Virus record (IMG/VR): IMGVR_UViG_3300020385_000023
Coordinates: 1 to 41,327 of that record
DNA length: 41,327 bases
Strand: one strand, 5' to 3'
Source: a virus
Taxonomy: Duplodnaviria > Caudoviricetes
Shown here: positions 1 to 41,327 of the stretch, piece after piece
Position numbering within the stretch: the stretch's first letter is position 1
How the letters are laid out: each line of letters begins with the position of its first letter
Program-made: the position numbers and the translations under genes
The notes under the pieces: generated by a model
Seen by the model: only the letters and a program-made list of their open reading frames with translations
The model's database searches: none
Told to the model about the DNA's origin: nothing

Positions 1-77
1 AAAAGTTTAAAATCGATACGCCCGCCATCTTGATTGAAATGGTCGAGGCTAAGCCAGGGGATGCGATCACCGGAGGG
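1..77. repeat. 77-bp terminal direct repeat (copy 1); circular assembly overlap
   Basis: Identical to 41251-41327. A reading frame runs uninterrupted across the junction. Confidence 0.95.
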
Positions 78-500
78 CGCCAGGCGTTCGATTGTGCGTT
101 TCAGTTCTATTGCATCTTGTCGAAGAAAACGCCCCAACTGCCGTTAGCAGTGCGCAATTTAGCCGCTGCCGTTTCGCAAGTGGTGGGGTTCGGTGAACCA
201 ACCGAGAAAGAAATCGAACACGATCTTATTCCTAGCCAAAGTTGGGGACTGTCTAAGCGCGGGGTGAAACCCGTGGCTAAGGATTCCGTGGCCATTTATC
301 CAGGCATGTTTAAGCCGGGTAAAGGAGGCAGCGACAAAGCCCTGGGTTATGACTCGATGATCGTGTCATTTGAACAAAGTATTCACCTCGGCGATCTGAT
401 GCTCGACCCGAAAGAGTTCCTACCTGGTGAAATCACCATAGGCGGGGACTTTACCATCACGCCCGACTGGGAGGACCCAACCAATGGCCCGGAGTCTTGA
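1..500 (+). CDS. 3' part of putative tail completion/terminator protein (starts at ATG 41118, 210 aa in total)
   Basis: In frame with ATG 41118 across the circular junction (MNEATSNV...KIDTPAILIEMVEAK). Lies between the gpZ-like and baseplate V genes. Confidence 0.7.
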   Translation, partial: KFKIDTPAILIEMVEAKPGDAITGGRQAFDCAFQFYCILSKKTPQLPLAVRNLAAAVSQVVGFGEPTEKEIEHDLIPSQSWGLSKRGVKPVAKDSVAIYPGMFKPGKGGSDKALGYDSMIVSFEQSIHLGDLMLDPKEFLPGEITIGGDFTITPDWEDPTNGPES

Positions 501-1056
501 AGAACGCGTCTCTGAACTAGAACGCCAGTTCGCTCAGTCTTATGTACGTGGCAAGGTGTCCGAGATTGACCCGGATAACTGGTGCGTCAAAGTCGCTTAT
601 GGCACGGATGAAAAGCCGATGTCTACTGCGTGGCTACCGGTTAAGCCGATGCGCTCCGGTCAGGCGGTGGTGTGGTGGTTCCCCGAAGTAGATGAAGGGG
701 TCACGGTGCTGTCACCGGGCGATCTGCGCTTGGGTGAAGTATGGCCCGGCAGTTACCACAATGACAGGCCGCCCCCGACCACAAACCCGAACGAGTTCTT
801 TATCGCCTTTGGGGATGGATCCAAGGTGGTCCATGACCGCGAGTCGTCCAAACTCGATGTGGTCAATGTGGGAGACGTCGAAGTCACCACAAAGCAGAAT
901 CTAACCGTGAACACGACCGGCACCGTCAAAATCAATTCGGATGCGAAAGACATTCGATTGAACGAGGGTAAAGGCGTCGTTACTGGCGCGCACATTTGCC
1001 AGTTTACGGGTCAGCCACACAGTGACTGCAGCACGCAAGTTAAGGCGGGTAAATAA
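484..1056 (+). CDS. Baseplate assembly protein V / tail spike (P2 gpV-like)
   Basis: GKVSEID...TAWLP...WWFPEVDEGVTVLSPGDL OB-fold pattern, beta-repeat C-terminus, terminal His/Cys motif. Confidence 0.9.
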   Translation: MARSLEERVSELERQFAQSYVRGKVSEIDPDNWCVKVAYGTDEKPMSTAWLPVKPMRSGQAVVWWFPEVDEGVTVLSPGDLRLGEVWPGSYHNDRPPPTTNPNEFFIAFGDGSKVVHDRESSKLDVVNVGDVEVTTKQNLTVNTTGTVKINSDAKDIRLNEGKGVVTGAHICQFTGQPHSDCSTQVKAGK

Positions 1057-1253
1057 TGGCCTTAGATAAGCAAAGCCTCGAAGATCGCATCGTGGCCAAT
1101 ATGGTCAGCGCCGGTGCGAATGAATCCGGTGATCATTCCTGGGTTCGTCCTATGGCCAAAGCCATCGCCGAAGCGGTGGTCGATGAAATCACCACAAACG
1201 GCAAAGCAAATATTCAATCTGGCAGCAGTAAGGGCCAGCATCCAATCGTTTAA
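1056..1253 (+). CDS. Small baseplate-associated hypothetical protein
   Basis: TAATG-coupled to gpV; 65 aa. Confidence 0.7.
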   Translation: MALDKQSLEDRIVANMVSAGANESGDHSWVRPMAKAIAEAVVDEITTNGKANIQSGSSKGQHPIV

Positions 1254-1274
1254 CGAATTAAAGAATTAACGAAA
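1251..1274 (+). repeat. Octamer array A: TAACGAAT-TAAAGAAT-TAACGAAA
   Basis: Three tandem octamers fill the whole intergenic gap. Confidence 0.8.
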
Positions 1275-1636
1275 TGAAGCAAGGCACCGATCGCCAAACT
1301 GGCAAAGTTATCGGCGGCCTCGATTACTTGCGCCAGCGCATCACCGACGCTTTGGAAACCGAACAAGGCTCGTTAGTGGTTGAGCGTCAATATGGATCGC
1401 GGCTGCATGAGCTGGTTGATATGAATATCGACCTAAATTTTGAAATGGAATGTTATGTCCGCGTGGCTGAGTGTATCGCTAACCCTAAAAACGGGTTAGA
1501 CGACCTTCGTTTAACTGACATGAAAGTCGTATCTAGCCTAGACGGCCAAGTCACCTTGGATTTGTATGGGGTGCTTTTGGATAACGGCGAACCCATCGTT
1601 TTAGAGGGGATCATTATCGATGTCTCAAGGGATTAA
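1274..1636 (+). CDS. Baseplate wedge protein, gpW/gp25-like
   Basis: GTDRQTGK..G.DYLRQRITDAL.T..GSLV..R.YGSRL signature. Confidence 0.9.
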   Translation: MKQGTDRQTGKVIGGLDYLRQRITDALETEQGSLVVERQYGSRLHELVDMNIDLNFEMECYVRVAECIANPKNGLDDLRLTDMKVVSSLDGQVTLDLYGVLLDNGEPIVLEGIIIDVSRD

Positions 1637-2456
1637 CCTCGACCTATTACCGCCGTTAACTTTGGTTGTTCAGGTGCCTATCGATGAGATAGTCGCGGAT
1701 ATTGCCGAAAAAGCCGCGTTAGAAAATGCCGCCCCGGCGGACCCGTCTTATCGTTCGGCGTTGGCTTATGCCTATCGTGAAATGTACGTTCGCCAAGATG
1801 CCAACGAACAAGCCAAAGGCGTCATGCTGGCGTTCGCTAAGGGTCCGCAACTCGATCACATAGGTTCGACCTATTATCGAACCCCATTAGGCGACCCGGT
1901 TGTTCGTTTGGATGGTGAAAGCGATACGTCATACAAAATACGTCTGCAACTTTCGCCAGAGGGTTACAGCGTAGCAGGGCCTAAAGGGGCTTATCAGTTC
2001 TTTGGCTTATCTGCAGATAGTGACATTCGCTTTGTTGAGCCTATTTCACCAAGCCCCGCGGTGATGTCGCTTTACTTGCTGACATATTCCAATGATGGCG
2101 TGGCTAGCGATGAGTTGTGTCGAAAGGTGGAAAATTACGTGTGGCCATATCGTCCAATGGGCGATCGAGTCACAGCGTATTCTGCCGAGCTTATCCGCTA
2201 TACCGTGACAGCCGAATTACTGGTCGAAAAAGGTGCCGACTTAGCCGCTATTAAGCAACGGGCACTAGAAGAAGCGGCCGTTTATACGTTGAACGAAAAC
2301 AAGTTCGGCGGTTATATCTCGGATTCGGGCTTAAAAGATGCCATGACGGTCGGCAACGTTAAGAAAGTGAATTTAACCAACTGGACCGACAAAGTCGCCG
2401 AGGCACATCAAGTGCCGTTGTGTGACGGGATCACGATTACAGTGAGGGAAGTATGA
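1620..2456 (+). CDS. Baseplate J-like protein
   Basis: MLAFAKGPQLDHIG, RLDGESD..Y..R, SVAGP.GAY and RPMGDRV motifs. Confidence 0.92.
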   Translation: MSQGINLDLLPPLTLVVQVPIDEIVADIAEKAALENAAPADPSYRSALAYAYREMYVRQDANEQAKGVMLAFAKGPQLDHIGSTYYRTPLGDPVVRLDGESDTSYKIRLQLSPEGYSVAGPKGAYQFFGLSADSDIRFVEPISPSPAVMSLYLLTYSNDGVASDELCRKVENYVWPYRPMGDRVTAYSAELIRYTVTAELLVEKGADLAAIKQRALEEAAVYTLNENKFGGYISDSGLKDAMTVGNVKKVNLTNWTDKVAEAHQVPLCDGITITVREV

Positions 2457-3076
2457 CAACCATATTACCCCCGAACGTATCGGACCTAGAGAAGAACCTC
2501 GACGAAGCGGGGGCGTCTCGTCTCAATGAGATAAAAACGCCCGTCGCGACCGTGTGGGATGCCAACAATTGCCCGATTGAGGCTTTGCCTTATTTAGCCT
2601 GGGCGTTGTCCGTGGATTACTGGCGATCCGATTGGCCGGAAAGCATTCAGCGTCAAGTGACGGCTGATTCCCCCGACTATCACAGAATCAAAGGTTCTCG
2701 CCCCGCCGTTGAGCGAGCCATTAAAAACTTAGGTTTTGATGCTAAGTGCTACGAATGGTTTGAAATGGTGCCAGAGGGTGAGCCGTGTACGTTCCGGGTC
2801 GATGTCTTTGCCAAAGACAGACCAATCACCGAAGACATGGCACTTGAAATTGGACACTCGATCAATGCAGCGAAGCGCGACACGCTCCACGTACTCGATG
2901 TCAAAATTAACTTGCGCAGTGATGCCAAGCTGCATTTGGCGGCGTTCTCTAAGGTTGGCGAACGGCTTCGAATCTTGCCAAGGCAACAACAAACTTTAAC
3001 AAATCAAACCCAGCTTAATTTAGCGGTTGGGTTACGAATTACAGAAACCACGCGATTAACTCCGAGGGCTGCATGA
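2453..3076 (+). CDS. Tail protein I (P2 gpI-like)
   Basis: WDANNCP..ALPYLAWALSVD.W...HRIKGS..AV motif. Confidence 0.92.
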   Translation: MTTILPPNVSDLEKNLDEAGASRLNEIKTPVATVWDANNCPIEALPYLAWALSVDYWRSDWPESIQRQVTADSPDYHRIKGSRPAVERAIKNLGFDAKCYEWFEMVPEGEPCTFRVDVFAKDRPITEDMALEIGHSINAAKRDTLHVLDVKINLRSDAKLHLAAFSKVGERLRILPRQQQTLTNQTQLNLAVGLRITETTRLTPRAA

Positions 3077-4287
3077 ACTACAGTACAATCCCGACAGTAG
3101 TCGGCGCGGCAAAGCTGCGAAATGCATCATTGCTAGGGCAAAAGGTAGATATTACCCGGGTTGCCTTTGGTGATGGGGACGGCGCGGAATATGAGCCGAC
3201 AGGCCAAGAAACCACGCTGAAAAAACAAATCTATGAATGCCCGCCGAATCGAATCGAAGAAGAATCCGGAGCGCCATCATGGATCGAGTTGGAAGCGGTG
3301 ATCCCGCATAACGTCGGCGGGTGGTATTTGCGTGAGGTTGGGTGTTTCGACGATGAAGGTGATTTAATTTTCATTGGTAACTTACCGTCGTCATTTAAGC
3401 CGTCAGGCGAAGCCGGTGTTATTAAAGATCTGGTTTTCGAAATGGTTTATGACGCCGTGGCCGCGAATGTGGTGCAAATCAAGATTGACCCGAATGTTGT
3501 TATCGCGACGCGTAAATATGTGGATGACCAGGATAAGGCGCATACGGATAATGCTCATCCACACCCACAGTATGCCAAGGAAAATGACGTATCAAAGTTA
3601 ATATTTGATAGTCAGTTTTTGCCCTATGACTCACAACGAACTTATGCCATTGGTGAGGTTTGTTATACCAAAAACCAAGCCACGGGTGAGTTAAGTTACT
3701 GGCAATGGTATTCCAATGTTGAATCATTGGCTGGGAAAAACCCACTGACGAATGAGAATCGTCAATCTGGTTGGACGGACGATACAAAACCGTTTTATTG
3801 GACGCCTTACAAAAAATCACGCCCTGGTGCTCCGTTATGGCCTTGGATGAGCATGACCTTTCCAGAAGGTACGCTCAATGTATTAGGTAATTCTGTTCCT
3901 GTCGCTGTGTTCTGGCGTTTGGCAGCTGCGTTCCCTGAGTTTGTTAATCAGGGAACAGGGATGATTGATTTTCCAGAGGCAAGAGGTGAGTTTTTCCGTG
4001 TCCTAGACCAAGGAAGAGGGGTGGACACAAACCGTACATTTGGCAGTTCTCAGCTTGACGCTTTCCAAGGGCATTCGAGAATTTTAAGACGTTCCGGTGG
4101 TGGTACAGATACTGTGCATGGTTTGGTTAACGTGTCGACGGGTGGTGATTACAAAGTGCCTACAGCGCAAGGTACGGGAGATGTGTGGAAACCCGCCGAG
4201 TATACTGATGATGGTCATGGATCTCCTCGTGTTGGATACGAAACACGTTCACGAAACTTAGCATTTCCATTATTGGTAGAGGTGTAA
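3073..4287 (+). CDS. Tail fibre protein (P2 gpH-like N-terminus, collar-like C-terminus)
   Basis: IP..VGGWYLREVG, IDPNVVIATRKYVD, HPHPQY, RGEFFR.LDQGRGVD and ETRSRNLAF motifs. Confidence 0.9.
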   Translation: MNYSTIPTVVGAAKLRNASLLGQKVDITRVAFGDGDGAEYEPTGQETTLKKQIYECPPNRIEEESGAPSWIELEAVIPHNVGGWYLREVGCFDDEGDLIFIGNLPSSFKPSGEAGVIKDLVFEMVYDAVAANVVQIKIDPNVVIATRKYVDDQDKAHTDNAHPHPQYAKENDVSKLIFDSQFLPYDSQRTYAIGEVCYTKNQATGELSYWQWYSNVESLAGKNPLTNENRQSGWTDDTKPFYWTPYKKSRPGAPLWPWMSMTFPEGTLNVLGNSVPVAVFWRLAAAFPEFVNQGTGMIDFPEARGEFFRVLDQGRGVDTNRTFGSSQLDAFQGHSRILRRSGGGTDTVHGLVNVSTGGDYKVPTAQGTGDVWKPAEYTDDGHGSPRVGYETRSRNLAFPLLVEV

Positions 4288-4289
4288 CC

Positions 4290-4826
4290 ATGAATAAGTA
4301 TTGGAATATCGACCCAGAAACCAGAGAGGTGTTGGGTGAAGTTACAGCCGATAAATGGAACACCCCTCGTAACGTACTGTTAACTAAACCGCTACCACCC
4401 AAGGAAGGATGTTTAGTCATAGCTAAGGAAGATTTGAGTGGTTCAGAGTATATCGAAGACCATCGAGGCACTACGATTTATGATGAATCAGATTGCACTA
4501 AATCGGAAGTGGTTTCTGAACTTGGTCCCATTAAAGACGGGTTTACGCCAGATAAGCCATTAACGGTTTTTGATGAACGAATTGATGGTCAATGGGTTAC
4601 AAACGAAAGCAATAAATACATTGCCGAATATAACCAGGTTGATGATGCGCGCCGAGCCGCTTATTTTCAGGTTGTTACCCCGCTCATTGATGAGGCAAAA
4701 ATCAAACGTGATTTGATTAAAACGCCGGAAGCCATCGCCGAAGCGGACGAACTAGAGCAACAAGCCAAAGCCGCTCGACAGAAAATCCAAACAGAAAACC
4801 CGTGGCCAACACCACCAACTAACTAA
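4290..4826 (+). CDS. Tail fibre assembly chaperone
   Basis: Follows the fibre gene; YIEDHRGTTIY, LGPIKDGFT and C-terminal PWP motifs. Confidence 0.85.
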   Translation: MNKYWNIDPETREVLGEVTADKWNTPRNVLLTKPLPPKEGCLVIAKEDLSGSEYIEDHRGTTIYDESDCTKSEVVSELGPIKDGFTPDKPLTVFDERIDGQWVTNESNKYIAEYNQVDDARRAAYFQVVTPLIDEAKIKRDLIKTPEAIAEADELEQQAKAARQKIQTENPWPTPPTN

Positions 4827-4852
4827 AGCCCGCTAAATCAGCGGGCTTTTTT
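4825..4852 (+). terminator. Intrinsic terminator
   Basis: aaagcccgct-aaatc-agcgggcttt followed by a T tract. Confidence 0.85.
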
Positions 4853-4873
4853 GTACCTACTTTAAACCCACAT

Positions 4874-4897
4874 AACCCAGCTTCGGCTGGGTTTTTT
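4874..4897 (+). terminator. Second tandem intrinsic terminator
   Basis: aacccagc-ttcg-gctgggtt followed by a T tract. Confidence 0.85.
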
Positions 4898-4925
4898 ATT
4901 ACCCGTAACAAGGAGATCACACCTC

Positions 4926-6404
4926 ATGGCAGGAGATTATTTCCACGGTGCCGAAACGTATTTACTACCAGATACGACACGCCCGATCGAAGTCCTGGCC
5001 GCGTCCACTATCGGTTTAGTGGCAACGGCGCCCAATGCTCAATCTGCTATCGCGGCCACGTTAACCCTGGGCGAAGATAATAGCGCCCTGACCGTGTCAG
5101 CGGTTGAAACGGGTCCTCGTGGCAACGGTATCAGTATCGAACTGATTGACCCAGAAGCGAACGACGTCGCGCTTTCGGTGGCCCTCGATGGCGATGCCAT
5201 TCAAGTCACCTTAGCCACTGGCGCCGATGGGGTAATCACGTCTACCGCGTCCGAAGTTGCCAGCGCGTTAAACGCTGACGATGCAGCGAACGACTTAATC
5301 ACGGCCGCCGCGGGCGGTGATGGTTCGGGCGTCATCGAATACGCTTACCAGGTGTATTTATCTGGCGGTGAGGATGAACCGTTCCCACTGAATAAGCCGA
5401 CGCTCGTCACCTCGGACAAGCTGATCGCTAAAGCGGGCAGTGATGGCACGTTAAAAGATGCCTTAACCGACATTTACAACCAAACCGGCGCGGTGGTGGT
5501 TGTGGTTCGTGTCGCCGAAGGTAATGACGAAGCGACCACCAAAGCCAACGTGATCGGCTCAATGGATGCGAACGGTAACACGACAGGCTTAGCCGCCTTG
5601 GAAGGAGCTGAGGGTTTGCTCGGTATTCGTCCTCGCTTGATCATCGCTCCGGAGTTCTCACACCTATCGAGTGTGGGCGAGAAGATGGAAAGCGTAGCGA
5701 AAAACCTTAACGGTATCGCCCTGATTGACTCGGACCATTACGACACTTACAGCAACGTGATCAAACGTGCGCGTAAGTTTGCCGAAGCGTATTTCTTGCA
5801 CGGTGGTATTTCAGTCTATGACCCAGACAAGAAAACCACGGTTAAGCGTCACATGTCGGCCACGGTAGCCGGTCATATTGTGCGTGTTGATAACGATGAG
5901 GGTTACTGGAACTCACCATCGAACCGCAAGATCTACGAGATTGAAGGCACGGCGATCGATATTCCTTATGTATCGAGTGGACCAGGTGCGAAAAGCTGCT
6001 TAGCGAACCAGCTCAACAGCAACAACATTGTAACCATCGTAAATAAAAAGGGTGGTTGGCATCTATGGGGCAACCGCCTCACCAATGGCGTCATGCTACC
6101 GCATCAACGTATTCGTTACATTGTCGGCGATAGCATCAACGAAGCGCACCAGGACGCCGTGGACCGTAATGTCACTAAGAACTATGTCGAGTCAGTGACG
6201 GGCCGCGTAAATTTGTTCTTGCGCCGACTGACAGGGAAAGTGATCAGCGGTGGCCTTTGTTGGGTGGATACCGAAGATAACATCAACGCGATCGGAACAG
6301 GTCAGGTGTTCTTTGATTACGACCTCGGATTCTACGACGTGGCCGAACGTGTGACATTCCGTCAGCACGTTAACCGTACTTATAACGAACAAATTTTTAG
6401 CTAA
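4926..6404 (+). CDS. Contractile tail sheath protein (P2 FI-like)
   Basis: YFHG.E, IGLVATAP, PRLIIAPEF, GYWNSPSN and LWGNRL motifs. Confidence 0.93.
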   Translation: MAGDYFHGAETYLLPDTTRPIEVLAASTIGLVATAPNAQSAIAATLTLGEDNSALTVSAVETGPRGNGISIELIDPEANDVALSVALDGDAIQVTLATGADGVITSTASEVASALNADDAANDLITAAAGGDGSGVIEYAYQVYLSGGEDEPFPLNKPTLVTSDKLIAKAGSDGTLKDALTDIYNQTGAVVVVVRVAEGNDEATTKANVIGSMDANGNTTGLAALEGAEGLLGIRPRLIIAPEFSHLSSVGEKMESVAKNLNGIALIDSDHYDTYSNVIKRARKFAEAYFLHGGISVYDPDKKTTVKRHMSATVAGHIVRVDNDEGYWNSPSNRKIYEIEGTAIDIPYVSSGPGAKSCLANQLNSNNIVTIVNKKGGWHLWGNRLTNGVMLPHQRIRYIVGDSINEAHQDAVDRNVTKNYVESVTGRVNLFLRRLTGKVISGGLCWVDTEDNINAIGTGQVFFDYDLGFYDVAERVTFRQHVNRTYNEQIFS

Positions 6405-6415
6405 GGGGCTGACAG

Positions 6416-6928
6416 ATGGCAGGTATTCCAAGTGTATTGGTAGATTTTAACGCCTTTCTGAAAAACAACAGTTACGCCGGCAAGGCGAACAAAATCACGC
6501 TGCCTAAAGTCGTGATGAAAACTCTCGACTTTGATGGTGCTGGTATTGGTGGCACCGTGAAACGCAGCGTCGGCAAACTGGAAGCGATGGAAATGGAAGT
6601 GACCGTCTCGGATTACTCGAAAGATGTGATGGGGATGGTGGGCTCTCGTTCGAGTCGTAACGAAGTGGTGACGTTCCGCGGCGCCCTTGAACGTGACGGT
6701 GAAATTAAAACTGTGATTGTTCGTGCCTCGGGTTTCTGGCGTGAACTGGAGTTCAACGAATGGGCCCCAGGCAGTGAAGCCACAAACAAGGTGGTGATCG
6801 ATGTTGAATACATCGAGCTGGAAGTAGACAACAAAAAAATGCTCGAAATCGACAAGCTCAATAACAAGTTTGTTGGCGCCGATGGCAAAGACCGAAACGA
6901 AGAAATTCGCAACGCGTTAGGTCAGTAA
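6416..6928 (+). CDS. Major tail tube protein (P2 FII-like)
   Basis: FN.F....SY.G....ITLPK and EID..N....G.D motifs; follows the sheath gene. Confidence 0.92.
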   Translation: MAGIPSVLVDFNAFLKNNSYAGKANKITLPKVVMKTLDFDGAGIGGTVKRSVGKLEAMEMEVTVSDYSKDVMGMVGSRSSRNEVVTFRGALERDGEIKTVIVRASGFWRELEFNEWAPGSEATNKVVIDVEYIELEVDNKKMLEIDKLNNKFVGADGKDRNEEIRNALGQ

Positions 6929-6931
6929 ATA

Positions 6932-6955
6932 AATCTTTAAATCGTTAATTCTTTA
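6932..6955 (-). repeat. Octamer array B (minus strand: TAAAGAAT-TAACGATT-TAAAGATT)
   Basis: Plus strand reads aatcttta-aatcgtta-attcttta. Confidence 0.75.
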
Positions 6956-6962
6956 ATCTCAT

Positions 6963-6988
6963 AAGCCCAGCCCCGAGCTGGGTTTTTT
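6963..6988 (+). terminator. Intrinsic terminator
   Basis: cccagc-cccga-gctggg followed by a T tract. Confidence 0.8.
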
Positions 6989-7006
6989 ATTTGGAGTAAA
7001 GCCAAC

Positions 7007-7258
7007 ATGGCTAAAGTGACAGAGCTTAAAAAACCTATCAAACGTGGTGAGAAAGAAATCACATCGATCAATTTTCAAGAGCCAAATTCGGGCAGCCTTC
7101 GCGGCCTAGAGCTGATGGCTATTATGCGCATGGATGTAACTCAAGTCCGTAAACTTGTGCCACGTATTTCTGATATTACCGAAGCCGAGTTCGACACGCT
7201 TTGCCCTGCCGATCTTGCGTCAGTGTGTGCGGATGTCGTGGGTTTTTTCATGGAATAA
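7007..7258 (+). CDS. Tail assembly chaperone (P2 gpE-like)
   Basis: L..PI.RG..EI...P..GSLRGL...PRIS..L.PADL motif; ends in a slippery G GGT TTT. Confidence 0.9.
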   Translation: MAKVTELKKPIKRGEKEITSINFQEPNSGSLRGLELMAIMRMDVTQVRKLVPRISDITEAEFDTLCPADLASVCADVVGFFME

Positions 7259-7425
7259 ACCCCTTGCCGGCGGATGTGATGGAGGTGGAGGCCGACATTT
7301 ATTTGGTGTTCACCGGTTTTAATGCCAGTACCACGGCAGCCATGCCGTTAGGGGAACTAATGGACTGGCATCGCATCGCCATCGAGCGCCATGAAAAAGC
7401 GCAAGAAGCACAAAATGCCGGGTAG
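7240..7425 (+). CDS. -1 frameshift extension of the tail chaperone (gpE+E'-like)
   Basis: The -1 frame after GGGTTTT reads ADIYLVF...MPLGELMDWHRIAIER, matching the P2 E' pattern. Confidence 0.85.
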   Translation, partial: GFFHGINPLPADVMEVEADIYLVFTGFNASTTAAMPLGELMDWHRIAIERHEKAQEAQNAG

Positions 7426-7454
7426 TCCTTTGCGGGATTACCCGGCCTTTTTTT
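7417..7454 (+). terminator. Intrinsic terminator before the tape measure gene
   Basis: gccgggtagtcc...ggattacccggc followed by a T tract. Confidence 0.75.
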
Positions 7455-7471
7455 GTTTGTAAGGGGCCTGT

Positions 7472-9781
7472 ATGTCCGATCAAAAACATAAACTGACGAT
7501 GGTCATGGAAATGGTGGATAAATACACCGCCCCATTCCAGAAAGTCACCGACCAAAGCAAAAAGTCGGCGGTGGCCATCGAGAACACGCACAAGCAACTT
7601 AAACGACTGCAGCAAACCTCGGGCGATCTTGAATCCTTCAAGCAGCTAAAACGAGAAAGCGCCAACACCGAGCGCGCGCTCGATGCGCAGCAAAAGAAAG
7701 TCGCTCAATTAGCCCAGCAGATCAAACAGGCCGAAACGCCTAGCCGTGCTTTGACCAATGAGTTCAACCGGGCCAAGCGTGAAGCGCAGCAGCTCACCAA
7801 GCAACACGAAAAAGAAAACACACAACTGTCTGAAATGCGTACCCGCTTAAATGCGGCCGGAGTGAGTACCAAGAACTTACGCCAGGCAACCAGCCAGTTA
7901 GAACGTCACACCGCCCGAGTCAATCAACGCTTAGAGGAACAGCAACGCAAGTTAGAAGCGGTGGCGCAGCGTGAGAAAAAACTCACCGCCTTGCGCGATA
8001 AAAACAGCGCTTTGATGGGGTCTGCAGCAATGGACACCGCCAAGGTGGGCGCAGCAGTGTTTGCGATGAAACAGCTCACCGATAGTTATGGCGAAGTGGC
8101 CAGCGCCCAGGGCACGATCCAGAGCTTGGGGATCGGTGCCGAGGGTATCGAGGAGATCACGCAAGCCGCAAAAGATTTTACTAACCAATGGGCGGGCACC
8201 ACACAAGCCGAATTTATCGCAGCAAGCTACGACATCAAATCGGGTATTTCGTCGCTGTCTGATGCCGCTGTGGGCGAATTTACCCGCATTGCAGCCATGA
8301 CGGCGGGCGCAACGAAATCAACCACGGACCAAATGACCAGTTTGTTCGCGTCCGGTTACGGTATTTACCGCAAACAGTTTGATAAGTTTGGCGGTGATAC
8401 GATTGCCGGTTGGAACGCGATGTCCGAGCAAGAGCGGGACATGCAATTCGGTAAGTATTTCAGTGCCGGGATTGCCTCATCGGTGCAAGCGTTTAAAACC
8501 GATGGCGAAAACATGAGCGCGGCGATCTCTAATCTGGGTGCTGCAGCCACTTCGGCGAACGTGTCGTTTGCGGAGCAGCTTTCCGTTTTAGGTCAGTTAC
8601 AAGCGACCATGTCCGGCAGTGAAGCGGCCACGAAATATAAGGCGTTCTTAGGGTCTGCCGCCCGCGCCGGTGATCAGCTGGGGTTAAGCTTCCTTGATGC
8701 CAATAATCAGCTTAAAGGGATGCCCGACATCCTCGCTGAGTTGCAAAGTAAATACGGCGATACGATTGACGCCGTCGAAGAACAGGAGCTTAAAAAGGCG
8801 TTCGGAACAGATGAAGCAATGGCAATGATCAAGTTGCTCTATCCCGAAACCGACAAGTTAAAAGAAAACATTCTCTCGATGAATGGCGCGCTGCAGGGCG
8901 GTATGGACACCACGAACAAGATGGCCGAGGCGATCTTAAACGGTCCAACCGAATCGACCCAGCGCATGAACCAGCGTGTGCAGAACTTAACGGCCACGTT
9001 GGGGAAAGTGTTCGCCCCGATGATGATGTTTATCACAGATACCGTGGGCGAGGCGGCCATGATGATCGCCAGCTTTGCCGAGAAATTCCCATTCTTAACC
9101 CAAATGATAGGCGGGGCCATTATGGCCATCATTGCGCTTAAAACGGGTCTGATTGCCGTTAAAGCCGCTCAAATCGCCTATAACTTCGCGATGATCACCT
9201 CGATGCAGTCAATGGGGATCATGGCCACGATGCAAAAGGCGCTCGCGTTTGGTGCGAAAGCCTGGGCGGTGGCGCAATGGGGTTTAAATGCCGCGTTGAA
9301 TGCGAACCCTATCGGCTTGGTTGTGTTGGCTGTGATGGCACTGATCGGCGTGGTTGCCCTGGTGATTAAGTATTGGGAACCGCTTGGTGAGTTCTTTACC
9401 AACTTGTGGGACGGCATTGTCAGCAAGTTCACCGGAGCAATGGAAACCATCGGCGCCCTGGTGGGAAAAGTCGCCGGATGGTGGAACAGCTTATTCGGTG
9501 ATGATGAAACGGCCGTTAAAAACATTGCCATGAATGGCCAGGTGACAACCTCGGGCAGTTCACCGGCTTTAGCAGCCAGTGGCGGGGTGATGCCTTATCA
9601 AGCCAAAACGGGGATCAGTGCCAGCCGTGGCGCTTCCAATACCTACCAAACTGAAAACAAAATCCAGATCGTACAGCAGCCTGGCGAAAGCCAGGACGAC
9701 TTAGCGCGTCGAGTTGCCGAAGAAATGGACCGCCGAGAACGTGACCGCGCCCGCCGTCAACGTGGGGCTTTATACGATTAA
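7472..9781 (+). CDS. Tail tape measure protein
   Basis: 769-aa Ala-rich helical protein with ANPIG motif and hydrophobic segments; expected position. Confidence 0.93.
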   Translation: MSDQKHKLTMVMEMVDKYTAPFQKVTDQSKKSAVAIENTHKQLKRLQQTSGDLESFKQLKRESANTERALDAQQKKVAQLAQQIKQAETPSRALTNEFNRAKREAQQLTKQHEKENTQLSEMRTRLNAAGVSTKNLRQATSQLERHTARVNQRLEEQQRKLEAVAQREKKLTALRDKNSALMGSAAMDTAKVGAAVFAMKQLTDSYGEVASAQGTIQSLGIGAEGIEEITQAAKDFTNQWAGTTQAEFIAASYDIKSGISSLSDAAVGEFTRIAAMTAGATKSTTDQMTSLFASGYGIYRKQFDKFGGDTIAGWNAMSEQERDMQFGKYFSAGIASSVQAFKTDGENMSAAISNLGAAATSANVSFAEQLSVLGQLQATMSGSEAATKYKAFLGSAARAGDQLGLSFLDANNQLKGMPDILAELQSKYGDTIDAVEEQELKKAFGTDEAMAMIKLLYPETDKLKENILSMNGALQGGMDTTNKMAEAILNGPTESTQRMNQRVQNLTATLGKVFAPMMMFITDTVGEAAMMIASFAEKFPFLTQMIGGAIMAIIALKTGLIAVKAAQIAYNFAMITSMQSMGIMATMQKALAFGAKAWAVAQWGLNAALNANPIGLVVLAVMALIGVVALVIKYWEPLGEFFTNLWDGIVSKFTGAMETIGALVGKVAGWWNSLFGDDETAVKNIAMNGQVTTSGSSPALAASGGVMPYQAKTGISASRGASNTYQTENKIQIVQQPGESQDDLARRVAEEMDRRERDRARRQRGALYD

Positions 9782-9793
9782 GGAGCTTAATTA

Positions 9794-10210
9794 ATGAGTG
9801 GATTGCGAAACGGGGTCATGCTGGCCCTGGGCGATTTCTTTTTTAGTATTAGCACGGTTCAGTATCAGCAGTTGCAACGCTCGAAATCGTGGACTTGGGC
9901 GAAAAAGAATCGACTTGGCCGAAAGCCAGCAAAGCAGTTTCACGGCCCCGATAGTGACACCATCACGCTAAACATTGCGCATTTTCCGGAAAACAAAGCC
10001 GGGTTGCTGATGTTTAGCCGTTTGGCTGCCCTGGGCGATCAGGGCAAGCCGCACCGCCTAGTTGGCAGTAATGCCCTGGGCGGGTCTGATCTTGGCCTTT
10101 GGTGTATCGAAAGCCTGGAAGAAACTGACACGGAGTTTACCGAGGACGGGATCCCGTTAGTGATTAAAGGGACCTTGAAAATCTCGGAGTGGGGGGAAGA
10201 TGAGTTCTAA
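9794..10210 (+). CDS. Tail protein gpU-like (P2)
   Basis: MLALG.F.FS..T..YQQLQR...W...R.G..PA.QF.GP motif. Confidence 0.9.
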   Translation: MSGLRNGVMLALGDFFFSISTVQYQQLQRSKSWTWAKKNRLGRKPAKQFHGPDSDTITLNIAHFPENKAGLLMFSRLAALGDQGKPHRLVGSNALGGSDLGLWCIESLEETDTEFTEDGIPLVIKGTLKISEWGEDEF

Positions 10211-10415
10211 CACACAATATCGAACCCGAACCGGCGATATGTTGGATTGGATTTGTACACAGTATTACGGGGAACGTCCGAGAGCCGTGGAGGCGGTTCT
10301 CGATGCGAACCCGGGTTTAGCCGCTTATGGTCCGGTTCTTCCGGCGGGGCTTGTGATCGAGTTACCCGATTTAGGTCCGGCAGAAGATACCAGCACAATC
10401 AGTTTATGGGATTAA
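10200..10415 (+). CDS. Tail protein X (LysM-like)
   Basis: GDMLDWIC..YYG...VLDANPGLA..GP.LPAG...LWD motif. Confidence 0.93.
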   Translation: MSSNTQYRTRTGDMLDWICTQYYGERPRAVEAVLDANPGLAAYGPVLPAGLVIELPDLGPAEDTSTISLWD

Positions 10416-10418
10416 ACA

Positions 10419-11390
10419 ATGGAACCACCGATTTATCAGATTGTGGCCAACGATGCCGACATCACCGCGAAGATTCAGGACCGCTTTTTAAGTATGACGT
10501 TGCATGATGCGGCGGGTATTGAATCTGACTCGGTGACAATCACCCTGGATAACCGCGGAAACGTGATTAAACCATTATCGACCGGTGCAAAGTTGGTTAT
10601 TTCTCTCGGAACGGGGAAAGCACTGGTCCCAAAAGGTGTTTATCAGGTGACGGAGTTAGAAGAATCGCTCGATAATGACGACTTAGTCATTCATGGCACT
10701 GCAGCAGAGACGAAAGCCGTTATTAAGGCCCCAAAGGACCGAACTTTCGACAATGTCACGTATGGCGAGTTGGTGAGTCAAATTGCTAGTGAAAACAATC
10801 TGCAGCCGGTGATCAGTGATGAGTTGGCCAAGATTCAATTTGACCACATCGATCAGAAAGCCGAATCGGATTTAAACCTATTAACCCGTCTCGGTCGTCA
10901 ATATGGCGCAATAGCAAAACCAGTCGCTGAACGTTTACTGGTGACTGGGAAAGGGGAAGGAAAAACCGCCAGTGGTCAGGAAATGCCGCTAGAGGTGATC
11001 GCCGATGCGCATAATTCATCGGGTCGAATCGTGACCAAAGAGCGAGATAGCTATCAATCCGTGGTGGCGCATTGGTTTGATGAGCCCGCCCAACAAAAGC
11101 GCCAGGTGAAAGCCGGCGACGGTGAGCCGTCATTGACGCTTAAACAGGAGTACACAAGCGAAGATGAGGCGTTAAAGGCTGCCACGGCTGAACTGGAAGA
11201 ACGCCAGCGCGGGAAAAAGACCTTTTCCTTAACTCGCCCATTAAGCCCCACGTTGGGCGCGGAATACCGCATTCAAGTAATAAACCATAAGCCGGTGGCC
11301 AATGGCCTATGGGTGGTTGAGAGTGCTGATCATACCGTAGAACGGGACCGAGTATCAGAAACCAGGCTAGAACTGGTAACGCCTAAATAA
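10419..11390 (+). CDS. Baseplate hub / late control D protein
   Basis: D.AG.ESD and HIDQ..ESD..LL.RL...YGA motifs. Confidence 0.92.
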   Translation: MEPPIYQIVANDADITAKIQDRFLSMTLHDAAGIESDSVTITLDNRGNVIKPLSTGAKLVISLGTGKALVPKGVYQVTELEESLDNDDLVIHGTAAETKAVIKAPKDRTFDNVTYGELVSQIASENNLQPVISDELAKIQFDHIDQKAESDLNLLTRLGRQYGAIAKPVAERLLVTGKGEGKTASGQEMPLEVIADAHNSSGRIVTKERDSYQSVVAHWFDEPAQQKRQVKAGDGEPSLTLKQEYTSEDEALKAATAELEERQRGKKTFSLTRPLSPTLGAEYRIQVINHKPVANGLWVVESADHTVERDRVSETRLELVTPK

Positions 11391-11464
11391 TCATTTCACA
11401 ACAAAGCCTTATCGACAAAAAGTGTTATAAACTTGATGCCGATGGGGTTTTGTGTGCATAATCC

Positions 11465-11484
11465 TACTGTATAAATAAACAGTA
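11465..11484. promoter_or_regulatory. LexA (SOS) box TACTGTATAAATAAACAGTA
   Basis: 18/20 match to the consensus TACTGTATATATATACAGTA. Adjacent to TTGATG-N18-CATAAT (11433-11462) and TATAAT (11483-11488). Confidence 0.9.
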
Positions 11485-11502
11485 TAATAGAAGTCGATCG
11501 GA

Positions 11503-11715
11503 GTGCAAATTTTGAATGTGAACCCTTTAAACGACGGAACGAGATCAGGTACAGTCGATAATCTGGCCGCATTATTACGTTTTATTGAGGCAGCAAGCGA
11601 GGATAGCGAAATTTGCGATCCTGGACTGCATCAAGCGATTAAGGTGGCGAGTGCAACTGCAATGCAGTTAAAGCGATTCGACCAGGAGAACGGCGAGTCG
11701 GACCAATCTGGATAA
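11503..11715 (+). CDS. Small acidic helical protein under LexA control; candidate antirepressor (start may be TTG 11512 or GTG 11518)
   Basis: Only ORF directly behind the SOS box; GGAG at 11500; followed by a weak terminator at 11706-11733. Confidence 0.65.
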   Translation: MQILNVNPLNDGTRSGTVDNLAALLRFIEAASEDSEICDPGLHQAIKVASATAMQLKRFDQENGESDQSG

Positions 11716-11850
11716 ATAACCAGATCTTTTTTTGCGTGATCCTTTCCGCATCGTGTGGTAGGCTTATTGCGAAATGTTGTTTTAGAGCTTGTTGGCTTAT
11801 GGTTTGGCGACTTAGGCGAGCAAGATGAAGATTTACCAAGGCTTAGATAG

Positions 11851-11950
11851 ACAAAACCCCGCATAAAGCGGGGTTCTTAAATCGGGTAGTCATTGGCTAG
11901 CAACAACAAGTATTTAATGTTTGGCGGCATTAAAAAACCCTATAGATCAA
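11851..11950 (-). ncRNA. CopA/Inc-like antisense replication-control RNA (~100 nt)
   Basis: Minus-strand promoter TTGCAG (11984-11979)-N17-TAAAAT (11961-11956). Hairpin 11913-11934 has a CGCCAA loop. Terminator ccccgc-tttat-gcgggg-tttt at 11877-11853. Confidence 0.75.
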
Positions 11951-12012
11951 ATTAGATTTTACTTGTTATAGCCAGTTACTGCAAGCCTACTCAATGGATT
12001 ATTGGCTAAAAA

Positions 12013-13038
12013 ATGAGTATAACTGGCAGTTTTTCCCCTGCAGAACCGTTTATCGGTCAGTCTGGCGTAAGACGATACATTCCTAAATTTGAACTTCCTA
12101 TGGTGGGCCACCCAATCGCCCGCCGTCTCGATGCTTTGTTGTCTGCTCATGTGTGGAGCAAAAACCGTTTTATTCGTAAGCTGCGCAAAGAGGGCGGTGA
12201 AATAAATCGTCGCAAGCTATCCGATGGCACTTGGAAGACGAAAACACTTCCCCCGCGTCGTTTATCGATCCGCACTGAACGCGAACAAACCTTTGATGCG
12301 CTTACCCGCGCCATGATCTACCGTGCCGACTATGATCCCGAGGCGCCTTATCTGTTTGAGGTAAAGGCCAGCGCCGAGGAACTGGCGGGCATGATCGGCC
12401 AACTTCACGAATATGCTCCGGCTTATGATGGTGAAAGCGGTCAATATCGTCATGGGCGTAAGGCTTGCGATCCGGTCCATGCTGCTATCGATGACTTTGA
12501 GGCCGCCGACATGCTTGTCGTGGTACGCGAGTTTGACAACGAAACCAAAACCCACAAGGCAAAGCGTCTATTTTTTAAGCCGAATTTCTTTAAAGGCTTT
12601 GGCTTAACAATGGATGATACGCGCGAAATGCTGGCCGCTGCGCGCAAGTGGCAAGAGAAACACGGCCACCTTAAAACGGCTAAGCAAAAACGCCGCGCTG
12701 AATTGGTTCGCCTGGCGGAGTCTGATCGAGTCGCTACGCTTGATCGCCACTCTTTGCGTAATATGCTGGCTCGCTTTAAGCGTGAGTTTACTGGGGCAAA
12801 TAAGCACACTAAGCGCGAAATGGACGCCCATCACCGTCTAAAGCAAGCCGAGAAGAACGCCCGTTCTGACAAGCAAGACGATCGCAGCCCTACAGAAATC
12901 AAACTGCGTCAGCTCATGCAGCAATTACCACCAATTAGCGTTCATATCGCTAAGAACCAAATTAAGCAAGAGCACGGCCTAACATGTGGCCCTGAGTTCG
13001 ACAAGCTGCTCTTGGCGATGCTAGAAACCCACACGTAA
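12013..13038 (+). CDS. repA: Plasmid replication initiator, IncFII RepA/IncI RepZ-like
   Basis: R..TFDAL..A....D...V..S..ELA..IG...G.K...FD......RLFFKPNFF..FG pattern recalled for this family. Antisense-type leader upstream and non-coding region downstream. Confidence 0.75.
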   Translation: MSITGSFSPAEPFIGQSGVRRYIPKFELPMVGHPIARRLDALLSAHVWSKNRFIRKLRKEGGEINRRKLSDGTWKTKTLPPRRLSIRTEREQTFDALTRAMIYRADYDPEAPYLFEVKASAEELAGMIGQLHEYAPAYDGESGQYRHGRKACDPVHAAIDDFEAADMLVVVREFDNETKTHKAKRLFFKPNFFKGFGLTMDDTREMLAAARKWQEKHGHLKTAKQKRRAELVRLAESDRVATLDRHSLRNMLARFKREFTGANKHTKREMDAHHRLKQAEKNARSDKQDDRSPTEIKLRQLMQQLPPISVHIAKNQIKQEHGLTCGPEFDKLLLAMLETHT

Positions 13039-13039
13039 C

Positions 13040-13720
13040 CCATCCCCTTTATTTATCCGCTTAGCTGCGGAGAATGCCGCACACCTCGATAAAAGTACCG
13101 TTTGTTTTTTGCTCGATTTCACCTGTTTTCACGCTGTCCTTTGTCTCTCGCCCACCTTTCTCGATCGATCCAGTCTCTAAATTAAAATTTAACCTCGAAA
13201 GTAATCTATGAACTAACCCCTTTCTAAAGAAAGGATAAATCCCCTCCATAAAGGCGAGGGATTTTAATCTATCGCTTCGCTCATAAAAGTACCTCCCATT
13301 AAATTGTGATTAACTCTATCGATAAACCTAACTCCCTGGGCACAATTTAACGGGCCCCAACAGCCAGCCCAAACCACTCGGAAATTAAAAGTTCATCGAT
13401 ATAGCTGGCTGCGCTGAACATTTCTTTTGTCATACGACCATCAGCCTATGACGGATTACGATTATTACGTGGATCCCCACCTTAACCATCAAATCAAATT
13501 CAAACTGATCACCTAGCCTTTTTCGCTTCGCGAGGCTTAGCAAGGTGGTGAGGTGAGATTTAGCGATGTTCTGTATGCTAACCGCGCCGATTAATTTCAG
13601 TGGTCTATTCAACTTCATCGAGCGGCTTGGTGCTTCGCTTGCACTTCGTGCATTGCTTATCCCTGCGGGGCTAGTCCGCATGACTTCAACGTTCAGTGGG
13701 TGCGCTTATGGGCGCAAAAT
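13040..13720. other. Putative replication origin / cis region downstream of repA
   Basis: Non-coding, with AT-rich tracts, repeated ataaaagtacc and TCGAT motifs and several hairpins. IncFII-type origins lie downstream of rep. Confidence 0.55.
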
Positions 13721-13723
13721 AAA

Positions 13724-13796
13724 CCTTGCACAAAAGGACGAAAAGTCCTAATATTAATTTCGAAGGCCGGGCAAGTTGCCAAGGCCAAAACCGAGA
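13724..13796 (+). promoter_or_regulatory. Duplicated 73-bp promoter cassette, copy 1 (TTGCAC-N17-TAATAT with AGGAC-N5-GTCCT operator)
   Basis: Near-identical to 14400-14472. Confidence 0.85.
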
Positions 13797-13805
13797 GAAA
13801 TCCCG

Positions 13806-14039
13806 ATGACTACACCAATCGTTCAGATCGACGACAACACCTTCTATTTAGAAAGTCGTGGTAACAAAATGACGCTGTCACGTAAACAAGATGCCTGGGG
13901 CGAGTTCTGGCAAATGAGCACAGATAATGCCAGTCACCGCGCTTATCGTGGGCTAGGCATTAAAGAGTTCGCCAGCCTTGAAGCCGTCGAGAAACAGTAT
14001 AAAAGCTGGCGTGGTGTTAGCGCACTATTAGGCAATTAA
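13806..14039 (+). CDS. Hypothetical protein, 77 aa (first gene of the KorC-like operon)
   Basis: ATG 13806 lies at the same offset from the cassette as ATG 14482. Confidence 0.8.
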   Translation: MTTPIVQIDDNTFYLESRGNKMTLSRKQDAWGEFWQMSTDNASHRAYRGLGIKEFASLEAVEKQYKSWRGVSALLGN

Positions 14040-14076
14040 TAACCTGGGCGGTTCGCCGCCCCTTATTGGGGATTGT

Positions 14077-14373
14077 ATGGAAAACACAGAAATCAGATCA
14101 GAAACATTAACCGCGTTTGGTCCTGAGTGGCTACAGCCTACAGGTGAAGAAGTCCGCGCCATGTTGACCAAGTGTAATTTAACAGGTAGCGAGGCCGCTG
14201 CATTGGTTGGCGTGTCTGATAGCCGCACAGTGCGCAAATGGGCCGCTTATGACCCTGCTGAGGTCGAGAAAGCAAAACAAGACGGCCGAAAAACCAATAT
14301 GCAGCGAATTCCGTTTGCAGCTTGGGCGATCTTGGCTGAGTGTGCTGGCTTAGGGCTTATCTGGAAGAAATAA
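14077..14373 (+). CDS. korC: KorC-like HTH transcriptional repressor
   Basis: IR.E.L...W.QPTG.E.R..L....LTG..AA..G...RTVR.W...IP.AAWAIL...AG.G.IWK matches IncP KorC. Confidence 0.85.
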   Translation: MENTEIRSETLTAFGPEWLQPTGEEVRAMLTKCNLTGSEAAALVGVSDSRTVRKWAAYDPAEVEKAKQDGRKTNMQRIPFAAWAILAECAGLGLIWKK

Positions 14374-14394
14374 AGAAATAAAGAAATAAAGAAA
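14371..14394 (+). repeat. Octamer array C: (TAAAGAAA)x3
   Basis: Three perfect tandem copies directly upstream of promoter copy 2. Confidence 0.8.
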
Positions 14395-14399
14395 ATAAT

Positions 14400-14472
14400 C
14401 CTTGCAATAAAGGACGAAAAGTCCTAATATTTATTTCGAAGGCCGGGCAAGGTGCCAAGGCCAAAACCGAGA
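14400..14472 (+). promoter_or_regulatory. Duplicated promoter cassette, copy 2 (TTGCAA-N17-TAATAT, same operator)
   Basis: Near-identical to 13724-13796. Confidence 0.85.
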
Positions 14473-14481
14473 TAAATATCG

Positions 14482-14802
14482 ATGACTAACAATCAAATCA
14501 CTGCAAAAACTATCCTTAACCAACTTGGTGCAAACCGCTTTCTGGCTATGACTGGCGCAAAAAACCTAGTTGCTATCGAGAACGGCCTACAATTCGATTT
14601 GCCTCGCACTCGCCATTTTGTAAAAGACGGCATCAATAAAATTCAAATAATCCTAGACGCGTCGGATACCTACACCGTGCGCGGCCTTAAATACATTCCT
14701 CGTAAGTTTGAGTGTAAGGAACTGGATACTGAATCGGGTATTTATGCCGATATGCTGCAGGGCACGTTTACCGAAATGACCGGGCTTAATACTTACCTTT
14801 AA
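14482..14802 (+). CDS. Conserved phage/plasmid hypothetical protein (QLG..RF.AMTGAK motif)
   Basis: Clean ORF with its own promoter; hairpin at 14808-14829 follows. Confidence 0.8.
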   Translation: MTNNQITAKTILNQLGANRFLAMTGAKNLVAIENGLQFDLPRTRHFVKDGINKIQIILDASDTYTVRGLKYIPRKFECKELDTESGIYADMLQGTFTEMTGLNTYL

Positions 14803-15059
14803 TCGCATTGCCCGCCTTGCGGCGGGCAAATCAGAGGTGCTTAGGATGAAAGATTGTACACAGGGAAATAAGGTACTCGATCCGCTGGGTCCGCCGATGT
14901 CGATTAAAGAGTTTTACGCTCATTGCGAGGACATTTTCGAACTTGCCCCCAAGCTATCCACGAAAACGGTGGATAAGTGCTCAGTTTCGCAACCATCGGA
15001 TCGGACTGCGTCGAGTTGTGTGGTAGATTGTTATTCACTCGAAAGGTGATTAAGAAGTT

Positions 15060-15398
15060 ATGAGCGAAATCAGATTATCTAAAAATCAAAAAGACGCGTT
15101 GTTCATTTTGGCGCTGTTGGAAAGTAATGGCCATGTTGATTTTGTCGGAGCGGAAAAGGTTCGTCAAATGGTGGAGTCACCGCGCCCGAGCTTGGTGGAC
15201 CCATCGAACTTTAGAAAAGGGCTTCACACGTTGCATTCTAGAGGCTCGATTGACCTGGTAAGAAAGCGCGATTTAAGCCTAATGGTTAAGCTAACACGCC
15301 CAGGCCGCCACCAAGCGGCCAAGATTTACCGAGAACGCACCGGCACCGAACTCGATGTTCCCGCGGTGGCTGATGAGCAAATGACGATTTTTGAATAA
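15060..15398 (+). CDS. Winged-helix DNA-binding protein
   Basis: LS..QKDALFIL...SNFRKGLHTL..RG.I...KLT..GR wHTH pattern. Confidence 0.7.
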   Translation: MSEIRLSKNQKDALFILALLESNGHVDFVGAEKVRQMVESPRPSLVDPSNFRKGLHTLHSRGSIDLVRKRDLSLMVKLTRPGRHQAAKIYRERTGTELDVPAVADEQMTIFE

Positions 15399-15408
15399 AG
15401 GTTGTAAC

Positions 15409-16773
15409 ATGCAAAACGAAGAAGCACTCAAAAAGCCGCCGTTCTCAATGGATGCTGAACAATCCGTTTTAGGTGGGTTGATGTTGGATAACTCTCGTTG
15501 GGATGATGTGTCCGACAAAGTGGCGGGTCCTGATTTCTATTTGCGTCACCACCGAGTGATATTTGAAGGGGTTCGCAAGCTGCTCGAAGCCTCTCAACCG
15601 CTTGATCTGGTCACGCTGTCGGAAGTGCTCGAAAAGCAAGGCGTATTAGAAGACGTTGGCGGGTTCGCTTACCTAGCAGACTTGGCCAAGAACACCCCAA
15701 GCGCGGCGAACATTAACGCTTATGCTGAAATCGTGAGAGAAAAGGCGGTGTTAAGGAATGTTATCGAGGTCGGTAATAATATTGTCGCATCGGCGTATGA
15801 CTCAAAGGCGGCGACCTCAACCGACATTATCGACGATCTCGAAAGCAAGGTTCTCGCGATTTCGAATCAGCATTCGGTGAGTGTTGATAGTATGCAAAGC
15901 GCCCGTTCGGTACTTGAGAAAACCATCGACCGTATGGAAGAACTGAACAAAACCGCCATCGATGGCGTGACCGGCTTATCGACTGGTTTTATGGACCTCA
16001 ATAAAAAGACGGCGGGTTTGCAAAACTCTGATCTGATCATCGTGGCCGCCCGTCCATCGATGGGGAAAACCACCTTTGCCATGAATATTTGTGAAAATGT
16101 GGCGATGGAACACGACAAGCCAGTATTAATATTTTCTTTGGAAATGCCCTCCGAACAATTAATGATGAGAATGCTTTCGTCATTGGCTCGGGTTGAGCTT
16201 TCCAAAATCCGCACAAGCCAGCTCGATGATGAAGACTGGGCGCGTATTGCATCCGCTACCGGCTTATTGATGGAGAAAAACAATATCTTTATCGATGACC
16301 GTTCCGGCATTACTCCGACCGAACTCAGAGTGAAGGCTCGCCGCATGGCTCGCGAGCATGGTGGTTTGTCGATGATCATGGTTGATTATCTTCAACTGAT
16401 GCAAGTGCCAGGACTGCAGCAAAACCGCACGCTAGAGATCGCCGAAATTAGCCGCGCGTTGAAAGCCTTGGCCAAGGAACTCAACGTTCCAGTGGTGGCG
16501 CTATCGCAGCTCAACCGAACATTAGAAAACCGCACCGATAAGCGTCCAATCAACTCAGATTTGAGGGAGTCGGGTTCTATCGAGCAAGATGCCGATCTCA
16601 TCATGTTTATTTATCGCGATGAGGTTTACCACGAAGACAGCAAAGACAAAGGCACCGCCGAGATCATTATCGGTAAGCAGAGGAACGGCCCGATCGGAAC
16701 AGTTCGGCTAACGTTCCAGGGGCAATATTCCCGCTTTGATAGCTTTGCGGGTCCGTCATATGGTGATTATTGA
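15409..16773 (+). CDS. dnaB: Replicative DNA helicase DnaB
   Basis: AEQSVLGG, AARPSMGKT (Walker A), VDYLQLM, LSQLNR, DLRESGSIEQDAD and KQRNGP motifs. Confidence 0.97.
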   Translation: MQNEEALKKPPFSMDAEQSVLGGLMLDNSRWDDVSDKVAGPDFYLRHHRVIFEGVRKLLEASQPLDLVTLSEVLEKQGVLEDVGGFAYLADLAKNTPSAANINAYAEIVREKAVLRNVIEVGNNIVASAYDSKAATSTDIIDDLESKVLAISNQHSVSVDSMQSARSVLEKTIDRMEELNKTAIDGVTGLSTGFMDLNKKTAGLQNSDLIIVAARPSMGKTTFAMNICENVAMEHDKPVLIFSLEMPSEQLMMRMLSSLARVELSKIRTSQLDDEDWARIASATGLLMEKNNIFIDDRSGITPTELRVKARRMAREHGGLSMIMVDYLQLMQVPGLQQNRTLEIAEISRALKALAKELNVPVVALSQLNRTLENRTDKRPINSDLRESGSIEQDADLIMFIYRDEVYHEDSKDKGTAEIIIGKQRNGPIGTVRLTFQGQYSRFDSFAGPSYGDY

Positions 16774-17360
16774 TGGGTGATAGATTGATTCCTAAATATA
16801 TTATCGACCAAATACATGCTGAGCGTTATCCGCATGGCTATCCGTTTCCTTGTAGTGTAGTTAACAGTGTAAGTTTGCGAGGTGCGGATGTTGGGTTTAT
16901 ATATGTGATCATCCCGAACGATGGGAATGAAGGAGTGAAAATTGGTCGAACGAAGAACCTTAAACAACGAATTGACCAGCATTTACAATATTGGCCGAAT
17001 GCAAAACTTTGTGGTTTTGTTAAAGTATTAAATTGTGTGAGATTTGAAAAACGTATCCATTCTATTTTGTCTAGCTATGAAGTTAGTTTGAACTGGGATA
17101 TTAAGGGAAGTCCTGAGCTTCTTCAAAGGGAACGTTTTGCATTGACGGTTGATGATTGGGATAAGTCAGTAAAAGTTCACCTTAATAAGTTGTTATGGAA
17201 AGAAATGGATCAGGCTGCAATCAAAGGATTACCAGACGCCAAACCTTACGAGTTATACGACAAAAAGGAAGTGGAGTTGTTTTGGGCTAGGGAAAGGTAC
17301 ATAGAGGAAGTTTCCAAAATAAAGGAGATTCTTTTTGATGCGCTCTTAGCATCCAGTTGA
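16770..17360 (+). CDS. GIY-YIG (T5orf172-like) domain protein
   Basis: GFIYVI...VKIGRT.NL.QRI...E..IH..L...ERF motif; AT-rich. Confidence 0.7.
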   Translation: MMGDRLIPKYIIDQIHAERYPHGYPFPCSVVNSVSLRGADVGFIYVIIPNDGNEGVKIGRTKNLKQRIDQHLQYWPNAKLCGFVKVLNCVRFEKRIHSILSSYEVSLNWDIKGSPELLQRERFALTVDDWDKSVKVHLNKLLWKEMDQAAIKGLPDAKPYELYDKKEVELFWARERYIEEVSKIKEILFDALLASS

Positions 17361-17754
17361 AACAACCACCGCCTTGGAGCTATAATGATTTTGTCAGCGC
17401 ATTACTGGAACTGCTTTGCAGGGTGCTGATGTCGGAGGTGACTCCCCTAGGCCGTGACCGGGATAATCTAATGATAAAGACTAGGCTAGTATCTTTTCTG
17501 AAAGGGCACCCAATAGGGTGCTTTTTTCGTTTATGGCTTTCCAAATCGATAATATTACAAAACTTGATCTTTTGGCGGTTTCGATGCGAATCGGCCGCCA
17601 AATCATACCACCCGATTTTCCGCTCAAATCCCTGTCTTTTTGAAACAAATTTACAACATCAAAAACCGCACCTCGATCAGAACTAAACCGCCACTTTTGA
17701 CGGTTTGGCGATTTCAATCCGTCAGAACTGGCGGAATATGGCCTAAAATGACCT

Positions 17755-17782
17755 ATTTAACATATTGTGCATAATGTGCCCC
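17755..17782 (-). other. dif-like XerCD recombination site
   Basis: Minus strand GGGGCACATTA-TGCACA-ATATGTTAAAT; the XerD arm matches TTATGTTAAAT at 10/11. Confidence 0.8.
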
Positions 17783-17902
17783 AAATTATGGGTGCGAATA
17801 AAACAGAATGGCCCTCTGTCCTATTACCAATTAGGGAACTGATTTAATATACTTGTAATGTTGTTGGTTAGTGACACGTCACGCTTATAAAAAAGGTAAA
17901 AT

Positions 17903-18235
17903 ATGAAGTATGGATATGCTCGGGAGACGGGCGATCACGATCTGGCTCTGCAGCTTTCAGAGTTAGAGGCGGATGGCTGTCAGTCTGTCATTACCGAGAA
18001 TCAAAAAGGCTTTCGTGAACTTAACGGATTAATGACCAGGTTAGATAAAGGGGATTCGTTAGTCGTTTGGCGTATCGATAAACTGGCCGATTCATTGACG
18101 GAACTCAATGGTCGAGTCGAGGAACTGCAGAAGGTGGGTGTTAATCTTTGTTCGGTACTTGAGAAGTTTGATAGTAGTAAGGATTCGGGGATCACTAAAG
18201 CCATTATTAGCCAACTGGCGGAGTTAGAGAAGTAA
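17903..18235 (+). CDS. Truncated serine-recombinase-like protein (catalytic domain only, YARET instead of YARVS)
   Basis: KYGYAR and L.KGD.LVVWRIDKL motifs; no C-terminal HTH. Confidence 0.75.
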   Translation: MKYGYARETGDHDLALQLSELEADGCQSVITENQKGFRELNGLMTRLDKGDSLVVWRIDKLADSLTELNGRVEELQKVGVNLCSVLEKFDSSKDSGITKAIISQLAELEK

Positions 18236-18239
18236 GACG

Positions 18240-18563
18240 CTACCCGTTTCTATGTCGTTCTAGCATCATGATCAGCGTGACCAATATGGTCCGCACATCT
18301 GGCGGGAGTGTTCGAGCTGCCGCCGCCACATCCCACGGGGTCGCCCCTTCAACGCCCATTACATCTAAGCACAAATCCAACTCTGTCACGTTGAGCATTT
18401 TCAATAAACGCCTGTAATGCGTCATTTTAATGTCCGTCTGTCCATTCTCGATCCTTTGATATGTTTTTAATGATAATCCTATCATTTCAGCGGCTTGCGC
18501 TTGCGAGATCTCCGCAAGTTCGCGCCTTTTCTTAACTGCACCGATAAACCTTTCTTGCGACAT
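18240..18563 (-). CDS. XRE-family HTH regulator
   Basis: KKRRE...ISQAQAAEMIGLSLKTYQRIENG motif. Confidence 0.88.
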   Translation of the reverse strand: MSQERFIGAVKKRRELAEISQAQAAEMIGLSLKTYQRIENGQTDIKMTHYRRLLKMLNVTELDLCLDVMGVEGATPWDVAAAARTLPPDVRTILVTLIMMLERHRNG

Positions 18564-18918
18564 ACGTCATACCCCATGCGACAATTTTTTCTCTTATTGA
18601 TAATTATAGAACTAAAAAGTCGCATCGTATTTTCACCCATAAGGCTTAGGGATATATTCGACTTGTTGGCTAAGTGACCTTGCAGTATTGAGCTGGAACC
18701 TTAAAGGCTTGAGATAGGTTTAATTACAAAAGCAATCACCACTCAAGAACGCCGCAATAAAAGCCGATGATAAAAGCGGCTAGGGTGCTTTTCTGTTCCA
18801 ATCTGCTGATCACTTGCATTGTGAAACTAACAAGTAAGATGGTTCCGAAGTGTGCATTTCGGAAATTTTCAAGCACATGTTAGTAATGGTTTAAATGAAG
18901 TAACAATAAAGGTCGAAT

Positions 18919-19095
18919 ATGCAAAGTATCAAATTGGAAGCATTGACGAAGTGTGATCAGGTGTTGAGTATTCTTTCAGTCTCCGAGAACCTAACGAATA
19001 ATGATGATAATGTCATCGCCGAGATCCGTGCGGCAAACCTCCTAAATAAAGGGCTGCTGATGGAAATTAAAGAACTATTAGAATCTGCAACGTAA
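18919..19095 (+). CDS. Small 58-aa helical protein (not in ORF track)
   Basis: MQSIKLEALTKCDQVLSILSVSENLTNNDDNVIAEIRAANLLNKGLLMEIKELLESAT; AAGG upstream; ends 11 nt before the lipoprotein gene. Confidence 0.65.
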   Translation: MQSIKLEALTKCDQVLSILSVSENLTNNDDNVIAEIRAANLLNKGLLMEIKELLESAT

Positions 19096-19106
19096 GGTTA
19101 GGAATA

Positions 19107-19448
19107 ATGAAAAAGTTTATTTTGGCCACGGTAGCGGTCGTTTCTCTGTCTGCCTGTATGGACGATGAGACAAAATGGCTATACGAGGGCAATCCCGACG
19201 GCTTGAACCGTCAAGAATGGAGCCAGGCTTATCCCGATCTGAAGCTGGGGACGGCGGGCCGTTGGCTGCAGTCTCTCGATGAAAAGGGTTTTATCAAAGA
19301 TAAAGCCTTGGTGAGTGGTCCGGAGTTTAAGCAGAACGCGCAAAAGCTCGCGGATTTCTTGGATAGCTCGATCAATGTCTCTCAAGCTGAAACGAACCAC
19401 CTGGTCGCGTCATGTGTTCAAACGATGGGCTGGGCGTCGAACTCATAA
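19107..19448 (+). CDS. Lipoprotein, possible superinfection exclusion / moron
   Basis: MKKFILATVAVVSLSA-C lipobox; AGGA Shine-Dalgarno. Confidence 0.8.
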   Translation: MKKFILATVAVVSLSACMDDETKWLYEGNPDGLNRQEWSQAYPDLKLGTAGRWLQSLDEKGFIKDKALVSGPEFKQNAQKLADFLDSSINVSQAETNHLVASCVQTMGWASNS

Positions 19449-19476
19449 AGAAAGGCCGCATCGATGCGGCCTCTTT
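19449..19476. terminator. Bidirectional terminator
   Basis: aggccgca-tcga-tgcggcct between convergent genes. Confidence 0.75.
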
Positions 19477-19477
19477 A

Positions 19478-19753
19478 TTAGAATAGTGATTCTTGTCTCG
19501 GCTCTAGGGGTTTTGGCCGCTTAGGGCATGGATGAACATCGATGTCGGGCTCTTGAACGTAAAGGTGACACTTCTCATTCCAGAACACCTCGGCGTTGTT
19601 CCTGGTGCATGTGCCAAAGCGTTGCTTTCGTGGCTCGATACTAAAGCCATAATTGTCCACCTTGGGCGCGAATGCGTCAGTTTTCCAGCCCTTTTGTTGG
19701 TAGCACTGGCAACTAAAGCATGTATCCGGAAGACTCATTCTATTGATAAGCAT
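19478..19753 (-). CDS. Cys-rich hypothetical protein
   Basis: CxxCxC...C...C pattern; overlaps the upstream gene. Confidence 0.65.
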   Translation of the reverse strand: MLINRMSLPDTCFSCQCYQQKGWKTDAFAPKVDNYGFSIEPRKQRFGTCTRNNAEVFWNEKCHLYVQEPDIDVHPCPKRPKPLEPRQESLF

Positions 19754-19979
19754 GGGCGCCGCCCCCTTGCCTGGTGATCTCTTGATAACAGGCTTTTGCT
19801 ATCGCCTCACCAAAGAAATCAGGTTTATCCTTTAGGTACTCGATCACTTGAGCGGCGGGTTGGTGAATGATGTCAGATAGACGCAAAGCGCCCGAAAGGT
19901 TATTATTACCTTGCAGCATAATTAAATCCCATTGGTTGTGTTGTTGAATGCCAGGCGGTTGTAGGGGTGAGATACTCAA
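19740..19979 (-). CDS. Hypothetical protein
   Basis: Follows the par genes; start codon uncertain. Confidence 0.55.
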   Translation of the reverse strand: MSISPLQPPGIQQHNQWDLIMLQGNNNLSGALRLSDIIHQPAAQVIEYLKDKPDFFGEAIAKACYQEITRQGGGAHAYQ

Positions 19980-20007
19980 CCGCCCGGCGTCCTTTCAAGT
20001 GTTCGAA

Positions 20008-20244
20008 TTAATGGTGTTCTTTCCAGAACTCGAACATTTTCTTGAACTGGTCTATTTGTGATACGTCGTTAGTCACGCAATACACTTTCCATTCTTTCAC
20101 GAACTCTTTGTCCGCCTTAAAGTTAAGGTTCGCCATTTCGCCACTACCGACTTTTGCGGTGTTCTCTTGGCCGTTTGGTGCCGTTGCTACGGTTGGCGGT
20201 GTGCCTTTGCCTGGTTTCTTTGGTTTGTTTCCTGGATTAGCCAT
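20008..20244 (-). CDS. Small centromere-binding partition protein (ParG/omega-like RHH)
   Basis: 78 aa, disordered N-terminal tail plus LNFKADKEFVKEWK ribbon-helix; directly after parA. Confidence 0.75.
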   Translation of the reverse strand: MANPGNKPKKPGKGTPPTVATAPNGQENTAKVGSGEMANLNFKADKEFVKEWKVYCVTNDVSQIDQFKKMFEFWKEHH

Positions 20245-20251
20245 TGTGTAG

Positions 20252-20283
20252 CCTCTTTAATTCTTTATTTCGTTAATTCTGTA
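20252..20283 (-). repeat. Octamer array D at the parA/partner junction
   Basis: Plus strand reads cctcttta-attcttta-tttcgtta-attctgta. Confidence 0.75.
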
Positions 20284-20906
20284 ATGCGAGTCATGATCGA
20301 TTGAATCAGTTGATCAGCCTGTTCGCGTGGGCCTTTGTACTGGCATTCAGTCGCCGCTTTGCCCTGGTCGGATGCGCGTCTAAATGCGGTCTTTTCTTGC
20401 ATTCTTCCAGTCAGTACCAGGTAAGGAGTTTGTCCCATATAAGCGAGTGCATCCTCAAACTCTCGATCGCTGTCGCCAGTTCGGCAAAATGCGAACGCGA
20501 GCTTTGCTGCAGGGATGCCATTTTTTACCAGGTCATTCGCTAGAACGACGGCGGGTTCCATGTCATCGAGGGCGAACCCTGTCGGGATGATGACAATGTC
20601 GGATTGTTTAGCAATTTCTAACGTCGCTTTGGTTGCGTGTGGTGCGCCATCAAAAATAAACGCGTCGTAGTTGTCCGCTTGCTTGATTGCCTGGCTAACT
20701 GTGCCGAAACATTCAACGGCGACGATTGGCGCTAGTTCGGCCTCAAGGCGGCGTTTTTGCCATTGGTAGCTAGTTGATTGACTGATGTCTAGGTCTGCGA
20801 TTTTTACGTCCCACTCATGGCTTGCGTAAGCGGTGGCCAATGCGCGGGCGATGGTAGATTTACCCACGCCGCCCTTTTGTGAAACTACACCTATTTTATA
20901 TCCCAT
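20265..20906 (-). CDS. parA: ParA partition ATPase (short, type Ib)
   Basis: SQKGGVGKST deviant Walker A, DLD and FDGAP motifs; no N-terminal HTH. Confidence 0.93.
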   Translation of the reverse strand: MGYKIGVVSQKGGVGKSTIARALATAYASHEWDVKIADLDISQSTSYQWQKRRLEAELAPIVAVECFGTVSQAIKQADNYDAFIFDGAPHATKATLEIAKQSDIVIIPTGFALDDMEPAVVLANDLVKNGIPAAKLAFAFCRTGDSDREFEDALAYMGQTPYLVLTGRMQEKTAFRRASDQGKAATECQYKGPREQADQLIQSIMTRITELTK

Positions 20907-20918
20907 TGGTTGGCGTCC

Positions 20919-21019
20919 TTTCGTTAATTAAAGAATTCGTTAATGCTTTAATTGCTATATTAGGACGAATCGGCCGAAAGGTAAAGAGGAAGAATTAAAT
21001 AATTAAAGAAATAAAGAGC
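20919..21019 (-). promoter_or_regulatory. parA promoter (TTTACC-N17-TAATAT) flanked by octamer cluster E
   Basis: -35 at 20985-20980 and -10 at 20962-20957. Octamers at 20919, 20929, 20935, 20943, 20996, 21004 and 21012. Confidence 0.75.
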
Positions 21020-21046
21020 CAGTCCGTTAAGGCTGGCTCCCTCACT

Positions 21047-21877
21047 TTAAACGTTGACGTAGACGTCACTCGCGCTTAATAGTTTTATTTGGTTGATGAT
21101 CCCGTTTTGCTGCCTAATTAGATTGACTAAAGCGGTATAGTCTCGGCCTGCACTATCTATATTTTCAACTTTCACGGCGAGCCCTTGGCGTTCTGCTTCC
21201 ATGAGTTGGTTGATTAAATTTCCCAATGGGCTTACTACTGAATCACTATTGTATCGAACTGGAATAACTTCAACTGGGCTAAGAGGTGTTTTCGGTAAGC
21301 TGACTATTTCAACATTGGTGTTATTCAATTCGTGTGCAAGGTGCTGAATGTAACCGAGGGCATTCTCAAATTCTCGATATGGGATTTGGTCATATTTGGC
21401 GACTTTAAAGTGACTTTTTAATCGCCCGTATAGCTTAGAGTAGGTGGCGTGTTGTTCTGGTTGTTGGAATTGTTTGGCTATTTTGGCAATTAGCTGACGT
21501 ATTTCGGATTGCTGTGATGGGGTGAGCGTTTGGTTCGATAAAACAGGGTAGAGTTTAGCGGCCATGTCGTTAAAGGCTCGGATGTAGGCTTCTTTGATTG
21601 CCGCTGCCTTTTTACCAGTAAAACCCATTACCAAGAACATAAATCCATCTTTAGTTATATTCCATAGATCATATTGGTTTCCTTTATGTTCATACTTAAC
21701 CGCTAAAAAGTTAGCGGTTAAAAAATCATCTGAACAATCAAGGCTTTTTATCTTAGCGGTTACGTTTCTATGTTGCTTGCCAAATGCTTCAGCGACTTTA
21801 ATTGAAGTAGTGACTAGGCTATCGTTTTGGGCAAAAACGGCATCGGATGGAATAAGGGTTAGGGAAGTTGTTGGCAT
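21047..21877 (-). CDS. Rha-family regulatory / antirepressor protein
   Basis: TTS..VAEAFGKQH and ITKDGFMFLVMGFTGKKAAAIKEAYI.AFN.M motifs, plus an ORF6C-like LK.HF.VAKY..IP...F..AL.YI segment. Confidence 0.9.
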   Translation of the reverse strand: MPTTSLTLIPSDAVFAQNDSLVTTSIKVAEAFGKQHRNVTAKIKSLDCSDDFLTANFLAVKYEHKGNQYDLWNITKDGFMFLVMGFTGKKAAAIKEAYIRAFNDMAAKLYPVLSNQTLTPSQQSEIRQLIAKIAKQFQQPEQHATYSKLYGRLKSHFKVAKYDQIPYREFENALGYIQHLAHELNNTNVEIVSLPKTPLSPVEVIPVRYNSDSVVSPLGNLINQLMEAERQGLAVKVENIDSAGRDYTALVNLIRQQNGIINQIKLLSASDVYVNV

Positions 21878-21928
21878 GATGGCCTCCTTTGTATGGTTTT
21901 AATCACCACCGAGAGGTCTCAATCTCTG

Positions 21929-22008
21929 GGTGGTGAACTGAATCGGGTTGAGACTACCGTTACAAAGGAAACGGCCTAACCGAAGTTAGCCCAATCCAGC
22001 CCACCATA
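21929..22008 (-). ncRNA. C4-type antisense RNA (P1 C4 / P4 CI class)
   Basis: Closing stem tggtgggctggattggg / cccgattcagttcacca. Loops CCTTTGT and GTCTCAA are complementary to flanking targets on both sides. Confidence 0.85.
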
Positions 22009-22033
22009 ATTCAGATGTGCCAAATTTTCGCAT

Positions 22034-22149
22034 AAAAAAACCAGCAAAAAGCTGGCGACAATGCGCCTTTGTAGTTTCGGGGTCTCAATCCCGGCACTGG
22101 ATTTTGCCAGTGCCTTTTTAGATTAAGCCCCGAACAGGCATATTGTCAA
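22034..22149 (-). promoter_or_regulatory. Promoter TTGACA-N18-TAATCT, C4 a1/b1 targets and attenuator
   Basis: TTGAGAC at 22088-22082, ACAAAGG at 22072-22066, hairpin ccagc/gctgg plus T7 at 22055-22034. Confidence 0.75.
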
Positions 22150-22154
22150 TGATG

Positions 22155-22451
22155 TTATTTGAGCGATCCTCGCTCCTTTTCTAATTGCTCAATGACCAAG
22201 TCGAGTATCTCGGGAATGGCTTCCTCTTTGAATTTCATTTCAGTTTTGAACTCGTGAAAGCCAGATGCTTTATTTTCACCTAGATGTAAAAATTCATTCG
22301 CAATCGCTTTGAACGTTTTTGTGTGGCCACGGCCTGTTGTCGATTCATACTCAACATCGATAATCACACCTCTCTTTTCTAGGCACTTTGATAGACCTGA
22401 TGGATTAAGTGAAAGATCATAGGTATCGATTAGTTTTGTTAGTGTAAGCAT
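22155..22451 (-). CDS. Possible stand-alone ANT/KilAC-like antirepressor domain protein
   Basis: LTKL...L.KRG....S..G..K.F......G.N pattern; GGAG Shine-Dalgarno before ATG 22451. Confidence 0.55.
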   Translation of the reverse strand: MLTLTKLIDTYDLSLNPSGLSKCLEKRGVIIDVEYESTTGRGHTKTFKAIANEFLHLGENKASGFHEFKTEMKFKEEAIPEILDLVIEQLEKERGSLK

Positions 22452-22529
22452 GGTGTTCTCCTTGTATGAAAACACCAAATTATCCTTTTAGAATTAGCTA
22501 ATTAAACCTGAATCCGTTGATTTGTGACG

Positions 22530-23399
22530 TTAAGCTGCTTTACCGTCAAAGTTGCCGTTATAGTTCACGGGGATCATGTCTTCCTCTCGGACTAACCCTT
22601 CCTGCAGTTCGTTAACCTTGAATAGCCAATCTTGCGCAAAGTCGATTGTGTCGCTACCAGGGCGCAAACCACCCGGAGGCGCTGCACAAAGTTTGCTGCC
22701 GTTGTCTGGGTCATTAGTGATCAGGCCGCCGCGTCCAGATTGATGTAGGTAGAGCAATGAACGGCCCTCGAAGATACTGCCGTCTGGTCGTTGCATCTTG
22801 GTTTTTTGTGGCCAAATGATCAGGTGGTCTTTGTTGTTGTGGTACAAGCCCGCGCCGGTATCGTGTGCCAGTTGTTTTTGAAGTTCGGCGATCTTCGCTA
22901 TTGCCTGTTGAGTTTCAGCGCGTGACTTCTCTAAGGCTTTGCCCGCGTCTTTGAGAGCGGCTTCGGCTTGTCTGATGCGTTTATCTTTCTCGATGGCTTT
23001 TTGTTGCTGGCGTTTGTTTTGCTCTTTGAGCTTTTTCGGGTTTAGCTTTTTCAGCTCTTTAAGCTCGTTCTGTAGGCTTTTGACCATAGCTTTTGAACGG
23101 TTCAGCTCTTGCTGAACACCGGTTGATTTGTTGGCAATGTCTTCGGCTTGTAATGCCATGTCACGGCAAAACTCGCTTTCTTGTTTCAGTTCCTCGATCT
23201 CTTTGATTTGGGCGTTACATTGGCGCTTGTAACCGTCGCGCTCTTGCTGCAGTCGTTGATTGTCGCTGACCATTTCATCCCAATCGGCGTTTTGTTGGTT
23301 GTATGAAGCCAAGAACGCCGCTAACAGGTCATCACTGCCATATTGAGCAAGGGCGTTTAATGTGCTGAGTTGTTTTAGTTCTTGTGTGGTGCTATCCAT
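22530..23399 (-). CDS. Coiled-coil hypothetical protein
   Basis: Long Q/E/K heptad region plus globular C-terminus. Confidence 0.8.
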   Translation of the reverse strand: MDSTTQELKQLSTLNALAQYGSDDLLAAFLASYNQQNADWDEMVSDNQRLQQERDGYKRQCNAQIKEIEELKQESEFCRDMALQAEDIANKSTGVQQELNRSKAMVKSLQNELKELKKLNPKKLKEQNKRQQQKAIEKDKRIRQAEAALKDAGKALEKSRAETQQAIAKIAELQKQLAHDTGAGLYHNNKDHLIIWPQKTKMQRPDGSIFEGRSLLYLHQSGRGGLITNDPDNGSKLCAAPPGGLRPGSDTIDFAQDWLFKVNELQEGLVREEDMIPVNYNGNFDGKAA

Positions 23400-23410
23400 T
23401 GTCGGGATCC

Positions 23411-24025
23411 TTACATTGAAACTTTTACAGTGCCGAGGTGTTTAAATACGGCGTTAAACTTGTCGAGATTTGGGCCTAAGTAGGTGATACAACTTCCCTT
23501 AGTGACGTTGTTGTCGATGGTCCCGTCCGGCTTGTAGTATTGAACGCGCCCGTTTGGGTAACATTGAGGGTAAGGAAGCAGTTTTCTAAACCAGGTTTCG
23601 GACGTATTGGCGAACGTGATGCAAATGGCCTCTTTGACGTTCCCGCTTTGGTATTCGCCGATGAGCTTTTCGACCCAGTCGAGATTATTAGGAATGTCTT
23701 CGTCGATGTGATAGCCGCGCTTTTCACAGGCTTTTTTCTTGCATTTGCTTCGGTCTTTTGGACAGGCTTTTTCGCCGCGGTGGAATGGATGGTTCATCCA
23801 TAAGGTGTTAGCTTTCCATTCCTTGCTGAGTCCGTCATCTTCACGGCTATAAAATTGCTCCGCCATCACGATCAGATTGGCCGCGAGTGAGCTGGCCGGA
23901 TCGAGTTCAATACTTCCCATTACTTCACGCGCTGCGTCGGTCCATACTTTTGGGGTGTAATACTCCAAGGCGCCACTGGATTGATTGACCAGTTGAGAGG
24001 GGTTTTTAACGGTGGCCGTTGTCAT
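23411..24025 (-). CDS. Phage DNA N6-adenine methyltransferase-like protein
   Basis: YYTP, IELDPAS, DDGL..EW, WMNHPF (motif IV variant) and T.ETWF motifs. Confidence 0.8.
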   Translation of the reverse strand: MTTATVKNPSQLVNQSSGALEYYTPKVWTDAAREVMGSIELDPASSLAANLIVMAEQFYSREDDGLSKEWKANTLWMNHPFHRGEKACPKDRSKCKKKACEKRGYHIDEDIPNNLDWVEKLIGEYQSGNVKEAICITFANTSETWFRKLLPYPQCYPNGRVQYYKPDGTIDNNVTKGSCITYLGPNLDKFNAVFKHLGTVKVSM

Positions 24026-24375
24026 GCGTTGTTCTCCGTTAGGCGTTGTGTTTTTACATCGATGCGAGCCATCAAAACGAGGGTGTCGCGGATTTCTAAA
24101 GGTTGATGGTTTAACTTGTAGCGTTGGTTTAATAAGGCGTTTTCATGGTTATCAACCAGAAATAAATTGTCTGGGCTGCAGTCTTGGCGATCACCATTAC
24201 GAAAACGAACGTTGTGTCCAGCCGGTATCGGCCCGTGTTCCTGTTCGTAGACGACGCGCTGTTTTAATTCCCAGACATTCGGCTCGGCGGTTTTTATTTC
24301 GATGTAACCCTCAACATTGACGCGTTCAAGCTGCTCGAAAAGGTGGTTATTCAAATCAATAAGTTTGTTTTTCAT
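24022..24375 (-). CDS. HNH-like (degenerate, apparently chimeric) protein
   Basis: ATG 24375 coupled to the upstream stop; GYIEIK...RVVYEQEHGPIP.G..V.F.NGD...C...NL motif. Confidence 0.7.
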   Translation of the reverse strand: MKNKLIDLNNHLFEQLERVNVEGYIEIKTAEPNVWELKQRVVYEQEHGPIPAGHNVRFRNGDRQDCSPDNLFLVDNHENALLNQRYKLNHQPLEIRDTLVLMARIDVKTQRLTENNA

Positions 24376-24728
24376 TAGCATAATCCTACGTCGTTGCGCC
24401 CAGTGCGGACGGTTCGGCTTTGTTGGGTTCGAGTTCTGACACGGCAGCGCACGGCTTGATCGTCGATGTCGGTCGCAATGCCAAAGCAAAGGACCAGGCA
24501 CATCACGCGAAGTAAGCCCAGTTGAAACGCTCGGCTGATCATGTGTGGCGTGGTTTTAGCGTCGAGTTTGAACCGAATGTCCTGTTCTATCAGGCTGAGT
24601 TCGGGCGGGGTGAGATGTAACTCGTCGCAAATTTCACGCGAACGTTTGCCGTGAGCGTGTGCATCTAAAACGGTCCGTTCGTCGGTGGTGAGCCCCATCC
24701 CTGGGGCGGTAAATATCGCGCTACTCAT
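24375..24728 (-). CDS. LuxR/GerE-type HTH protein
   Basis: LT..ERTVL...AHGK.SREI...L......I.FKL.A....M...AFQLGL motif; no ligand-binding domain. Confidence 0.75.
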   Translation of the reverse strand: MSSAIFTAPGMGLTTDERTVLDAHAHGKRSREICDELHLTPPELSLIEQDIRFKLDAKTTPHMISRAFQLGLLRVMCLVLCFGIATDIDDQAVRCRVRTRTQQSRTVRTGRNDVGLC

Positions 24729-24996
24729 GGCCGAACCCGTTCAGTGTCAACGCATCAATCATGCTGTGAAGTTGGGCGGTTTCGTTCTGGACTTGCTGCA
24801 GTTGGAAAAAAGCGGCGTTAACCAGTCGGCGAGTTTCTTCGTCGATGTCGTTAGATTCGAGGGCTTTTTCTAAGGTGCAAGCTGCGCCAATCAAAAAACC
24901 TTGTGTCCGTTGCAAACCTTGGATTTGCTGGCGTTGAGCCTTGCGCAAATCGCCCGCGGTTTGAATGGTGATCAGTGCTACGTCGTTGTTACCCAT
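24721..24996 (-). CDS. Hypothetical helical protein
   Basis: AAGGA Shine-Dalgarno before ATG 24996; overlaps the next gene. Confidence 0.7.
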   Translation of the reverse strand: MGNNDVALITIQTAGDLRKAQRQQIQGLQRTQGFLIGAACTLEKALESNDIDEETRRLVNAAFFQLQQVQNETAQLHSMIDALTLNGFGHE

Positions 24997-25115
24997 TGGT
25001 TGTATTTCCTTAGGCGTTGTTTGGTTTTCTTTATGTTGGTTGTTGCTACTGCAAAATGTTGTTTGTTGCTGTCTAAAAAAACGCGGCAAAGCCCGCGCTT
25101 TTGAGTTCGGTGGTC

Positions 25116-25763
25116 TTAGGCGTTTTTCGCCCAGTGCGCGTGGAGGACATACCGCCCGAGCACTTTCAATTTAGCGAAATCGTCCGCCGTGTACGCTCTT
25201 GATGGGGCGTGTTTCTCATCGTCCGCATAAATCACGTAACCGCCATCGGGCTCTTTGCGCACGTAACGCAAAAAGACGCTGCCTTCACTTTCCAGGGCAT
25301 ACACGCCCGAGCCGGTGATCTGGGTGTCGCTTCGGTCCACTAACACCAAATCGCCACGGCTAAAGTGTTGGTTCATCGCTTCGTCAGCCGCTTCGACCAG
25401 TTTCAATTTGTGCTGATGCAAACCGCGGCGTTTCAGTGTTTCCACGTTGAAAGCGAGGTCGTCATCGTTACCACCTGGCTCAAGGTTGGCCAGGATGTAT
25501 TTGTTTGTCTCGATACCAATGCCCGGATCGGTTTTCCAACCCGCTAAATATTCCGGCGTGGTGTCCAGAGTCTTCGCGAGAAATGGGAAAAGTTCTAAGG
25601 ATGGCGCCCGGGATGCACATTCCCAGTTCTGCCAGCGGCCCGGTGAAATATTGGTGCCGGCGATCTCACTCGCTGCTGCTGCCGCTTGTTTCGCGGTCCA
25701 TTGCTTGCGGTTGCGCAGCGTTCGTAAGCGGTCGCCAATGATTTCTTTGGTTTCTTCTCTCAT
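25116..25763 (-). CDS. cI: CI-like repressor (XRE HTH plus S24-like domain lacking catalytic Ser/Lys)
   Basis: IGDRLRTLR...WQNWE...R.P HTH; DEAM...GDLVLVD...GVYAL...FLRY...VLGR C-terminal domain; divergent from cro. Confidence 0.88.
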   Translation of the reverse strand: MREETKEIIGDRLRTLRNRKQWTAKQAAAAASEIAGTNISPGRWQNWECASRAPSLELFPFLAKTLDTTPEYLAGWKTDPGIGIETNKYILANLEPGGNDDDLAFNVETLKRRGLHQHKLKLVEAADEAMNQHFSRGDLVLVDRSDTQITGSGVYALESEGSVFLRYVRKEPDGGYVIYADDEKHAPSRAYTADDFAKLKVLGRYVLHAHWAKNA

Positions 25764-25865
25764 GCTTTACGCCCTTCTTTGAGGCTTTTTTTGTTAGGCG
25801 GGTAACACTTTTGCATCGTGCTAAAACGCCTAAATCGTCGTTTGGTCGGTGTTTGTATCATTAAA

Positions 25866-25949
25866 TTACCACAATTTGCGGAAATTGCCACTTTTCGATC
25901 ATTGTTTTAACAACGTTTTGTTGTTAAAGTGTGTTGCAAATCGCGGAAA
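25866..25949. promoter_or_regulatory. cI/cro operator region
   Basis: Imperfect palindrome TTACCACAA-T-TTGCGGAAA at 25866-25884, a related half-site GCGGAAA near 25943, and inverted repeat TTTAACAAC-N5-GTTGTTAAA at 25906-25928. Confidence 0.6.
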
Positions 25950-25959
25950 GGACAACTTA

Positions 25960-26193
25960 ATGAGGCTTCAAGACTGGATCAAATCGTTGGGTTTCGGGGG
26001 CCAAAGCTGGGTCGCTCGAAGCATTAACGTGAGTCCAAAAACTGTAAATGAGTGGTTTCATCTGCGCCGATCGCCGAAGTCCAAAAGCCGAAACCGTCTT
26101 CGTCGCCTATCGGGCGGCAAGGTCGATTTCAGTCTGTTCGATTTGGAATACGAACAAAAACAAGCGGAACGAGAGGCAGAGAGGGCAGCATGA
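25960..26193 (+). CDS. Cro-like HTH protein
   Basis: MRLQDWI...QSWVARSINVSPKTVNEW...R.P.....L..LSGGKV motif; AAGGA Shine-Dalgarno. Confidence 0.85.
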   Translation: MRLQDWIKSLGFGGQSWVARSINVSPKTVNEWFHLRRSPKSKSRNRLRRLSGGKVDFSLFDLEYEQKQAEREAERAA

Positions 26194-26612
26194 TACTAAT
26201 GGCGTTGATCGGAGAATGTGAAAGTGAAGCGGACAGCTTCCACTTTGCGATGACTCACGAACTGGGGCCGTCAAAGGTGCGCCGCGTGTACGTGGGTTTC
26301 GTCTCGGACATGACCGAACGCCTTCGTCGCCTTCGCTTAGAAGCCACCGCCCGTTTGTCGGATGAGTTTGTCACTTTGGTTGTGGGCGTGAATACCCCGC
26401 AAGAAGTGGCGGAGCTGCGCAGCATGGGCGCGTTTATTTGCCATCAACACGGGGCAATGGGCGGCATTTATGACGACATCGCCATCCAGTCGCATGATTT
26501 GGTGATCTCATCCAAAGCCGACCGCCCGAGCCATGCCCTGGACGCGTTAGAAGCCTATTCCGAATGTTACGTTCGCCGCCGTGAAATGCGCAAAACTCAG
26601 GGGGCCGCATGA
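26190..26612 (+). CDS. Hypothetical protein
   Basis: ATGA-coupled to cro. Confidence 0.75.
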   Translation: MILMALIGECESEADSFHFAMTHELGPSKVRRVYVGFVSDMTERLRRLRLEATARLSDEFVTLVVGVNTPQEVAELRSMGAFICHQHGAMGGIYDDIAIQSHDLVISSKADRPSHALDALEAYSECYVRRREMRKTQGAA

Positions 26613-26839
26613 GTTTAACCCGTGGCGCCGCCCAGCTTTGCCAACGTCCGGTGTTTCACCGTTTTTTAGCCTGGCTATGCCATGCCTCGATCGCCAGCCA
26701 TGAGCAAGCGGCCGAGGCGCTGCGTCGCCATTTGAACATTGCTTCGCGCCGTGAGCTGGACCAAAGCCCAGAAGCGGCCGAGCGTTATCGCTACCTGATA
26801 CGTCAGTTTAACGATTGGATGAGTTGGGGGAACCAATGA
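26609..26839 (+). CDS. Conserved phage hypothetical protein
   Basis: ATGA coupling; IASRRELD motif. Confidence 0.75.
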   Translation: MSLTRGAAQLCQRPVFHRFLAWLCHASIASHEQAAEALRRHLNIASRRELDQSPEAAERYRYLIRQFNDWMSWGNQ

Positions 26840-27045
26840 GCAAGAAATCGAACACCTTAGTCGTGCGTGATGAGCGCGACGCCGAAAGTCAGTTAAAAGC
26901 CCTATACGGCAAATCACCGATGCGCGCCGGGTGCAATGCGACCCATGTGTTTTGGTACGTCGGTAAGAAACGCGCCTCGATGTCGCGTCGCAGTACCCAC
27001 CGAGACGGGAACAATCAACCGCTGTACATGGTTGGAGTGGAATAA
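26836..27045 (+). CDS. Hypothetical protein
   Basis: ATGA coupling. Confidence 0.7.
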   Translation: MSKKSNTLVVRDERDAESQLKALYGKSPMRAGCNATHVFWYVGKKRASMSRRSTHRDGNNQPLYMVGVE

Positions 27046-27047
27046 CC

Positions 27048-27428
27048 ATGAACCGCTGGGACGAGATCTTCGACCAATGGGCGCGCTGGGTTCACAGTGG
27101 CGCCCTCGTACCTGGCGGACAGTCCATATTAGGCAAGCTGATCGAGAGTCATGGGGTGATCACCTACGGCGGGGGCAAAGGACCTGTTTTAGATTGCATC
27201 GAGGCCGATGTTGAGGCGGCGGTGTTACGTTTGGCGGCACAGGATCAGGTCGCGGCGGATGTCTTTCGTGTCGAATATGGCGCGCTTGGCCATCCGGCGG
27301 ATATGACCCAGTTGAAACGTGCTCACCGATTGCAGATCAGCTTGCCAACCTATAAACGCCGCTTGAAGTCGGCGCGTGAATTTATCGTTAACCAAGTCAG
27401 AGCTAAGAGGGGAATGGGCCATGTATAA
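27048..27428 (+). CDS. Q-like late antiterminator
   Basis: WARW...VEAAVL.L...EY...A.RL.IS..TYKRRL..A pattern; located in the early right operon. Confidence 0.7.
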   Translation: MNRWDEIFDQWARWVHSGALVPGGQSILGKLIESHGVITYGGGKGPVLDCIEADVEAAVLRLAAQDQVAADVFRVEYGALGHPADMTQLKRAHRLQISLPTYKRRLKSAREFIVNQVRAKRGMGHV

Positions 27429-27588
27429 GACCTCCGATCCGCGTCACTTTCATAATCATAAATTCAAAGAGCGCGAACGCACCGTGCCGATCGTCGATGT
27501 GAACATGAACAAAGTGGACACCCGTCGCCGCATTGAGGACATCGAAGCCAAAATCGCGGCCAATCGTGAGGATCCCCTCTATGGCTAA
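27421..27588 (+). CDS. Small hypothetical protein
   Basis: Overlap-coupled; RRRIEDIE motif. Confidence 0.65.
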   Translation: MYKTSDPRHFHNHKFKERERTVPIVDVNMNKVDTRRRIEDIEAKIAANREDPLYG

Positions 27589-27748
27589 ATCGTGGTGGTG
27601 TCATGCCTTAGTCGTCGCCTTGTTGCTTTGGGGCTTTGGCACTGACCCGGCGTTCGGTCCCCGTGTGGCCGTCTTGACCGTGTTGTTTTATTTGGTGGGG
27701 ATCTTGGCGGGTTTAGTGACTGCAAGATATAAAGAATTAACGAATTAA
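27581..27748 (+). CDS. Small two-TM membrane protein (55 aa)
   Basis: GAGGA Shine-Dalgarno; two hydrophobic segments. Confidence 0.65.
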   Translation: MAKSWWCHALVVALLLWGFGTDPAFGPRVAVLTVLFYLVGILAGLVTARYKELTN

Positions 27749-27753
27749 AGAAA
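27730..27753 (+). repeat. Octamer array F: TAAAGAAT-TAACGAAT-TAAAGAAA
   Basis: Three tandem consensus copies. Confidence 0.8.
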
Positions 27754-27836
27754 ATGAAAGAGCTGTTATTATTGGGCGTCAGTCTTCCCGCCGCGTATGC
27801 GTTGTTCGGTTGGCTGGCACCCTAAGCGGGGCCAGA

Positions 27837-29078
27837 ATGAAAACCAACGTCATCACCTTTTCAGAGCGAAACCTTAAAGCCGAGCAAGCCAAAGACGCGC
27901 GAACCTTGCGTGAATCGGGCTTGCCGCTGCGCTTTCGCTTCCATCAAAACCGCCAGTCGGGATCGTGGTACGTGGTACGCCGGGATAAATGGCATCTGCT
28001 CGGTTACTGGCCCGTGCTGACCGTCTCGGCCGTGAAAAAAGTCTTACCCGAAAAACTCGCCCTGTTGGCGGTCAATGGTCAATCGAACCTCTTACACACC
28101 GAGTTTGAAACCGTGGGCGATGTGCTGACCTGGTATCAAGGCCGCATCGAGAAAGACGCGCACCGCTCCAAAGAACGCAAAGCCACGATCCGCAGTGCGA
28201 TTAAATGCCATCTGCAGCCGCATTTAGGCGAGTTGGCCATCGAAGCGTTAAACCGTCAAACCTTAGACGATGCGCTGATCTGGCCGCTGCAGGAAAACCA
28301 CTCCCTGGCGAGCGTGAAATCGGTGCTATCGGTCCTTAAGCAAGCCTTTAAACAAGCGGAAAAGCTCGAACGCATAGACCATAACCCATTGGCGGGCGTG
28401 GTGTTCTCTGATTTCATCACGACTCAAATCCAGCCCAAAGACGGCCGTTTGTTTGCCAATCACATCGAACCTTTGTTCCAAGCCTTATCAGGGCGTGACC
28501 GCGTCACTCAGTGTTTGGTGGTGATGCTGCTCGCCTTTGGCACTCGGATAGGGGAAACCTTGGCCGCTAAGTGGCGCGACATCGACATGAACAATCGTCA
28601 ATGGCGCTTACCCATGACCGACACCAAAACCGGCGACTGGCACGTTCTGCCGATCACCGACCTGTTGGCCGACTGGTTAGCGCATTATCGAGCTTGGCAA
28701 CTTGAACAGGGCTATCGCGGGGTGTTTCTGTTCCCAGGTCATGCACACGCTAAGCCACTCAGTTACACCACCTCAAGAAAACACATTCAGCAAGTGAGTG
28801 AGGGACAGTGGAGCGCCCACGATTGCCGAAAAGCCTTAAAGACCATTTGCACCGACTTAGGCATTGATCATTCCGTCAGTGAACGACTGTTAAACCACGC
28901 CCAAAGCAAGATGGACAAAGCCTATAACCAATCGCTGTTCATGGGCCCAATGCGTGACGCCTTAGCGCAATATCACGCCTGGTTAGACGCACGAGGATTC
29001 AACGCCTTACGCGCCGAGACAGAGACGAGATCGACAAGATCATTCAACACCGCCGAGTTCAGAGAGTGCGCGGCGTGA
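27837..29078 (+). CDS. Tyrosine recombinase / integrase
   Basis: Catalytic R (GTRIGE), K (TKT), HxxR (HDCR), H (LNH) and Y (AYN) all present. Confidence 0.92.
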   Translation: MKTNVITFSERNLKAEQAKDARTLRESGLPLRFRFHQNRQSGSWYVVRRDKWHLLGYWPVLTVSAVKKVLPEKLALLAVNGQSNLLHTEFETVGDVLTWYQGRIEKDAHRSKERKATIRSAIKCHLQPHLGELAIEALNRQTLDDALIWPLQENHSLASVKSVLSVLKQAFKQAEKLERIDHNPLAGVVFSDFITTQIQPKDGRLFANHIEPLFQALSGRDRVTQCLVVMLLAFGTRIGETLAAKWRDIDMNNRQWRLPMTDTKTGDWHVLPITDLLADWLAHYRAWQLEQGYRGVFLFPGHAHAKPLSYTTSRKHIQQVSEGQWSAHDCRKALKTICTDLGIDHSVSERLLNHAQSKMDKAYNQSLFMGPMRDALAQYHAWLDARGFNALRAETETRSTRSFNTAEFRECAA

Positions 29079-29117
29079 GCCAGTAACGCGACCATCTATC
29101 ACAGAGGAATAAACAAC

Positions 29118-29330
29118 ATGGAAAAAATCATTCTCAAGAAGCGCCTGACCCGAGTCATTGAAGTGGCTATTCACCAACAAAGACTATGGGCGTGCGGTGC
29201 TGATAACCCACTGATTGATAAGGAGTTGAGGCGCCATGATAGCCACCCCGTAGCCCTCCGTCTTCGTCAAGAACCAGGGGACCCTGGGCGAAATATTAGT
29301 AACCACGGGTGGGAGGCCCGCGGTATTTGA
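29118..29330 (+). CDS. Hypothetical protein
   Basis: Good GAGGA Shine-Dalgarno; the 3' part overlaps a possible packaging signal. Confidence 0.5.
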   Translation: MEKIILKKRLTRVIEVAIHQQRLWACGADNPLIDKELRRHDSHPVALRLRQEPGDPGRNISNHGWEARGI

Positions 29331-29440
29331 GAAATTTTCGGATCGCCTATGCGCCGTCAGCACTCTCGCCAGATCCCTGACGAAACCCAGACGCCGCAAG
29401 GCTTCACCGCTGCCGAAATGATCCTTTGTTACTGGAATGA

Positions 29441-29608
29441 ATGTCGATGCGATACATGAACATTACCCAAATAGCCATCACGTTCGACCTAAGTCGCGAC
29501 ACGGTAAGAAAGCGCCTTAGGGCGGCGAACGTCAAAGCGTCGATGAAAGGTCGCAAGCGTGAAGATCTGTATGACATGGCCCAGGTGGGTCCTGCATTAT
29601 TCAATTAG
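29441..29608 (+). CDS. Mini-TerS: 55-aa paralogue of the terminase small subunit DNA-binding domain (not in ORF track)
   Basis: NITQIAITFDLSRDTVRKRLR...DLYDMAQVGPALF; 27/48 identities to the TerS N-terminus by manual alignment. Confidence 0.85.
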   Translation: MSMRYMNITQIAITFDLSRDTVRKRLRAANVKASMKGRKREDLYDMAQVGPALFN

Positions 29609-29644
29609 CCACTATTCACCCGTAGGGTGATTAAGGAAATAACA

Positions 29645-30310
29645 ATGAGCAAAGAAACAGGGTTTACAACAAAGCGTTATCTGACGGCCGCGGAGTGTTT
29701 GGCGGCGCATTGGGAAATTTCAGTCGAAGAACTGAACGAAAGTGAGTTCGGTGCTTTGGATGGACAAGGCGGATCGGTTGAGGGATTGTCGGCGGTCGAT
29801 ATGCTCGAAGGGATCGAACTACAGAAAGTGTGGGGCTTTGTGGGTAATGATAAGTGTATTCATTACTGGGCGCATCCAAACGCTGATTTGTCGATGGTGG
29901 TACATTTCTTTGCGCATGAGATGGGACATCAAACCGGCGAACCATTAAGTGATCATCTGGCGGAAGAACTTCGCGCCGAAGACTTTGGCCACGTTGCTCG
30001 CCATGCTTTAGATTTTGCCGTCCAGGCACTGAATGAGTCGCAAGGAAAATCGGTTTTGATGAGCCGAGAAAATCCCACCGGTTGGAAGTTGGAATCGTTG
30101 GCTGAAAAGCTACGCACTGAAATCAATAGCAAGTCACTCAATATCGCGTCGGATCCCTCTTTTGAGGCGCAGCTCGTTACAAACAACAACTTTCAGATCG
30201 TCGGGCTATTGATGCAAATCGAAGCCCTGCAGCGTGAATCAATGGTCATCATGTCCCAACTTGGTCCTGATAATGGTCCAACGGGTAAGGCTCGTTTAGG
30301 GGGGAAATGA
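29645..30310 (+). CDS. Hypothetical two-domain protein with HExxH motif
   Basis: AAGGA Shine-Dalgarno; FAHEMGH...EELRAE; helical C-terminal domain. Confidence 0.75.
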   Translation: MSKETGFTTKRYLTAAECLAAHWEISVEELNESEFGALDGQGGSVEGLSAVDMLEGIELQKVWGFVGNDKCIHYWAHPNADLSMVVHFFAHEMGHQTGEPLSDHLAEELRAEDFGHVARHALDFAVQALNESQGKSVLMSRENPTGWKLESLAEKLRTEINSKSLNIASDPSFEAQLVTNNNFQIVGLLMQIEALQRESMVIMSQLGPDNGPTGKARLGGK

Positions 30311-30606
30311 TGGAACAAATCATCGATGCAATTAAAAAGCGTGCCTGGCGTTCTTTGCTGGGTGCATTGAAAGAAGCCGGGATCGATAGCTTTAAAGTGG
30401 CGACCCGAGTCGTTATTAAATGCCTTTTGACGTTTTGTTTGATGTATGTCGGCGGTTGGTCGCTAGGGGTTGGCGTCTTTCATGGTGTGAATGCGGCATT
30501 AGGTTTAAAAACGTGGTCGGGTGGCTATCAATATATCGAGTTTGACGTTAAGCCGATCACCGTTGTTTTGGAGTCTGATCTCGATGAAAGCCAACCGAAC
30601 GGATGA
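30307..30606 (+). CDS. Hypothetical membrane protein
   Basis: ATGA coupling; hydrophobic segment. Confidence 0.7.
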   Translation: MMEQIIDAIKKRAWRSLLGALKEAGIDSFKVATRVVIKCLLTFCLMYVGGWSLGVGVFHGVNAALGLKTWSGGYQYIEFDVKPITVVLESDLDESQPNG

Positions 30607-30949
30607 AACCCGGGCCAAAGAAGCAGCTCGAAAACGCAAGTCACGCGAGAACGCGGCCAAACGTCGCGAATCATTGGGGTTAGAGCGGGTTGAGATTGAG
30701 CTGTCCAAAAAAGTCCGTGATGAACTCGAAACCTTGCGTCATGCTCGCGCCCTGAGTGGTGAGCCTTATTCTGTGGCCGAGTATATCAGCGAATTGATTT
30801 TGAATGATGCGCAGCGTTACCAGGAACAAGTGGCCGCGCTGGGTTGTTGTGGGAAGTGTAAATCCCAATTACCTCAAGGATGCGAAGGACTGTTCGACGG
30901 CGATAGCGAATGTTGGCGCACCCGAAAAAGTAAGGAACTGATGTTATGA
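30584..30949 (+). CDS. Basic protein with C-terminal Cys cluster (putative DNA/zinc binding)
   Basis: ARKRKSR and CCGKC...C...ECW motifs; GGAG Shine-Dalgarno. Confidence 0.75.
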   Translation: MKANRTDETRAKEAARKRKSRENAAKRRESLGLERVEIELSKKVRDELETLRHARALSGEPYSVAEYISELILNDAQRYQEQVAALGCCGKCKSQLPQGCEGLFDGDSECWRTRKSKELML

Positions 30950-31170
30950 GATTAAGCCATAAGCGAAAAGTGGCCCACAAAAAAGGGTTGTACCGTTTGC
31001 CTTGTACGATGGTTCGTCAGATAGAGGAAAAGATTGCGAAGAAACTCTCTGAGGCGCATCAATCGGTAACATTGGAAATTAATGTTCCAGGTGGTGAAGT
31101 GGGCGTGATTGACCGTGCGGTTAATGCCTTTAAGCGCCTCGCGGGTGCCTTTAGAATTAAGGCGGCTTAG
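30946..31170 (+). CDS. Hypothetical protein
   Basis: ATGA coupling. Confidence 0.7.
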   Translation: MRLSHKRKVAHKKGLYRLPCTMVRQIEEKIAKKLSEAHQSVTLEINVPGGEVGVIDRAVNAFKRLAGAFRIKAA

Positions 31171-31230
31171 CTGTGACGGGTCACATTAAATTAAAAGCTT
31201 AAAACGGGACAAGTCACAATAAAAAACAAG

Positions 31231-31294
31231 AAAACAACTTATCGAAATATTTTTACAACTTTAAGTTGTTTTTTCTGAGCTATTAGTTTATTGT
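31231..31294 (+). promoter_or_regulatory. Putative late promoter (TTGTTT-N17-TATTGT) with an 11-bp inverted repeat
   Basis: aaaacaactta (31231-31241) / taagttgtttt (31262-31272); AT-rich gap before the lysis genes. Confidence 0.5.
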
Positions 31295-31389
31295 TTTTTA
31301 TAACGTGGTTTTAGTGCGTCCAGAGCGACCCATTAAACCCGCCTAGCCAACTGACGTTGTTAGTGAACCCCAATTTATTCACAGATATA

Positions 31390-31421
31390 AGCCAGCCGTT
31401 CTTTGCGGTTGGCTTTTTTTT
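31390..31421 (+). terminator. tR'-like terminator gating the late operon
   Basis: agccagccg...cggttggct plus a T tract directly before the holin gene. Confidence 0.8.
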
Positions 31422-31718
31422 ATGCCTATGCAAAAAGTCCTAAATACTGTTTCAGAGTGGAAAGGGCGCCTTATCGCATACGGTGGCGGAACTGGCGTTT
31501 CGGCGTTCAGTGCAAAATCGACCGCTAAGGCGCAAGAGCTTTCCGAACACGCTGCCGCCCAAGCGGTAGACATCTTGTCTTTGTATATCTTTCCTGGCGT
31601 CACTGTTGGCGCTGCAATAACCATTGTTGGCGCGCTCGTCGTGGTGTTACGTCTGATCTTCGATGTTTGGAAATACTTCGATCAGCGAAAACGCCAACCC
31701 TTAAATGAGGGCGTTTAA
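31422..31718 (+). CDS. Putative holin
   Basis: TM segment plus basic C-terminal tail; first gene of the lysis cassette; two Met starts (MPM). Confidence 0.6.
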   Translation: MPMQKVLNTVSEWKGRLIAYGGGTGVSAFSAKSTAKAQELSEHAAAQAVDILSLYIFPGVTVGAAITIVGALVVVLRLIFDVWKYFDQRKRQPLNEGV

Positions 31719-31933
31719 TGTTCCAAGTTACTTTGTTCAATTTGCTTTATCTCGTGGTGGCGCTGATCACGGTGTTTTTGGCGCTGCGTATTCGTGATTG
31801 GCTTTCAAAGGTGAAATTCCGTGAAGAAGTTATCCCGAAAATCAAAAGCGACCCGCTTAGCAGTGCAATTTATTACGGTTTGTGGGCTTTCGGGGCTTGT
31901 TATCTTGCCGGCGCAATGTTGGGCGTCGGCTGA
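31718..31933 (+). CDS. Two-TM lysis-associated protein (holin/antiholin candidate)
   Basis: Two hydrophobic helices; GAGG Shine-Dalgarno. Confidence 0.65.
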   Translation: MFQVTLFNLLYLVVALITVFLALRIRDWLSKVKFREEVIPKIKSDPLSSAIYYGLWAFGACYLAGAMLGVG

Positions 31934-32435
31934 CAAGTACGACGGTCAAATCCAATCTGCGTGGCGCCGTTATGTCCCCGAGTATGACTGGGGGCTCGGT
32001 TGGGCGCAGTTATGGCAAGAGTCCAGGCTAAACCCTAACGCCGTGAGTCCAGTGGGCGCCGCGGGTGTTGGTCAGTTTATGCCGGGCACTTGGTCTGATA
32101 TGCAAAAACAGGGCGTGGTTCCCGATGGGGTTAGTCCTCGGGATGCTCGTTTTAGCATTCAGGCCGCTGCGTATTACATGCGTCAAAATCTGGATGGTTG
32201 GAACGCTAACGGTCGAACCGCTGGCAGCCATTACGATTTAGCCGCCGCCGGTTACAACGCGGGCCGCGGTCATTTGTATAAAGCGCAACGTTTATGTAAT
32301 GGCGCGATGGAGTACGACGGGATCATCGCTTGCTTACCTGATGTTACGGGTAGGCACTCGGCCGAAACCATCGATTACGTGAACAAAATCCATCACTGGT
32401 ACGAAAAGCGATTCGGGGTGTCCTTATGGTGGTAA
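31821..32435 (+). CDS. Endolysin, SLT lytic transglycosylase (start GTG 31821 or 31863)
   Basis: QES..NP.AVSPVGA.G.GQFMP.TW, YNAG and ET.DYV motifs. Confidence 0.92.
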   Translation: MKKLSRKSKATRLAVQFITVCGLSGLVILPAQCWASADKYDGQIQSAWRRYVPEYDWGLGWAQLWQESRLNPNAVSPVGAAGVGQFMPGTWSDMQKQGVVPDGVSPRDARFSIQAAAYYMRQNLDGWNANGRTAGSHYDLAAAGYNAGRGHLYKAQRLCNGAMEYDGIIACLPDVTGRHSAETIDYVNKIHHWYEKRFGVSLWW

Positions 32436-32803
32436 ACAAAATTCGTCTGTTCCTGGCGGTTGGCGTATTAGCCGCCGGGGCTGTTTTGCTGTGGCGGCTG
32501 GATACAGTCACCGACGAACGCGACAAAGCGAACGTTCGGGTCGGCCAGCTAGAGCAAAGCAATGATCAACTAATCGCCGATCTGGAAGCGCAGCGCCTAA
32601 AAACGCATGAGCTGAAAAGCAGCTACCAGATGGAACAATCCAAGGTTGCTGCGCTAGTCGAAGATTTAGAGCGCGCCAACCAAGAGAAAAGCCAACGACA
32701 AAAGGCCGCGTATGAAGCAGCAAACCAATCTGATTGTGGCATCGAGCCTTTGCCTGATGAGCTTATCCGGTTGCGCCGTGAGCGAACCGCCGCCCGTCAT
32801 TAA
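32426..32803 (+). CDS. i-spanin (Rz-like)
   Basis: N-terminal TM, coiled coil and C-terminal C..PLPD. Confidence 0.85.
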   Translation: MVVNKIRLFLAVGVLAAGAVLLWRLDTVTDERDKANVRVGQLEQSNDQLIADLEAQRLKTHELKSSYQMEQSKVAALVEDLERANQEKSQRQKAAYEAANQSDCGIEPLPDELIRLRRERTAARH

Positions 32804-33008
32804 AACCGAAATCATTTATCGAACGCCGCCCAAGGCTTACACCGTGGGCTGTTTTGTTCCGCCGTTTACCGGCACAACGTGGGCGGATTTAGCCGCGGAC
32901 AACGACGCGTTGATCTCGGTGATTGAGTCCTGTGATAAGCGATTCCAATTAATTCGAGCTTGGGAACATTCGCAGCCTAAGCCAACCGAACCCGATCCGA
33001 AGCAATAG
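32712..33008 (+). CDS. o-spanin (Rz1-like lipoprotein)
   Basis: LSGC lipobox; Pro-rich; overlaps Rz in another frame. Confidence 0.85.
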   Translation: MKQQTNLIVASSLCLMSLSGCAVSEPPPVIKTEIIYRTPPKAYTVGCFVPPFTGTTWADLAADNDALISVIESCDKRFQLIRAWEHSQPKPTEPDPKQ

Positions 33009-33077
33009 GGGACCACATACACGATATTAGCTGATGCCCTTCACGCTTCGGGTCGTCCTAATCAATGAGGTGTTTTT

Positions 33078-33581
33078 GTGGGAACAGTGAGTTCAATCAA
33101 TGACGCCTATGCCTGGAACATTACCCGAATCGCTGAGGCGTTTGGTCTGCATCGAGACACGATCAGAAAACGCCTTCGCGAAAATCAAGTTAAGCCCATC
33201 GGTAAAAAATCCGGCGTAGACGTTTACGCCCTTGCTGATGTGGGTCCGGCTCTGTTTTCTGCCGAAGCGGGAAACAAAACCGAGGATGATTACAACCCGA
33301 ACAAGATGGCGCCCAAAGACCGGAAAGACTTTTTCCAGTCCGAACGTGAACGCCTCAAGTTTCAAGCCGAGATTGGCGAGTTGATCCCCGAGGGGGATTA
33401 TCGCGACGATTTTTCGGAAGTGATGAAATCGGTGGTCAGTTTCTTTGAGTCTTTACCGGACAATATGGAGCGGACCCGGTTATTCACACCGGACCAACTC
33501 GACCAGCTCGAAAAGCAAAGCGATAGCCTACGGAGTCGTTTGTATCATAAGCTGTTAGAGGTACAGACGGATGCAAGTTAA
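33078..33581 (+). CDS. Terminase small subunit (DUF1441-like)
   Basis: N-terminal HTH plus M.PKDRKD.FQSE.ERLK...G.LIP; precedes TerL. Confidence 0.9.
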   Translation: MGTVSSINDAYAWNITRIAEAFGLHRDTIRKRLRENQVKPIGKKSGVDVYALADVGPALFSAEAGNKTEDDYNPNKMAPKDRKDFFQSERERLKFQAEIGELIPEGDYRDDFSEVMKSVVSFFESLPDNMERTRLFTPDQLDQLEKQSDSLRSRLYHKLLEVQTDAS

Positions 33582-35631
33582 TTACGCAAAGCCTGAACGA
33601 GTTCGCCGCGATGTGGCCAACTTGATCAAGCCGCCTAACCGTGAGCCGGTATCACAAAGCGCCCGCCGTTTATTGCATGTTGAGCAAGGCGGTTCAATGG
33701 TGCCTTGGAATGGCGATCTCGTGCCTTATATCCATGAGCCAATGAATTGCTTAAAGTCGCGCCAATATCGCGCGGTGGTGTTTGTCGGTCCTGCTCGTAC
33801 ATCAAAAACCGTTAGCCTGGTTGATGGTTGGGTGTGTGACACCATTGTGAATAACCCGTCGGATTTTCTGTTAGTCCAAATAACTCAAGAGAAAGCCGCC
33901 GAGTATTCAAAAAAACGCTTGTCGCGTGAGTTTAACGCCAGTCCTGATATTCAAGCGGCGATGTCGCCAAGGGCCCACGATAACAACGTACACGACAAAG
34001 TATTTCGCGCCGGTAACTTTTTAAAGATCGGCTGGCCATCAAAGAACGTGTTCGCCTCGTCGGACTGGAAGTTCGTTGCATTAACCGACTATGACCGAAT
34101 GCCGCTCGATGTTGATGGCGAAGGTTCGGCGTTCTTGTTGGCGTCAAAGCGTAATCAAACATTCATGTCGTCAGGGATGACACTGGCCGAAGGCTCGCCC
34201 GGGTTCCATATTACGGACCCGAATGTTCGTGTCTCATCCCCACATGAAGCGCCGCCCACCAAGGGCATTTTATCGATCTACAACCAAGGCGATCGCCGGT
34301 TGTTTCATTGGCAATGTATCGAGTGTGGCGAATGGTTTGAACCTGATTTTCCATTGTTGCACTGGGACACAAACGAAGTGGACCCAGCCAAAGCAGCAAA
34401 AGAAGTGTATATGTGCTGTCCGCATTGTGGCGGTTTGATGTCAGAGTCAAAACCGCACCAAGGACAGGCGCTTAAATTTGCCTTGAATCATTCCGGGATC
34501 TGGTTGCCCGAAGGCTGCCAGATAGACCAAAACGGTCACGTTACTGGAGAGGCGCGAGAATCCCATATCGCCAGTTTTTGGCAAAAGGGCCCGACCGCCG
34601 CCTTTCAGACCTGGAATGAATTGGTTTACAAGTACCTTGCAGCCTTGGCGCAGTATGAAGCCACGGGCAACTTAGAAGATTTGCAAACCACGGTAAACAC
34701 CGACCAAGGCAAACCGTTTACGCCGCCGCGTAAAGGGGACCGAGGCGCTAACGAACTGATGCAACGCCGCCGCGATCTTGGGGTGCGAGTTGTGCCAGAG
34801 TGGGCGAGGTTCCTTACCGCTGCCGTTGACGTTCAAGCCGGTGCAAAAACCGCCCGATTTGATGTCATGGTGCTGGCCTGGGGTCCAGAACTGGAACACC
34901 AGGTGATTGACCGCTTTAAGATTGAAAGGTCAAAGCGTGTTGATCCGGATAACCCGGATAAGTTTGTCCGGGTGAATCCGGCGGCTTACCTGGAAGATTG
35001 GGATTTACTCATCGACCGGGTGATCAATAAATCGTATGAGCTGGAAAGCGACAGCGGTCGTCGAATGCCTATCCACTTAACCGCGTGTGACTCCGGTGGT
35101 GAAGATGGCGTGACGGATAACGCTTACGAGTTTTATCGCAAGATAAAGCAAGAGGGGTTAGCCCGCCGCTTTATGTTGGTAAAAGGTCAGGGGCGCGGTC
35201 CGGTGATTGTCGAAACTTATCCAGACAACACCAAACGTAAAGACCGAAAAGCCCGCGCTTATGGTGATGTGCCGGTTTACCAGCTCAATCCAGACAGAAT
35301 AAAAGACACGGTTCAATCTGCATTTGACCGCCCTGAACCTGGGCGTCGTTATGTGCATTTGCCGATGTGGTTGCCGGATACCTTCTTCGATGAATTGCTC
35401 GCCGAAGAACGTGGCCATGATGGCAAGTGGAAGAAGATTTCCAAACGAAACGAAACGCTCGATTTATTCGTTTACAACTGGTCATGTATTTACAAACTCA
35501 AGGCGGACCGCATTGACTGGGAGAATCCGCCTTACTTCGCAGTGCCTATCGATGAAAGTACGGCATTAGTTACCCAAGACGGCGAGTCCGTGGCGCTGCC
35601 AAAGCGTCGCCGCCGAGCTTCAAGTTTATGA
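33571..35631 (+). CDS. Terminase large subunit (lambda gpA family)
   Basis: GPARTSKT Walker A, LTDYDR, CxxC...CPHC, AAVDVQ and RNETLDL motifs. Confidence 0.96.
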   Translation: MQVNYAKPERVRRDVANLIKPPNREPVSQSARRLLHVEQGGSMVPWNGDLVPYIHEPMNCLKSRQYRAVVFVGPARTSKTVSLVDGWVCDTIVNNPSDFLLVQITQEKAAEYSKKRLSREFNASPDIQAAMSPRAHDNNVHDKVFRAGNFLKIGWPSKNVFASSDWKFVALTDYDRMPLDVDGEGSAFLLASKRNQTFMSSGMTLAEGSPGFHITDPNVRVSSPHEAPPTKGILSIYNQGDRRLFHWQCIECGEWFEPDFPLLHWDTNEVDPAKAAKEVYMCCPHCGGLMSESKPHQGQALKFALNHSGIWLPEGCQIDQNGHVTGEARESHIASFWQKGPTAAFQTWNELVYKYLAALAQYEATGNLEDLQTTVNTDQGKPFTPPRKGDRGANELMQRRRDLGVRVVPEWARFLTAAVDVQAGAKTARFDVMVLAWGPELEHQVIDRFKIERSKRVDPDNPDKFVRVNPAAYLEDWDLLIDRVINKSYELESDSGRRMPIHLTACDSGGEDGVTDNAYEFYRKIKQEGLARRFMLVKGQGRGPVIVETYPDNTKRKDRKARAYGDVPVYQLNPDRIKDTVQSAFDRPEPGRRYVHLPMWLPDTFFDELLAEERGHDGKWKKISKRNETLDLFVYNWSCIYKLKADRIDWENPPYFAVPIDESTALVTQDGESVALPKRRRRASSL

Positions 35632-35640
35632 TGGTGGTTT

Positions 35641-35856
35641 ATGGCCTTTACTACAGATGATCTCGACGCGTTAGACGAAGCCATTGCCAGCGGAGAACTA
35701 ACCGTCAAGATTGACGGTCGAGAGATTACTTATCGCAGCATGAACGATTTGTTAAAAGCAAAGCGTCATATCATGCGCTCAATCGCACGACAAAACGGCG
35801 TCAAAAGTCGTGCTTTTGCGGGTCATACCGCTCACGTTGATCGGGGGATCCGCTAA
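35641..35856 (+). CDS. Head-tail joining protein gpW-like
   Basis: L.AL..AIASG..TV..DGR.ITYRS..L motif. Confidence 0.88.
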   Translation: MAFTTDDLDALDEAIASGELTVKIDGREITYRSMNDLLKAKRHIMRSIARQNGVKSRAFAGHTAHVDRGIR

Positions 35857-37343
35857 TGGGGCTAATCGTGGGACTCGATGGCAAGCCATTAGCCGAACAA
35901 ACGTATGAGGGCGCAACCCGCTCACCGCGTGGAATGGGCTGGCCAGCGCCATCCATTGGACCGAATCGCGCGTTAGCGTCGGCCGGAAAACCATTAAGAA
36001 ACCGAACCCGTCACGCTTACCGCAATAGCTTGTTGATGCGTTCGGGGATAAACAAAAACACCACCAATGAGATCGGCAAGGGCTTTACGCTAATGAGCAC
36101 TTGCGAGGATGATGATTTTCGCAAGAAAACAAACAAATTGTGGCGTGTGATCTCGATGCAGCTCGATCCTTGGGGTGACTTAAATTTCGGTGGATTATGT
36201 CATCTTGCCGCCCTTTCGCGTCGTATGTCGGGGGAAGTATTTATCCGCCGTTTAAATCGTCGCCTTGATTCTGGTTTGGTGGCGCCGATCCAAGTGGAAT
36301 TATTGGAAGCGGACATGTGCCCGCAAGAGTTGAACCGACGCATAAGCCCAACCCGCCGAATCATTCAAGGGGTTGAGTTTAACGGTAAGGTCAAAGTGGC
36401 GTATTGGTTCTATAAGGCCCATCCAGACGATGGCATTGAATCAGTCGGCTTGCATGACTGCGTTCGTGTGCCGGCGCGTGATGTGATTCATCACTACAAA
36501 CCAACTCGCCCGGGTCAAGTTCGTGCTGAGCCTGAAACGGCAGCGGCGCTATTGAAAGATAGAACGTTCCACGAATACAACGATAACGAGTTAGTTCGTA
36601 AGCGTTCCCGTGCTGGCTTCACTGGGGTTCTTTATCGTGAATCTTTTGGTGAGGACGATTGGGAGTTCGACCCGCAAACAGGTAAACCCAAGTATGCGGA
36701 TACAGAGGGCGCCGAATCGAGTGAAACCATTCAAGCCGGAACTTGGCTTCGAATGTTGCCAGGTGAGAAAGCGCAGCCCTTTGAAGGGGATAACGCGGGC
36801 CAAGGTTACGCGGATTTTGTTCGTTGGGAATCGCTGCTTTACTCGGCGGGGATGGATATTCCTTACCCATTGTTAACGGGAGACTGGGCGGGCTTGAATG
36901 ACCGCTTAGTTCGCGCGTTCTTGAACGAGTATCGTCGTTCAATCAGTTTTGATCAGGAAAACTTATCCGGTTTTCAAGTGGCCTTTGGGATCTGGCGCTG
37001 GGTGATTGAAACATTAATCACCACAGGGCTTTTGTCGGCGTCCGGCTTTGCTTCGGACCCTTGGAAATACTTTGCGGTGGATGTTCGTCCGGATGCCTGG
37101 AAGCACTTACACCCAGAGCAAGACATTAACGCCCGTAACAAGGCGGTCGCGTCTCATATTTCCAACGGTGAACGAGAGGCAGCAGAATACGGAACCGACA
37201 TTGAAAAGAACATGCAAGTTAACGCCAGATTGCTCAAGAAATGGCAAGAGGCTTGTGAAAAAGAAGGTATTGAACCGCCCGCCAAATTAGGCGGGCTTTT
37301 TAGTGCCTCAGAAACGACCGGAGGCGGTGAAGATGAAACATAA
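35856..37343 (+). CDS. Portal protein (lambda family)
   Basis: LRNR.R...RN, GEVF, GVEF, RPGQVR and LLTGD motifs. Confidence 0.94.
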   Translation: MGLIVGLDGKPLAEQTYEGATRSPRGMGWPAPSIGPNRALASAGKPLRNRTRHAYRNSLLMRSGINKNTTNEIGKGFTLMSTCEDDDFRKKTNKLWRVISMQLDPWGDLNFGGLCHLAALSRRMSGEVFIRRLNRRLDSGLVAPIQVELLEADMCPQELNRRISPTRRIIQGVEFNGKVKVAYWFYKAHPDDGIESVGLHDCVRVPARDVIHHYKPTRPGQVRAEPETAAALLKDRTFHEYNDNELVRKRSRAGFTGVLYRESFGEDDWEFDPQTGKPKYADTEGAESSETIQAGTWLRMLPGEKAQPFEGDNAGQGYADFVRWESLLYSAGMDIPYPLLTGDWAGLNDRLVRAFLNEYRRSISFDQENLSGFQVAFGIWRWVIETLITTGLLSASGFASDPWKYFAVDVRPDAWKHLHPEQDINARNKAVASHISNGEREAAEYGTDIEKNMQVNARLLKKWQEACEKEGIEPPAKLGGLFSASETTGGGEDET

Positions 37344-38679
37344 GTTCGCCCTGAACTATTTGATGTCGCAACCTTGGGCGCTGGATCAGCAGCTTTTATC
37401 GCTGATGAGTGACATTGCCAATCGAGAGGTGGATAGCCTCTCATTGGATGACTTTGTCCCCGAATCCTTAGCGACCAAATCAGGCAAGCGCCTCACGCGT
37501 GGAATGGAAAAACGCGAAGGGGGTGTCGCTCTGATCAGCGTGAGCGGAGTGATCAGCCGTTACGCGAATTTGTTTACCAATATTTGCGGCGGAACAACCA
37601 CCCAACTATTGGCGCAAGATTTTACTCAGGCTCTGAACGACCCAGCCATTAAAGCCATTGTGGTCAATTGTGATTCCCCTGGCGGTGAAGCTAACGGCAT
37701 TCACGAACTGGCAGAAATGATTTATCAAGCCCGCGGTAAAAAACGAATTGTCGCGTATGTCGGTGGCATGGCTTGTTCCGCTTGTTACTGGATCGCGAGT
37801 GCGTGTGAAGAAGTGGTCATCGATGCCACGGCCAGCGCGGGTTCAATTGGCACGGTGTTACAAATGCGCCGTCGCAAGGAAAAAGCCGAAGACGAATTCG
37901 AAACCATCGAAATCGTATCGAGCCAATCGCCTAACAAGCGACAGGACCCGGCCACAGAAACAGGTCGAGCGGCGTATCAAAAGCACTTGGACGATCTCGC
38001 CGAAGTGTTTGTCCAACGTGTCGCCCGCAATATGAGCGTCGATCGTGACACGGTCATTAACGATTTTGGCGGAGGCGGGATCCTAGTGGGTCAAGCTGCC
38101 GTTGATAAAGGTATGGCTCACCGTCTCGGGAGTCTAGAGGGCGTTATCGCCGAACTCAAAACAGGAAAGAAAAAAGACATGCCAAATCCAAATCAAACGA
38201 ATACCGGCGCCGATGAAGGTGAAAACAACATCACGTTGACTTTGCCAGGTTCGGAAGCGATGAGCACGGCTGATCTGATTACTGCCATTACAGAGCAGCG
38301 CCCTGATGCGATTGCAGCGATTAAAGGGCCTGAACCTGAAATGGCGGTCGCTCATGCCGCGGTACTTGTGGCCGCTTGTTCCGCCGCGGGTGTTCCTGCT
38401 TTCTCTGCATCCTTGTTAAAAGAGGGCGTCACAAAAGCGGAAGCGGAAAACAGAATTGAAATGGCTTCGGGGCTGAAAGATACCCTCGCTGCCGCGGGCT
38501 TATCGGGTAGCTTTGACGCGCTTGTCGGCTGTATCGATGATCCGGTGAAGATGGTCGGAAAGGCTATCCATGAAGCGAAAGCTGAAACCGATGAGAGCGG
38601 CGACCAAACTCGCCATGTGACGGACGATGAAAAGAAAACCACATCCCTGAACGCAAAAGAAATCTACGCCAAGCGATAA
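37333..38679 (+). CDS. S49 prohead protease with C-terminal scaffold (lambda C/Nu3-like)
   Basis: DSPGG, ACSACYWIAS and GSIG motifs; in-frame internal ATG at 38179. Confidence 0.92.
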   Translation: MKHKFALNYLMSQPWALDQQLLSLMSDIANREVDSLSLDDFVPESLATKSGKRLTRGMEKREGGVALISVSGVISRYANLFTNICGGTTTQLLAQDFTQALNDPAIKAIVVNCDSPGGEANGIHELAEMIYQARGKKRIVAYVGGMACSACYWIASACEEVVIDATASAGSIGTVLQMRRRKEKAEDEFETIEIVSSQSPNKRQDPATETGRAAYQKHLDDLAEVFVQRVARNMSVDRDTVINDFGGGGILVGQAAVDKGMAHRLGSLEGVIAELKTGKKKDMPNPNQTNTGADEGENNITLTLPGSEAMSTADLITAITEQRPDAIAAIKGPEPEMAVAHAAVLVAACSAAGVPAFSASLLKEGVTKAEAENRIEMASGLKDTLAAAGLSGSFDALVGCIDDPVKMVGKAIHEAKAETDESGDQTRHVTDDEKKTTSLNAKEIYAKR

Positions 38680-38719
38680 ATAAGCGGCGTTTACTTCCCT
38701 TTCACTATGAGGACAAACC

Positions 38720-39076
38720 ATGACAGTTACACATATGCGCGCTCGTATCGGCGCACACGTAGCCGGTGAGCTAGACCATGTATCCCGCGACGGTATTGTC
38801 GTTGTGGGCGGACCGTATGTTTCAGGCACCGTGCTCGGTGAAAAAGACGACGGCAGTTTTACCCAACTAGATATTGCTGTAGACGCCGCAGAAGCCAATG
38901 CCGCCGCAGTTGTGCTTTATGGCCACATCGACAGTTCGGAACCGACTCCGGCGGTCGCTCATGCTCGTGTGTGTGCCCTGTATGACAGCAAAATGACTTG
39001 GCCAGATGGCATTACGACGGTGCAAAAAGAAGCGGCCGTCACCGCATTGGCCGAAAAACAGATTGTCCTGCGCTAA
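38720..39076 (+). CDS. Head decoration protein (gpD-like)
   Basis: SRD, GTVLG, A.VLY and WP.G...A..AL...I..R motifs. Confidence 0.88.
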   Translation: MTVTHMRARIGAHVAGELDHVSRDGIVVVGGPYVSGTVLGEKDDGSFTQLDIAVDAAEANAAAVVLYGHIDSSEPTPAVAHARVCALYDSKMTWPDGITTVQKEAAVTALAEKQIVLR

Positions 39077-39117
39077 GCGCTGGATTTTTCCTTCCAACTT
39101 TTTAAAGAGAGATCAAC

Positions 39118-40134
39118 ATGGAAATGCAACAAGCGCTTGAGTCGGGCAAGTTTTCGATTACCGAACTGACCGCGGCCATTAATAATATGGATGTTCCACG
39201 TTTGCGCCTAGCAGAACTAAAGCTGTTTGAAGAAAAAGGCATTCGCACCACTACGATTGACATCGAATATAAAGACGGTCAAATCCAATTAGTTGAAGAT
39301 GTAGAGCGTGGCGAAGATGGCAAACCATTAGATGACCCAAATCGTAAGATTGTGTCATTCAAAGCGGTGCACCTTCCGGTTCCGTCGAGTGTTAGTGCTG
39401 ATGATGTGCTAAATACTCGTGCCTTTGGTACATCCGATGAACTGGAAGAACTTCAAGCGGTAATTGATGAAAAGCTCGATATTGGGCGTCAGAGCTTGGA
39501 TGCCACAATTGAATATTTCCGTTTCGGTGCAATTTTCGGAAAGGTCCTGAGTAAAAACGGATCTGTAATTGTTGATTTGTTTAAAGCGTTTGAGATCAGT
39601 GAAGCGAACGGCGAAAACACCGTCGACTTTAATAATCCTCTTGCGACACAGTTGCTACAGGTTAAGCGAGATTCGGAAAAGCAACAAAAAGGCATCAAAG
39701 CTAAAAAGTACCGTGCCTTTTGTCGTCCGGCGTTCTTTGACCAATTGCTGGAAAACGAAAGCTTTACCAAAGCGTTTGAGCGTCAGAATGATGGTGCAGC
39801 ACTACGAGACGATATTCGCCCTGGTGTTTATTGGCAGGGTATTTACTGGGAAGAATACGACGAACAGCTTGGCAAAGAAGATCCAATGCCGGTTAAGTAT
39901 GGCGCGGTTGTGGTTCCAGAAGGAAAACCTGGCTTGTTCCTTACCCGATTTGCTCCGGCAAACTATAACGAAACCGCGGGCACAAAAGGTCTGCCGTATT
40001 ACGTAGCGTCGGAACCGAAGAAATTCAATAAAGGTGTGGACATGGAAAGCCAGTCCAACCCTGCGAATATCTGTACTAGCCCGCTGGCTGTGCGTCGTAT
40101 TAAGTTCACGCCAAAAACTGAACCAGCCGCTTAA
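39118..40134 (+). CDS. Major capsid protein (lambda gpE family)
   Basis: LTAAIN, TIEY.R.GA..G, FAPAN...T.GLPYY and QSNP motifs. Confidence 0.94.
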   Translation: MEMQQALESGKFSITELTAAINNMDVPRLRLAELKLFEEKGIRTTTIDIEYKDGQIQLVEDVERGEDGKPLDDPNRKIVSFKAVHLPVPSSVSADDVLNTRAFGTSDELEELQAVIDEKLDIGRQSLDATIEYFRFGAIFGKVLSKNGSVIVDLFKAFEISEANGENTVDFNNPLATQLLQVKRDSEKQQKGIKAKKYRAFCRPAFFDQLLENESFTKAFERQNDGAALRDDIRPGVYWQGIYWEEYDEQLGKEDPMPVKYGAVVVPEGKPGLFLTRFAPANYNETAGTKGLPYYVASEPKKFNKGVDMESQSNPANICTSPLAVRRIKFTPKTEPAA

Positions 40135-40526
40135 TGCGTGAGCGTGACCCCTTTAAACGTGCCAGTCGTCGAATCATTCGGCGTCTGGGGCGTTCCCACG
40201 AAGTGAAAATCAGGCCGCCAGAGGGGGAATGGAAGCCAGTGGACGCCGTGTTCAGTAATCCATTGTTGGATGTTGAAATCAAAGGCGGAGGCAAAAGCGG
40301 CCAAGATCTTTTAATGCAACAGCCGCATATTGTGGTTGAAACGCTGCATGTGGAAGGTTGCGCAGAAAGCCCGACAGATTGGTCCGTTTTGGTCGATGGT
40401 CGAGAGTATTTCGTCACGGTCAGTTATCCCAAAGATGACGCCGTGAGTTACTGCTTTTTGAGTGACCAACCGGATCATGCAAAGCAAAGCCCGGAGGGTG
40501 ATGGGAATGGCCGAACCTGGTGTTAA
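40134..40526 (+). CDS. Head-tail joining protein (gpFII-like)
   Basis: Position after the major capsid gene; beta-rich; VDGREYFV. Confidence 0.65.
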   Translation: MRERDPFKRASRRIIRRLGRSHEVKIRPPEGEWKPVDAVFSNPLLDVEIKGGGKSGQDLLMQQPHIVVETLHVEGCAESPTDWSVLVDGREYFVTVSYPKDDAVSYCFLSDQPDHAKQSPEGDGNGRTWC

Positions 40527-41121
40527 CATCAATCTTAACTTTGCTAAAGAACTGCAGCTTGTCAGTGCAATGGTTGAGGCTACGCCAAAGCAGCTTGAAA
40601 AAGCGGGCGCACGGGCCATCAAAAAAACCATGCGCTGGGTGCATACCAGACTTGCGCGAGAGCTTTCGCAGCAACTGGGGATACCTCAAAAGAACTTAAA
40701 ACCTCGTTTCTCATTGAAGACCGTCGGCAAGGGCGCCGATGCAGTCACCATCTTATGGATGGGGACCGCAAACATTCTTGCGGAAAAAGCGGGCAAAGCG
40801 AGACAAACCCGCGCCGGTGTATCGTTAGGTAAACGGCGATACCAAGGCGCTTTTATTCGAGACATGTACGGTTATGACGATGCTGTCTGGATCCGTGCAA
40901 GTCGTAACAATGGCCAGTATGCAACGACAGGCCGCAAACGTAAGCCGAACAGTAATTCCATTTCGCCCGAACTTCGTGGTCGCTTTCCGGTGCAACACGT
41001 CGCCGTTGAAGTGAACGATCTCGCCGCGGAAGTGTTTCGGCGTTTTGAAAGCCGCATTCCTGATCAGTTTCGCAAGATCTTAGGTCAAGAAATTAACTAT
41101 GTGATGAACCATGAACCATGA
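40507..41121 (+). CDS. Minor tail protein Z-like
   Basis: Basic protein; RAIKKT, GV..GKR.Y.GAFI and GRFPV motifs; GGAGG Shine-Dalgarno (start 40501 or 40507). Confidence 0.8.
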   Translation: MAEPGVNINLNFAKELQLVSAMVEATPKQLEKAGARAIKKTMRWVHTRLARELSQQLGIPQKNLKPRFSLKTVGKGADAVTILWMGTANILAEKAGKARQTRAGVSLGKRRYQGAFIRDMYGYDDAVWIRASRNNGQYATTGRKRKPNSNSISPELRGRFPVQHVAVEVNDLAAEVFRRFESRIPDQFRKILGQEINYVMNHEP

Positions 41122-41327
41122 ACGAAGCAACTAGCAACGTATTAAAAGACTTTACCGAGCTACACGACAACATGGTCGCCGAGCTTAAAAAACGTCTGCC
41201 GCAACTCGATACGGTCGCACTCTATGACCCGACCGAAATTACTCACGGCGAAAAGTTTAAAATCGATACGCCCGCCATCTTGATTGAAATGGTCGAGGCT
41301 AAGCCAGGGGATGCGATCACCGGAGGG
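41118..41327 (+). CDS. 5' part of the tail completion protein continuing across the circular junction to 500
   Basis: ATGA-coupled to the Z-like gene; open frame to the window end. Confidence 0.8.
   Translation, partial: MNEATSNVLKDFTELHDNMVAELKKRLPQLDTVALYDPTEITHGEKFKIDTPAILIEMVEAKPGDAITGG
41251..41327. repeat. 77-bp terminal direct repeat (copy 2)
   Basis: Identical to 1-77. Confidence 0.95.

Follow-up and report, generated by a model that had tools for sequence, protein, structure and literature searches.

A stand-alone DNA-binding domain of the terminase small subunit is maintained at the predicted cos site of a likely Vibrio-type phage-plasmid and covaries with an adjacent inverted repeat

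Introduction

Packaging specificity in cos phages is credited to the terminase small subunit (TerS) together with host IHF. The sole additional specificity factor known is Rpp, a protein of parasites. A complete virus record with terminal repeats (IMGVR_UViG_3300020385_000023, 41,327 bp; the whole stretch was analysed and is called the window below) raises the question why a phage that encodes a full TerS also keeps a second, much shorter gene for the DNA-binding domain of TerS alone. An earlier sequence-only reading had described this gene and proposed that it could guard the packaging site against premature cutting, act as a decoy or competitor against satellites or co-infecting phages, or serve as a winged-helix directionality factor for the upstream integrase. 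Searches of the open-access literature turned up neither an account of a TerS paralogue that consists of this domain only and is encoded by a phage, nor one of the palindrome that accompanies it. Here, we report that this gene, which we term mini-TerS, is a real, old and selected accessory gene of the packaging site, and we weigh how it might act there.

Results

The window encodes a RepA-like protein, ParA, a tyrosine recombinase (27810..29078, plus strand), a lambda-type head (gpA terminase, portal, S49 protease, decoration and capsid proteins) and a contractile tail. Because its relatives are circular plasmids from Vibrio, Aeromonas and Edwardsiella together with the Aliivibrio phage H905, the window is likely a Vibrio-type phage-plasmid. 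Its full terS gene (33078..33581, plus strand; Pfam DUF1441, PHROG 141 terminase small subunit) carries the helix motif H-R-D-T and is the parent of mini-TerS; the lambda gpA-type large subunit gene terL occupies 33571..35631 (plus strand). The recombinase lies upstream of cos as a neighbour outside the mini-TerS module and ends 362-368 bp before mini-TerS, as the earlier figure of ~360 bp had indicated. Two motifs at 29016-29033 and 29097-29108, ~290 and ~210 bp before cos, are kept in close relatives and are candidates for a recombination or other cis site; the first lies inside the 3' end of the recombinase gene and also occurs in a Vibrio plasmid (L218, see below) that is without such a recombinase. 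In phage H905, a ~97-bp tandem duplication, either real or an assembly artefact, is located 3' of the integrase (L016 20240-20430).

The open reading frame at 29441-29608 (plus strand) comprises 55 aa. Its second ATG, at 29447, is the start kept in relatives, and mini-TerS is thus probably a protein of 53 aa (29447-29608; MRYMN...). Pairwise BLASTP aligned its last 50 aa to TerS residues 13-61 with 27/50 identities (E 5e-14); the 27/48 given previously is this alignment without the gap and the last column. The protein ends one residue past the GPALF helix, and therewith at the end of the winged-helix domain; TerS residues 62-167, the C-terminal region for oligomerisation and TerL binding, are missing. 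Over the first 27 codons, the two copies differ by a dS of 1.75 and a dN of 0.33. The ORF, its stop at the domain boundary and the synonymous changes between the copies thus agree with the sequence-only reading.

Profile searches matched mini-TerS to PHROG 141 (E 1.7e-11) and, below the cut-off, to positions 1-46 of Pfam DUF1441. A search of NCBIfam returned no match, a PDB sequence search gave nothing below E 0.04, and Foldseek with the model gave nothing below E 0.001. AF2 modelled mini-TerS as a winged helix of three helices (pLDDT 89.6), whose nearest folds are pSK1 Par, Xis, RppC, RacA and the lambda TerS domain, all with Z < 8. Its recognition helix reads S-R-D-T-V-R-K-R. Residues F13, G48, P49 and F52 are common to mini-TerS and TerS. 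Beyond these, mini-TerS has a signature of its own (R2, YDMA), and its own invariant residues differ from those of TerS.

We further modelled the oligomeric state. The homodimer scored 0.54 against 0.29 for the best control, with a pLDDT of 93 and agreement between runs in 100% of contacts, and thereby passed a mark that 20 of 30 solved dimers clear, against 1 of 23 monomers. The modelled interface joins residues 11-14 with residues 44-52 and matches the lambda TerS dimer patches given in PMC6739421; the score may therefore owe something to resemblance with structures already solved. Mini-TerS is thus predicted to form a homodimer like that of lambda TerS.

About 50 database clusters are related to mini-TerS. 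A profile search gave 86 hits, of which 48 were aligned after near-duplicates, over-long calls, E. coli TerS fragments, satellite types and more divergent domain-only proteins without context (the P0055-P0065 group) had been left out. The aligned proteins are 49-71 aa long, and residue 18, in the recognition helix, is D in 26 rows, P in 12, A in 3, N in 2 and T in 2, with S, V and K in the others. Domain-only TerS-like proteins also exist outside this signature (P0055-P0064, P0066 and L068 5900-6170), among them SVNT-helix forms, one from Shewanella, and one protein encoded in Salinisphaera beside an S49 gene.

A tree built on only 51 columns places 20 of 21 short copies with genomic context in a single clade (support 100/99), with 26 TerS domains outside it. 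The exception, the first short gene of L045, sits on a long branch outside this clade and was excluded from all 20-locus counts. On the TerL tree, a single branch (SH-aLRT 98, quick method) separates all 17 mini-bearing phages (17/17) from nine mini-less ones; the PE002 type is sister to the mini-bearing phages, and every sampled member of their clade carries mini-TerS. The ORF is intact in 20/20 loci. For 11 minis of Vibrionaceae type (40 pairs), dN/dS has a median of 0.11 and a maximum of 0.23, with dS saturated in distant pairs, compared with 0.09 for the TerS domain (12 pairs). Mini-TerS is more conserved than TerS as a whole; relative to the TerS domain, some close relatives show it better conserved, whereas distant relatives show it less so. 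The Aliivibrio fischeri phage H905 (PP986400) carries a copy 94% identical to that of the window, together with the same cos. A related phage appears in two RNA-library runs, sharing sequence up to the mini-TerS stop codon with swapped cargo beyond; the respective contigs (X16-X18) are no evidence of expression, since the rest of the region is covered as well as mini-TerS. Taken together, sequence comparison identifies mini-TerS as a selectively maintained gene of single origin that is derived from terS, and the earlier suggestion of selection holds. In Enterovibrio, the N-terminal stretch of the full TerS resembles mini-TerS (L066 8867-9019; RNISQIAHMF, YAMA), possibly through gene conversion from the mini-TerS of the same phage.

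The stretch at 29275-29375, to which the sequence-only reading had linked mini-TerS, turned out to be a lambda-like cos. The window contains a cosQ, a cosN with flanking dyad, an R3 and an inverted R2 at lambda-like spacing. The cosQ-like element GGGGACCCT (29277..29285, plus strand) has a core that is invariant in 10 aligned loci; for comparison, the cdtI record ends in GGGTCCT...CCACG. The cosN-like site (29303..29323, plus strand) is the sole exact match in the window and reads CCACG, a predicted 11-nt overhang (29308-29318) and CGCGG. We placed it there because the block is homologous and the lambda and cdtI records begin at the base equivalent to 29308. Homology and record starts, rather than virion ends, thus predict a nick after 29307. 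A cohesive end of 11 nt is predicted both for the mini-bearing clade and for the PE002 type as its sister; in lambda, cdtI and a Pseudomonas-like group, it measures 12. The R3-like TerS site CCGTCAG occupies 29354..29360 (cos+47..53, plus strand), and the inverted R2-like site reads TCGGCAG on the minus strand (29410..29416, cos+103..109).

The block from 29277 to 29416 is conserved, and its flanks are not. In L009-L015, the same block stands directly 5' of a full terS, and at 64 distinct control sites a homologous block precedes a full terS. Where mini-TerS is present, it always starts ~140 bp to the right of cos, with the domain beginning at +133 to +147, whereas the distance from mini-TerS to full terS varies from 220 to 5803 bp. 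Three layouts occur: cos-terS-terL; cos-mini-terS-terL, with mini-TerS and terS adjacent after the lysis genes (L029/L213, L043/L214, L062); and cos-mini-cargo-lysis-terS-terL, found in the window and most other loci. Full terS is directly upstream of terL in every locus with terL in view, a position that mini-TerS never takes. A cos scan blind to mini-TerS gave 32 matches, 15 of which lead to a mini of the clade, 1 to a satellite-like element, 7 straight to terminase genes and 9 to neither; a further DNA scan revealed no additional mini-TerS loci. Mini-TerS thus appears to occupy the ancestral terS slot at cos. The tandem layout argues for a duplication at cos and excludes a scar left by lysis gene movement. 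In a plausible history, terS would have been duplicated in tandem at cos, a state still seen in L029/L213 and L043/L214/L062, and the full terS-terL pair would then have moved 2.9-5.8 kb away, behind the lysis genes, while mini-TerS stayed with cos. In a V. campbellii phage-plasmid (L075 8742-10500), the cargo slot between mini-TerS and the lysis genes holds a polymorphic-toxin-domain gene and a GAD-like gene on the opposite strand.

A terminator-like hairpin at 31389-31415 precedes the lysis genes of the window, with mini-TerS upstream and terS downstream of it. The proposed early operon before a late gate is consistent with this hairpin; promoters in the window were found at chance level (4 versus 6.4 expected), and weak matches suggest a Q-like product for 27048-27428.

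Between R3 and R2, at 29366..29383 (cos+59..76), lies an 18-bp inverted repeat of 7-4-7 form, TCGCCAG-ATCC-CTGACGA, that is present once in the genome. Its core, CAS-N4-STG at cos+63, occurs in 19 of 20 mini-bearing loci and, among the matches listed, in 0 of 64 distinct mini-less cos sites and 0 of the 17 mini-less sites whose TerS has the same RDT helix; these controls are mostly enterobacterial and come from the 124 matches listed out of ~870. When a scan was targeted at the core, 23 real cos matches were obtained, and 7 of them, mini-less and enterobacterial, have the bare core at this position; these 7 form one near-identical group without R-like flanks. In the mini-less cos L263, the core is off-register near +56. 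The phasing of R3, repeat and R2 is invariant in mini-bearing cos sites. A generic 8-4-8 symmetry score does not separate the classes (≥6/8 in 14 of 20 mini-bearing versus 17 of 64 mini-less sites listed).

We also scored the sites against an IHF consensus. Matches of ≥8/9 are found in 0 of 20 mini-bearing versus 45 of 64 mini-less sites listed, a difference confounded by base composition, as GC-rich mini-less relatives score 5-7 and the R3-R2 interval of the window 5/9. The palindrome as a replacement of the IHF site is thus not separable from GC content.

In the window, the half-sites of the repeat equal the TerS R motif, so that TerS itself could bind the repeat. The relatives distinguish the two proteins. 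In 12 loci where both mini-TerS and TerS have the RDT helix (TerS out of view in one), G is the third base of all four heptamers. In six loci with a mini-TerS of RPT or RVT type and a TerS of RDT type (TerS seen in five), both arms of the repeat change to TTTCCA[GC] or TGTCCAC, while R3 and R2 stay CGNCA-like. Two loci show the reverse: TerS is RKT, mini-TerS is RDT, R3 and R2 read TCCCC, and the repeat keeps its G. We thus observe a double dissociation, in which the repeat follows the helix residue of mini-TerS and R3/R2 follow that of TerS. Linkage alone does not explain this covariation, because the sites interleave within 65 bp; as all four alternate over this distance, co-inheritance with the nearby mini-TerS does not account for R3/R2 following the distant TerS. 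The independent events are few, with one TerS change and at least two origins of the P/V state on the TerL tree, and the 20 loci are hence not independent. By common helix-base contacts, Asp would favour C, Lys would favour G, and Pro/Val would favour a thymine methyl.

In the mini-less cos sites L077-L200, among the matches listed, the TerS helix residue after Arg likewise appears to track the R motif, which would make such tracking more widespread: Q goes with CATCA in 46/46 and D with CGNCA in 17/17.

Discussion

The sequence-only reading had pointed to the packaging site, and the link to cos bears this out; it missed the mini-specific palindrome and the helix covariation. These two observations make it probable, from comparative sequence data, that mini-TerS binds the palindrome. 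As a predicted dimer, mini-TerS would sit on the inverted repeat that separates the R3-like from the R2-like site. It would act there as an accessory specificity subunit that promotes terminase assembly at cos, helping or bending at the place that IHF takes in lambda. Provided that mini-TerS binds there, we moderately favour such a positive effect, since tandem mini-terS operons leave no timing gap, the phasing is invariant, the sampled TerL clade carries mini-TerS throughout and terminase-less elements keep the repeat. The position of the window's mini-TerS upstream of the hairpin before lysis genes and terS speaks against it and would suit an early blocker. The complete explanation, an accessory specificity subunit at cos, is the best we can offer, and we give it an even chance. 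Lambda-type dimers are modelled as bridging R3 and R2 across an IHF U-turn (PMC4669245, PMC9026076); the half-sites of the palindrome are 11 bp apart, a spacing that may limit their engagement by such a dimer.

Among the alternatives, blocking ranks highest, although we consider it unlikely. Mini-TerS, bound 5 bp from R3, would bar terminase (the phage's own, leaky, or that of a superinfecting relative) from cos and so protect the circular plasmid prophage; competition from late TerS would eventually lift the block. This is the earlier idea of a guard against premature cutting; the covariation fits it as well as it fits a helper, and so do the missing TerL-binding region, the gene order around the hairpin and the circular plasmids among the relatives. 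It is weakened by L029/L213, L043/L214 and L062, in which adjacent mini-TerS and terS after the lysis cassette show no evident timing gap, by satellite-like elements that would need a helper's terminase and yet keep the repeat, and by a phasing stricter than an occluder needs.

It seems improbable that mini-TerS acts mainly by pairing with TerS domains in the manner of Rpp, either as a heterodimeric composite key or as a trans-acting poison of foreign TerS or satellite proteins. RppC pairs with lambda TerS through the same patches that make up the predicted interface (PMC6739421), the four residues common to mini-TerS and TerS would allow for it, the cos-rpp layout of PICIs (PMC9026076) equals that of cos and mini-TerS, and satellite-like elements with the same cos exist. 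However, the repeat forms a complete dyad by itself and follows mini-TerS in both of its arms, which fits two minis better than a mini-TerS heterodimer with TerS, and the Rpp oligomerisation helices are lacking.

We place still less weight on a transcription operator, with mini-TerS as autoregulator or roadblock for the genes after cos: the dyad lies 64-81 bp upstream of the start codon and the fold is MerR-like, but no promoter-like site lies there on the plus strand, the promoter scan was at chance level, and the position is fixed to cosN while the downstream cargo varies freely. A recombination directionality factor for the tyrosine recombinase is highly improbable. Mini-TerS shares its fold with Xis, TorI and RdfS (Z 4.8-6.5) and adjoins the recombinase in most loci; however, it descends from TerS, in L029 it occurs without an integrase in ~5 kb upstream, in L076 and L215 the recombinase occurs without mini-TerS, and the repeat is found in cos only, so that this earlier proposal lacks support. 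Least credible is a rearrangement scar, or a stretch conserved as cis-acting DNA alone, for which the old terS slot and the TerS site within terS of N15 (PMC4669245) could be cited: the dN/dS of 0.11 (dS saturated in distant pairs), the intact ORF in all 20 loci, tandem copies beside full terS where no rearrangement occurred and invariant residues unlike those of TerS largely refute it.

With its fold and position, the PICI protein Rpp (RppA/RppC, PDB 6HN7; PMC6739421, PMC9026076) is the closest known system. Like mini-TerS, it is a TerS-like winged helix (Z 6.1, rmsd 2.2 over 51 residues) that is encoded just after cos, lacks a TerL-binding domain and is linked to its own cosB sequence. Rpp is a satellite-encoded protein of 135-154 aa with an oligomerisation domain that diverts the helper's TerS, whereas mini-TerS is the domain only (49-71 aa), derives from the TerS of the same complete phage and adds a site without replacing R3/R2. 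Unlike an Rpp-encoding satellite, the window encodes TerS, TerL, portal, capsid and tail.

The lambda gpNu1 domain has the same fold (7LXS, Z 5.9; hhalign probability 49%) and the same predicted dimer patches, and lambda cosB (R3-I1-R2-R1) resembles the window's cos in cosQ, cosN, R3 and inverted R2. The isolated lambda domain is a laboratory construct, whereas mini-TerS is a natural domain-only gene. Where lambda has an IHF site between R3 and R2, the window has the extra dyad, and its predicted overhang is 11 bases, not 12. TerS proteins of DUF1441/PHROG 141 (cdtI, Ahp2 and PE002A types) share the R-x-T helix motif and the cos type with mini-TerS, which is 54% identical to its cognate TerS domain; mini-TerS differs from them by the absent residues 62-167, its signature and the variable helix residue 18. 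With the stand-alone MerR-like proteins pSK1 Par, Xis, RacA, BldC and RdfS (best Z 7.8, rmsd 1.4 over 49 residues), mini-TerS has the fold alone in common, at 14-24% identity and Z < 8.

Domain-only genes on elements without a terminase of their own, the setting of Rpp, were found only in a lineage separate from mini-TerS. These satellite-like elements comprise an 11.2-kb V. parahaemolyticus plasmid (L218, NZ_CP083365, whole; roughly one quarter as long as the phage), two more plasmids, one of 17.3 kb from Vibrio and one from V. anguillarum (L219, NZ_CP104556 9887-15520, and L220), and the contigs L217, L444, L445 and L447. All share this cos, and its repeat core is found at +63 or +65 (one arm is degenerate in L445). 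Each has a tape-measure gene next to one or two genes for the domain only, and some also encode capsid, decoration, S49 protease or gpD. TerL, portal and full TerS were not detected in six satellite-like records and L217. Their organisation resembles the PICI cos-rpp layout (PMC9026076), and from sequence they are candidates for a new satellite family in Vibrio. In a chromosomal element (L446, G265:C34:140000-158000), capsid and S49 genes accompany a variant cos, and the one domain-only gene belongs to the satellite lineage.

A bolder version of the accessory-subunit explanation, which we regard as possible rather than probable, is a three-part terminase: mini-TerS would read a private cos palindrome and be required for packaging as a second, retunable lock, and satellite plasmids would have captured the cos palindrome together with domain-only keys of their own. 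If so, the lock could be retuned independently through one helix residue and one or two bases per arm. Binding of TerS to cosB has been hard to show in vitro (PMC6739421, PMC9026076). With a protein of 53 aa, a site of 18 bp and natural matched variants, the helix-base code becomes directly testable, and the host of phage H905, with its 94% identical copy, is non-pathogenic. If true, a domain-only partner that the phage itself encodes, with a site reserved for it, would add a layer to packaging initiation and hint at the origin of Rpp-like pirates.
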